Both the position numbers and the translations under genes were made by a program. This document shows positions 1-64,000 of a DNA stretch of 64,000 bases, one piece after another (positions within the stretch are counted from its first letter, which is position 1; each line of letters opens with the position of its first letter). The notes under the pieces were generated by a model. That model was not told where the DNA came from, ran no database searches, and saw only the letters and a list, made by a program, of their open reading frames with translations. Origin of the DNA: Squalus acanthias (Eukaryota); the NCBI GenBank assembly GCA_030390025.1, contig CM059432.1, forward strand, positions 9,920,001 through 9,984,000, written 5' to 3'.

Positions 1-185
1 TAACCTGCAGTTCCTTGGCTGATATTCCCCGGGCCTGAATAAACTTGCCCCTCGTCATCGTTCAGCTCAGTGAATTCTTACCGAAAAGGAATTTACTTCC
101 AATAAATTTGTCTAAAACCTTGCGCGTCTCTCTTTGTCTCTTCTCCTGACTGGTTGGATTTGGTGTCTGATTAATTCCTTTCACA
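1..185 (+). mobile_element. Possible 3' (R/U5) end of an LTR, cut by the window start
   Basis: AATAAA at 101, then a pyrimidine/GT-rich tract ending ...TAATTCCTTTCACA, resembling the termini of the LTR at 36807-38106. Confidence 0.3.
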
Positions 186-187
186 AA

Positions 188-291
188 GAATCATCGAATC
201 ACAGAATCAGAGAATGGTGACAGCACAGGTGGTGGCCATTCGGCCCGCCGAGCCCGTGCCGGCTCTCTGCAAGAGCGCTTCAGCTAGTCTC
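188..291 (-). mobile_element. CR1 LINE 3' tail fragment
   Basis: Reverse-strand CR1 3' UTR (GGCCATTCGGCCC) with short tail repeats; matches tails at 41040-41157 and 52358-52420. Confidence 0.8.
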
Positions 292-664
292 TGACGTAAG
301 AAAACTACTAGGCACTTGGTCTAAGCGTTAAACAAAGCTTTAATCAACTGTTTTTCAACATGGAGATCTAGTTGTGTCCTTCACTAGTTCCTGTTAAAGA
401 ATGTCCCGAGCAAGCTGGGCCCATGCCCGAGTATTTATACTCTCCCTGGACAGCGCCACCAGCAGGCCGCCCAGTATTATTTCATAAGTCATTTCCACAT
501 GAATGACAAGATTCATGTCAGTCCCCATCCCCCAACTAGTTCCATTTGAAAGTCAACCATCTTCAACTAGTTGGAGAACCCTTATTTCTCAGGGGAAAGC
601 CCTTCAGCGAATAAATTCATTTCAAACGGGACTTAACTTCCCTGAAATAAATTCCTTTTCATCA
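292..664 (-). mobile_element. 373-bp solo LTR (LTR retrotransposon or ERV)
   Basis: TGA...TCA termini with an imperfect inverted repeat; exact 4-bp TSD TCTC (288-291/665-668); minus-strand TATAAA near 434-439 and ATTAAA near 349-354. Confidence 0.75.
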
Positions 665-1337
665 TCTCTTTCTCTTTCCCTCTTTCTCTGTCTCTCAAGT
701 TGCATTCTACGCCAGACTGCAGCAACAACAACAACAACTTGCATTTATATAGCGCCTTCAACGTACAGCAGTGCATCCCCAATGGCGCCTCAGTGATCAG
801 GTGATTTGACTCATCCAGCCGGCTGACATCATCTGTGAATGAGACTTCTCTGTGACCATTCACCTTTCACTATACACTTGGCAGGAGGGCTATAAAGCTA
901 CCTGATCTATATATTGCTTTTTGCTGTGAGTTTTAGATGTGTTTAGGTATTCTGTATCTTAGCAGTTTGCTCAGTTATTGTATTGCGGTTTTTCCAGTAC
1001 TGCAGTTGATTTGTCAGCTTTATGCCCTTTCCGCACTAATCAATTAGCACGCTCTATATTTTAATACAATTTCTGTACAATATCTGGAATAATAATTTAA
1101 AGTTGTGTGGTTAGTCCTGGTTGTGAAACTAGGATTCTTCAACACTGAACCTTTTTGTACCATTTTGAAAAAAAGATTTCCAATTGTAAATGACTAATAC
1201 CTCAGTTATGTGCGATTAATTCATTAAAGTGTGATTAAATAGTTTAATATAGAATGAGCTGCAGTCTTCACATGGCCAAGCTTTATCTCCCCAAAAAAGC
1301 AGGAGGTTCCTTTCCTTTTAACCCTTTTCCGTGGTAT

Positions 1338-1826
1338 TCCCATGCTGCCCTTGACCTTCTAGGTGGTAGAGGTCGCGGGTTTGGGAGGTGCTGCCGAAGG
1401 AGCCTTGGCGAGTTGCTGCAGTGCATCTTGTAGATAGTACACACTGCAGCCACGGTACGCCGGTGGTGGAGGGAGTGAATGTTTAAGGTGGTGGATGGGG
1501 TGCCAATCAAGCGGACTGCTTTGTCCTGGATGGTGTCGAGCTTCTTGAGTGTTGTTGGAGCTGCACTCATCCAGGCAAGTGGAGAGTATTGCAACACACT
1601 CTTGACTTGTGCCTTGTAGTTGGTGGAAAGGCTTTGGGGAGTCAGGAGGTGAGACACTCACCGTAGAATACCCAGCCTCTGACCTGCTTTTGTAGTCACG
1701 GTATTTATGTGGCTGGTCCAGTTAGGTTTCTGGTTAATGGTGACCCCCAGATGTTGATGGTGGGGGATTCAACGATGGCAATGCCATTGAATGTCAAGGG
1801 GCGGTGGTTAGACTCTCTCTTGTTGG
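1338..1826 (-). mobile_element. Jockey/CR1-group LINE, RT C-terminal fragment
   Basis: ORF 1283..1657 YKAQVKSVLQYSPLAWMSAAPTTLKKLDTIQDKA...; same family at 30594, 34988 and 61725. Confidence 0.85.
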
Positions 1827-1989
1827 CGCCTGACAGAATGGCCTCCAAAACATGGTCCATTGTTCCTCGCAATTAATGACAAAAATCCCTCAGATATTCA
1901 AGGCTCTATTCAGTGATGTCGGAAAAGTTGGGGTTTCAGCTGCCCATGGTGCAGGCATGGTGCTAACAGGAAGTAAGATTTTGTAGACG

Positions 1990-2362
1990 GGAGCAGGAAG
2001 AGGAAAGAGGGAGGAGGAAATGGGGAGAAAGAAGAGGGGAGTGGGAATGCAGGAGAGTGAAGGGGAGGGGAGGGGAGTGGGAATGCAGGAGAGTGAAGGA
2101 GAGAGGAGTGGGAGAGAGCAGGGTAGAAGGAAGAATCAGAGGCAGGAGGGGAGCGGAGAGGGAGGGTTAGGGGGACAAGTGGTAAGGGGAGAAGGAAGAA
2201 GAGAGACTAGGGAAAGAGAGGAGGGGACAGGTCAAGAGAAGAGAGGAAGGGCAAAGAGGAAAGGGGAAGAATGAGGGTGAAATGCAGATGGTGGTGGAGG
2301 AGCCCGAGGGAAGAGATGGGGTGGGGGATGAGGAAGGGGAAATGGCGGGGTTGAGAGGAAGG
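1990..2362. repeat. Purine-rich (GA) low-complexity tract
   Basis: Almost pure A/G; includes a duplicated GGGGAGTGGGAATGCAGGAGAGTGAAGG. Confidence 0.85.
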
Positions 2363-3435
2363 CTCCCCCTCCAGCCTCCTCTCCCAGTCCTGATGTCCCT
2401 CCACTGCCGGTAGTCTCGGTTAAAAAATAACAAAGTCCTCCACTATTGGCAACTTCACAAACTGACGCAAGTCTCCAGGAAGAGCTACCTCTCAGGAATA
2501 TGGCAGGGTGTGTTTGTGGGGGGGGTGCGGGGTGGTGCAGGAGGGAGACAGCATGGCAGCCAGCACTGGCCAGTTGAGGGGTTATATCAGCCATGGTGGA
2601 GGAATCCGAGCGGGGCTCACAGTTAACAACGCAAGTTATGAAATCGTTACACTGCTGGAGCCGACAAAGACAGTGCTGCACAATCATATATTCATATTAT
2701 TATTCATATTATTTTATAGAAAAATGTGCTGATAGTGTGAGATGAAGTAGGGAGGGGGGAGGCTCATGTGGAGCATAAACACCGGCATGGTGGGCCGAAT
2801 GGTCTCTTTCTGTGCTGTAAAGTTTATTCAATTCTATGTAATACCAGTCAGAGCCGGTGGGACACTGTCATCTTTTACATATTGGTTGCAATGGTAAATA
2901 CGTTGATGAGCCAGGCTAGTCCCCAGGAGTGGGCGACGGGCAGCCAGGAAACCTTTTTATTTTGAAGTTTTGGAGGGGGAGTGAGGAGGCTGAAAAGCAC
3001 CAAGAGCCACAAAAAATTAAAAGTAAATTGTTAATAAAAAAACACTGCACAAGTTGATAAAAATGTGAGAGTGAAACGCACTTAATAGCGGGCGGACTCT
3101 GATAGTGTTCAGACTGTGCACTCAGCCAAAAGAGGCTGGATTATGTACTTGGAACACGACGGCTTTACACGGCCAAACCCCTGATAAACGTGCACGGAGC
3201 AATTTATAATGGGGAAAAAATTGGCACCAAAAGTGCGACTAAAATGTGAGAACTGGACGTTATAACGGCTGTGCATTTCTGATAAGGAAGAGATCAATTA
3301 TTGCACTGTTAAAATTATTCACTTGTTCATTGTTTCATCCACTTCTTTGATATTTTAAACTTGATGATGTCATCTGTTGTGAGGCTCTGCTGATTTCGAA
3401 GACTGGGATTGGGATTTTATGCGAGTATATGATAG

Positions 3436-3905
3436 TCTCAGCACCTCGGTTAGTAGCACTCTCGCCTCGGAGTCAGAGGATTTGTGGGTTCAAGTCCCAC
3501 TCCAGCACAAAAAATCCAGGTTTGACACTCCAGTGCAGTGCTGAGGGAGCGCTGCACTGTCTGAGGTGCCATCTTTCAGATGCGATGTTAAACTGAGGTC
3601 CCCGTCTGCTCTCTCAGGTGGACGTAAAAGATCCCAGGGCCACTATTTTGAAGAAGAGCAGGGGAGTTCTCCCCGGTGTCCTGGGCTAATATTTATCCCT
3701 CAATCAACATCACTAAAAAACAGATTATCTGGTCATTATCACATTGCTATTTGTGGGAGCTTGTTGTGTGCAAATTAGCTACCGCGTTTCCTACATTACA
3801 ACAGTGACCACACTTCAAAAAGTACTTCATTGGCTGTAAAGCGCTTTGGGGCGTCCTGAGTTTGTGAAAGGCGCTATAGAAATGTAAGTCTTTCTTTATT
3901 TCTTT
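3436..3905 (+). mobile_element. tRNA-derived SINE (SacSINE1/DeuSINE-like)
   Basis: tRNA-like head (GGTTCAAGTCCC B-box), conserved central domain, tail AAAGGCGCTATA..AAGTCTTTC resembling the L2 3' end. Confidence 0.85.
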
Positions 3906-4056
3906 ATAAGCAATTACCAAACAGGTTTTTCTCTTTATTTATCCAGGCATGTTACTGAAATCTTACTTAGATCTCAGGGTAAAGATAGAGGGGTAGAATT
4001 TCGGTGGAGTTCTTCACTTCCAATCTCCCACTTTAACTTTGGAGGAAGATCAGCAG

Positions 4057-4479
4057 ACAACAACAACTTGTATTTATACAGCACCTTTAACATAGTGAAA
4101 TGTCCCAGGGCGCTTCACAGGAGCGTTATCGAAAACATTTTGACACCCAGCTCCATAAGGAGATATTAGGGCAGATGACCAAAAGCTTGGTCAAAGAGGT
4201 AAGTTTTAAGGAGTGTCTTAAAGGAGGAGAGAGGTGGAGAAGCAGAGAGTTTTAGGGAGGAATTCCAGAGCTTAGGGCCTAGGCAGCTGAAAGCACGGCT
4301 GCCAATGGTGGAGCGATTAAAATCAGGGATGCGCAAGAGGCCAGAATTGGAGGAGTGCAGAGATCTCGCTGGGTTGCAGGGCTGGAGGAGATTACAGAGA
4401 TAGGGAGCAGCGAGGCCATGGAAGGATTTGAAAACAAGGATGAGAGTTTTAAAATCGAGCGTTGCCGGACTGGGAGCCA
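4057..4479 (-). mobile_element. L2 LINE 3' end
   Basis: ORF 4166..4480 FKTLILVFKSFHGLAAPYL...RAFSCLGPKLWNS; (TTG)n tail. Confidence 0.85.
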
Positions 4480-4869
4480 CCCTGGAGAAATGGCAGAAAC
4501 GGCTGCTTACTCCATTTCTCCAGGGTTTCTGCCAAATAACTAAGCCAAAGTTACAGTGGGATAACTAAGCCTAAAGGTTTAGGAGTTGAGGCTCACCCAT
4601 GAGAGTGATGTCAGAAACGAGAGCTGAAATAATCTAGGATAAGCAGGCCAGAAAGACCCAAAATCATAACATACCTCTGTGTATTGCACGGTTACGTAGC
4701 ATGCAGCAGACAGGGATTACTTTAAACACCTTGCTGTGCTACAGAGGAAGATCCCATGTGAGTAGTGATAACGCTGCTTCCTTGCTTTAGTAGCTCAGTG
4801 ATTTACTCTACAGAAATTCTGATTGATGGTATGTGCCTCATTGTATTTACGTTCTGCTGTTATTTAGGA

Positions 4870-5432
4870 GTTAGGAACATAGGAACAGGAGCAGGCCATT
4901 CAGCCCCTCGAGCCTGGTCCGCCATTCAATTAGATCATGGCTGATCTGTATCTTAACTCCATCTACCTGCTTTGGTTCTGTATCCCTTAATACCCTTGCC
5001 AAACAAAATCTATCAAGCTCAATTTTGACATTTTCAATTGACCCCCCATCCTCAAAAGCTTTTTGAGGGAAAGAGTTCCAGATTTCCACCATCCTTTGTG
5101 TGAAGAAATGCTCCCTGAATGGCCTAGCTCTAATTTTAAGGTTATGCCCCCTTGTTCTGGATTCCCCACCAGAGGAAATAGTTTCTCTCTCTCTACCCTA
5201 TCAACTCCTTCAATCATCTTAAACACCTCAATTAGATCACCCCTTAATCTTCTCTACTCAAGGGAATACAAGCCTAGTCTATGCAACCTGTCCTCATAAC
5301 TGAACCCTTTTAGCCCCGGTATCATTCTGATGACCCTCCAAGGCCAATATATCCTTCTGGAGGTGCTGTGTCCAAAACTGAAAGCAGTACTCTAAATGGG
5401 GTCTATCCAGAGCTTCACATAACTAACATAAT
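4870..5432 (-). mobile_element. CR1 LINE 3' fragment
   Basis: FKMIEGVDRVEREKLFPLV and CR1 3' UTR. Confidence 0.85.
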
Positions 5433-5439
5433 TTCTCAG

Positions 5440-5659
5440 AGAAAGAAAGAAAAGACTTGCATTTATATAGCATCTTTCATGACCTCAGGCCACCGCAAAG
5501 TGCCTTACAGCCAATAAAGTGTAGTCACTGTTGTAATGCAGGAATCACGGCAGCCAATTAGTGCACAGCAAGGTCCCACAAACAGCAACGTGATAACGAC
5601 CAGATGATCTATTTATTTAGCGATTGTTAGTTAAGGGATAAATATTGGCCAGGACACCG
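5440..5659 (-). mobile_element. Partial SacSINE1-like SINE (3' half)
   Basis: Tail and central domain matching the other copies. Confidence 0.8.
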
Positions 5660-6451
5660 CTCATTTAAGGTAAGCAAACAGGGAGTGAAGTTGGATGTTC
5701 GGAAGCTTTAGTTTTGCCAACGGGTGATCAACCTATGGAACAGAACTCCAGATGTGCAAGTTAAGATTGACTCTTTGCAGTCTTTCAAGAAATCATCAGT
5801 TGTATTTTTGAAGAACAATGCAATTAGGGCAGAGTTAAGGTGCCTATTCCATGAAATAAGTAATGGGTTTGGGACCTCCTGAGGCCTGGCTATGAAGAGT
5901 GGAAGAGGAATTTTTGATGAAGGATTCCTGAACTGGCTACAGGCCACTAGCCTTTCCTAGTAGGTGTGGGGGGGTATGTATATGGGGATGGGTCCAGCGA
6001 GAAATGGGGCAAGTGCAAGTAGGCCTGATGGCCTTTTTCAGCCTGGTTACGTAACACATAGAATCATAGAATCTTACAGTACAGAAGAGGCCATTCCGCC
6101 CATCGTGCCTGCGCTGGCTCTTTGAAAGAGCTATCCAATTAGTCCCACTCCCCTGCTCTTTCCCCGTAGCCCTGCAATTTTCTCCCCATATGGCCAGGAC
6201 TCCCCTCTTCAGAGTGGAATTCTAGTGGGCAGGACTTCTAGCCTACCATCTGAATCCACCCCAACACCCAACACATTGCCATGGGTCAGAGTTCATTCTG
6301 TATGCATGGCAGGCTCCCAGTGGCTACCACCTGTTTAACACCCCCTCCCACCCACCCACCCACCCACCCACCCTTCACGCCCTATGTGGTTGATTCTTAA
6401 GGCGCTCTGAAGTGGCAGCAAAGCCTCTCGGCTGTAAATACAATCACTACA

Positions 6452-6925
6452 AAGAAAAAGAAAGAAAGTACTTTCATTTATATAGCACCTTTCACGACCT
6501 TAGGACATCCCAAAGCGCTTTACAGCCAATGAAGTACTTTTGAAGTGTAGTCACTGTTGTAATGTGGGAAACACGGCAGCCAATTTACGCACAGCAAGCT
6601 CCCACAAACAGCAATGTGATAATGACCAGATAATCTTTTTTCTGATGTTGATTGAGGGATAAATATTGGCCAGGACACCAGGGATAACACCCCTGCTCTT
6701 CTTCGAAATAGTGCCATGAGATCTTTTACATCCACCTGAGAGAGCAGACGGGGCCTCGGTTTAACGTCTCATCCGAAAGACGGCACCTCCGACAGTGCAG
6801 CACTCCCTCAGCACTGCCCTGGGAGCGTCAGCCTAGATTTCTGTGCTCGAGTCTCTGGAGTGGGACTTGAACCTTCTGACTCAGAGGCGAGAGAGAGTGC
6901 TACCCACTGAGCCACGGCTGACACC
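6452..6925 (-). mobile_element. Full-length SacSINE1-like SINE
   Basis: Head GTCAGCCGTGGCTCAGTGGGTAGCA on the minus strand through to the CTTT tail. Confidence 0.9.
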
Positions 6926-7849
6926 GAAGGCCTACAACAAGCTTCTTGGGAGAACTGGGGATGGGGATGGGATATGACCTTGCCAGTGTTGCTCTCAACC
7001 CAAGGGGGAAAAAAACACAATCTAAATCCACACAGCCAAGGTTGTAATTTTGACTTGCAGAGCATGTCCAAAATCTCTTCAGATCTGCAAACTGAGGCAA
7101 TGTAATCATCCAGAAAAGGTAGAGATAGGCTCATGATCTAGTAAATCAAGCGGGAATAAACAATGGCCTAGGACTACATGGTAATTACCTCACCTTTAGA
7201 AAATCAATGTAGAGTCCCTGCAATAATAACAGGTTACCAGTCATCCTTTCACACTATCGCAATTAGACTGACCGCATTTTCCTTTTCAACTCTTTGAGGT
7301 GTGTTTTACCATTAGTATTCGATTTAATAATGATGGAGATGCCATTGAACTTTCACAGAAAAGTGCAGGAATAGCCTACTTTCAACATTTCAGCCGCTAT
7401 ATATTTTACGCTTCAAATCTGCTAGACAAATCCAGTATCCATGGTATTAATCTTTGCATTGACACATCCATGGGTCAAAACATAGCGAAATTGCTTAATT
7501 ATTCAGTGGTCTATTATTGTTTCGGAATATTCTCTCCTGCTGACAACCATCAAAATGGGTTTCTTCACTTCAGTGGGCGGATTCAGCTAATGGATCGCAG
7601 TTTCTAAAATAAAGTCGCATTGAATGTCAATTTGTCGCTAACTGCTGTATTTTAATACCCCAAATACACATGTGTCTGTGAATCCAGATTAGACTGCATG
7701 CCATGTGAATTTGTAAGGGATAATCTTCTTGCTTTGCCCTTCCTACAAGGAACCTGGCCTGCCTAAAGTGCCAATGAGAAATCTGGGGACATTTGTCTGC
7801 CCATTTAAAAGAAATTGTGGTCAAGCAAGAAGAAGGATCAGAAGGCATT

Positions 7850-8606
7850 GGGGCCGAACCTTGCTGAAAAAATACTGGCGTGCTAACGACGCACGCCCTT
7901 ATTAACCCGCAAATCGGCCAGCAAGGTCAGGGGAACGAAGAGATACGCCGTGAGTCACCAATCTCCAGAACTTGCTGCTCAATTTACGCCGCTTCGCACA
8001 AACGGCATCTCGCCCTCAGCCTCCCCGTTATTTTTAAGAACTTGCTGGATTTGCACATTAATTGCCCGTTAAACTCACCGCAGAAAGTTAGGGCTGGAAC
8101 TTAACAGCATAACTGCACGATAATTGTTAATGCAATGCCAATCCACCTCTCTGGCCCAGAAAGGGGACAATTTAAACTGTTGAGTCTCCTTCCTGCATGC
8201 AGTAAGTTGTCGTTAGAGATGTTAAAAATGTTAAATTTTAAAGTTTAATCTGTTTTTGTTACATTTCCTTACTGTCTAATTTTTCTCTCTCTCTTAAACC
8301 AATCTTCCTTTCCCTCTCTTTATTTCTCTTTCTGTACCTGGTTTGACTCTAATTCACCCGATTTCCTTCTCCGTCGTTCCTCTGTTTCTTTCTCGATCCT
8401 TAAATCTCGTTGGTTGAGGAGATAGACTGTTGGTCCTGTCGTTCACCCAGGTCCCAGATGCCCCGGTGCCCCCCGCCCTCGCCGTTATCAGCTCGCACTT
8501 CCAGCAAGTTACGGCGCAAAAAAGATCCGAGCTGAAGGGTGCAGGGAAAAAAATCCAACTAACGGCGTAGGCCGCGCGATGGCCCCGCTCCAGCTAAATC
8601 TGGCCC
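7850..8606. mobile_element. Non-autonomous PIF/Harbinger-like element
   Basis: TIRs GGGCCGAACCTTGCTG / CAGCTAAATCTGGCCC; 3-bp flanks ATT/AAT; CpG-rich ends and AT-rich centre. Confidence 0.65.
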
Positions 8607-8634
8607 AATTATATTTGCTTACGAGAGTTACCAC

Positions 8635-8805
8635 CAACGTTCCCGCTAAGCCGTGCCGCCGTGCGGCTGTACAGCGGTCTGGAGGTCTCGCGCAGGCCGC
8701 TCACCGGCTTTTCAATGTAAATAAACGCGCAGCGCTGAAAAATTGAATGGGCCGCGCAGCCAGTTAAAGGGCCGGTCACCAAAAAAATAATTGCATGAAA
8801 CATTG
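8635..8805. mobile_element. Small hAT-like MITE
   Basis: TIRs CAACGTTCC / GAAACATTG; 8-bp flanks GTTACCAC/GTTACCTG (6/8 match). Confidence 0.6.
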
Positions 8806-9152
8806 GTTACCTGCTTGCCTCACTTGGACAGCCGAACTTTTAAGTGGACTGAAATTTAAACAGGTCACCCTCAAAATCTTAGCTTTTACAATAGTTGTAG
8901 GTATTTTCTACTTCATTCTGAGTCTTAAGATGCATGGGTTTTAGTTACTAAGGTATTCAATGAGTTTTCATTGGCAATGTTTTGTTCAGTACAAGACAGT
9001 TACTCCATCTAGACTACCCAACAAACTACTCATCAGGTTCCTCACTGTGACTGTGAAACTAATAGCCCTGTATTCCCTTTACTACCATGAATTAATTCAG
9101 CCCTTGTTTAAAAACCTGCCATAGTTTTTCTGCTCCGTCACGTTTTATTCTC

Positions 9153-9530
9153 TCATTGAAACGTATAAAATTCTTCGAGGGCTTGACAGGGCAGATGCTG
9201 AGAGGCTGTTTTTCCCCTGGTTGGGGAGTCTAGAACTAGGGGTCAGGATAAGGGGTCGGCCATTTAGGACTGAGATGAGGAGGAATTTCTTCACTCAGAG
9301 GGTGGTGAATCTTTGGAATTCTCTGCCCCAGAGGGCTGTGGAGGCTCAGTCGTTGAGCATATTCAAGACAGAGATCGGTAGATTTTGTACTCTAGGGATA
9401 TGGGGATGGGGCGGGAAAGTGGAGTTGAGCGCGAAGATCAGCCATGATCTTATTGAATGGCGGAGCAGGCTCGAGGGGCCGAATGGCTGACTCCTGCTCC
9501 TTTTTCTTATTTTCTTATGTTCTTATGTTA
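9153..9530 (+). mobile_element. CR1 LINE 3' end
   Basis: RIRGRPFRTEMRRNFFTQRVVNLWNSLP; (TTCTTATG)n tail. Confidence 0.9.
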
Positions 9531-9875
9531 TCACCCTACAATTCTATCACCATCATATGAAAAAATGTTGCCTACATTTTCTATATTCCTTCGACATCCT
9601 TAAATGTTCTGTTGTCCTTGAACCCCTCTGCCCGAAAGAAGAACTTTCTTGCATTCAAATTCTCTATACCAATGAAAATTTGAAAGTGCTCTATTAAACC
9701 CCCGCTCCCCCCCACCGCACCCCCCCCCCACCACCTCCTCCTCCCAATAAAGTCTTTCCTCATAAGTCTGTCCTCTAAATTTCGGACTTGGGGGTGGGGG
9801 GTCCTTCTCTGGACTCCCTCCATTAACGGCATCTTTCCTGTGAAATGGAAACCAAAATGAACACAGATTCATTCA

Positions 9876-10830
9876 TCTGATGAAGGGTCATCGACCTGAA
9901 ACGGTGGGGGCGATTTTCCCAGCTCTGGGGAGGCGGGTATGGAGGCGGGACTGCCGGGAAAATGGCAGAATCTGGGAGCGGGTACCCATCCCGCCCCCAA
10001 CCCGCCTCCATGCCATCTTCCCAGGAGGCGGGTCCCCGACCCGCGCCGGGTCCCGTCTCCTTGAGGCAGGAAGGGGATTAGTGCCAATTAACTGCCTGTT
10101 AACAGCTAGTTAACAGGCAGTTTTTTTGGCTAATCCCTATTTTGCGCCCTAAAGTGTGGGCTTCCCGACGGCTCCGAACCTCGCCAGGGTCAGTGAGGCG
10201 AGCCGTGGGTCTGTGGGGGTCGGAGGGGCCGAAATGTCCGGTGTGCAGGTGAGTGATGAGTGCAAGTGTGGAGAGGTAAGTGTGTGAGGCGACTCTAAAG
10301 TGTTTTAATAAGATTACTTACCTTTGCTTCTTCCTCCAGGCTTCATCCCTTTAGGCTACGGAGCTGCCTCATCTCACCGGCAGAGAAAGCAGAATGGCCG
10401 CTGCATTCTCAGATGCAGCAGCCTGTCTGCTTTATGCTCAGGAAAGCTTTCTAAGTGAGCCTGTGTCCTAGCTTTCAACTTAGAAGACAGATTGTCAGTG
10501 TTTGACGGCTTCACAGAACTGTCAAACGATGACAATTCATCTGTCAAAAAATCTTGACAGATGAAACGTTATACGCTGACGTCATCTGTCTCCGGCTTTC
10601 CCTTAATTGGTCGGCTAAGTCCGCTGGGCGGGCTTAACAAGGTTAATCAAGGGAAAATAGCGTGGGTTGGCCAGACGTCGATGGAGGCGGGACTGAAACC
10701 CAACAACCAGCTTTCCCGCCTCCATCACGTCCCCATTGATAAAATCACCTCCGTTAACTCTGTTTCTCTCTCTACAGATGCTGCCTGACCTGCTGAGCAT
10801 TTCCAGCATTTTCTGTTTTTATTACAGATT
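9876..10830 (+). mobile_element. Penelope-like 3' fragment with hammerhead core, split by a Harbinger-like insertion
   Basis: CTGATGA-AGGGTC-ATC-GACCT-GAAAC (9877-9902) resumes as GTTAACTCTGTTTCTCTC at 10753. Confidence 0.75.
9906..10752. mobile_element. Non-autonomous PIF/Harbinger-like element (847 bp)
   Basis: TIRs GGGGGCGATTTT / AAAATCACCTCC; 3-bp TSD GGT/GTT; same family as 18672-19528. Confidence 0.8.
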
Positions 10831-11147
10831 CATTAAGGTCAGATACAACTTCAATTTAACCTCTTTCAACCTATAAGTTACACCAGTAACTATACATCCA
10901 AATCGTTTTGCATTTGCTTTCTGCCTCACCTGTGAACACTGAACTGGCAGTTTTAACAAGCTATCTGCCGAAACCCCCGGAATTTGAGCAGGAGTTGTCC
11001 CGATCTTCTGCTGTAATTTCAGTGGGAGATCAGTGGAACTCCCAGCGAAACATTTCCGTATTGAATTCCATCTGCCTCCTTTCTTCCCATTTAGCTTATT
11101 CAGGTCCATTGGCATCTTGGTAGATTGGTCAGCATTGTAACCGTACC

Positions 11148-11577
11148 CACCTCAGGTCGTCTCAAAGCGCTTTACAGTCAATTAAAAACTTTTGAAGTGC
11201 AGTCACTGTTGTAATGTAGGAAACGCGGCAGCCAATTTGCGCACAGCAAGCTCCCACAAACAGCAATTTGACAATGACCAGATAATTTGTTTCAGTGATG
11301 TTAGTTGAGGGATAAATATTGGGCCAGGACACCGGGAAGAACTCCCCTGCTTTTCTTCGAAAAGTGCCATGGGATCTTTTACATCCACCCGAGAGAGCAG
11401 ACGGGGCCTCGGTTTAACGTCACATCCAAATATGGCACCACCACCAGTGCAGCGCTCCTTCAGTACTGCACTGGGTTTGTGTCAGCCTGGTTTTTGTGCT
11501 CAAGTCTGTGGAGTGGGACTTGAATCCACAACCTTCTGACTCAGGTACGAGAGTGCTGCCCACTGAGCCACGGCTGA
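11148..11577 (-). mobile_element. SacSINE1-like SINE
   Basis: Head and central domain match the other copies. Confidence 0.85.
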
Positions 11578-11752
11578 TGCTGTTAATTGGTCTACTATGA
11601 GACCAACTCCTGCGGTTCCATCCTTTGTTCACATCCAGGGCTGAAAATCTGATGACTAACAGTAGTTCCACAGGTGCACTCGCTTTCTGTATACCCTTTT
11701 TGACATGCTCCAGTGGCCACCACCCATGTCCTGAGGACATGTCAGGCACTAT

Positions 11753-12489
11753 GGGGGAGAAATTGGCCTCCTTTGCACCTCCGGCTAGTGCCTCCGGGGG
11801 GCGATAACGGGGCGCTAAGAGCTTAGCGACCGGGCGCGGCGAAATTACCGACGCCCGCAAACTTCCATGGCGGGTTAGCGCTGGCGCTAAAACTTACCGC
11901 CTCGATCTCCTGCGCCCCGGAGATCGTGACGTCATCCGGTGCGCGGCGCCCCGTTATCGCCCCGGATATAAAATCCGCATCCGCCCCCTGCAGCTTCACC
12001 GGGCGTCAACAACGGCAGCTGCAGGAGGCGTTGTCAGCTCGGCTGGCCGCTCGGGGAGCGCTAATTAAAGGCAGTGGTGGTCAGTTAGGCCAAAATTTAA
12101 TAATGTCCAGAGTGTGCTGTAATTTGATTTTTTTTCCAGCCCACGATTGATCAGCCCTGCACTCTCTTAGAGTGCTTGGGGCTGCTGTGCGCGTATCACA
12201 GGTGCCATCGACGACCATTCCCAGCCTCAGCCTTCAATGATCACAGCATTGGCCCTTCCCTTTAAGGGAGGGAAGGAGCCTGTAAAACCGGCAGTGCTGC
12301 ACGGGACATTGTGCAGTGCTCTGCTGCTACCGCCCCCCACCCCCCCCATCTCTCGCTCTATTGATTTAGCGCTCCACTTCCCTCTAAACCGGAAGTTCCT
12401 GCTGGAATCAATTGTCTAGCGCCCAGCAATACTTTTGCGCTCCATCAAAAGTTATCACCCCAAACGGGACACTACGCAATTTCTAGCCC
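11753..12489. mobile_element. Harbinger-like MITE, GC-rich family
   Basis: TIRs GGGGGAGAAATT / AATTTCTAGCCC; TAT/TAA flanks; repeated GGCGCTAA/TTAGCGCC subterminal motifs. Confidence 0.75.
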
Positions 12490-12574
12490 TAAATAAATGC
12501 AAAAATATAAGCAGAAAATGCTGGAAACACTCAGCAGGTCAGGCAGCATCTGTGGAGAGAGAAACAGAGTTAAC

Positions 12575-14369
12575 GGGCTGGATTTTCCCTACCTCGGCGG
12601 GTCCGTGGCAGGCAATGTCGGTGGTGGGTCCCGACCCCGCTGCTGGCTCCAGCCCGCTGTCCAAAATGATATTCCCCTGATTGGGCTTGTTAAGCCCGCC
12701 CAGCGCGTTTGCCGGCCAATTGGAGGAAGCGGGTCTGATGATGTCATTTGATGACGCATCATCAGCCGATTTCCTTAAAGGGACCATGCGCAAATTTACT
12801 TTGACATTTGTGCTGTCAGTGTTCTACAGCATTGAGGAGCTGCAAACGCTGACAAGCACTGCACAAAGGTGCACAGCTGCACCCAGGCTCTCCCATGACT
12901 CCCTCCATATGCTTATGGAAGGAGTCACAGCACACGGGGAGGTTCTCTTCCCTTCCCATGGGTGGAAGAGACTTCCCCAGGAGATCAACGCAGCCTGGTT
13001 GCACATTGCACAGGAGGGCACAAGCATGGATGTCATAAGGAGGACCAGGCTGCAGTGGTGTAAACCTTTCAATGATCTCAGTAGATCAGGAACTGTTAGT
13101 ATAAAGCCACACTCAACCTCATCCTACTGTGCCACTCATCACATCCCCATCACTCTGCCTTCCCTACCCTACTCCTGCACATCCTTACTCACACCAACTT
13201 ACTTTGCACCTCCACCCATCCCTCTCTATCTACATTATTACTTCCCCATCTCACTAGCCACCCCTCACACTCACCCTCATCCTAGTCCAATCATACCAAC
13301 TAACAACACACAAGGGTAGGCACTTGTGTGTTTTAGCCAATGTTCATGTGAAGTTTCTGTTAATGTGCTGTCAAACATTGAAATCTTTATTTTTAACATC
13401 GTGTGTTCTTGTACAGATTTGTGTGAACATTTGAAAGTGGCTTAGTGAGTTGCAGTGAATGGTGAGACATAACGGTACCCCCCGCAATGGTGACAATGTG
13501 AAAGGAATAGCTTGGGCATTGTAGGGATGCTTTATGGTGCTGGTGTGGGATGGTGCCAACCTGGCACATCATGTGGCAGCCAGGGTGTACAGCGTCAACT
13601 GAAGCAAATCTGGCCTATGGTGAGGTAATCCCTGGCGTCCCGGGCTGCAATGTGGTCGGGCACTGATGCCGTGTGTCCTGTGCAGCATCAGGTGATTGCG
13701 GAGAAGGTTGGTGTTATTGTTGGTGCTGCTGGTGTGCCTGGTGCTGCTGGTGTTGGGGCTGATCATGTTCAGATTCTGAGGACCAAGGTGAGATAGTTTA
13801 ATGGGCACTGATGCTGATGTACTAGATGGCAGGTGAACTTGAGAGGACAGAAGCGATCTGTCAATGGTGAGAGAGGTTGTTCCAATGAGGCGACACTGGA
13901 TAGAGAATTTACTCCAAACACTTGCAACCTGCATAAAGCTCAATCCGTCTTCCAAATGCAGTAAGCAACAGCTTCTGAGCTTGGAAAGTGAACAGCTGTG
14001 AGATGGGAGCTTTTATAGATCATTTGTAGCTGTCAAGTAATGAGATGATTCCATGGACATCCAACTCCTGACCAGCTTACCTGACGTGATCCCCGAGCAG
14101 CGTGGACCCCGTGGGCGACCTTGTCAAATGTAAAGCTGAGCTCAAAATAGTTCATAATGGGCTGTTAACAAGGTCATAATGAGTTGAATTGCCTCCCCCA
14201 CCGCTGCGTGTCAGGTCCGCTCAGCACTGACAGACCCGACATCTGGGAAAGGCGTGTGGCGGTGCGTTGACAGCAGCGTCCCAACCCGCGGTCAAAACAT
14301 TTTTTTCCCACCTGACCCGCCACCGATTGCGCCCGCTGACCCCCCCCCCCACCCCGAAAAATTCCCCCC
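12575..14369 (+). mobile_element. Internally deleted PIF/Harbinger transposon (1.8 kb)
   Basis: TIRs GGGCTGGATTTTCC / GAAAAATTCCCCCC; exact TSD AAC (12572-12574/14370-14372); Myb/SANT-like remnant inside. Confidence 0.85.
12870..13091 (+). pseudogene. Degenerate Harbinger Myb/SANT-like DNA-binding protein exon
   Basis: APRLSHDSLHMLMEGVTAHGEVLFP...INAAWLHIAQE...RRTRLQWCKPFNDL resembles the Harbinger ORF2 Myb-like domain; second copy on the minus strand near 15690-15900. Confidence 0.7.
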
Positions 14370-16040
14370 AACGTTTCAGGTCTGTGACCTTTCATCAGAT
14401 ATAAGTTCCTGCTATATGTTTCTTTATTTTATGTGGATATATTGTTTCTTGTTTAATTGTACAGGCAAAACAAAGGTTCTGTTTTTAATTAGCATTGAAT
14501 CACTGGCCGGAATTTTCCAGGATGCCAGCAGGCGCTATCGGTGGCGGGTCAGTTGGGAACCCGCTGTCAGCCTGCCGACACGCGCCTTTCCCAATGTCGG
14601 GTCTGCCGACGCTGAGCAGACCCGACCAGCAGTGGCGGGGGACCTCATTAAAATGATTAGCATCTAGTTGCCAGACGCTCAACAGCCTTTTTTCACCTAC
14701 CTTTTCTCTTCAACTTCATGCAGACACATGCTGTCAAGCTGAGGCGTGAGTTCATTGGCCATTGCTCCAGCTGATTACTTGCTTCAAATGTACAGTAAAA
14801 GCTCCCACCAGACTGATATTCACTTTCCTCAGGCAGAAGCTGTTTCTCACTCCATTTCCAGCACACATTCTGCAGGCTTTCCACTTCCCACTCTCCAACC
14901 ACTCTCACCTCATTGGAAGAACTCTCTCACCATTGATTGAATGCTTCTGTCATCTCTACCTCACCTGCCATCTATTCCATCAACATGGGTGCCTTTTATA
15001 CTCTCTCACCTTGGTCTTCAGAATCCCACCACGATCAGCCCCAACACCAGCAGCACCAACAACAACACTAACCTTCTCCGCAATCAACTGGTGCTGCACA
15101 GGACACAGGGCATTAGCACCCGACCACATTGCTGCCCAGGAGGCCATGGATGGCCTCACCATGGCAAGATTTCTTCGCTTGATGCTGCACACCCTGGCTG
15201 CCACATAATGCGCCGGGTTGGCACCACCCACACCAGCACCATAAAGCATCTCTACAATGCCCAAGCCATTCCTTTCACACTCATCACCATTGCGGGGGGT
15301 TCCGTTATGTCTCACCATTCACTGCAACTCACTAAGCCACTTCCAAAGGTGCACACAAATCTGTCCAAGAACGCAATGTGTTGAAAATAAAGATCTCAAT
15401 GTTTGACAGCACATTCACAGAAACTTTACAGGAACATTGCATAAAACACCCACGTGCCTACCCTTGTGTGGTGTTAGTTGGTATGGTTGCACTAGGATGA
15501 GGGTGAGTGTGAGGGGTGGCTAGTGAGATGGGGAAGTGATAATGTAGATAGAGAGGGATGGGTGGAGGTGCAAGATAAGTTGGTGTGAGTAAAGATGTGC
15601 AGGAGTAGGGTAGGGAAGGCAGAGTGATGGGGATGTGATGAGTGGCACAGCAGGATGAGGTTGAGTGTGGCTTGGCAGTAACGTTTTGTGATCTACTGAG
15701 ATCATTGAAAGGTTTGTGGCACTGCACCCAGGTCCTCCTGATGACATCCCTGCTTGTGTCCTCCTCTGCAATCTTCAAATAGGCTGTGTTGATCTCCTGT
15801 GTTGATCTCCTGGGGATGTCTCTTCCGCTCATGCTGTGACTCCTTCCATAAGCATATGGAGGGAGTCATGGGAGAGCCTGGGTGCAGCCCTGCACCTCTG
15901 TGCAGTGTTTGCAGCACCTCAATGCTGTAGAACACTGACAGCACAAATGTCAAAATAAATGTGGCCATGATGCGGAGATGCCAGTGTTGGACTGGGGTGG
16001 ACAAAAATGAGAAGTCGCACAACACCAGGTTATAGTCCAA

Positions 16041-16934
16041 GGGGGAAAAATTCAGTTGGTTGCGCCTCCCGTTAGCGCCTTAAGAGGGCGCTAATGGGGC
16101 GCAAATCATCTAGCGCCCAGGCGCGGCGATGTTTGCGCCACTCGCGAAATTAACTAGACACTTTGTGGCGGCGCTAAACACTACCGCCACGATCTCCTAC
16201 ACCGACAGATCGTGACGTCAGTCGAGTGCGCAACGCCCCAGTATCGCCCCGGAGCGGATATTGAGTGGCGCCCCCTGCCTTACCGCCTGACGCTAGCAAC
16301 GACATGTTGAGGGGAGCGTTTTGCAGTCATGAAGGGACTGGGGTAGCGCTATTTAAATGCAACCGCCTCCTGCCTTTTATTGTTGGTGCCATTTTTGAAA
16401 CACGCATTCTGAGAGAGAGGGAGAGAGTCATCTGGAGAGATTCAACGCTGTGTGAAGGCGTTTTGGGTACTGAGCAGCACTTTGCAGGTTCATTTTGATT
16501 TGCCATTCCTTGTATCGATTTAGAAGAGACTGTGGGGGCTGCACTCTGAGCTCTTTCCCTGGTACTCTCCATTGTTCTTTCCAGCAGATTTGATGTGCAG
16601 GTCTCTCCAGGCCGAGATTCAAGGCTGCAATGAGCAGGATGTGGATGGAAAGCAAGATCAACCATCCCCTTTAAGAACTGGCCCGTGCCATTGTGTGTGT
16701 GTTCCGTTGCTGACTGACATCACATGAGCTTCGCCAGCGCTCTGAGGTAGCGCCTCGCTCCTCGGCCTTTGCGCCTTAAGACAGGTGTGAAGTGCCTGAT
16801 TTAGCGCTCCAATCACCTCCAGGGGCGATAAAAGTCAAGTTTGCAGTCGGTGGCGATAATTAGCGCCAGGCGCTAATCTTTGCGCCCAGGCCGATGATTG
16901 CGCCCCAAATGGGGCGATACTGAATTTCTCCCCC
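16041..16934. mobile_element. ~890-bp Harbinger-like MITE
   Basis: TIRs GGGGGAAAAATT / AATTTCTCCCCC; exact TSD CAA; copies at 45018-45910 (inverted) and 63155-63964. Confidence 0.85.
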
Positions 16935-16952
16935 CAACAGTTTTATTTGAAA

Positions 16953-16989
16953 TCACGAGCTTTCGGAGCGCTGCTCCTTCGTCAGGTAA
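16953..16989 (-). ncRNA. Minimal type I hammerhead ribozyme (Penelope-associated)
   Basis: TTAC-CTGACGA-A-GGAGC-AGC-GCTCC-GAAAG-CTC-GTGA: intact CUGANGA/GAAA core, stem I and II pairing, palindromic AGCT in place of stem III. Confidence 0.75.
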
Positions 16990-17674
16990 AGTGAAGGAAT
17001 ACAAATCAGCAAAGCATATATAGACAGAGAACAATGTGTAGCGTACAATGTCAGACGACTACAGTAAATCTTTCTGACTGCCCTCCATCACACCTCGGCA
17101 GAGAGACAATCAGGCCAGTCAGGAAGGCATTACATCAAAGACACAGCAAAATACAGCTAAGACAATGAGGTGGGGTCACAGGGGGTCCAACGTGTCAAAT
17201 GCTGCAGTCTGTATGGTTAAGCTTTTTACTTTTTTTTAAATAAATGTGGCCATGGCCCCTTTAAGGAAACTGGCTGATGACGCGTCATCAAATGACGTCA
17301 CCAGACCCGCTTCCTATTAATTGGGCCGGGTAATGCGCTGGGCATGCTTAACAAGCCCTATCAACAGCAAGTCATTTTACACAATGGGATGGAGTCGGCA
17401 GCAGGGTCGGGACCCACCACCGACATCGCCTGCCATGGATCCGCCGAGGTAAGGAAAACCGCGGCCTCTGTAACTGTATCGAATTTGCGTTCCGCAGAAG
17501 AATGATACAAACCAAGTCCTTATAAAGTTTACATTTGTTCTTAAGGTGAAGTTGAGGACTGGGTTAGCAAATGAGAAGCAATGATGGCAGAGTTAGGCAT
17601 CAGTTTCGGTAAAGGTCAAATATATCTTTCAAACATTCTCAGGATGCCACTGCTGTGTCCCATGGACAGGTACG

Positions 17675-17862
17675 GCCCTGAATTTCATGGGGTTAGTCCC
17701 AGTTGTAACTTTGCCGTAACTTTGGTGGGAGATTGACAGTGCCCCTGGCGAAACGGTGTACTTGACATCTTCAACTATTTGCGTTATTTCTCTGAGGGTT
17801 CCTCTAATCTCCCGCCAACGTTACATCAGGAAATAGAATAAAACGCCCATGGAATTTCAGGG
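17675..17862. mobile_element. Short MITE
   Basis: Inverted ends CCCTGAATTTCATGGG / CCCATGGAATTTCAGGG; related fragments near 3990, 10945 and 28500. Confidence 0.5.
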
Positions 17863-18671
17863 AAATCGACTGAAGGATCAATTTCACCAAGTACTCTGCA
17901 ATCAAATAATCAGGGTGCTTGAACTGGTCACAATGACGCCCCCATTACATGTTCGACGTTTCTAACCCGTGCACTTTGTGAGTGTGTGTAATTGAAGGCA
18001 GATAAATAGAAAGAAAAAGACAGAAATTTACCTACAGTTAAATGTAATTATTGAATCTATTAGAACCTCATTAGATTTATTATTATTTCATGCTGAAAGC
18101 AGCACTTGATATGTTTTCCCTTAGCCCCAAACCAATTTTTTGGAGTTGTCAGACTGATCTAAATTCAGCCTACATGGTTTGAACCAAAATCTGCTTTACA
18201 ATGAGGTAGAGCATTTCATTAACTAGCTTTCATTTTCTACCAGCTTTCAAAAAAAAATATACTCAACTATACAGGGAACAAAAAGTGGAAAGGTTCGTGA
18301 ATTATAGAAGGGCTGGCGATGACCTTGCTGCTGACAACACAATATTCGGGGGCCGGTAATGCTGCTGCCTATTGCGCACCAACGCTCCACACTTTAGGGA
18401 CACTGTGGCCTCAGTAGCTGCGGAGCAGTGCGGAGCATCATCTGCCCCAGAAACTGACAAAGGTTGCCTCTTCCTTCGTGTTAGGTTTATGCTTTTTAAA
18501 ATGGCCCGATTTGTTTGGTTTTGCTCTGAGTGACAGATGTATCCATTTTGCTGTTTAGCAGTTGCTACACATTTCAGGTCTGCACTCGACATTCTCGCAG
18601 TTTCAGTCTCCCAGATAGGCTTGTATTGAGGTTTTTAAGGATTTTGAACTGAGACGGTAGATAGAGAGAAA

Positions 18672-19528
18672 GGGCTGGATTTTACCAGCCCTGAGGAGGT
18701 GGGTCTGGAGGCGGGACTGCTGGGAAAATCAAAAAGAATGGGAGCGGGTCCCGAACTCGCTCCCAACCCGCCTCCAACCAATCTTCCCCGGAGTCGGGTC
18801 CCCAATTTGCGCAGGGACCCGACTCCTAGCGGCGGGAAGAGGATTACAGCCACTTAACTGCCTGTTAACAGGTAGTTAACAGGCAGTTAAGAGGCTTTTT
18901 CCCATTTTGAGACTTCTGCTGCGGGCTTCCCGACGTCGGGGAACCCCACCAGGGTAAGTGAGGCGTGCTATGGGTTTGTTGCAATGTTTGTGCATCAATG
19001 ACAGCTGCAGAAGTGGTGTGAAGGATCCAATGGGACACTGGTGAGTATCAGAGGTAAGGAAATGTTGGGATAGTCATTTTTAATGTGTTTAGATTTTTCT
19101 GTCGGTGACAAGCTTTGAAGTGTTTGTGTTGGTTCACCTCATTGGGAGAAGTGACAGATGGCTTCTGTACCCTCACCTGCAGCTGCTATCTGTTTTATCC
19201 TAAGGCGAGAGTCATTGGAGTGCCTGGGTGCAAGGGCTCGTCTTTCTACAGTGATTGTCAGTGTTTGACAGCACCTCAATGCTGTCAAATCATCTGTCAA
19301 AAATAAATGGTTCATGTCCCTTTAAGAAGACCGGCAGATGAAGCGTCATCAACTGACGTCATCTGACACCCACTTGCCCTTAACTGGCCAGCAAGCCCGC
19401 AGGGCGGGCTTCACAAGGCCAATCAGGGGAAAATAGTGTCTGTGCGTCGGACATCGCTAGGGGCGGGACTAGAACCCAGAAGGCAGCAGTCCCGCCCCCA
19501 ACTCATCTTGGCAGGTAAAATCCAGCCC
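18672..19528. mobile_element. Non-autonomous Harbinger-like element (857 bp)
   Basis: Perfect TIRs GGGCTGGATTTTACC / GGTAAAATCCAGCCC; exact TSD AAA. Confidence 0.9.
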
Positions 19529-20056
19529 AAAGTGTTTTCGCTGGTAGGGGGAGTCTAGGACAAGGGGACATAACCTTAAAATCAGAGCCAGGCCCATTCA
19601 GGAGAGAAGTGGCAATTACCGGACAGTCAGCTTAACATCGGTGGCGGGGAAGCTTTTAGAAACAATAATCCGGGAGAAAATTGGACAAGCATGGATTAAT
19701 AAACGAAAGCCAGCACGGATTTGTTAAGGCCAAATCATGTTTGACTAACTTGATTGAGTGTTTTGATGAGGTAACAGAGAGGGTGGATGAGGGCAGTGCA
19801 GTTGATGTTGTGTATATGGACTTTCAAAAGGCGTTGAATAAAGTTCCACATACTAGGCTTGTTAGTAGAATTGAAGCCCATGGTATAAAGGGGGCAGTAG
19901 TAGCATCAGTAATGCCAACTCTCACGAATTAACCGCGAGACACATGTTTTTTAATGAAAATTTACGATCTCGCGATTCAACTCTGAAAAGTCATGATTTT
20001 TTCCTACTTTATTAATCTCCACCACCTCAGCTCCGGAAAAAAAAAGTCTCCAGACT

Positions 20057-20360
20057 GCCGCCTACCGCCCCGCCCCTACACTACATCCGCCCTCTCATTG
20101 GTGGAATGATGTCATCCCTCCCTGTCAATCATTGAGCTAACAAATGGGATCAGATTGAGGGCAGTCATAAGATTGGCGCATGCGTAGTCGGAGATCAGGG
20201 ATTGTCACCGGAAGTTATTTGATTGACATCATTCTTACCCAATAGACAATTGCGTTGTCAACAATGGCATTAGAAGTGCAATCAGAGAAAGGCTGAGGCG
20301 GGGATTCACCGTCGAATTGTATCAATCCTTTTCAGCAACACGCTCCAATGTAAGGTATGA
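20057..20360 (+). promoter_or_regulatory. Transposon-borne TATA-less promoter-like motif cluster
   Basis: GC boxes 20065-20076 and 20087; CCAAT boxes 20097, 20172 and 20239; NRF1-like GCGCATGCG 20176; ETS ACCGGAAGT 20207; donor AAG|GTATGA near 20355. Confidence 0.5.
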
Positions 20361-20693
20361 CAATAGGCCAGGTAGGAGGTGTGCAGACAATTCCTGTGTC
20401 TTCCTGCTATGTTTTGATGGTATTTTTATTCTGAATTAAGTGACAATGGCCTGGAATTTGGGGTCAGCGGCGATCTCTGTGGCGAGAAGTTTGCCTTTTT
20501 TTTGACGGGTTGAGTGATTTTAGTGCAATATAGTGGGGAATCCCTAACGCGATCTGCTGTCACATCAACAAGCGGTCTAAGCAGCCAATCACATTGCAGA
20601 ATTCTCACAGACAGGGAAGCAGGAAATGAGAACCTGCTTTTATCCCGACTTTTAAAAAATGTTACGGAGAGCAAAACAAAGATTGGGGCTGTT

Positions 20694-21135
20694 GTGTCAG
20701 CTGTGGCTCAGTGGGTAGCACCCTCACCTCTGAGTCAGAAGGTTGTGGGTTCAAGTCCCACTTCCAGGGACTTGAGCACATAAAGCTAGGCTGACACTCC
20801 AGTGTACTGAGGGAATGCTGCACTGTTGGAAGGTGCCGTCTTTCGGATGAGACGTTAAACCGAGGCCCCGTCTGCTCTCTCAGGTGCATGTAGAAAATCC
20901 CATGGCACTATTTCTGGCCAATATTTATCCCTCAACCAACATAACAAAAACAGATTATCTGGTCATTATCACATTGCTGTTTGTGGGAGCTTGCTTGTGC
21001 GCGAATTGGCTGCCGCGTTTCCCACATTACAACAGTGACTACACTTCAAAGGTACTTCATTGGCTGTAAAGTGCTTTGAGACGTCCGGTGGTCGTGAAAG
21101 GCGCTATATAAATGCAAATCTTTCTTTCTTTCTCT
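20694..21135 (+). mobile_element. SacSINE1-like SINE nested in a Harbinger-like element starting at 20448
   Basis: Complete head and tail. Confidence 0.85.
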
Positions 21136-22357
21136 CAGATGAGAAAAAGGTAGAACATGAAATATCATGAACAAACTTTAAAAAAATGTTTTTAAAGTTT
21201 CTTAAAAATTGTAATTTTTATCATAATGGAGAAATTTGATGCTGCACAAAATTAAAATTAGTTTTTCAGGGCTATAACCTTTGTTTAACAGTCAATACAC
21301 TGTTAAAACCCCAGTTATACCTAATCCAACAAGGCCTAACATTTAATGGGGGATTTAACAGCGATATTACCGCGGAAAAGCCCAAGTTTTTGTCGGTTTC
21401 ACTGATTACACTGATTGCCGGCTATTGCGGGGGTGGGGGGGGAGAGGGGGGTGGGTGATGTGGGGAGGTGCCACAGCTCAGCCAGTGTCGGAGCAGTGAA
21501 TGACTGACCAGTACTTCAGCATTTCCGCGTTAAGATGAGCAAGCGCTAAATCCTGAAGACGCGGTCGGTTTCAATGGGGTAATAACGGCGAACGCTGATA
21601 GCGTTGAAAAGTAAGCTGAACAGTGCACGGTAGTTGGTGTTTAATTCAGTTGCTAGTTAAATTTGAATGAACGTTTCTCTTCCCTTAACTCTGACAGAAA
21701 GCTCTGTCTTCATTTCTTACCCGTGCAGAAAGTCGCATCTCTAATATTTGCTGACTAAAAATAAAATCACTAAACCTACTTGGGGGAGAAAATCACTGCA
21801 AGAGCTGGACGCCTGAAATAAAATAGATCGGAGGAGATTGATGTGATTTTACAGTGTTTAAAATTATGAAGGCGATTGGAGAGAATAGGTGGAAACAGAC
21901 TGTTTTCTGTGATTGAAGGGTCCAGATTAGAAAAAAACATCATCTGCACGCTCGGGGCGAGCTGCTGACACTGGTCACGCCTCCACGGGCAGCTTGCTCG
22001 AGCAAAGACATCAATGCCAGCACCAGCCCTCAGGCAGGTCCCAGGAGGGGTCTTGGAGCAGCCGATGGTGGGGGGCCGGGGGTGCGGAGTGCATGATTGT
22101 AACTCCTGTCTCCATGGGAAGGTGTTCTCGATTTTGTTTTGCAAAACTTCCCTTTGGTTGGCAGCGGCAGGGACTGCACTGCGCGGTGGTTGTGTTGGGC
22201 GACAGGTGAGGGGGCGGTGATAACGGGCAGGATTTAAAAAAAAAAAAATTGTAAAGCATTTTCAGATGCAGTAATATAGTTTTTGTAAAGAGCTGTGGCC
22301 TGTTAGAGATTAAATAAAGCCACTAATGAGCTTTATAAAACAACTGTCAATCTATAA

Positions 22358-22700
22358 TAACAACAGAAAACGCTGGAAACACTCAGCAGGCCAGGCAGCA
22401 TCCGTGGAGAGAGAAACAGAGTTAACGTTTCAGGTCTGGGACCCTTTGTCAGAACTGGAAAAAGCTGGAGATGTAACAGATTTTAAGCAGGTGCAGAGAC
22501 CGGGGGGGGGGTGGGAGGGGAGGAAGGAATTGAAGGTATATACTGTGCTTATGTAAGAGGCAGGAATGTTGCAAATGGGGATGGCAAAATCATACAGCAT
22601 GAAAAATGGGGGCAGGGGTTATAGTTTGAAATTGTTGAACTCAATCTTGAGTCCAGAAGGCTGTAAAGTGCCGAATCGAAAGATGAGTTGGTTTATGCTT
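22358..22700 (-). mobile_element. Penelope-like fragment (family 1) with an uninterrupted but mutated hammerhead
   Basis: Minus strand AGTT-CTGACAA-AGGGTC-CCA-GACCT-GAAAC-GTT-AACT (22455-22420); core G8 replaced by A. Confidence 0.7.
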
Positions 22701-22740
22701 GGAAAAAAATAGCAACTGATGATTTCTGTACCAAATTCAT

Positions 22741-23428
22741 GGGGCCGGATTTTGCGACCCGCATGGGCGCGTACGAGGTGTGTACGCACCCGTGGGGGCC
22801 GCGGAAGTGCCGGTTTCAGGCATGCCCAGGAGAAGGGCCTCCGCGGGCAGAGAGTTCCGCTTTCTGCAGAATCTCCGCCCGCTGAAAACCTTTAAAAACC
22901 TTACGCCCGGTAAAAGCAGTAGGCGTAAGGCCTGCTTTTACCAGCATAAGAGTTTAAAAAAAAAAGTTTCACTCGTTTATAATTTTTAAATACTTTTTAA
23001 AAAAAAAGTTTATTTTTAGCCCGTAAAAAACTTTATTTTTTCAAAAAATAAAATTTTTGTTTAAAATATTTAACTTAATGTAATTTTAACTAATTTTAAA
23101 TAGGTGATTTAAAAAAAAATTACTTAATGTTTAACTGTGTTTTTAAATGTGATCCCCATTCATACTTTTGACAGATCTGTGCGTAGAGACCTGTCAAAAG
23201 TATGAAGGGGGATTCCCTTCTCCCATTGGTTCCCCGTGGCCCACGTGATCCCAGGCACGCTTGCGAACCGCACGTGCCCCTGGGATACCTGGGCCTCTGC
23301 GCATTTCGTAGAGCAGAGGCCCAGGATTGGAAGTCTCGGGACCTATGGAGCCAGCAGGTAAGTGCATAGATTTTTTCCCGATCGGAGGCATCTGCCCACA
23401 GGAAGCCTCCGAATCGGAAATTCAGGGA
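22741..23428. mobile_element. Harbinger-like MITE with AT-rich centre
   Basis: TIRs GGGGCCGGATTTT / AAATTCAGGG; flanks CAT/GAT; inverted relative at 60681-61421. Confidence 0.7.
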
Positions 23429-24361
23429 GATGATTTTTCAGAGTTTGTCTCCTGATTTATGAGGCGGTGGGGTTGGCAATACTGCAGCATAGATACAAAA
23501 TTGGCTAAGGGATAGAAAACAGAGAGTTGTGGTGAATAGCTATTTTTCAGACTGGAGGGAGGTATACAGTGGCGTTTCCCCCAAGGTTGAGTACTAGGAC
23601 CACTGCTCATTTTTGATATACATAAATTACTTGGACTTGGGGGTACAGGGCACAATTTCAAAATCTGCAGATGGCACGAAACTTGGAAGTGTAGTAAACA
23701 GTGAGGAGGATAGTGATAGACTTCAAGCAGTCATAGACAGGCTGGTGAAATGGGCGGACACATGGCAGATGAAATCCAACTCAGAAAAGTGTGAGGATTT
23801 GGTAGGAAGAATGAGGAGAGACAATACATGCTAAATGGTACAATTTTGAAGGGGGTGCAAGAACTGCAAACTTTGCCCATTTGATATGGGCCTACCTCAT
23901 TCTACGCATCAGCCTTACTGAACTGACTGTCACTAAAACCTCTCTGCTTCTTTCTCTGACTTGACCAAACTAGAAACTGCTGCAGAAACAAACTCTCTGT
24001 CACAGAGAGAGAGAGAAAGAGTGGAAGCTGATAGCTTAACATTGGCTCCACCCTCAGTTCTCTGTGTTGACGACTGACTGGCTGAGCTGCCAATCAAAAG
24101 CTAACACCTTGAATGAGCAACCTCTTCACTTAGCATGGGAGCCATGGGAATGGCATTGCATGGTTAGGTAGGACCCCTGCTGTTCCCAATGAATGAAACA
24201 AATTCAACACGATGGCTGCAGTCTAGTATGGAATGTGCTATCATCCTCCTATCATCACCAACGGACATGGTATTGCAAATATACACAGTTTGGTTCATTA
24301 TTTCATGTGGTACACAGCAAATGGAAGCTAATAAACCTGCTGTGTGCTTCTGGGAGTTAAA

Positions 24362-24740
24362 GACAGACTTGTATTTATACGGCGCCTTTCAGAACCTCAG
24401 GACATCCCAGAGCACTTTACAGCCAATGAAGTACCTTTTGAAGTGGAGTCACTGTTGTAATGTAGGAAACGTAGCAGCCAATTTGCACACAGCAAGCTCC
24501 CACAAACAGCAATGTGATCATGACCAGATAATCTGTTTTAGATATGTTGATTGAGGGATAAATATTGGCCAGGACACCAGGAATAACATTCCCCTGCTCT
24601 TCTTCGAAATAGTGCCGTGGGATCTTTTACGTCCACCTGAGGGGGCAGACGGGGCCTCGGTTTAACGTCTCATCCGAAAGACGGCACCACCGACAGTGCG
24701 GCACTCCCTCAGCATTGCTACCCACTGAGCCACGGCCGAC
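24362..24740 (-). mobile_element. SacSINE1-like SINE, internally deleted
   Basis: Head, central domain and tail match the other copies. Confidence 0.85.
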
Positions 24741-25411
24741 CCCATTAGTGAACCAAATTTAACTTCATAGCAATATTGTTACATAAATTAACCCCAAAAT
24801 TCCTTCCTGGCCAGAGTGGTAAAAAATGTTTTTAGTGCGACAGATGTTATGACAGCTTCTCAAACCTTCACTCTAACCGTTGGGTGCTCTCCACTACTAA
24901 AAGATCCACTGTTCTCTGTCATATCCCCTGCAATAGCACTTCCCAAAGAAGCATCTCGGAGTGGTGACGTTCTGCTTCGGTGCGGTGCTTCGACCATCTC
25001 ACGAGTTTGGAAGCATTTCCCCCTCAAAGGCCGCGCTGGCACCGTACAGTCCACCCCGACCCCCTGCTGACTCCCAGTGTGCCACGCACTCTGTGCTGGG
25101 AGGTCCGATAGCCTATTTAAACGAGCTGATGTTGTGTTACAATGCAAGGCGAGCTCACTGCGTTGCAGGCACAGGCAATGCTCAAGGAGCAGTAGACCCC
25201 CCCCCCCCCATGACTCTGGCCTTGCGTACACAGCCTCCAAACTCACAGGATTTCATTAGGCACAAGCACAGAGGTAGTGGAAAGGGCTCTAAGAATGGCA
25301 AAGAACATTCCAGGTTTTAGATGACGGCACTAATGAAGAAATCTAAATTTATTTCCATTGAAAAACGTATTAAGGGGAGACATTATCCAGTCTTTTCAAA
25401 AATAATTAGAT

Positions 25412-26160
25412 GGAATTTACAACATAGAAACAGGTGTTTACGCTCCACACGAGCCTCCTCCCGAATTCATCTCACCCTCTCAACATAACCTTCCATTCCT
25501 TTCTCCCTCATGCACTTCTCTAGCTCCCTTAAATGTGTCTGTACTGTTCACCTCAACCACTCCCTGTGGGAGCGAGTTTCACCTCAACCACTCCCTGTGG
25601 GAGCGAGTTTCACCTCAACCACTCCCTGTGGGAGCGAGTTTCACCTTCTCACCGCTCCCTGTGGGAGCGAGTTTCACCTTCTCACCACTCCCTGTGGGAG
25701 CGAGTTTCACCTTCTCACCACTCCCTGTGGGAGCGAGTTTCACCTTCTCACCACTCCCTGTGGGAGCGAGTTTCACCTTCTCACCACTCCCTGTGGGAGC
25801 GAGTTTCACCTTCTCACCACTCCCTGTGGGAGCGAGTTCCACATTCTCACCACTCCCTGTGGGAGCGAGTTCCACATTCTCACCACTCCCTGTGGGAGCG
25901 AGTTCCACATTCTCACCACTCCCTGTGGGAGCGAGTTTCACCTTCTCACCACTCCCTGTCTAAAGAAGTTTCTCCTGAATTCCCTGTTGGATTTATTAGT
26001 TAGAATCTTATATTTATGGCCCCTAGTTTTGGTCTCCCCCACAAGTAGAAACATCTTCTCTACGTCTACCCTATCGAACCCTTTCATAATTTTAAAGACC
26101 TCGATCAGGTCGCCTCTCAGTCTTCTCTCTCTTCCAGAGAAAAGAGGCCCCGGCCTGTTT
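25412..26160 (-). mobile_element. CR1 3' fragment containing an expanded minisatellite
   Basis: Collinear with the CR1 copy at 33550-34230 outside the array. Confidence 0.8.
25551..25959. repeat. Minisatellite, about 12.5 units of 31-33 bp
   Basis: Unit CCTTCTCACCACTCCCTGTGGGAGCGAGTTTCA; three 31-bp units, nine 33-bp units and a partial. Confidence 0.95.
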
Positions 26161-26561
26161 ATCTCAGAAGGGAATCATCAAGAGTGGAGGCGGAGAGTAA
26201 TTTTGTGTCGGATTAGCATAGGAAAACCAGCAGCAATGATTATATAAGTGCATAAACTTACAAGCTAAACTGAACCTTACGGATGAATTCGTCCTGCTTT
26301 GTATTAACTTAGGAAAGCACTGCCCTGCTTTGGGTGAAATTTCTCCAGTTGATAATTTCAGGGAAAAAAACGTTGGTATGAGTAGAGAATGGGAAACATT
26401 TGAAGCTTATTTGGAGCAGTTCCTGATTGACCAAGGAGCCTTATGTTTGGGTTAGGAGCAAGGTGAAACGTAGATAGATTGGGTCCAGAGACAATCTGAA
26501 TGATTGAGCTGGATTGGTTGTGGTTTTTTTTTTTAATCCATTAGTCTTCAGCAGCCATAAA

Positions 26562-27252
26562 AACAACATGTATTTATACAATGCCTTCAGCATAGTAAAA
26601 CGTCCCAGGGCACTTCACAGGAGCGCTATCAAACAAAATTTGACACCGAGCCACATAAGGAGCTACTAGAACAGGTGACCAAAAGTTTCATCAAGAAGGT
26701 AGGTTTCAAGGAGTGTTGTTTTAAGAATGAGAGAGAGGTAGAGAGGCGGAGAGGCTTAGGGAGGGAATTCCAGAACTTAGGGCCTTGGCAGCTGAAGGCA
26801 CGGCCACCAATGGTGGAGCGATGAAAATCGGCCAGAATTTGAGGAGCGTAGAGTTCTCGGAGGGTTTTCGAGCTGGAGGAGGTTGCAGAGATTGGAAGGG
26901 GGTGAGGTTACGGTGGGATTTGAAAACAAGGATGGGAATTTTAAAATCGAGGCAATGCCGGAGCAGGAGCCAATGTAGGTCAGTGAGCACAGGGGGGGTG
27001 ACGTGTGAACGGGACTTGGTGCGAGTTAGGATACGGGGAGCAGAGTTTTGGATGTCCTCCAGTTTACGGAGGGTGTACAAGATGGGAAGCCGGCCAGGAG
27101 TGCGTTGGAATAGTCAAAACTAGAGGTAACAATGGCATGGAGGAGGGTTCCAGTAGCAGAGGAGCTAAGGCAGGGACAGAGGTGGAGGTAGGCGGTCTTG
27201 GCGATGGAGGGGATCTGGGACCAGAAGCTCAGCTCAAGGTCGAATAGGACGC
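26562..27252 (-). mobile_element. L2 LINE 3' fragment
   Basis: TLRKLEDIQNSAPRILTRTKSRSHVTPPVLTDLHWL. Confidence 0.85.
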
Positions 27253-27736
27253 CTTGATTTCCAAAATGTACTTGCTTTTTAAGCTACAGCTTGTAAATTA
27301 TGTATCTTGCGCTGCACATGTCTACCTATGTCTATAATAATCTATTACATACTAAAAATACTAAGTGGGTCGCAACACTCCATTTCAAAATGCAATGAAA
27401 ATCCCGAAGCTGGCCTCCATGTATGGGGAAAAAAAAAACATTGTAAAAGTGTCAGAGAGATTGAGAGCACAACGAGAGAGATCAGGCTTCACAGCGGGAG
27501 ATTAGTGTCGCAGAGAAAGAGAGGTTTGAGGGACAGAAAGGTGGACAGGGAGAGCTTTAGCGGAATAAAGACAGAGAGGTGAGGACAGAAAAATAAGTTG
27601 AGTGACAGAGACAAATTAGGGGGACAAAGCGAAATTAGGAGGAAGAGAGCGTTAGATAGAGGCACAACCAGAAAGAGATTTCAGCGCAGATAAAAAAGGA
27701 ACATTTGGGGACAAAGATAGAAAGAATGCCCCGTGA

Positions 27737-28185
27737 AAGAAAGACTTGCATTTTTATATAGTGCATTTCACAACCTCAGGCCATCCCAAAGCTCTTTACA
27801 GCCAATTAAGTACTTTTTAAGTTGTAATAAAACCAACAATAAGTGACATTTAAGTAGCACCTTTAACATTGTAAAACGTCCCAAAGCACTTCACAGGATC
27901 ATAAATCAGACAAAAATTGACACCACGTTACAGAACAAGACATTAGAACGGGTTCTTATTAGAACACATAGCGAGACAAAGAGGTAGATTTTACATTCAC
28001 CTGAAAGGGTAGACGGGGGGTTCGGTTGAATGTTTCATCCAAAAGACAGCACCTCCAACAGTACGGCATTCCCTCAGTCCTGCACTGGAACGTCAGCCGA
28101 GATTAGGCACTCAAGTCCTGGCGTGGGGTTTGAACCCACCACCTTTTGACTTAAGAGGTGAAAGAGCTGCCTCTGAGCCAAGGCC
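27737..28185 (-). mobile_element. Degenerate SINE and L2-tail fragments
   Basis: SINE tail near 27740, L2 tail near 27850, SINE head near 28000-28185. Confidence 0.65.
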
Positions 28186-28863
28186 GGCACCTAAACGGCA
28201 AACAGATCAAGAGGCAGAGGGAAATATTGGGGCACAGACAGAAAAGCTGCAGGGACACACTGACAAACGGTCTAGGAGGAGAGCACAATCAGGAGACAGA
28301 GGTAGAGCAAGCACAGGGACACCCAGAAGATATGGAGAGAGACACATCGGGGTATCATGAAGAAATAAATCGGGCCACAAGGATGCAGGCACTGAGACGA
28401 AGATTAAGTCATTGAAAAAAATACAAAACGTGAGAGACACAGTGATGACGAGAAAGATGTAGAGATCAGGGAGACTCACACATCACAGAGAAAATAGTCG
28501 GGGTCGTTTTCTGCAGGATATTCCTAATCATCCGCAGTAGCTTTGGCAGAAGTGCCGCACAAACCCTGGAAAAACAGCTCAGACGGGACATCCATGTCTC
28601 TGCCCCCAAAATTACGGCAGATGAGCGGCAATTCAACCATAAGGGAGACACCTCTTTGAGGAAGAGTCACAGACATAGAGAGCTCGCAGCAACACCAATA
28701 CGAAAACATAAATGAGCAGAGAGCAACACCGAGAATGACTAGAATATTAAAAATCTTGCATCTGCATGCACTTCCTGTCAACTTTTTCCCATTATAAATT
28801 CCTATTCCACATTTATAATGGAAACTGTCTATGTAAACTTGTCACGCTGTAATTACACCCTCT

Positions 28864-28881
28864 CGCTACTGGTGGCGCTGT
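28864..28881 (+). promoter_or_regulatory. CTCF-like motif in unique sequence
   Basis: CGCTACTGGTGGCGCTGT resembles CCACYAGRKGGCRCT. Confidence 0.35.
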
Positions 28882-29014
28882 AGCGTTTCAGTTTTGTGTC
28901 TCCTAGCTGCTCAGTGTGTGCTGGAGATGAATTCTTTTGCTCAAACTAACTCTACTTCTCTGCTTCCCAAATTGCCATAAATTGCCCTAAAATCAGTGGG
29001 ATTGTCTTGGCTCC

Positions 29015-30255
29015 TCTCCCCTTCCTCATCTACATGCTTCCCCCTGGAGACACCATCTGCAGACAAGGGGTCAGCTTCCACAAGTATGCTGAGGCTCCAC
29101 TCTCCACCACCTCTCTCGACCTTTCCACTGACTGTCTTATCTGACTGCCTGTCTGCTATCCAGTCTTAGATGAGCTGCAATTTCCTCCAATTGAACACTG
29201 AGAAGATGATGCAGTCACCTTAAGCCATCGCCACAGATTCCACCCTTGCCACTATTTCCATGTAATCGTGGCATCCTATTCAACCCCAAGCTGAGCTTCT
29301 GACCCCATATAATCTCCATCATAAAGACCGCCTACCTCCACCTCTGTAATATCTCCTGCCACCACCCCTACCTCAGCCCATCTGCCGCTGGAACCTTCAT
29401 CCATGTGTTTGTCACCACCAGACTCGGCAATTCCAATGCTACTCTGGCAGCTCTCATATTCCCCATCCTTTGTAAACGTCTGCTGCCCACATCCTATCCT
29501 GCAGCAAGGCCCGCTCACCCAACAGGTCCTTGCTGACCGACATTGGCTCCCAGTTCCCCAAAGTCTTAAATTGAAAATTCTCATCCCCGTTTTTAAATTC
29601 CTTCATGGCCTTGCCCCAACCTATGACTTAACCTCCTCCAGCCCCACCCCACCCCCAAATCTCCTTGTTCCTCGGATTCTTCCATTTTGTGCATCCTCCC
29701 TCCCTTTGCTGCACCATTGGCAGCTGCGACTTTAGCTGTCTAGGCCCCCATACTCTGGAACTTCCTTTGAAAACCCCTCCAGCTCCGTATCCTCCTTTAA
29801 GGCCCTCGGCCGAGGTCCTCCAATTCTGGCCTCTTGAGCATCCCCGACTTTCATCGCTCCACCATTGGTGGCCGTGCCTTCAGCTGCCAGGGCGCTAAGC
29901 TCTGGAATTCCCTCCCTAAACCTCTCCGCCTCTCTAGCTCTCTCTCCTCCTTTAAGACGCTCCTTTAAACCTACCTCTTTGACCAAGCTTTTGGTCACCT
30001 GTTCTAATATCTCCTTATGTGGCTCGGTGTCAAATTTTGTTTGATAATCGCTCCTGTGAAGCGCCTTGGGACGTTTTATTATGTTAAAGGTGCTAGATAA
30101 ATGCAAGTGGTTGTTGTTAAAACCCACCTCTTTGACCAAACATCTGGTCACTCTTCTTAGTATCTCCTGCCTTGTCTTGGCGTCAGAATGCACCTCTTTA
30201 AAGTACATTGGGGCATTTTTCTACGTTAAAGGTGCTATATAAATGCAAGTTGTTG
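29015..30255 (+). mobile_element. Stacked L2 fragments (older copy plus younger 3' ends)
   Basis: HWLPVPQSLKLKILIPVFKFLHGLAP; two successive L2 tails near 30110 and 30250. Confidence 0.8.
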
Positions 30256-30593
30256 CTCTGATTGTAGCAAGTTTAGCTGTGGATAATAATATAAAATCAA
30301 ATTTTAGTGTTCACTGGCAGGGTGGATTGTCCACCCTTTATGGACCTGCTTAATTTTCAATCCATTGAAATCAAAATATCACAAGCAACACCAGCAGAAC
30401 CAGTCCAACCTCACCCTCTCAGGCGTGAAACCTGCCCCTAATATATTCGGTCGCCATATGCCCCTCACTCCCCAGCTCCAATGGTTAAAGAAAGCATTCA
30501 AGAGAGTGCTGCACGATGTTGATGAGAAACAAAATGGTGACATCAACTCAGCAGAGGTAACATCTACAGAACGTCACACTCCATAACCTATAA

Positions 30594-31165
30594 CCTCCTG
30601 ACTCCCCAAAGCCTTTCCAGCACCTAGAAGGCACAAGTAAGGAGTGTGATGGAATACTCTCCACTTGCCTGGATGAGTGCAGCTCCAACAACACTCAAGA
30701 AGCTCGACACCATCCAGGACAAAGCAGCCCACTTGATTGGCACCCCATCCACCACCTTAAACATTCAATCCCTCCACCACCGGCGTACCGTGGCTGCGGT
30801 GTGTACCATCTACAAGATGCACTGCAGCAACTCGCCAAGGCTTCTTCGACAACACCTCCCAAACCCGCGACCTCTTCCACCTAGAAGGACAAGGGCAGCA
30901 GGCGCATAGGAACACCATCACCTGCAAGTTCCCCTCCAAGACACACAACATCCTGACTTGGCAATATATCGCCGTTCCTTCATCGTCGCCGGGTCAAAAT
31001 CCTGGAACTCCCTCCCTAACAGCCCTGTGGGAGAACCTGCACCACACGGACTGCAGTGGTTCAAGAAGGCGGCTCACCACCACCTTCTCAAGGGCAGCTA
31101 GGGATGGGCAATAAATGCTGGCCTTGACAGTGACGCCCACATCCCATAAATGAATTTTAAAAAAG
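30594..31165 (+). mobile_element. Jockey/CR1-group LINE 3' end
   Basis: ORF 30646..30909 MEYSPLAWMSAAPTTLKK...; tail GCCCACATCCCATAAATGAA. Confidence 0.85.
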
Positions 31166-32039
31166 TAAACTACCCTTAGCAACTCCACTGGAAACCTACC
31201 AGTGACCAGTTCCTGTAAAGTTAAGTCACACTTTATGTGCAGTTGAGCTTGTGTAGATTTAACACTGGCAAATAAGGGCAAATTGTATAAGGTTCTTTCC
31301 TGGCATGGACCTCACTCAACAGGAACATGGATTGGAGAATCAGGAGTGGGGGGTGAGCAGTATCCCTGAATTATTGATGGTTCTGATCCAAGTAAGCCTT
31401 GCAGAGTTTACTCTTAGTGTAATTTAACGTTCTTCTTAGCATTTTTTTAATGTGAGAATTGACTTCACGTGGGACTGACGTTATTCCAAAAATATGCTGC
31501 TCAGTGCACGGATTAGATAAACAGACTGTTATATTTTACTCGCTGGCACACAATCAAACGCAAAGACTCACTAGACTCTGTGGAACGAGGGCAGCTTTCA
31601 AATACAACCAACGGAATCACCACCCAGACTGGCTTGCAAGCAAAATAACTGTCACCTTCTCCTTGACAAAGTCAAGTGGTCATGTGGCTCGCGCTGCCTG
31701 TAAGGTGGCCCTTAAGAATTGTCCGTCGAAGGCTAATTAGTCTTTGGCACACTTTTACATGGTGTGTCATTGACCATTTTCTGCAGCCCTCGCTCTCTTG
31801 GCCTGAAGATTGCACTTAGTAAATGAATTAATTCTGCAAAATGGGCATGAGGAGTTTTTCAATGACTTTGGTGCCATAAATAGCCTGATGCTGCTCTCTC
31901 CATCAGCGGTGCCATCTCAGAAACTGTACAGCACGGATTGGGATATATAAAATTTCCAAAAAAAAGTACCTTATCGCATATATCAGAAACGTGCATCAGA
32001 TTTGATTGTCACAAAAAAGCTTCCCACCTTTTATTAAAA

Positions 32040-32490
32040 AAGACTTGCATTTATATAGCGCCTTTCATGACCTCAGGATGTCCCAAAGCGCTTTACAGCC
32101 ATTGAAGTGCAGTCACTGTTGTAATGTGGGAAACGCAGCAGCCAATTTGCGCACAGCAAGCTCCCACAAACAGCAATATGATAATGACCAGATAATCTGT
32201 TTTTGTTATGTTGATTGAGGGATAAATGTTGGTCAGGACACCGGAGATAACTCCCCTGCTCTACTTCAAAATAGTGCCATGGGGTCTTTTACGTCCACCT
32301 GAGAGAGCAGACGGGGCCTCGGTTTAACATCTCATCCAAAAGACAGCACCTCCGACAGTGCAGCGCTCCCTCAGTACTGCACTGGAGTGTCAGCCTAGAT
32401 TTTTTGTGCTCAAGTCCCTGGAGTGGGACTATGAACCCACAACCTTCTGACTCAGAGGTAAGGGTGCTACCCACTGAGCCATGGCTGACA
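32040..32490 (-). mobile_element. Full-length SacSINE1-like SINE
   Basis: Head, core and tail intact; an extra tail fragment extends to about 32565. Confidence 0.9.
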
Positions 32491-33549
32491 CAAAGACTTG
32501 CATTTATATATCGCCTGTCACGATCTCAGGAAGTCCCAAAGCGCTTTACAGCCAATGAAGTACATCTAGTCCAAAATGTCCAGCATTGACAACGACACAG
32601 GTTTGACTATTGAGACCACCAATAAGACCATCAGGACCCCAAGCTTCCAATGGCGTGCCAATTTGCCTTTGTTGCTTTCACTGCTAATTATCCTCGGAAC
32701 AACATTTTGGCTTCAGAAGAATTATATCTGTCACTCTAACACGTTAAAAGAGAATTGTTTCAAAGAGACCTTTCCTGACAGTTACTTGCAAGGATGCGAC
32801 AAATATTACTTGTAATAAAATACATTTTTTCAGAATACTTATGATTAACATTGTGTTTTCCGTTCCGTTCCGCACGGTTTGTCAAATTATTTCACAAATG
32901 TGTTTTTAAAACATTGTTTTTCAGACTTTTCTTCAGCCTGAAAAGGTGAACCAGACAAGGTTAAACCTCAAAAGGACAATCAGCCAATCAGAAGCCTGAC
33001 ATTGAGCAACAGTCATGAGCTCCCTAATCAAAGTTCTCAGATTTTTCTTTATAACTTTGAACAAAACAAAAGGAAACTTATAAGACTAAATTATATTCCT
33101 GGTGTCCACAAAAGACTGTTTAATGTATTTAAAGTGTGCGTTCATATACATATAGTGCAGTTTTGAAAATATGTGATTGCTTCTTTTTTTATGTCTTTTA
33201 GCTGTACATTTGTTAAAAAGTTTTACCCAGTCCCTTGAATCCCATCCATTAAATTTTACTTAAAGGGGATGCATATCCTATTGAGGTACCCTATAAGCCA
33301 TTACCGTTGAAAAAAAAAGTAGATATAAGGGATGGGAATTGCAAGGCTATGCTGTAGCTTAAAGTCTCACTAGTGGCAAGCACAGTTTCGAGAATCAGGG
33401 CTATGGTGTTACATCACTATCTTCCAAACCATGCTCATCTTGTAAGGCTCTAAGCCAGGAATGGAACTGTCCTATACCATCATACTATGTTACTATGTCG
33501 AAGTGTGGCTTAGAGGTCAATAGCAGCAGAGATTTGTACAGATCAAATG

Positions 33550-34230
33550 TAGAATTACATAGAATTTACAGCACAGAAACAGGTCATTCGGCCCAATGGT
33601 CCATGCCGGTGTTTATGCTCCACATGAGCCTCCTCCCACCCCTCTTCATTTCACCCTATCTGCATAGCCTTCTATTCCTTTCTCCCTCATGTGCTTGTCT
33701 AGCTTCCCCTTAACTGCATCTATGCTATTCACCTCATGTGGTAGTGAGCTCCACATTCTCACCACTCTTTGGGTTCAGAAGTTTCTCCTGAATTCCCGAT
33801 TGGATTTATTGGTGACTATCTTATATTTATGACCCCTAGTTTTGGACTCCCCCACAAGTGGAAACATCTTCTCTATGTCTACCTCATCAAACCCCTTCAT
33901 AATCTTAAGGACCTCTATCAGGTCACCCCTCGGTCTTCTCTTTTCTAGAAAAAGGAGCCCCAGCCTGTACAGTCTTACCTGATAGTTATAACCTCTCAGT
34001 TCTGGTATCATCATTGTAAATCTTTTTTGCACCTTCTGCAGTGCCTCGCTATCCTTTTTGTAATATTGAGGCCAGAACTGTGTACAGTACTCTAAGCGTG
34101 ACCTAACCAAGGTTCTTTATAAATTTAACATAACTTCCCTGCTTTTCAATTCCTCTGGGGCTTTGTTTGCATTTTTTATGGCTTTCTTAACTTGCGTTGC
34201 TATTTTTAATGAGTTGTGAATTTGTACCGC
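33550..34230 (-). mobile_element. CR1 LINE 3' fragment
   Basis: ORF 33775..34110 VRSRLEYCTQFWPQYYKKD... Confidence 0.9.
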
Positions 34231-34309
34231 TAGAATAATAATGTTTCACTCCAGTGATATTGTGAATGGGGAGCGTTGCCCTCACCCCAGTAACCCCATA
34301 CAAACATCT

Positions 34310-34742
34310 GCACTCTCTTTGCCTCGGAGTCAGAAGGTTGTGGGTTCAAGTCCCACTCCAGAGACTAGAGCACAAAAATCTAGGCTGACACTCCCAGTGC
34401 AGTACTGAGGGAGTGCTGCACTGTCAGAGGATCCGTCTTTTAGAGGAGACGTTAAACCGAGGCCCCGTCTGCTCTCTCAGGTGGACGTAAAAGATTCTGC
34501 AGCAGGGGGGTTATCACTGGTATCCTGGCCAATATTGATCCCTCAATCAACATATAACAAAAACAGATTATCTGGTCATTATCACATTGCTGTGTGTGGG
34601 AGCTTGCTGTGTGCAAATTGGCCACCGCGTTTCCTACATTACAACAGTGATGACACTTAAAAGGTACTTCGTTGACTGTAAGGTGCTTTGGGACGTCCTG
34701 AGGTCGTGAAAGGCGCTATATAAATGCAAGTCTTTCTTTCCT
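34310..34742 (+). mobile_element. SacSINE1-like SINE
   Basis: B-box, core and tail. Confidence 0.85.
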
Positions 34743-34987
34743 TCAGATCTGAAAAAAAATCTCTTTAACAAGAGGCAATAAAGGGAAATTAGTTACAGCA
34801 TAGATATCTGCAGTAACATTATTTCGAATAATGAGGCAACTCAGCTAAATAGATTTGTCCTTCAGTGCTGTGAATTGCAGGGACTACAAACCTATGGCAA
34901 TACAATAGAATTAAAAATGAAAATCTCTATTTAAACTGTTTCTCTTCCTCTTCATGTGTCTAAAGGTTGAGTTCATTCATTGATTAT

Positions 34988-36677
34988 TCTTTATTCTTTC
35001 CTGGGATGTGGGCGTCGCTGGCAAGGCCAGCATTTATTGCCCATACCTAATGGCCCTTGAGAAGGTGGTGGTGAGCCGCCTTCTTGAACCACTTCAAATC
35101 GGTGTGGTGAAGGTACTCCCACAGTGCTGTTAGGGAGGGAGTTCCAGGATTTTGACCCAGCGACGATGAAGGAACGGCGATATATTTCCAAGTCTGGATG
35201 GTGTGTAACTTGATGGGGAACTTGGAGGTGGTGGTGTTCCCATGTGCCTGCTGCCCTTGTCCTTCTAGGTGGTAGAGGTCACAAGTTTGGGAGGTGCTGT
35301 CGAAAAAGCCTTGGCGAATTGCTGCAGTGCATCTTGTAGATGGTACACACTGCAGCCACGGTACGCCAGTGGTGGAGGGATTGATGTTTTAGGTGGTGGA
35401 TGGGGTACCAATCAAGTGGGCTGCTTTGTCCTGGATGATGTCAAGCTTCTTCAGTGTTGTTGGAGCTGCCCTCATCCAGGCAAGTGGAGAGCATTCCATC
35501 TCACTCCTGACTTGTGCCTTGTAGATGGTGGAAAGGCTTTGGGGAGTCAGGAGGTGAGACACTCGGCACAGAATACCCAGCCTCTGACCTGCTCTTGTTT
35601 CCACAGTATTTATGTGGCTGGTCCAGTTAAGTTTCTGGTCAATGGTGACCCCCCAGGATGTTGATGTTGGGGGATTCGGCGATGGTAATGCCGTTTAATG
35701 TCAAGGGGCGGTGATTAGATGCTCTCTTGTTGGAGATAGTCATTGCCTGGCACTTGTGTGGCATGAATGTTATTTGTCACTTATCAGCCCAAGCCTGAAT
35801 GTCGTCCAGGTCTTGCTGTATGCAGGCATGGACTGCTTCATTATCTGAGGAGTTGTGAATGGAACTGAACACTGTGCAGTCATCAACGGACATCCCCACT
35901 TCTGACCTTATGATGAAGGGAAGGTCATTGATGAAGCAGCTGAAGGTGGTTGGGCCAAGCCTCTGCCCTGAGAAATTCCTACAGCGATGTCCTGGGGCTG
36001 AGATGATTGGCCTCCAACAACCACAACCATCTTCCTTTGTGCTAGGTATGACTCCAGCCAGTGGAGAGTTTTCCCCCCGATTCCCATTGACTTCAGTTTT
36101 ACTAGGGCTCCTTGATGCCACACTTGGTCAAATGCTGCCTTGATGTCAAGGGCAGTCACTCTCACCTCACCTCTGGAATTCAGCTCTTTTGTCCATGTTT
36201 GGACCAAGGCTGTAATGAGGTTGGGAGCTGAGTGGCATTGGCGGAACCCAAACTGAGCCTCGGTGAGGAGGTTATTGGTGAGTAAGTGCCACTTGATAGC
36301 ACTGTCGATGACACCTTCCATCACTTTGTTGTTGATTGAGAGTAGACTGATGGGGCGGTAATTGGTCGGATTGGATTTGTCCTGCTTTCTGTGGACAGGA
36401 CATACCTGGGCAGTTTTCCACATTGCCGGGTAGATGCCAGTGTTGTAGCTGTATTAGAACAGCTTGGCTAGTCCTGGAGCACAAGTCTTCAGCACGACAG
36501 CCGGGATGTTGTCAGGGCCCATAGACTTTGCTGTATCCAGTGCGCTCAGCCATTTCTTGATATCACGTGGAGTGAATCGAATTGGCTGAAGACTGGCTTG
36601 TGATGGTGGGGACCTCAGGAGGAGGCCGATATGAATTATCCATTCGGCACTTCTGGCTGAAGATGGTTACAAATGCT
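34988..36677 (-). mobile_element. Jockey/CR1-group LINE, 1.7-kb 3' part with frameshifted RT
   Basis: ORF 35908..36423 NYRPISLLS...QFGFR...ALDIKAAFD...; RT broken across frames. Confidence 0.9.
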
Positions 36678-36806
36678 AAAATTGGTCATATTAATAGGCA
36701 GGGTTTGCTGATATGTCACAGCATTGAACCTTCAACTGAGTTAAGCTAAAGAAGGAAGGGAATACTTGCCAGGGAATAATTTCTTCCGACATCACGGACG
36801 TGCACC

Positions 36807-38106
36807 TGAAGGGATTATTACTAGTCCTAGCCCCTTTTGGGCTACCCCGGATCAGGCGTATTCCCCAGACGTTCACCTTCAACTAAAGTTAGAGGTAGCC
36901 GAATCCTAAAGATGCTTAATTGGGTCTAAAGGTCCAGACTATCTCTCCTAAAGGAAAGGAACAGCCTGAAGATGTTACCGTCCTCCAGATAGCACTTTTA
37001 ATAAGTTTAGCTAGACTGTAACCTTCCGGATATTATGAGGGTCCGGAAAACTCTCTCAGAATTCTGCAACTCCTCACCAAAGCGTGTACAGAGATTGAGT
37101 TCGCGAGTTTGATACAGAAGTACTATGTGAGACAATTCTAAAAATATATAGATTTATTAAAGAACCGACATGTAATTACAGTAGGTGTTTCAATCGCAAC
37201 ATTAACAGTTCCAAATACAGAAATCTTACAATTCTATTATCAGAGATCCTTATTCTCAAATCTTAACTTCGTTACATTTTTTACAGTTCTCAGTTTATTC
37301 CAGGATATCCACCAAAATCAAATACCTTTGATACCCGAGACTCAAAGAGTTGTAGACTTACAGAGCTTGCCTCTGAAGCCGAGAATCACTTTGCCCCTTT
37401 CAGCGAATCTATCTTCCCATTTGAAAGTCCAATTTTTATACCCTTTCTCAGTGGTATTTCCTTTGAAGTTTTCTGCTGATGTAAGCTAATTATCTCTAGT
37501 CATTTTTCTGCTGACCCCTTCTATTCTTACAGTCAGTTCAGCTGGTAGCAAGCAGACTCGTGTCTCTCCTTTAGGTGTTTCAAGTTCAACACAAAAACAA
37601 TGTGATGGCTGGTACATCTATTTGATGTCATTTTTACGAAAGTCTTCTGTTTGTATCTTTTTATGACGTGTAAATTAAAAACACCTCAACCGAGTGCACC
37701 ATTGTCTTCTTAGCTACCTCATCTGGTTGCATTAAGAATTATGTCTCTACCCTAGGTGTTCGAAGCTCATCATAAAAAACAGTGTAACAGCAGTGGTTCT
37801 ATTTGATGTCATTCTTAATCTTGTGATTCTTTCCGAAGTGTTGGTTTAAGACACCTTAACAGGGTATACCATTATGTTCTTTCCAATGCTTCAGACTTCC
37901 AGGAAACTCCAACCTTCTGTTTCATTAAGGCTATTGATTCAGTGTTAACAACTTATCTTATCTCAAAAGCCTGTATGCTGTTCACAGCTTTTCCATTGTT
38001 GAGGCTTCCAGATTTTCCAACCCAATTTGTCATGTTTTAATAGAGTCAGAATTATTTTATAGAACGGTGTATTTTTCTGAATAGGTATATTGCTTATTCC
38101 TTCACA
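36807..38106 (-). mobile_element. 1.3-kb solo LTR of an endogenous retrovirus (possibly foamy-like)
   Basis: TG...CA with inverted termini TGAAGGGATTA / TTATTCCTTCA(CA); exact TSD CACC (36803-36806/38107-38110); minus-strand TATAAAA at 37440, GTAAGT at 37361, AATAAA at 37158. Confidence 0.75.
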
Positions 38107-38167
38107 CACCTTCCGGAAAGTTAACTTTCTGGGCTGACGCCTCATTCTCCTCGCAGCCAAAGAAACT

Positions 38168-38632
38168 GGAGAGATAGAAAAAAGAAAGGCTTGCATTTAT
38201 ATAGCACCTTTCACAACCTCAGGACATCCCAAAGTGCTTTACAGTCAATGAAGTACTTTTGAAGTGTTGTAATGTAGGAAACACGGCAGCCAATTTACGC
38301 ACAGCAAGCTCCCACAAACAGCAATGTGATAATGACCAGATGATCTGTTTTTGTTATGTTGATTGAGGGATAAATGTTGGTCAGGACACCGGGGATAACT
38401 CCCCTGCTCTTCTTCGAAATAGAGCCTCGGGATCTTTTATGTCCACCTGAGAGAGCAGACGGGGCCTCGGTTTAACGTCTCATCTGAAAGACGGCACCGC
38501 CGACAGTGCAGCACTCCCTCAGTACTGCACTGGAGTGTCAGCCTAGAATTTGTGCTCAAATCCTTGTAGTGGGACCTGAACCCACAACCATTTGACCCAG
38601 AGGCGAGAGTGCTACCAACTGAGCCATGGCTG
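38168..38632 (-). mobile_element. Full-length SacSINE1-like SINE
   Basis: Head, core and tail. Confidence 0.9.
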
Positions 38633-39814
38633 GATAGGGAAGAAAGTATTACAAAGAAAAAACAAACCAAAATAAAACAATTCATTAATTATCTTTTAAT
38701 CGCACCATTTGGTGTAGTCATTATACAGTACTACAAACAAATTTGATCCAATTGTTTAGATTAAATTCTACAGTAAACAAAGCAAACCTTGAAATGCAGT
38801 TGACATTTTAGGCTATTAGCTTGATTGGTGCGTCATTGAAAATATAACCAGACTGAACTAGGGCTCATCAGTGAGCTGCGACACATTATTATGCAGAATG
38901 CTAAATTAACTTTCAATCAATATGTACAGTCGTACCATTTGTACAGTGGCTTACTATACCTGAATATTCAATCATTTCAATAATTAATAGAATATTCAAT
39001 TGCAAGAATAATTAGTTGGCGGGCTTGGGGCTTAATGTATTTAAAGGAATACTCCATCAAAAAGGAGACTCCCCAGGCACTGGAGTCCCTAATGCATGCT
39101 ATTTGGAAGCTTCTTTCAAAGCGGAATTTAGCAATGGCTCCGTGCCATCGCCGTAGTTCACAAAAGTAAAACAGAATTCAGAACTTCTCCAAGTCCACCA
39201 TTTTCTGTGCAGCAGTGTGTCGGCAGCAGAAACCTGCGCAAAATGGTCCCCCCCCCCCATCGTGTTGCATCAGTGAACACATTACGCACTGAAAAGCTCA
39301 TTGACGTCGCTTTACCGAGCAGATCATTTCACTTTGCAGGATGTGAGTGTGCTGGGGGGTGGGGGGTGGGGGTGGGGGGGGGCGGGACGAATCTTAAAAT
39401 GGCCGGTTCCTGAAATATTCATCAATTAAATGAGCACCAAGCTGAATATGCATTTTCCATATTGAGTGCAGTCAGGACCTTTCACGCAACTAAGTAAATA
39501 TATATATTTTTTAAATCATATTTGTCTAATTTAACATAGCAGGAAGTGCAGTAGGCAGTAAAACTGGGCACATTCCAGAGGCAAGTCTATCTAGTGTTTA
39601 TTTCATCCAGAATGTCATCTAGTACGTGCTCACAGAATTGTTTTGTAGGAGTTTATCTGGCATAAAATAGCCAGTGTACAGTCCGCACAACTTTCAGTTG
39701 GAAGTGATAAAAAGAGGTTGCTGTCTGGACTTTTCAGAAGCCATTTTCTTTTCCACCAGTTTCCGCGCATTTCCCAGGGGCAGAAACCAAGCCCCTGACA
39801 ATCAGACGGCGAGG

Positions 39815-41157
39815 GGCAAAGTTAACAGTCACTTGGACAGGTGTGGATTAATTAAGGAAAGCCAGCATGGATTTGTTAAAGGCAAATCGTGCATAACCAA
39901 CTTGATCGAGTTTTTTGATGAGGTAACGGAGAGGGTTGATGAGGGCAATGTGGTTGATGTGATATACATGGACTTCCAAAAGGCGTTCGACAAAGTGCCA
40001 CATAATAGGCTTGCCAGAAAAGTTGAAGCCCATGGAATAAAAGGGACAGTGGCAGCATGGATACAAAACTGGCTCAGTGACAGGAAACAGAGAGTAGTGG
40101 TGAACGGTTGTTTTTCGGACTGGAGGAAGGTATACAGTGGTGTTCTCCAGAGGTCGGTACTAGGACCACTGTTTTTCTTGATTTATATTAATGACTTGGA
40201 TGTGGGTGTACAGGGCACAATTTCAAAATTTGCTGATGAAACAAAACTTGGAAGTATAGTGAACAGTGAGGAAGATAGTGAAAGACTTCAAGAAGACATA
40301 GACAGGCTGGTGGAATGGGTGGACACGTGGCAGATGAAATTTAACGCAGAAAAGTGCGAAGTGATACATTTTGGTAGAAGGAATGAGGAGAGGAAATATA
40401 AACTAAAGGGTACAATCCTAAAAGGGGTGCATGAACTTAGAGACCTGGGGGTATATGTGCACAAATCGTTGAAGGTGGCAGGGCAGGTTGAGATAATGGT
40501 TAAAAAAGCTTACGGGATCCTGAGCTTCATGAATAGAGGTATAGAGTACAAAAGCGTGGAAATTATGATGAACCTTTATAAAACACTGGTTTGGCCTCAA
40601 CTGAAGTATTGTGTCTAATTCTGGGCATCGCACTTTAGGAAGGATGTGAAGGCCTTCGAAAGGGTGCAGAAAAGATTTACAAGAATGGTTCCAGGGATGA
40701 GGGACTTCAGTTACGTGGATAGACTGGAGAAGCTGGGGTTGTTCTCCTTAGAGCAGAGAAGATTCAGAAGAGATTTGATAGCAGTGTTCAAAATCATGCG
40801 GGGTCTGGACAGAGTGGATAGAGAGAAACTGTTCCCATTGGCAGAAGGGTCGAGAACCAGAGGACACAGATTTAAGGTGATTGGCAAAAGAATCAAAGAC
40901 GACATAAGAAAAAACTTTTTTACTGAGTGAGTGGTTAGGATCTGGAATGCACTGCCTGAAAGGGTGGTGGAGGCAGACTCAATCATGGCTTTCACAAAGG
41001 AGTTGGATAAGTACCTGAAAGAAAAACATTTGCAGGGCTACAGGGAAAGGGCGGGGGAGTGGGACTAGCTGAAGTGCTCTTGCAGAGAGCCGGCACGGGC
41101 TCGACGGGCCAAATGGCCTTCTTCCGTGCTGTAACCATTCTATGATTCTATGATTCT
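39815..41157 (+). mobile_element. CR1 LINE, 5'-truncated, with a nearly intact RT ORF
   Basis: ORFs 39674..40618 and 40646..40930 (QHGFVKGKSC, YMDFQKAFDKV, SVLGP, KFADETKL); (TTCTATGA)n tail. Confidence 0.95.
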
Positions 41158-41635
41158 AGGAAGTCTAAATCATTGATATATACCACAAAAAGCAAGGGAT
41201 CTAGTACTGAGCCCTGTGGAACCCCACTGGAAACAGCCTTCCAGTCACAAAAACACGCGTCGACCATTACCCTTTGCTTCCTGCTGCTGAGCCAATTTTG
41301 GATCCAACTTGCCACTTTCCATTGGATCCGATTGGCATTTACTTTTTTGACCAACCTGCCACGTGGGACCTTGTCAAAAGCCTTGCTAAAATCCACGAAG
41401 ACTGCATCAAACACACTACCTTCATCGAACCTCCTCATTACCTCCTCAAAAAATTCAATCAAGTTCGTCAGACACGGCCTTCCCTTAACAAATCCATGCT
41501 GATTGCCCTTGATTAATCCATGCCTTTCTAAATGATGATTAATCCTGTCCCTTAGAATTTTTTCCAATAATTTGTCCAGCACCGAGGTTTAGGCTAACTG
41601 GCCTGTAATTACTCGATCTATCCCTTTCTCTCTTT
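41158..41635 (-). mobile_element. CR1 RT fragment
   Basis: ORF 41148..41582 QHGFVKGRPCLTNLIEFFEE...GVPQGSVLDP. Confidence 0.9.
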
Positions 41636-41771
41636 TTCCCTATCTGTCTGTCTGTCTATCTATCTATCTTACATTAAATGATATATATGGAAGCTTAATA
41701 ACTAAGCAATACCATAAACACAGTACAGTCCATAGCATTGAAAGTCCAATGAAAGGGAGCTTAGCTTTTCA

Positions 41772-42075
41772 ACTAAGCTCAAATTCCAGAGCTTTGGGCC
41801 GAGGTGGCTGTCGGCACGGCCACCAGTGGTGGGGTGATGGAAGTTGGGATATGTAGGAGGCCAGAGTTGGACAAAGTGCAGAATTCTTGGAGGGTTGTAG
41901 GGGCGGGAGGAGGTTACAGAGCTAGGGATGGGCGAGGCCATGGAGGGATTCGAAAATGAGGAGGAGAATTTTTAAATCAAGGCGTTAGTAGATCGGGAGC
42001 CAATGTAGGTCAGCGAGCACTGGGTGATTGGTGAACGGGACTTGTTGCGAGTTAGGATACAGGCAGCAGAGTTTT
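41772..42075 (-). mobile_element. L2 fragment
   Basis: Homologous to L2 copies at 26562 and 43605. Confidence 0.75.
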
Positions 42076-42253
42076 TAGAGGACATCCTTCCCATCTGGAC
42101 AGAAAGCAAAGCTTTCAGTGAGTGTCAGAGTGTCCTTGAGTAAAAGGTATACATAGCTCATATGTGGGCATTAGGTTTCCATACCAATCTGCAACCTGCA
42201 TCAACAACAAGAGTTTACACTCATGTAATGACCAGAGTAGTGCAATTATGCAT

Positions 42254-42581
42254 GGACAACACGGTGGCATAGTGGTTAGCACTGTTGCGGCATAGTGGTT
42301 AGCACTGTTACCTCACAGCGCCAGAGACCCAGGTTTGAATCTCGGCCTCGGGTGACTGTCTGTGTGGAGTTTGCACATTCTCCCCGTGTCTGTGTGGGTT
42401 TCCTCCGGGTGCTCCGGTTTCCTCCCACAGTCCAAAGATGTGTGGGTTAGGTTGATTTGGCTATGATAAATTGACCCTTAGTGTTAGGGAATTAAATACG
42501 TGGGGTTACGGTGGGATATGTGTCGGTGCAGGCTCGATGGGCCGAAATGGCCTCTATCTGCATTGTGGGGATTCTGTGATG
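42254..42581 (+). mobile_element. HE1-type V-SINE
   Basis: tRNA head, V-domain GTGGAGTTTGCACATTCTCCCCGTGTCTG..GGTTTCCTCCGGGTGCTCCGGTTTCCTCCCACAGTCCAAAGATG, CR1-like tail GGGCCGAAATGGCCT. Confidence 0.9.
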
Positions 42582-43604
42582 TCAATGTCCATTACTTATA
42601 AAGCAACTGTGATGCCTTCATTATGCAGCGGTCGACAGTGCCTGTATTTCTGGAAGAAAAGGAAAGACTAGAAGGATGGCATGGAGGTGGGGGCTAACCT
42701 CCGCACCCATGGCTGCTGACCCCCACAAAGCAACTCCTTAGCAACAGAGGAGAGAGTCTTGGGTTGGAAGCCTGTGGTTCCATATCCTCCAACAGAGAAA
42801 ACTGAGCCACCCAACATTAGGCCGTTCCCGAGCCAGAAAAACTGGCTCACGTTGACTCTGTTATAGCGCCTGTTTTTGGTGGCTGAAGTTGAACGTTTAG
42901 GTATCGGCATTCTACTGAGCAGATTTGGCACTGCCTGAGGTATGTAGGCAGTGTGGGATGTGATCCTGTGTAGTACTGCAAGAATGGCCTGCAATGTTCC
43001 AGCACAAATTCTTTAAACCCTCTCAGCACCCGCCCTCTGTGCAGCTTGCATCTGTTCCTTCACTGGACTGTGGATTCAGTCTCAAATAGGAATGCTCTAT
43101 TTTTTCTGCCTCTCCCAAAAACATTGCTGTTTTTCACTCCTCTCTACTGGCAGTAGCACTTACTGATAAATGTCAAGGAGCTTATTGCTTACTCGACTTT
43201 GATTGGCTGCCAAGATTTACTGCTGTGTGGAATTACAGCTGTGCTCGGGCAGAAAAAACATCCGGTGATGTTACAACTAGAGAATTAACCTCTGGAACAC
43301 CTCCTAAATCGCACAAGGTGTCGGCCCACATCTGTAATTCTGAACTCCCAATATCGTCAGACTTCTCAAAGCAGACTCTAATCTTGTGATGTGAATTGAC
43401 GCTCAATATCACCCGGATACAGAGACAACCCATAATCTTGAATTGAACAAACATTAAAGAGTCCCTATCAATATCATCAACAATCCATTGTGTTCATCTG
43501 TTTTTCTGCATATTTAGATTAGCCATCAGTCTATGCTAAACATTTTTAAGTAAAGAAAAGTAATGACATTCAGGGCAAAAACTACAGCTTCACAAATGTA
43601 GGTT

Positions 43605-44098
43605 CTACATTCTGCTGCCTGTATCCTAACTCGCACCAAGTCCAGTTCACCCATCACACTTGTACTCGCTGATCCACATTGCCTCCCGGTCCGGCTACGT
43701 CTCAATTATAAAATTCTCATCCTTGTTTTCAAATCCCTCTATTGCCTCAGCTCGCCCTATCTCTGTAACCGCCTCCAGCCCTACAAACCTCCGAGATCTC
43801 TGCACTCCTCCAATTCTGGCCTCTTGCGCATCCCTGATTTTCGTCGCTCCACCATTGGTGGCCGTGCCTTCAGGTGCCTGGGCCCCGAACTCTGGAATTC
43901 CTTCCCTAAACCTCTCGCCTCTCTCTCCTCCTTTAAGACGCTCCTTAAAACCGACCTCTTTGACCGAGCTTTCGGTCACATGTCCTAATATCGCTTTATG
44001 TGGCCCTAGTGACAAATTTTTATCTGATAACGCTCCTGTGATGCACCTTGGGACGTTTTGCTACATTAAAGGCGCTATATAAATGCAAGTTGTTGTTG
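43605..44098 (+). mobile_element. L2 LINE 3' end
   Basis: HITLVLADPHCLPV-type region and AAATGCAAGTTGTTGTTG tail. Confidence 0.85.
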
Positions 44099-45017
44099 AA
44101 GGTCTCGCCGTTTATTACCTTCTCCTTGAAAGCTGAGTACAGAGAGAGCGAGCAGTCCAATTCTATAGATTGAGTCGGCTTCCCACAGGTGCACGGACCA
44201 ACTGACAGACACATTTAGGCTTGAAATCTCCAGACGACAGCCCCTTCAGTTTCATTACTAGGCAAGGCGTTCATTCAAAATTACGACCAGGTACGGTGTG
44301 GTGCCAATTACCTTATCGTGCATGTTAATGCCCCCTAGCAAAGAAGCTGTCACAGCACTTTATCATTTGACAATCCCGTATACCAGCCTTGATGACCTGG
44401 AGCAATGGTTGACTGGTGATCAGGCACATCCCACTGCAGTTATGGCTTATGACTCCAGTAAGGCATAAGAACATAAGAGCATAAGAAATAGGAGCTGGAG
44501 TATGCCATTCGGCCCCTCGAGCCTGCTCAGTCATTCAACAAGATCATGGCTGATCATCTACCTCAACTCCACTTCCCCACATCATCCCCATATCCCCTTA
44601 GTTCCCAAAAATTTATTGACCTCTGTCTTGAATATACTTCCCTTTGAGTGAAGAAATTTCTCCTCATCTCAGTCCTAAATGGCCGACCCCTTATTCTAAG
44701 ACTGTGACCCCGTGTTCTAGATTCCCCAGCCAGGAGAAACATTTTCTCAGCATTAACCCTGTCAAGCATCTTAAGAATTTTATATGTTTCAATGAGATCA
44801 CCTCTCATTCTCCTAAATTCTAGAGAATATAGGCCTAGTCTACTTAATCTCTCCTCATAGGGCAATCCCCTCATCCCAGGAACCCCCAGTCTAGTGAACC
44901 TTCATTGTACTCCCTCTGAGGCAAATATGTCTTTCCTTCGGTAAGGTGACCAGAACTGTACACAGAACTCCAGGTGTGGCCTCACCAATGCCCTGTATAA
45001 TTGTAATAAGACTTCTT

Positions 45018-45910
45018 GGGGTAGAAATTAGGTCGCGCCCCATTTGGGGCGCAAATATCGTCCGGACGCAAATATTAGCGCCTGGCGCTAATTATCGGCA
45101 CTGACAGGAAACTTCACTTTTACCGCCCCGGGAGGTGAGTGGAGCGCTAAAGCAGGCGCTGCACACGTCTCTTAAGGCGCAAAGGCCGAGCAGTGAGGCG
45201 CTAACTCGGAGCGCTGGCGAAGCTCATGTAATGTCAGTCAGCAATGGAACACACACACAATGGCACGGGCCAGTTCTTAAAGGGGATGGTTAATCTTGCT
45301 TTCCATCCACATCCTGTTCATTGCTGCCTTGAATCTCGGCCTGGAGAGACTTGCACATCAAATGTGCTGGAAAGAACAATGGAGAGTACCAGGCAAAGAG
45401 CTCAGAGTGCAGCTCCCACAGTCTCTGCTAAATCGATACAAGGAATGGCAAATCAAAATGAACCTGCAAAGTGCTGCTCAGTACCCAAAACTCCTTCACA
45501 CAACGTTGAATCTCTCCAGAAGTCTCTCCCTCTCTCTCTCAGAATGCGTAGTTCAAAAATGCCACCAACAATAAAAGACACGAAGAGGCCCCCTTTAAAT
45601 AGCGCCCCCCCCAGCCCCACAGCGATTGATAGCGTTCCAGTCTTCTGGTCGTTGGAAGCGCCAGGCGGTAAGGCAGGGGGCGCCACTCAATTTCCGCTAC
45701 GGGGCGCCACAAGGGCGTTGCACCATGGAATGACTTCACAATCTGCGCGCGCAGGTGGTCGCAGCGGTAAGTTTTAGCGCCGCCGCACAATCTCAAGTTA
45801 AGTTCTCGAGCAGCGCAAACATCGCTGCGCCCGGGCGTTAGCGGCTTTGCGCCCCATTAGCGCCCTCTTAAGGCGCTAACGGGAGGCGCAACCAAGTGAA
45901 TTTTTACCCC
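45018..45910. mobile_element. ~890-bp Harbinger-like MITE
   Basis: TIRs GGGGTAGAAATT / AATTTTTACCCC; exact TSD CTT. Confidence 0.9.
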
Positions 45911-46201
45911 CTTTACTCTTATACTCTAATCCATTTGTAACAAAAGCTAACATACCATCTGCTTTCCTAATTGCTTGCTGTACCTGCACGTTACCTTTCT
46001 GTGATTCATGTACAAGGACACCCAGGTCACTCAGAATGCACATTTCCCAGTCTCTCACCATTCAAAAAATATTCTGCTTTTTTGTATTTCCTACCAAAGT
46101 GGATAACTTCACACTTCCCCACATTGTAATCCATTTGCTATGTTATTGCCTACTCAGTCAACCTGTCTATATCTCTCTGCAGCCTCTTTGCATCCTCCTC
46201 A

Positions 46202-46748
46202 CAGCGGCGGTAACCGTTAGCGCATCGCGGCGCTGTGCTGCCGGTGATGACATCATCACCGTGCGCAGCGCCCCGGCCGCAATCTTCAGTAGCGCCCCCT
46301 GACTTACCGCCGGACGCTATGTCCGACGGGGTAAGGGGGGGCCTACCTGCGGCTGGGGCGGCGCTAATTAAAGGGGAGGTGCCGGGCGGCCATTTTTGTT
46401 GCTGCCCCCTCTGCCGTCTCCAGCCTCCTCTGAAGCCCCCCCCCCCGCAGAGTGTTGGCTGCGCTCCGTGATTCCGGCACTTCTCTTAAGTGCCAGGCTC
46501 TTTTGCTGGCACTCCGATCCCTGGTGGCCCAGCTGGGCCCTGGGTCGCGCTGCGCTAGGCCCCTCCTCTTTAAGAAGGCCTGCAGTACTGCGCACGGCGC
46601 TGCGGCACATAGCGCCGCGATATTCACTCGCAGCGCCCCAAGAGGGAGGCGGGGCGCTTCCAGTAGCACCCCACTTCCCTCTTGGGGCGCTACCGGTGAA
46701 TTTTGGCCGCGGGGATGCTAAAAGGGGGCGCGACTCAATTTTTCCCCC
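46202..46748. mobile_element. Partial Harbinger-like MITE (different family, right TIR only)
   Basis: GC-rich GCGCC-motif body ending AATTTTTCCCCC, followed by CTT TACTCTT. Confidence 0.7.
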
Positions 46749-47831
46749 CTTTACTCTTATACACTAATCCCTTTGTAACAAAAGCTAACATACCATTTGC
46801 TTTCCTAATTGCTTGCTGTACCTGCATGTTAACTTTTTGTGATTCATGTACAAGGACACCCAGGTCCCTCAGAATGCAAACATTTCCCAGTCTCTCACCA
46901 TTCAAAAAATATTTTGCTTATTTGTTTTTCCGACCAAAGTGGATAATTTCACACTTCCCCACATTGTATTCCATTGGCCATGTTCTTGCCCACTCAGTCA
47001 ACCTGTCTATATCTCTCTGTAGCCTCTTTGCGTCCGTATTTTCCCATCTAACTTTGTATCATCAGCAAACTTGGATATGTTACACTCAGTCCCTTCATCT
47101 AAAGACATTAATATAGATTGTAAATAGCTGGGACCCAAGCACTGATCCTTGCGGTACCCCATTAGTTACAGCCTGCCAACCTGAAAAAGTCCCGTTTATT
47201 CCTACTCTCTGTTTTCTGTCCATTAACCAATCCTCAATCCATGCGAATACATTAACCCCAATCCTATGAGTCCTAATTTTGTGTAATAGCCTCGTGTGGC
47301 TACATACATACTTACTTTGCACACAGCAAGGTCTCACAGCAATGAGATAAATGACCTGATAATCTGCTTTTTAAGACACTCCTTAGAACCTACCTCTTTG
47401 ACCAAGCTTCTGGTCACATGTTCTAATAGCTGCTTATGTGCCTCGGTGTCAAATTTTGTTTGATAATCCCTGGGACGTTTTACTACGTTAAAGGCACTAT
47501 ATAAATGCAAGTTGCTGTTGATGTGGTTACCATGGGCACAGGCACCCTCCAGAGCCTCGACAAAGTGACCTTTCTTCAAGTGCAAGCGTTGATGGGAGCA
47601 TCAGCAGGGAGTCTGAGTGGTCAGCATCAGCAGGACATTCACCATGATGGAAAGAGGCAGTGGGAGAAAAATCACAATGGAGACTGATCCTGACTTCACT
47701 CAACAGCTAAATATGTGTATTTTCAAGCGGGAATACTGGATAGCAATTGGGAGATGTGGAAGCTTCTTGGACTTGACACCAACTTGGCTGTAAATAATTT
47801 TTATTGAGTCAACTGAGTCTTGACACACTCA

Positions 47832-48878
47832 GGCCGATTTTCAATGAATATTTTAGGTACTAAAGGAGGTAAAAAAAAAGGTGGCCAAGATGGGGGTCTT
47901 AGGCTGAAACGCCCGTTCAGCCCATGTTTAGTGCAAAACACCATCTTGGTAAAGGAGTTCAAGCCAGCACTAGGAATGGCCTGGCGGCTCATTAAACAGC
48001 TGATTGCCACTTAAAATGCCTGCTAGCGCTCATTATACTGGCTGCACGGCATTTTGGTGGCTGGCGCTTCAACTAACGCCCTCTCATAACAGCGACCAGA
48101 TGTTTGGGAGTAAACACGCCGTTGATGTCCATTTCAAGCGCTACTTAAAGAGATACTTACCACTTAAAGGATACTCTCCATTTCATGATCATTGCTGCTG
48201 GAGCTGTGAGGAGGACCTCTGAAACACATCGGGAGACTTTCTGGGACACTTTGACAAGACTTTACCAATACTCGAGCAACATTTATTTCAGAAACTCTCT
48301 GAGGATTTCACCTAAAAGGAGTGAATGCTGTGCTACTCTACGTTATTGGACACCTTATCGGAGTCACCAGGAGAAAGGGAGTGCTTGGTCATGGGTATCT
48401 TGCTAGGGGTCCCCCTTGGTCTGGATGAGGAAAGGGAGGAGGACATGAGGCCAGGCAGAGCAGCACCAGCTGCTGCAGGAGAGGGGGACAGGTGGGTGAG
48501 GTGGCGTCCTTCCTCCTGCAGCTATAAGACAGCCCTCCTTCTCTGGACATCCTCCACCAGGACCTCCAATGTCACGTCCGAGAACCTGTGCGCCCTCTCC
48601 CTCGGTCCCTGAGCCATCCTGCAACGTGTCGCTGTGTGCCAGCCAGCGCACTCCACACCTTAGTGGAAGTGGCTGCGAAGAGCCCGCATATACTGCTCCA
48701 CGAAAATTGTGTCCAATCAGGACTTGAGTGCTAAACCTGCAGGTGTCTGGTATATACCACCAGACAAGTTCAAATTATGGTAATCAGCAATTAGGACCCA
48801 AATTTTGTTTCGAGTGACTTTCAAACAGGCTAGACTTAGTAGCACTGCATCCACTTAGCGCCTGTTTTCACCCTTTGG
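47832..48878 (+). mobile_element. Degenerate Harbinger-like element with a possible transposase N-terminal remnant
   Basis: Starts GGCCGATTTTC; MGILLGVPLGLDEEREED... resembles Harbinger transposase leaders; no clear right TIR. Confidence 0.45.
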
Positions 48879-48994
48879 TCAAAGAACATAAGAAACAGGA
48901 GCAGGAGTCGGCCAATCGGCCCCTCGAGTCTGCTCCGCCATTCAATAAGATCATGGCAGATCCAATCTTGGCCTTAACACCACTTTCCCGCTCT

Positions 48995-49407
48995 CGCTCC
49001 AGATAGAGAATAGATTTTTTGTTCTTCTCTCTCTCGGTGAATTGTGAAGGAAAGCTTAAGATCTTTATAGGGCTTTAGTCATGCACAGCCATCCCTTAAA
49101 ATTAATTCTTTTTCAGTTTCCTAACTGATCTGTTGATAATTGTCTTGTTTGTTTGAGATATAGGCTCCCCTCTTATCTGGGAGACCACTGACCCATTACT
49201 AAAGCATTCCTTGCTAACAAAAAGACCGCTTCTTGCTGACAAAGCTTTTTCTTGCTAAATGTCATCCATACCCTGAAGAATTCTGGGATTGATCAACTTG
49301 ACCATTTTATTATTTCTAGCTAAAATACAAGTCCACAAGCTAATAATAAGTGAAAAGATAGCAAACAACCTTAATCATATGAGATTAAACCAAATCCTAA
49401 TCCTACA
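48995..49407 (-). mobile_element. Probable truncated LTR (U3 portion)
   Basis: Minus strand starts TGTAGG at 49407; TATAAA near 49064-49069; three short CTTGCT(A/G)A repeats. Confidence 0.35.
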
Positions 49408-49499
49408 TATATGCGTATATAAAGAATGCAGGTACCCTAGCTGATTTTTCCCCCATCCTCAGCTAGAGGTGGTAAAACCTCCTTTTAACGCGACTCACT

Positions 49500-50900
49500 C
49501 TCACACCGACATGGATCAGCTAATCCAGCACAGTTCAGGTATCGATCTGTTTGGCTCTGCGGGACTGGTTTCACGCGGAGTGCCAAATTTACCGATCGCT
49601 CCCATCAGGAGGACGGATCTCACCCGCTGCTGTTGACAGCTGGTTTCACAGACTGATGCCGGCCAAGGCTGGTGAGCTTCACCTGAACTTGAGGACATGA
49701 CGCATAAACCAAGCGGGAATATGGGGGAGTGAAGAGAACCCCTTTTAAACGTAATTTTGACCAGGGCAATGGTAATGACCAGCTCTGAACCAGAACGTGT
49801 CGATCAATTTCCCCTGCTAACTGCCGATCTGAAAACTCCCAACACCAAAAAAATGAGATACTTTAAATGACATTTTGAGCGTCAGGTTAATCTGGGTCAG
49901 AGCGTTCTCCGGGGTTAATCACTAATAGCTGGTCACAGGACTGGGGCAGAAACATGCATTGGTGAACTTGCGATGACTTCACCGCCACCCTTCTTCTTGT
50001 CAATTGCACTTATCCGGGAATGTGTGAAAACACTTAATCGAGCCCCCTGCCTTTGATTGACTGAGAACTATATTAACAGTGACTGTTCAGTTAATCTAAG
50101 TGATCTAATCTACTGAATTGCATGCGATCCAGCCTAATCAGTCGAATCCTTTCTAATACCAAGAGCGTTCTTCCCAGCGATTGTTCAACTTCGGAATTTT
50201 GAGGTTTGGCGAGTTGATTAAATTATTTGAGCTTTGACGGAACACCATCGGCCTTGAGTAAATTGGTTTTCCTCCCGAATTACAGTAATTACAGTGGCAC
50301 AGATGTCGGGGATTAACCTTCTCTCGCAAAGGGGAGCAAACAGATGGTGGAGTGACACTGGCCTTCAAAATCAATAGAGTTCCTACCTGCTCGTTCAAAT
50401 AATCCTATCGTTCAATAACTGATTGCCCCGTGCCAACCTGAAAGTAATTTTATTTCAAGACAGGCTCTTTGCCTAATGCGACTCGTTATAAAATATTAAA
50501 ATCAAATTTATCACATTAGTGAAAGCATTTGTTAGATCGCAGATAATTTCTTCTGAATTACAAGCTTCCTGCACTTTTGTATAAAAAAAAAGACATATTA
50601 CACGCAAACTATTTAGGGGGTTTCAATTATTTCATTACATTTCTCTCGCTTTTCTTAAAATTGCTGAGAAGATTATCCGTCTCTATGAAGAACGCCACCT
50701 CAAAAAGCAGCGATCAGTATCATTTCTGTGAATGGCAGGTTTTTGGAGCCACCTAATCACATCTTCTGTGAACGTCCAGACTGTGCTCAGAAACGTTCTG
50801 GCTCTCGCAAGCCGAGTCTGTATGTTTCAATATCTGTATCGTCGTTGGTGACTCTATCACCCCATTTAATCTGCTTCCTCTCTCCTGTTGGAGAAGGAGA
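49500..50900. promoter_or_regulatory. Candidate enhancer rich in K50-homeodomain (OTX/CRX/PITX) and bHLH sites
   Basis: 13 TAATC/GATTA motifs in 49521-50871; CAGATG at 50300 and 50341; CpGs retained; no recognisable repeats. Confidence 0.5.
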
Positions 50901-51090
50901 GTCTGTGCCATGATAAAAAGTCACAAGCCTTTGAACGACTAAGGCTGATTGCTTTCCCAGTTAACCTTGCTGTTTATTCTCCATTGCCGGTGCAATGATC
51001 ACCGGCCTTCCCGGCAGCATGTCACGCCAGAAACAGAGGGTTTTTTCTGTTCTGTTTGCCATGGCAGCTACTCTGCAATATAAAGATATT

Positions 51091-51540
51091 GGGGGAATGT
51101 TAACCCCCGAAAACGGGTGGGTTTGGGTCAGGTGGAAAGTTAAGATGTTAAAAATTTCCAACCCGCCTGGAACCCGCCCACTTCCAGTTTTAACCGAGGT
51201 GGGACGGTGGTGGATGGGGGGATTGGTGGGGGGACGACCAATCCGCTCTCAGGAGGCCGGTTGGTTGTTAAAACCTGCGTACCTTCATTTTAATAAGGTT
51301 TCTCATTTTCAACCCACGTTGGCCGGGTTTCCCGGCCTCGGGAAACCCGGCAGGTAAAAGGAGGCGAGAAGGGCCGGCCTCATCAGATAAGTGCCTTTAC
51401 AGCACTTGGGCAGGAAACCTGCAGCAACACGTTAAAACGTGCCCTGGAGTTAAAAACATTTGGGGAAACTGCACTGCCGGGATTCCCGGCCATAACTCTT
51501 CCCCGCCCACTCCGATCGCGCCTCGGTAAATATTGAGGCC
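51091..51540. mobile_element. Harbinger-like MITE
   Basis: Ends GGGGGAATGTTAACC / GGTAAATATTGAGGCC; ATT/ATA flanks; AACCCG/CGGGT subterminal motifs. Confidence 0.6.
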
Positions 51541-52964
51541 ATAACTGGTGAGCTGCTTTTTGACTGCCTTATACTGTAAGCGCCTGGGGATGTGTTTGCT
51601 ACATTAAAGGCACTATATAAATGCAAGTTGTTGTCAATTTTACACAGTAGCATAATTTATATACTGTACCGAGACGAGACGAGGTGTCGGCGGAATGACC
51701 TGTAAATTTGGAAAAGAAGAGATGGTCTTATTGTATATGTGGGATGTTGTGGTTCCATTTAACAGATCATGAAGTGCTTAAAGAGTCATAGAGTCATAAC
51801 GGCACCAAAGGAGGCCATTCGGCCCATCGAGTCCATGCTGGCTCTCTGTAGAGCAATCCAGTCAGTCCCATTCCCCCGCTCTATCCCCGTAGCCCTCCAA
51901 GTTTATTTCCCTCAAGTGCCTATCCAGTCTCTCCTTGAAAACATTGAGTGTCTCTGTTTCCACCAATTCCGTCAGCAGCGAGATCCAGGTCCTCACCACT
52001 CGCTGCGTAAAAAAGTTTTCCCGGTTTTCATATCAAATCCAAAGGCTAACTGGTATGTTGGGCTCCTGCTAGCTAGCAGGCAATGTGTTGCTTCTGCCTA
52101 AGTTTCTAAATGGTCTAATTATGCACAGTATTGGAAATCCTTTTTATTGCGGCTATTCGTGATGACTCCTATGCATGGTCTTCAAGGCCTCAGCAAAGGA
52201 TGCTCTGCAGGGATCAGAAAAGGAAACTGCTGCAAATATTTGTCACATCTACATTACAAAAATGTCATCCCGGCTCTTTAAAAATATTTACAACTCACAA
52301 TTAAGAAATTATGAAGTGTTTCCTCCAGTGGCTCAGGATAAATGGACCTCACATTGTCAGAGTCATCGAGTTATACAGCACAGAAAGAGGCCCTTCGGCC
52401 CATCGTGTCCGCGCTGGCCATCAAGCCCTGTCTATTCTAATCCCAGTTTCCAGCACTTGGTCCGTAGCCTTGTATGCTATGGTGTTTCAAGTGCTCATCT
52501 AAATGCTTCTTGAATGTTGTGAGGGTTCCTGCCTCTACCACCCTTTCAGGCAGTGAGTTCCAGATTCCAACCACCCTCTGGGTGAAAAAGTTTTTCCTCA
52601 AATCCCCTCTAAACCTCCTGCCCCTTACCTTGAAACTATGCCCCCTGGTTATTGACCCCTCTACTAAGGGGAAAAGTTCATTTCTATCTAACCTATCTAT
52701 GCCCCTCATAATTTTGTACACCTCAATCAGGTCCGCCCTCAGCCTTCTCTGCTCTAAGGAAAACAACCCCAGCTTGTCCATTCTCTCTTCATAGCAGAAG
52801 CGCTCCAGCCCAGGTAACATCCTGGTGAATCTCCTCTGCACCCTCTCCAATGCAAGCACATCCTTCCTATAGTGTGGCGACCAGAACTGCACACAGTATT
52901 CCAGCTGTGGCCTAACTAGCATTTTGTACAGTTCCATCATAATCTCCCTGCTCTTATATACTAT

Positions 52965-53238
52965 TGAGAGGTCGCACAACACCAGGTTATAGTCCAACAG
53001 TTTTATTTGAAATCACAAGCTTTCGGAGCTATCGATTGCTCCTTCCTCAGGTGAAGTAAATTAGATACAGAATCGCCAAAGCATATATAGATAGAAAACA
53101 AAGCATGTGTACCTTACAATTGCAGACCACTAAATTAAATCATCCTGACTATCTGCCGAGGTGTGATAAAGTTAATTAAGTCAGCCAGGAAGGTACCACA
53201 TCAAAGACATAGCAAGACAAGGCATCTCCGCATCATGA
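52965..53238 (-). mobile_element. Penelope-like insertion (family 2) with an inverted terminal segment
   Basis: 12-bp TSD CTTATATACTAT (52953-52964/53239-53250); homologous to 15970-17237. Confidence 0.8.
53013..53054 (-). ncRNA. Minimal type I hammerhead ribozyme (Penelope-associated)
   Basis: TCAC-CTGAGGA-A-GGAGC-AATCGATA-GCTCC-GAAAG-CTT-GTGA; intact core, stems I and II, AAGCTT palindrome. Confidence 0.75.
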
Positions 53239-55099
53239 CTTATATACTATGCCTCGGCTAATGAAGGCAAGTATCCCATATGCCTTTTTAACCACCTTAT
53301 CTACCTGTCCTGCTGCCTTCAGGGATCCATGTACATGCACACCAAGGTCCCTCTGATCCTCTGTCCTTCCTAGGGTCCTACCATTCATTGTGTATTCCCT
53401 TGCCTTGTTAGTCCTCCCAAAATGCATCACCTCACACTTTTCAGGGTTAAATTCCATTTGCCACTGTTCTGCCCATCTAACCATCCCGTCTATATCGTCC
53501 TGTAGCCTGAGGCTTCCCTCCTCGCTATTTACCACTCCACCAATTTTCATGTCATCTGCGAACTTACTGATCATACCTCCTACATTCATATCTAAATCAT
53601 TAATGTACACTACAAACAGCAAAGGACCCAGCACCGATCCCTGCGGTACACCACTGGACACAGGCTTCCAGTCACAAAAACAACCTTCGACCATCACCCT
53701 CTGCCTCCTGCCACTAAGCCAATTTTGGATCCAATGTGCCAAATTGCACTGGATCCCATGGGCTCTTACCTTCTTGACCAGTCTCCCATGCGGGACTTTG
53801 TCAAAAGCCTTACTGAAGTCCATGTAGACTACATCAACTGCACTACCCTCATCCACACAGCTAGTCACCCCCTCGAAAAATTCAATCAAATTGGTCAGAC
53901 ATGATTGCCCCCTGACAAAGCCATGCTGACTATCTCTGATTAATCCCTGCCTCTCCAAGTGGAGACTAATTCTGTCCCTCAGGATTTTTCCAATAATTTC
54001 CCTACCACTGATGTTAGGCTCACTGGCCTGTAATTCCCTGGTTTATCCCTACTACCCTTCTTGAACAATGGTACTACGTTAGCTGTTCTCCAGTCCTCTG
54101 GCACCTCCCCTGTGGCCAGAGAGGTTCTGAAAATTTGTGTCAGAGCCCCTGCAATCTCCTCCCTTGCCTCACACAGCAGCCTGGGATACATCCCGTTAGG
54201 GCCTGGGGATTTATCCACTTTTAAGCCCGCTAAAACCGCTAGTACCTCCTCCCTCTCAATACTAATTTGTTCAATTATATCACAATCCCCCTGCCTGATT
54301 TCTATGCCTACATCGTCCTTCTCCATAGTGAACACAGATGCAAAATATTCATTTAAAACCTCACCCACATCTTCCGGCTCTACACACAGATTGCCACTTT
54401 GGTCCCTAATGGGCCCTACTCTTTCCCTGGTTATCCTCTTGCCCTTAATATACTTATAAAACACCTTGGCATTTTCCTTTATTTTGCCCGCCAGTGTTTT
54501 TTCATGCCTCCTCTTCGCTCTCCTAATTTCTTTTTTAAGTACCCCCCTGCACTTTCTATACTCCTCTAGGGCTTCCACTGTTTTTAGTCCTTTGTATCTG
54601 CCAAAAGCCTCCCTTTTTTTCCTAATCCATTCTCGTATATCCCTTGACATCCAGGGTTCCCTGGGCTTGTTGGTCCCACCCTTGACCTTTACGGGAACAT
54701 GTTGGCGTTGTACTCTCTCTATTTCCTTTCTGAAAGACTCCCACTGCTCTGATGTGGATTTTCCTACAAGTAGCTGATCCCAGTCCACTTTGACCGATCC
54801 TGCCTTATCATACTAAAATCGGCCTTCCCCCAATTTAGAACCTTTATTTCCGGTCCATCTTTGTCCTTTGGTAAAGAAAAAAACACAGCAACAACAACCT
54901 GTATTTATATAGCGCCTTTAACATTGTAAAATGTCCCAAGGCGCTGCACAGGCGTATTTTAAGACAAAAAAATTGACACCGAGCCACATAAGGATAAATT
55001 AGGGCAGGTGACCAAAAGCTTGGTCAAAGAGGTAGGTTTTAAGGAGCGTCTTAAAGGAGGAAAGAGAGGTAGAGAGGCGGAGAGGTTTAGGCTCGTACC

Positions 55100-55420
55100 T
55101 ATCTTTTATTTCTTTGCGTTCTCTCCTTTTGCCTCCTTTTTGTCTCCCCCACTTATTACTTCTACCCTTTTACCTGATCACAACCTTCGCAGAGCAATCT
55201 CTATGTCTTTCTCTGTGCGTGTGTGGTTGGTTGTTTCTTTTCCCCCCCTTTTCCCTTCTTCTGTTCTATTTTAAAGTGCGGTTCATCTGTAATATCTGCC
55301 AATGCTGAGGAAGGGTTTATACCTGAAACATCCACTCATTTGTGTTTTCTCGACAGATGCGGCCTGACCTGCTGAGTCTCTGTAGTGTTTGCTGTTTTTG
55401 TCCAAAAGCTTTCCAGTTCT
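55100..55420 (+). mobile_element. Old Penelope-like fragment with a degenerate hammerhead
   Basis: CTGAGGA-AGGGT-TTAT-ACCT-GAAAC-ATC at 55305-55332, then CAGATGCGGCCTGACCTGCTGAG as in family 1. Confidence 0.55.
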
Positions 55421-55874
55421 GCAGGCTAACTGGATTCCGACAGGTGCAAGAAGCAATTGATAGAACTAATGTGCCGCTCGAGCCCCATGTGACAATCTCC
55501 TCAATTCAATGAATGCTTTGATTCTATTAATGTGCAATGCCAGCCACTTTATCCTGTACGTCAATGCCAGATACCTAGGAAACCACAATGACGCCTTCAT
55601 CGGACAATCCACCATGCCACACGGAGCAATGTATCCAGATGGCTGATTGGTGATTAGCCCTATCCCTGCCAGCCAACAGCTACAACTTGCATTTATATAG
55701 CGCCTTTAACATAGTAATACGTCCAAAAGTGCTCCACAGGAGCGTTATCACACCAAATATGACCCCGAACCACATGAGGAGATATTAGAACAGATGATCA
55801 AAAGCTTGGTCAAAGAGGTAGGTTTTACATAAGAACATAAGAAATAGGAGCAGGAGTAGGCCAATTGGCCCCTC

Positions 55875-56750
55875 GTACTTCATTGGCTGTAAAGCGCTTT
55901 GGGATGTCTTGAGGTCATGAAAGGGGCTATATAAATGCAAGTATTTCTTTTTTCTATTCTTTCATTCTCTAATTCTTTTACCAGAACAGACGATTAAAAG
56001 TTACATATGCACAAGGAAGGCCCTTTTCCCTCTGACCTCTGACCCCAATGAAGGAGCGTCTTAAAAGAGGAGAGAGAGGTAGCGAGGCGGAGAGGTTTAG
56101 GGAGGGAATTCCAGAGCTTAGGGCCTAGGCAGCTGAAGGCACGGCCGCCAATGGTTGAACGATTAAAATCAGGGATGCTCAAGAGGCCGGAATTAGAGGA
56201 GCGCAGATATCTCGGGGGGTTTGTGGGGCTGGAGGAGATTACAGAGATAGGGAGGGGCGAGGCCATGGAGGGATTTGAAAACAAGGATGAGAATTTTAAA
56301 ATTGAGACGTTGCTTAACCGGGAGCCAACTTACCTCTTTGACCAAGCTTTTGGTCACCCGCCCAAATATCTCTTTATGTGGCTCGGTGTCTGATTTCATC
56401 TGATAACACTCCTGTGAAGCGCCCTCGGAGGCTTTTACTACATTAAAGATGCTATAGAAATGCAAGTTGTTGTTGCTTGGCAGTGGCGGACTTCCTCTTG
56501 GCAGTGGGAGCCCTGCTGGGAGGCCACCCTCTATGTCAAGTGACCCTCGACCCAGGAAAAAGTAGTCAGGGCCATTGCGGGGTCAGAGGTCAGAGGGAAA
56601 AGGGCCTTCCTTGTGCACATGTAACTTTTAATCGTCTGTTCTGGTAAAAGAATTAGAGAATGAGAGAATAGAAAAAAGAAATACTTGCATTTATATAGCC
56701 CCTTTCATGACCTCAAGACATCCCAAAGCACTTTACAGCCAGTGAAGTGC
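55875..56750. repeat. 176-bp near-perfect inverted duplication (arms 55875-56050 and 56573-56750) among L2 fragments
   Basis: Arms differ by 5 substitutions and a 2-bp indel and include non-repeat sequence. Confidence 0.9.
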
Positions 56751-56849
56751 TTTTGAAGTGTAATGTAGAAAACGTGGCAGCCATTTGCACACAGCAAGAT
56801 CCCACACAGCAATGTGATAATCACCAGATGTGTTTTAGTGATAAGGGAA

Positions 56850-58795
56850 AAATTGAGGGTAAAGAAAGAGGCATACACTAAGTACATGGACAGCGGGGGA
56901 GAGCAAGACAAGAGAGAATGCAAAGAGATTAGGAGAGAAGTAAAAAAAAATTAGAAATGCAAAGAGGAATTATGAAATTAAATTATCAAGGAACATAAAA
57001 CAAACTAGTTAAATATTTTACAGGCACATAAATAAAAAAAGGAAAGTCAGGATAGGAATAGGGATGGACAGGATAATATTACAGGCAACAATCGAGACAT
57101 GGCAGAAATATTAAATAATTACTTTGCTTCAGTATTTACCAGGGAGACAGAACAGGTAGACATGACATCAAATGATGAGATTAGAAATGAGATAAGAGCA
57201 TTTAAAATAAAAGGAGGGGTATATTAAATAAATGAATCAAAGGAGGGGATATATTAAACAAATGAATCAAACTCAAAGAGGATAAAGCCCCTGGTCCTGA
57301 TGGATTACATCCGCGCATTTTATAAGAATCTAGGGAAGCGATAGCAGGGGCATTACTACACATATTTAATAATTCGTTAGAACAAGGTGTCGTGCCAGAG
57401 GTTAGCTAACGTAATACCGATATTTAAGAAGGGGGATAGAACATGTCCAGGGAATTATAGACCAGTCAGCTTAACATCGGTGGTAGGAAAAATAATGGAA
57501 TCCCTACTAAAGGAGAAAATAGAAGAACATCTAGAAACAAAAAACATAATAATGAATAGTCAGCATGGATTTCAAAAGGGAAAATCTTGTTTGACCTACC
57601 TCATTGAATTTTTTGAAGAGTTAACAGAGACAGTGGACAAGGATGATGCAGTAGATGTAATTTATCTAGATTTTCAAAAGGCCTTCGATAAGGTACCATG
57701 CGGAGTCAGGGGACAAGTAGCAGAATGGATAGCTCGCTGGCTTCAAGACAGAAAGCAGAGAGTAGGGGTAAAGGGGAGCTATTCAGAGTGGCAGAAGGTG
57801 GGAAGTGGTGTTCCACAAGGATCAGTGCTGGGACCACTGCTGTTCACAATTTATATTAACGATTTAGACTTTGGAATCAAAAACAATTTGCAGATGATGC
57901 CAACTTGGGTGGGGGGGGATAGTCAATACTGAGGAGGACTGCAACAAATTACAAGAAGACATTAATAAACTTGCAGAATGGGCATATAATTGGCAAATGA
58001 AATTCAACACAGATAAATGTGAGGTATTACATTTTGGTAGGAAGAATAAGGAGGTCACTTATTACTTGGAAAATATGCATCTAAGTGGGGTAGAAGAGCA
58101 AAGGAATCTCAGAGTACAAATACACAAATCACTGAAAGTAGTGACACAAGTTAACAAGGCCATAAAAAAGCAAACCAAGCACTAGGGTTCATTTCTAGAG
58201 GGATACAATTGAAAAGTAGAGAAGTTATGCTAAACTTGTATCAAACCTTGGTTAGGCCACACTGCATATAATTCTGATCGCCATATTATAAAAAGAATAT
58301 AGAGGCACTGGAGAGAGTGCAAAAAAGATTTAAAATGCGAGGGTATACATATCAGGAAAGGATGAACAGGCTGGGTCTCTTTTCTCTTGAAAAAAGAAGG
58401 CTGAGGGGTGACCTAATAGAGGTCTTTAAAATTATGAAAGGTTTTGATAGAGTGGATACAGAGAGAATGTTTCCACTTGTGGGGAAGAGCATAACTAGAG
58501 GCCATCAATATAAGATAGTCACCAAGAAATTAAATAGGGAATTCAGAAGAAACTTCTTCACCCAGAGTGTGTCGAGAATGTGGAACCCGCTACCACAGGG
58601 AGTGGTTGAAGCGAATAGTATAAATGCATTTAAGGGGAGGCTAGACAAGCATATGAGGGAGAAGGGAATAGAGGGTTATGCTGACAGAGTTAGATGAGGA
58701 AAGACGGGAGGAGGCTCGAGTGGAGCATAAATGCCAACATGGACTGGTTGGGCCGAATGGCCTGTTTCTATGCCGTATATCCTATGTAATCCTAT
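56850..58795 (+). mobile_element. CR1 LINE, about 1.9 kb, frameshifted
   Basis: ORFs 57387..57932, 57997..58185 and 58317..58697 with RT motifs; TCCTATGT tail. Confidence 0.9.
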
Positions 58796-59043
58796 GTTGG
58801 TTGAGGGTTAAATATTGGCCAGGACACCGGGGAGAACTCCCCTGCTCTTCTTCAAAATAGTGCCAGTTGATCTTTTACGTCCACCTGAGAGAGCAGACGA
58901 GGCGTCGGTTTAACGTCTCATCTGATAGACGGCACCTCCGACAGAGCAGCACTCCTTCAGTATTGCACTGACGTGTCAGCCTAGATTTTCATGTTCAAGT
59001 CTCTGAACTCACAACCTTCTACCAACTGAGCTACGGCTGACAC
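58796..59043 (-). mobile_element. SacSINE1-like SINE 5' half
   Basis: Appears to be the rest of the SINE whose tail lies at about 56675-56840, split by the CR1. Confidence 0.75.
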
Positions 59044-59548
59044 TCTAATGATGTAAGCCAGGTGAAAAATGAATGGCTTCACGCTTACAACGCATAAGCC
59101 AGCCTGCACAGCTTTCTATCCCTCTAGAGCATTTCCCTGATTTCACTGTTCGCCAACTAAAGGTTGTTGGAGCATGCTATTTAATTCCAACAATCCATCT
59201 GGAGATAAACAGACACAATTTTAATTTAGGAATTGAAACAAGCACATTAAATGTAATAAAGCAAACTTAGTTCCATCCCAATCGTACAGTGCTTGCGAAA
59301 AATTGGAACCCGATATTATGATTAATTCTACAACCCAATTATCACCAGACAGAACATTGCATTGGTTGACTGGTCTGTTCAGTAATATAAATGGGGGATG
59401 AGCGGGGGGGGAAGGTATGGTAGTCTCGTAGATATGTTACTAGGCTAGTAATACAAAGGCTCTGAGCTAACAATCCCACATAGCGCCTGAGTTCAAATCC
59501 CACCATGGCAGCTTGAGAATGTGAATTGTATTGAAAACATTCTGGAAA

Positions 59549-60565
59549 GGGAGAAATTCATTATAGCCCCGTTTGTGATGCTAACTTTTAAAAGTTGAGA
59601 AACATTAGCGCCAGGCGCTAATTTTCTCAACTTTTAAAAAATTCGGTTTTGCGCTCCAGGAAGGAAGTGCAACAGGCAGCGGGCGGGGCGGTAGGTGTGC
59701 AGCGCTGCACATTGGGCCGTGCAGCGCAGCCACGTTGGAAGGCTCCTTCCCTCCCTTAAAGGGAAGGGCCATCGCTGCTGGCTCTGCAAGGGCAAAACCT
59801 ATGTGTCCAAAAATGTGCGGGTTAGGTTGATTTGGCTATGATAAATTGACCCTTAGTGTTAGGGGGGGATTAAATATGTGGGGTTATGGGGATAGGATGG
59901 GATATGTTAGGGGGAATTAAATACGTGGGGTTACGGAGGTCGGGTGGGATATGTGTACTGTGGGGATTAAAGCAGGGACAGGGTACTGGATTTGAATGAT
60001 CAGCCATGATCGTATTGAATGGTGGTGCAGGCTCGACGGGCCGAATGGCCTACTCCTGCTCCTAGATTCTATGTTTCTATGTTTACCTGGTCCCCGACGG
60101 CAGCTGCGATGCGGCCCGATCAGCCCAATGCGCTGCAGCAGAGTGCCGGGCTGATCGAGCGCTGCCGAGGATAAAAAAAAACGCAAAGAGCATTTCGGAT
60201 TTTTATTTTCACCTACCTCGGCCACCTCGCCTTTAAGTCTCGCCCCCGCCCCCCCCCCGCGGAAGCGCCCGGCCTCCCGTTCAACGCCTCCTGCAGCTGT
60301 CGGTGTCATCGCTCGACGATGCTGCAGGGGGCGGAAATTAATTTCAGGTCCGGGGCGCTACCGGGGCGGTGAGCAGCAGGATGACGTCACGATCTGCAGG
60401 CGCAGGAGATCTGGCGCTAGGGGTTACCGCCGCCGCAAACCGCCAGGTGAATTTCACGGGCGGCGGTAACATTGCCGCGCCCGGGGGCTAAGTCCTTAGC
60501 ATCCCGTTATCACCCCCCCCCCGGAGGCGCTAACGGGAGGCGCTAAGGCACCGAATTTCTAGCCC
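59549..60565. mobile_element. Harbinger-like MITE inside a tRNA-SINE, itself containing an HE1 3' fragment (about 59805-60082)
   Basis: TIRs GGGAGAAATTC / GAATTTCTAGCCC; AAA/ATA flanks; host SINE B-box GAGTTCAAATCCC near 59488. Confidence 0.7.
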
Positions 60566-60680
60566 ATAATGCTGGTATCAGTAAAGAAAGTGACCATGAA
60601 GCTGTCAGATTGTCGTAAAAACCCAACTGGTCAAGGTGTTATGATCTGGAATGCACTGCCCTGAAAGCAGATTCAATACT

Positions 60681-61421
60681 GGCCCTGAATTTGCGGTCGG
60701 AGGCGTACCAGAAGAACACGCCTCCGAACCAGAAAAAAAATCCGAAAGTACCTGGTGTCTCCGGACCTTTGGAGTCTTTGGGTCCTGGGTCTCCAGGCGG
60801 ACGCCTGCGTAAGGGCCCACAGATCCCAGGGACGCAGGCGGTTCGGAAATGTCCCTGGGCTCACGTGAGCCAGGCCAACCAATTAGAAAGGGGGAATCCC
60901 TCATAAGTTTTTGGGGATTCCATTTACGAACTAAATCCCCTTAAGCTTCTGAGAAATCTCCAAATAAAACACAATTCTAATAAAAATAAATATTCCCATG
61001 TTCCAAATTAATTAAAAGTCCCTTTGATTAAGCATTTAAAATAAAAATTACATGTTTCGAAAAATAATAAAAACACTCTATTCCGGCCCAAAAATTTACA
61101 TGAACTAATTTTAAATGCTTCTGTATGTTTTAATCATTTTTTAAACTTAACTTAACATTTATTTCAACCCTTGCGGCAGTAAAAGCAGGCGTAAGGGTTT
61201 CGTGGGCATTCGCTGGGCGGTTGTTGGGCAAACAGCCCAACTCTGTGCCAGCGAAGGTGTTTGGGGGCCCGTGCGGACGATCTGTCAACGCGAAACTCGA
61301 CACATCGCAAGTTCCGGGTTTTCGTGCATGCGCAGCGCGTGCGGAAACCCGGGACTTGCGGGGCCGTTCTGAGGGCTTACGACGGTGGACGCAGTGCGTA
61401 GGCTGTCATAAAATCCGGGCC
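60681..61421. mobile_element. Harbinger-like MITE inside a CR1 3' end (about 60633-61571)
   Basis: TIRs GGCCCTGAATTT / AAATCCGGGCC; ACT/AAT flanks; related to 22741-23428. Confidence 0.75.
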
Positions 61422-61724
61422 AATAAATTTCAAAAGAGAATTGGATAAATACTTGAAGGGGTAAAATTTGCAGGGCTACGGGGAAAGGGACTAATTGGAT
61501 AACTCTTTCAAAGAGCTAGCACTGGCACAATGGGCCGAATGGCCTCGCTCTGTGCTGTACCATTCTATGATAAAGGTTCTTTCCCCTGTGGAAACTTCAA
61601 CAGCAGAATTACAGCAGAATTATTTCAGATTGCAGAGAATTCCAAAATATTTTTCACGAATTATTAGCCTGGATATTTCTCTTGGTAATGGGTCACCACT
61701 GACATCTGGATCTCCACCTCTTGT

Positions 61725-62202
61725 TTCTTTTTCTTCGTTTTATGGGATCTGGGCGTCGCTGGCAAGGCCAGCATTTATTGCCCATCCCTAGTTGCCCTCG
61801 AGAAGGTGGTGGTGAGCCACCTGCTTGAACCGCTGCAGTCCGTGTGGTGAAGGTACTCCCACAGTGCTGTTAGGGAGGGAGTTCCAGGATTTTGACCCAG
61901 TGATGATGAAGGAACGGCCGATATACTTCCAAGTCAGGATGGTGTGTGACTTGGAGGGAAACTTGGAGGTGGTGGTGTTCCCATGTACCTGCTGCCCTTG
62001 TCCTTCTAGGTGGAAGAGGTCGTGGGTTTGGGAGGTGCTGCCGAAGAAGGCTTGGCGAGTTGCTGCAGTGCATCTTGTAGATGGTACACACTGCAGCAAC
62101 GGTACGCCGGCAGTGGAGGGAGTGAATGGTTAAGGTGGTGGATGGGGTGCCAATGAAGCGGGCTGCTTTGTCCTGGATGGTGTCGAGTTTCTTGAGTGTT
62201 GT
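61725..62202 (-). mobile_element. Jockey/CR1-group LINE 3' end
   Basis: CTIYKMHCSNSPSLLRQHLPNPRPLPP; another tail of this family at 62572-62695. Confidence 0.85.
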
Positions 62203-63154
62203 TCTTGTATATCAGTAAAGGAGGTTCTAAATGACTGGCTCAAATGGGCATGTCTTGACAGTTCTGCCAGCGATATCCACATCACATTAAACTCTGCCTC
62301 TGGCTGTACAGCATTATAAACCCATAGTGAACATATCCTGAATGCCTCAGCTACAAGGTAATTCATGAATTAAAATCTCAATTAATTAATCTAATATAAT
62401 CGACCTAGGTGACTTATAAAATGTAACTCAGGTGGAAAATAATTGCCTTCAAGCTTTTCATCCTTTGAAGCATCTAGCTGACTTTACTGTTAGCCAAATG
62501 CACATGTAAACTGGTATCTACCATTGAAGGTGACCGAGAGAGCTCAGCAGGCAAATATGCACCAATGATAGGTTTTCTTTTATTCATTCATGGGATGTGG
62601 GCGTCGCTGGCAAGGCCAGCATTTATTGCCCATCCCTAATTGCCCTTGAGAAGGTGGTGGTGAGCCGCCTTCTTGAACCGCTGCAGTCCGTGCGTAGCGG
62701 TTTGCTAGGCCATTTCAGAGGGTAGTTAAGAGTCAACCACATTGCTGTGGGTCTGGAATCACATATAGGCCAGACCGGGTAAGGACGGCAGATTTCTTTC
62801 CCTAAAGGACATTAGTGAACGAGATGGGTTTTTACAACTGTCCTAATATCTCCTTATGTGGCTCGGTGGCAAATTTTGTTTGATAATCGCTCCTGTGAAG
62901 TGCCTTGGGATGTTTTACTACTTAAAGATGCTATATAAATGCAAGTTGTTGTTGTTGTTGTTGTTAAAGTGGGAGTAGAGGGCTAAGGGAATTGGCAGAG
63001 GGGAGTCTTGTGGTGTCTATAGTTGTCCTGGTGTTACAAATTTCAGGTCTGCACTATATATTCTCTCAGATTTAGCATCACCGATCATTCCCATCAGGTG
63101 ACCTTGCATTCGCTATGATCTGGGGAGTACCTTTATTGTGCAATATAGAGTTAT

Positions 63155-63964
63155 GGGGGAAAAATTTGGTTGCTTTGCACCTCCCGTTAGCGACCGGGCA
63201 CGGCGATGTTTGCGCCGCTCGCGAAATTGACCAGACATTTTGCGGTGGTGCTAAACACTTCCGCCACGATCTCCTGCGCCCGCAGATCGTGACGTCAGTC
63301 GAGCGTGCAACGCCCCGGTAGTGCCCCGGACCGGATATTGAGTCGCGCCCCCTGCCTTTCCGCCTGCCGCTAGCAACGACAGGTAGAGGGGAACATTTTG
63401 CAGTCGGGAAGGGACTGGGGGAGCACTATTTAAAGGCGGCTGCTTACTGCCTTTTTTTGTTGGCGACATTTCTGCACCACGCATTCTGAGAGAGAGAGAG
63501 AGACTTCTGGAGAGATTCAACGCTGTGTGAAGGAGTTTTGGGTACTGAGCAGCACTTTGCAGGTTCATTTTGATTTGACCTTCCTTGCATCAATTTAGAA
63601 GAGACTGTGGGTGCTGCACTCTGAGCTCTTTCCCTGGACCTCTCCATTGTTCTTTCCAGCAGAATTGATGTACAGGTCTCTCCAGGCCGAGATTCAAGGC
63701 TGCAATAAGCAGGGTGTGGATGGAGAGCAAGATCGACCCTCCCCTTTAAGAACTGGCCAGCGCCAGTGTGTCTGTGTTCCATTGCTGACTGACATCACAT
63801 GAGCTTCGCCAGCGCTCTGAGGTAGCGCCTCGCTCCTCGGCATTAGCGCCTTAAGAGAAGTGTGTAACGCCTGATTTAGCGCTCCAATCACCTCCAGGGG
63901 CGATAGAAGCCAAGTTTACAGTCGGAGGCGATAATTAGCGCCAGGCGCTAAACTTTGCGCCCGG
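63155..63964. mobile_element. Third copy of the ~890-bp Harbinger-like MITE (right TIR missing)
   Basis: Collinear with 16041-16934. Confidence 0.85.
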
Positions 63965-64000
63965 CACAGAAGGAAGCCTTTCAGCCTATTGCGTCCGTGC

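Follow-up and report, generated by a model that had tools for sequence, protein, structure and literature searches.

The stretch of DNA analysed here (the window) comprises 64,000 nt of the Squalus acanthias genome (GCA_030390025.1, contig CM059432.1, positions 9,920,001-9,984,000, forward strand) and contains two Penelope tails whose predicted minimal hammerhead motif is filled by a transposon. At site 1, the 5′ part of the motif (CTGATGA, helix II and GAAAC) lies at 9877..9902 on the plus strand, in a register taken from 72 empty copies. The left target site duplication (TSD) at 9903..9905 (+) is GGT, a single change from GTT, and is followed by an 847-bp non-autonomous Harbinger-type element of clan A with decayed 14-bp terminal inverted repeats (TIRs) of the GGGCTGGATTTT type (9906..10752, no strand assigned). 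The right TSD at 10753..10755 (+) is GTT, the predicted NUH triplet (16.2, 16.1 and 17, numbered as deduced from the available text of PMC4209133), and the rest of the tail, with the helix I 3′ strand and the downstream part, occupies 10756..10823 (+).

At site 2 the Penelope tail is on the minus strand. The part downstream of the triplet is at 12505..12571 (outer end approximate), and the TSD at 12572..12574 reads AAC on the plus strand and GTT on the Penelope sense strand. A 1795-bp non-autonomous Harbinger-type element of the long subfamily is found at 12575..14369 (no strand assigned), and beyond it are the second TSD copy, again AAC on the plus strand (14370..14372, minus), and the 5′ part of the hammerhead motif (14373..14398, minus, core end at 14398). 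An empty tail with a complete motif is present at 22370..22460 (minus); its helix I is AGTT/AACT and its triplet is at 22424-22426, within the motif at 22420-22431. As the initial annotation had noted, both elements duplicate the same GTT triplet (9903-9905/10753-10755 and 12572-12574/14370-14372). It had also proposed that insertion breaks the ribozyme core. On paper this is so, but the ribozyme is a predicted one, and the 5′ strand of helix I is already missing from both window hosts, upstream of 9877 at site 1 and upstream of the motif at site 2.

The two inserts have a common stretch of 54 nt only (81%). Both belong to one clan and have one TIR type but represent different subfamilies, and the earlier description of two different Harbinger-like transposons holds at the level of subfamilies and not of unrelated families. 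By DNA matches, each has its own closer relative in the window at a non-hammerhead site. The 847-bp element matches an element at 18672..19528 (no strand assigned, TSD AAA) at 78% over 303 nt and 76% over 167 nt, and the 1795-bp element matches one at 14505..17466 (no strand assigned, TSD ACT/TCT) at 79% over 1505 nt. With distinct subfamilies, separate relatives and so short a common stretch, the two events are independent, as had been suggested. One flank of the 18672..19528 element is AAAACAC, as in the Harbinger3_DR half-site, and the 14505..17466 element has a second Penelope-like tail nested in it, as well as a clan-B element.

The transposon family and its Penelope host

The window elements are of the Harbinger type, displaying the 3-bp TSD and short TIRs with a G-run that characterize PIF/Harbinger (PHIS) elements; the 14-bp ends begin with the G-run and are decayed in the window copies. 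A 4230-bp element with clan-A TIRs (locus L082) carries a broken transposase of the DDE_Tnp_4 type (PF13359, E=1e-15), and the 1795-bp element has a 67% DNA match to it over 436 nt. The 1795-bp element itself contains a decayed Myb/SANT-like reading frame (12681-13319, plus strand; PF13873 at E=0.032 for 12681-13316, below the cut-off). Transposase remnants are found in L086 and in the hammerhead-site locus L009. No intact clan-A transposase was found; among the 20 top transposase loci, nine have TIR pairs, none with clan-A ends. A clan-B Myb open reading frame (E=1.7e-8) has tblastn matches in L082, L106 and L127.

The available texts on zebrafish Harbinger3_DR and Harbinger3N_DR (PMC3016246, PMC2836001) describe several properties found also in the shark family: a 3-bp TSD, a palindromic target of ∼15 bp with a half-site near AAA(C/G)AC, non-autonomous derivatives and, the Myb-like gene of the shark family being a candidate, a two-gene plan of DDE transposase and Myb-like protein. 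The Harbinger3_DR target consensus is given as AAACACCWGGTCTTT (PMC3016246), and a 15-bp target preference is reported for vertebrate Harbingers (PMC2836001). The shark family differs from Harbinger3_DR, as described there, in that its TSD is A/T-rich and variable rather than CWG, its half-site is looser, and it exists in tens of thousands of copies, with hotspots in several host repeats. As far as the available text of PMC4482050 goes, the NuwaI group of PHIS shares with the shark elements TIRs that start with GGG, two open reading frames (DDE and Myb/SANT, the latter a candidate in the shark) and long members of about 4.2-4.5 kb, but its defining CWG TSD is not a property of the shark elements, where the first TSD place is C or G in 9 of 78 cases.

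In L183, L204-L207, L209 and L215 the tail is preceded by frames that combine reverse transcriptase (RT) motifs with a GIY-YIG-like part at the C-terminus. The GIY-YIG profile PF01541 scores E=0.00095 and 19.9 bits, slightly below the 22.6 cut-off, and the host is judged from these predicted frames to be Penelope-like, having an RT plus GIY-YIG reading frame upstream of the repeat. Genome-wide, at least 47,860 copies match the tail exactly. The motif register rests on 72 in-register empty copies from 121 candidates, selected partly on the core letters themselves. The conserved core CUGANGA...GAAA is present, as is an NUH triplet with A15.1-U16.1, an A-T pair in 71/72 empty copies (the same letters were partly used for selection). 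Of the 72 copies, 58-63 have the 4 bp of a predicted helix I paired and 68-72 the 5 bp of a predicted helix II; the two helices have a single one-sided change (A-T/G-T), with compensatory change almost nil. An Rfam scan of the 64-kb window at E<=1 gave zero matches. A monomer fold of the empty motif has helix II only (z=0.58) and no hammerhead fold, which is expected because the motif has no helix III, and the result is counted neither for nor against a ribozyme.

The accessible descriptions of metazoan Penelope-like minimal hammerheads (PMC4209133, PMC11167929) agree with the Squalus motif in the CUGANGA/GAAA core, a short predicted helix I, an extra base after A9, a palindromic 15.2-16.2, the absence of helix III, a position downstream of a frame with RT and GIY-YIG parts, and the predominance of solitary fragments; they differ in helix II, which is predicted at 5 bp in Squalus, where cleavage is a prediction. 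Related minimal motifs are reported to cleave weakly, as dimers (PMC4209133, available text), and to cleave only with protein (PMC11167929, available text).

A recurrent insertion site

Exact filled junctions at the hammerhead GTT number 555 genome-wide versus 47,860 empty sites (555/48,415, or 1.1% filled). The reversed control pattern gives 0 junctions genome-wide, and the 555 therefore exceed chance. Among the matches listed, about 87/100 junctions near the motif fall on the GTT triplet; the second-favoured position in the tail, +6, has 5/100. Insertions are not evenly spread along the tail, and a recurrent hotspot on the predicted cleavage triplet, as the initial annotation envisaged, is confirmed. 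The right junctions of complete inserts are clean 3-bp duplications, GTT in 31/36 and ATT in 5/36.

The 36 complete inserts (10 of 46 left junctions were dropped, the right junction being missing within the 3-kb locus) are 564-2132 bp in length and belong to many subfamilies. They have both orientations, 12 versus 22 with two unplaced, and for half of them (18/36) the nearest relative occupies a non-hammerhead site. On a tree of 73 of 87 elements (those of 600-900 nt and orientable), 30 hammerhead inserts are scattered rather than clustered: the label changes 22 times, the shuffled mean is 23.6, and 153/500 shuffles are as low. Given the concentration of junctions on GTT, the many subfamilies, both orientations and the scatter on the tree, the hotspot is therefore real and the events are independent. 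Among Penelope tails, the filled ones (median divergence 0.044) are no older than those left empty (0.067), and dilution by young empty copies is thus unsupported as the source of the low filling.

A literature search by titles and abstract openings, with Repbase reports and subscription papers outside its scope, found no description of a Harbinger insertion at a hammerhead, and the available text of PMC4209133 describes none at the triplet.

Target choice and competing explanations

An extended palindromic target preference, a PIF/Harbinger trait, is present in the shark family: the A/T-rich 3-bp duplication is flanked on both sides by a half-site R-G-A-S-W-C. The target matrix, which under-samples the long subfamily, is built from 39 distinct non-hammerhead targets or 78 half-sites, 6/76 TIR pairings having been left out as mis-pairings. 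Of the 78 half-sites, 39 have G at -5, 68 have A at -4, 62 have C/G at -3, 66 have A/T at -2 and 57 have C at -1; the three TSD places are A/T in 69, 66 and 69 of 78. By this matrix no position of the Penelope tail outscores GTT, which also stands among the top 0.1% of a 200 kb background. At the four repeat sites compared, a higher motif score goes with a higher filled fraction. A CR1-type RT site (15.3 bits) is filled in 653/1857 copies (35%) and a second repeat site (9.0 bits) in 1546/9488 (16%), both scores being somewhat inflated by one copy each in the training set; the score of the hammerhead site is 6.9 bits and that of the triplet in a second hammerhead-bearing repeat -1.3 bits, with 0/100 junctions on this triplet among the matches listed. 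These fractions come from exact patterns of matched design at one junction side, and host age may vary among the repeat families. The matrix forecasts 39-47% of tail insertions at GTT, fewer than the share observed among the matches listed, and the +6 position is not its second-best scorer; an additive matrix of small size may be too crude for predictions within the tail.

The independent, repeated insertion at GTT is most likely due to the resemblance of this spot to a palindromic, protein-read DNA target of ∼15 bp, and not to the predicted ribozyme cleavage site; the probability of this reading is put at about 0.88 on sequence comparisons. In the literature view, the transposase and Myb-like protein would jointly cut, paste and choose the target. 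The core GAAAC, directly adjoining the triplet where helix III is missing, would act as the left half-site and AACTCT as the right one, and the duplication probably falls on the cleavage triplet because of this adjacency.

A Harbinger specialised on the cleavage site, or helped into it by RNA/DNA structure, an R-loop or Penelope-endonuclease nicks, and using it as a safe harbour, would account for a position specificity sharper than the matrix forecast and for the long subfamily, with about 4-7/100 ends at the site among the matches listed. In vitro, a lizard Penelope protein is also reported to cut DNA from its own ORF-pLTR junction (PMC11167929, available text). Yet, per copy, the two other repeat sites are filled about 15-30 times as often, the junctions are clean duplications, and the commonest TIR type has 0/100 ends there among the matches listed (15/100 of these are an internal look-alike inside another repeat's open reading frame, not element ends). 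The second hammerhead family is entered 22 nt past its triplet in 100/100 matches listed, by elements of another clan. Such targeting is therefore unlikely, and the earlier proposals that the ribozyme is special for these Harbingers and that it is their safe harbour are not borne out.

It is highly improbable that the filled sites go back to a few ancestral insertions which retrotransposition or segmental duplication later multiplied as composite units. One pair, L011/L012, about 70 kb apart, is 98.8% identical with upstream flanks in common and fits such a history; the diversity of subfamilies, lengths and orientations, the nearest relatives elsewhere, the unclustered tree label and the 54 nt common to the window inserts do not, and composite amplification was rejected. 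Insertion with no preference, merely tolerated in dead Penelope copies, hardly merits credence. Most hosts are fragments, apparently dead, and insertion there would therefore probably be neutral, but tolerance cannot single out one triplet where a neutral fragment offers about 60 positions, and a strong flanking motif is found at unrelated sites.

Significance for Harbinger biology

That vertebrate Harbingers prefer a long target is already known. The hotspot does not reveal a ribozyme-seeking transposon, and it serves as a warning that apparent targeting of a functional element can come from motif match times copy number. Perhaps, as a doubtful extension, the Penelope core without helix III, with GAAAC abutting the triplet, is inherently a Harbinger half-site and immutable for an active retroelement. 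It might then provide a built-in landing pad and knock-out route between transposon classes wherever Harbinger3_DR-like elements and GAAAC-type Penelopes share a vertebrate genome. Nested insertions of this kind can place repeat families in time order. Tens of thousands of natural insertions, together with filled fractions of 1%, 16% and 35% at repeat sites, are a ready data set for models of target choice, and they display a known vertebrate Harbinger trait at genome scale.

The Penelope-like host and its hammerhead motif

The host of the GTT site is, judged from its coding content, a Penelope-like element. Reverse transcriptase motifs and a C-terminal GIY-YIG-like part are found in sense frames upstream of several tails in fetched DNA covering 100 tail copies, and the match of the host frame to PF01541 (E=0.00095) is just below the cut-off. 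The tail carries the motif AGTT-CTGAYGA-A-RGGTC-NNN-GACCT-GAAAC-GTT-AACT, as defined by 72 in-register empty copies out of 121 candidates. These display a helix I of 4 bp, a helix II of 5 bp, an extra A after A9, a CG palindrome replacing helix III, and almost no covariation. The motif agrees with the minimal hammerheads of Penelope elements as outlined in PMC4209133; an Rfam search of the window gave no match. By hammerhead numbering, GTT would be the NUH triplet of the predicted ribozyme. In lizard Penelope, the ribozyme is described as requiring protein and as dispensable for insertion in vitro (PMC11167929). Close inverted pairs of Penelope tails are common on contig C1 of the assembly.

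A second hammerhead-bearing repeat has the sequence GAAAG-CTY, and its triplet scores -1.3 bits on the target-site matrix. Exact copies in loci L031-L126 number 14, vs 7 for the first family. There are 647 junctions genome-wide within 30 nt of this second motif; all 100 of those listed show ends of a second terminal inverted repeat (TIR) clan, clan B, at a TTG located 22 nt further downstream; the cleavage triplet holds none of these 100. The window has a Penelope-like tail with this second hammerhead at 15980-16990 (core 16985-16958, minus strand; GAAAG-CTC), within the element at 14505-17466. There, a clan-B Harbinger element with a CAA duplication (16041-16934) interrupts the tail at this TTG. 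At another locus (L198), a 4.2-kb transposase-bearing element occupies the same TTG site in opposite orientation.

Insertions at the GTT triplet

The initial annotation placed two Harbinger-type insertions of the window on the hammerhead triplet, and both are confirmed. At site 1, the core (9877-9902) is followed by GGT, the element (9906-10752), GTT and the tail. At site 2, on the minus strand, the core (14398-14373) is followed by GTT, the element (14369-12575), GTT and the tail. An empty copy of the motif is at 22420-22431. The 847-bp insert is similar to 18672-19528 and the 1795-bp insert to 14505-17466; the two inserts have only 54 nt in common. Where AGTT is expected 5′ of CTGA, the two hosts have TCAT and ATAT, so that they already lack the 5′ strand of helix I. 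Elsewhere in the window, a tandem array of 33-bp units (25519-26046) is spanned by long open frames.

Across the 3.71-Gb genome, there are 555 exact instances of GACCYGAAAC-GTT joined to a TIR, vs 0 for a reversed control pattern; the empty 20-mer occurs 47,860 times. A tail anchor with a gap of 0-30 gives 1117 junctions. Among the 100 listed, with positions counted by hand, 87 are on the triplet, five are 6 nt downstream, one is elsewhere and seven belong to the second TIR clan. Eleven of the 87 are in an inverted neighbouring motif copy joined directly to the tail, many with the variant GAGAC-GTG. An upstream anchor gives 606 junctions; of 100 listed, the triplet holds 87, with two ambiguous and 11 elsewhere. 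The recurrent hotspot proposed from the window is therefore borne out. Literature titles and abstract openings gave no description of a Harbinger insertion at a hammerhead. Of 36 filled copies, 16 still have an exact anchor; extrapolation to allow for anchor decay gives an estimate of roughly 2,000-3,000 filled loci. In filled copies found with the upstream anchor, the CpG directly before the insertion (ACGTT) is often ACATT or ATGTT.

The inserted elements and their independence

The inserts belong to clan A: their TIRs are 14 bp long and of the GGGCTGGATTTT type, and their target duplications measure 3 bp. Long members contain a broken DDE_Tnp_4 transposase (L082, E=1e-15) and Myb-like remnants. 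The commonest clan-A end pattern occurs 63,397 times genome-wide, and 15 of the first 100 matches are look-alikes within another repeat. This high-copy repeat has an open frame with a chance clan-A TIR 12-mer (L051, L053, L056, L064, L071), and the near-identity of its copies suggests that it is probably young. The genome is rich in intact Harbinger transposase frames (63,885 first-look candidates; many open frames of 384-392 amino acids, with 150 places scored), and clan-A ends were found at none of 20 fetched transposase loci. Transposase loci with paired ends (L183-L202) have clan-B-type ends, and clan B may therefore be recently active.

Insertions at the hotspot are independent events, as had been suggested for the window pair. 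A right junction is present in the same locus for 36 of 46 left junctions examined, and the 36 complete inserts vary from 564 to 2132 bp with many subterminal types. Their right duplication is GTT in 31 and ATT in five, orientation is 12 vs 22 with two unplaced, and for 18 the closest relative lies outside the hammerhead sites. To place the 30 hammerhead inserts on a tree of 73 elements, 22 label changes are required, vs a shuffled mean of 23.6. One pair, L011/L012, represents a duplication.

Target preference and other repeat sites

A target matrix was built from 51 non-hammerhead clan-A insertions, collapsed to 39 distinct targets. In these, a half-site R-G-A-S-W-C adjoins the A/T-rich duplication, close to the zebrafish Harbinger3_DR consensus AAACACCWGGTCTTT as reported in PMC3016246; a 15-bp target preference has been described for vertebrate Harbingers (PMC2836001). 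The top-scoring tail position is GTT, at 6.9-7.1 bits (top 0.1% of background), and real targets have a leave-one-out median of 7.5-8.3 bits. Of this score, 3.9 bits come from the left flank TGAAAC and 3.6 from the right flank, with -0.6 for the GTT. Because nothing intervenes between GAAAC and the triplet, the conserved hammerhead core would provide the half-site at the right distance.

The alternative, that the ribozyme is a special target as the initial annotation proposed, is not supported. By the matrix, GTT should receive only 39-47% of tail insertions, far short of the observed share, and the minor tail sites come out in the wrong order. The matrix also under-represents the long subfamily, which has about 4-7 of 100 ends at the hammerhead site and seems to favour it more. 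Against a special role are two other repeat sites that score higher and are more filled per copy. Seventeen of the 51 non-hammerhead insertions are in five other repeated targets (5, 5, 3, 2, 2). The hottest site seen, in what its motifs suggest to be CR1-type reverse transcriptase-coding sequence, is filled by clan-A elements (L141, L142; contig C1, 329863 and 452823). In exact patterns on a single junction side, 653 of its copies are filled vs 1204 empty (∼35%), compared with 1546 vs 7942 at the second site and 555 vs 47,860 at the hammerhead. The respective scores are 15.3, 9.0 and 6.9 bits, each of the two hotter sites having given one training row to the matrix. The hotspot, with its independent and recurrent insertions, is very probably (about 0.88) explained by the extended target preference already known for vertebrate Harbingers, acting on a repeat of very high copy number.
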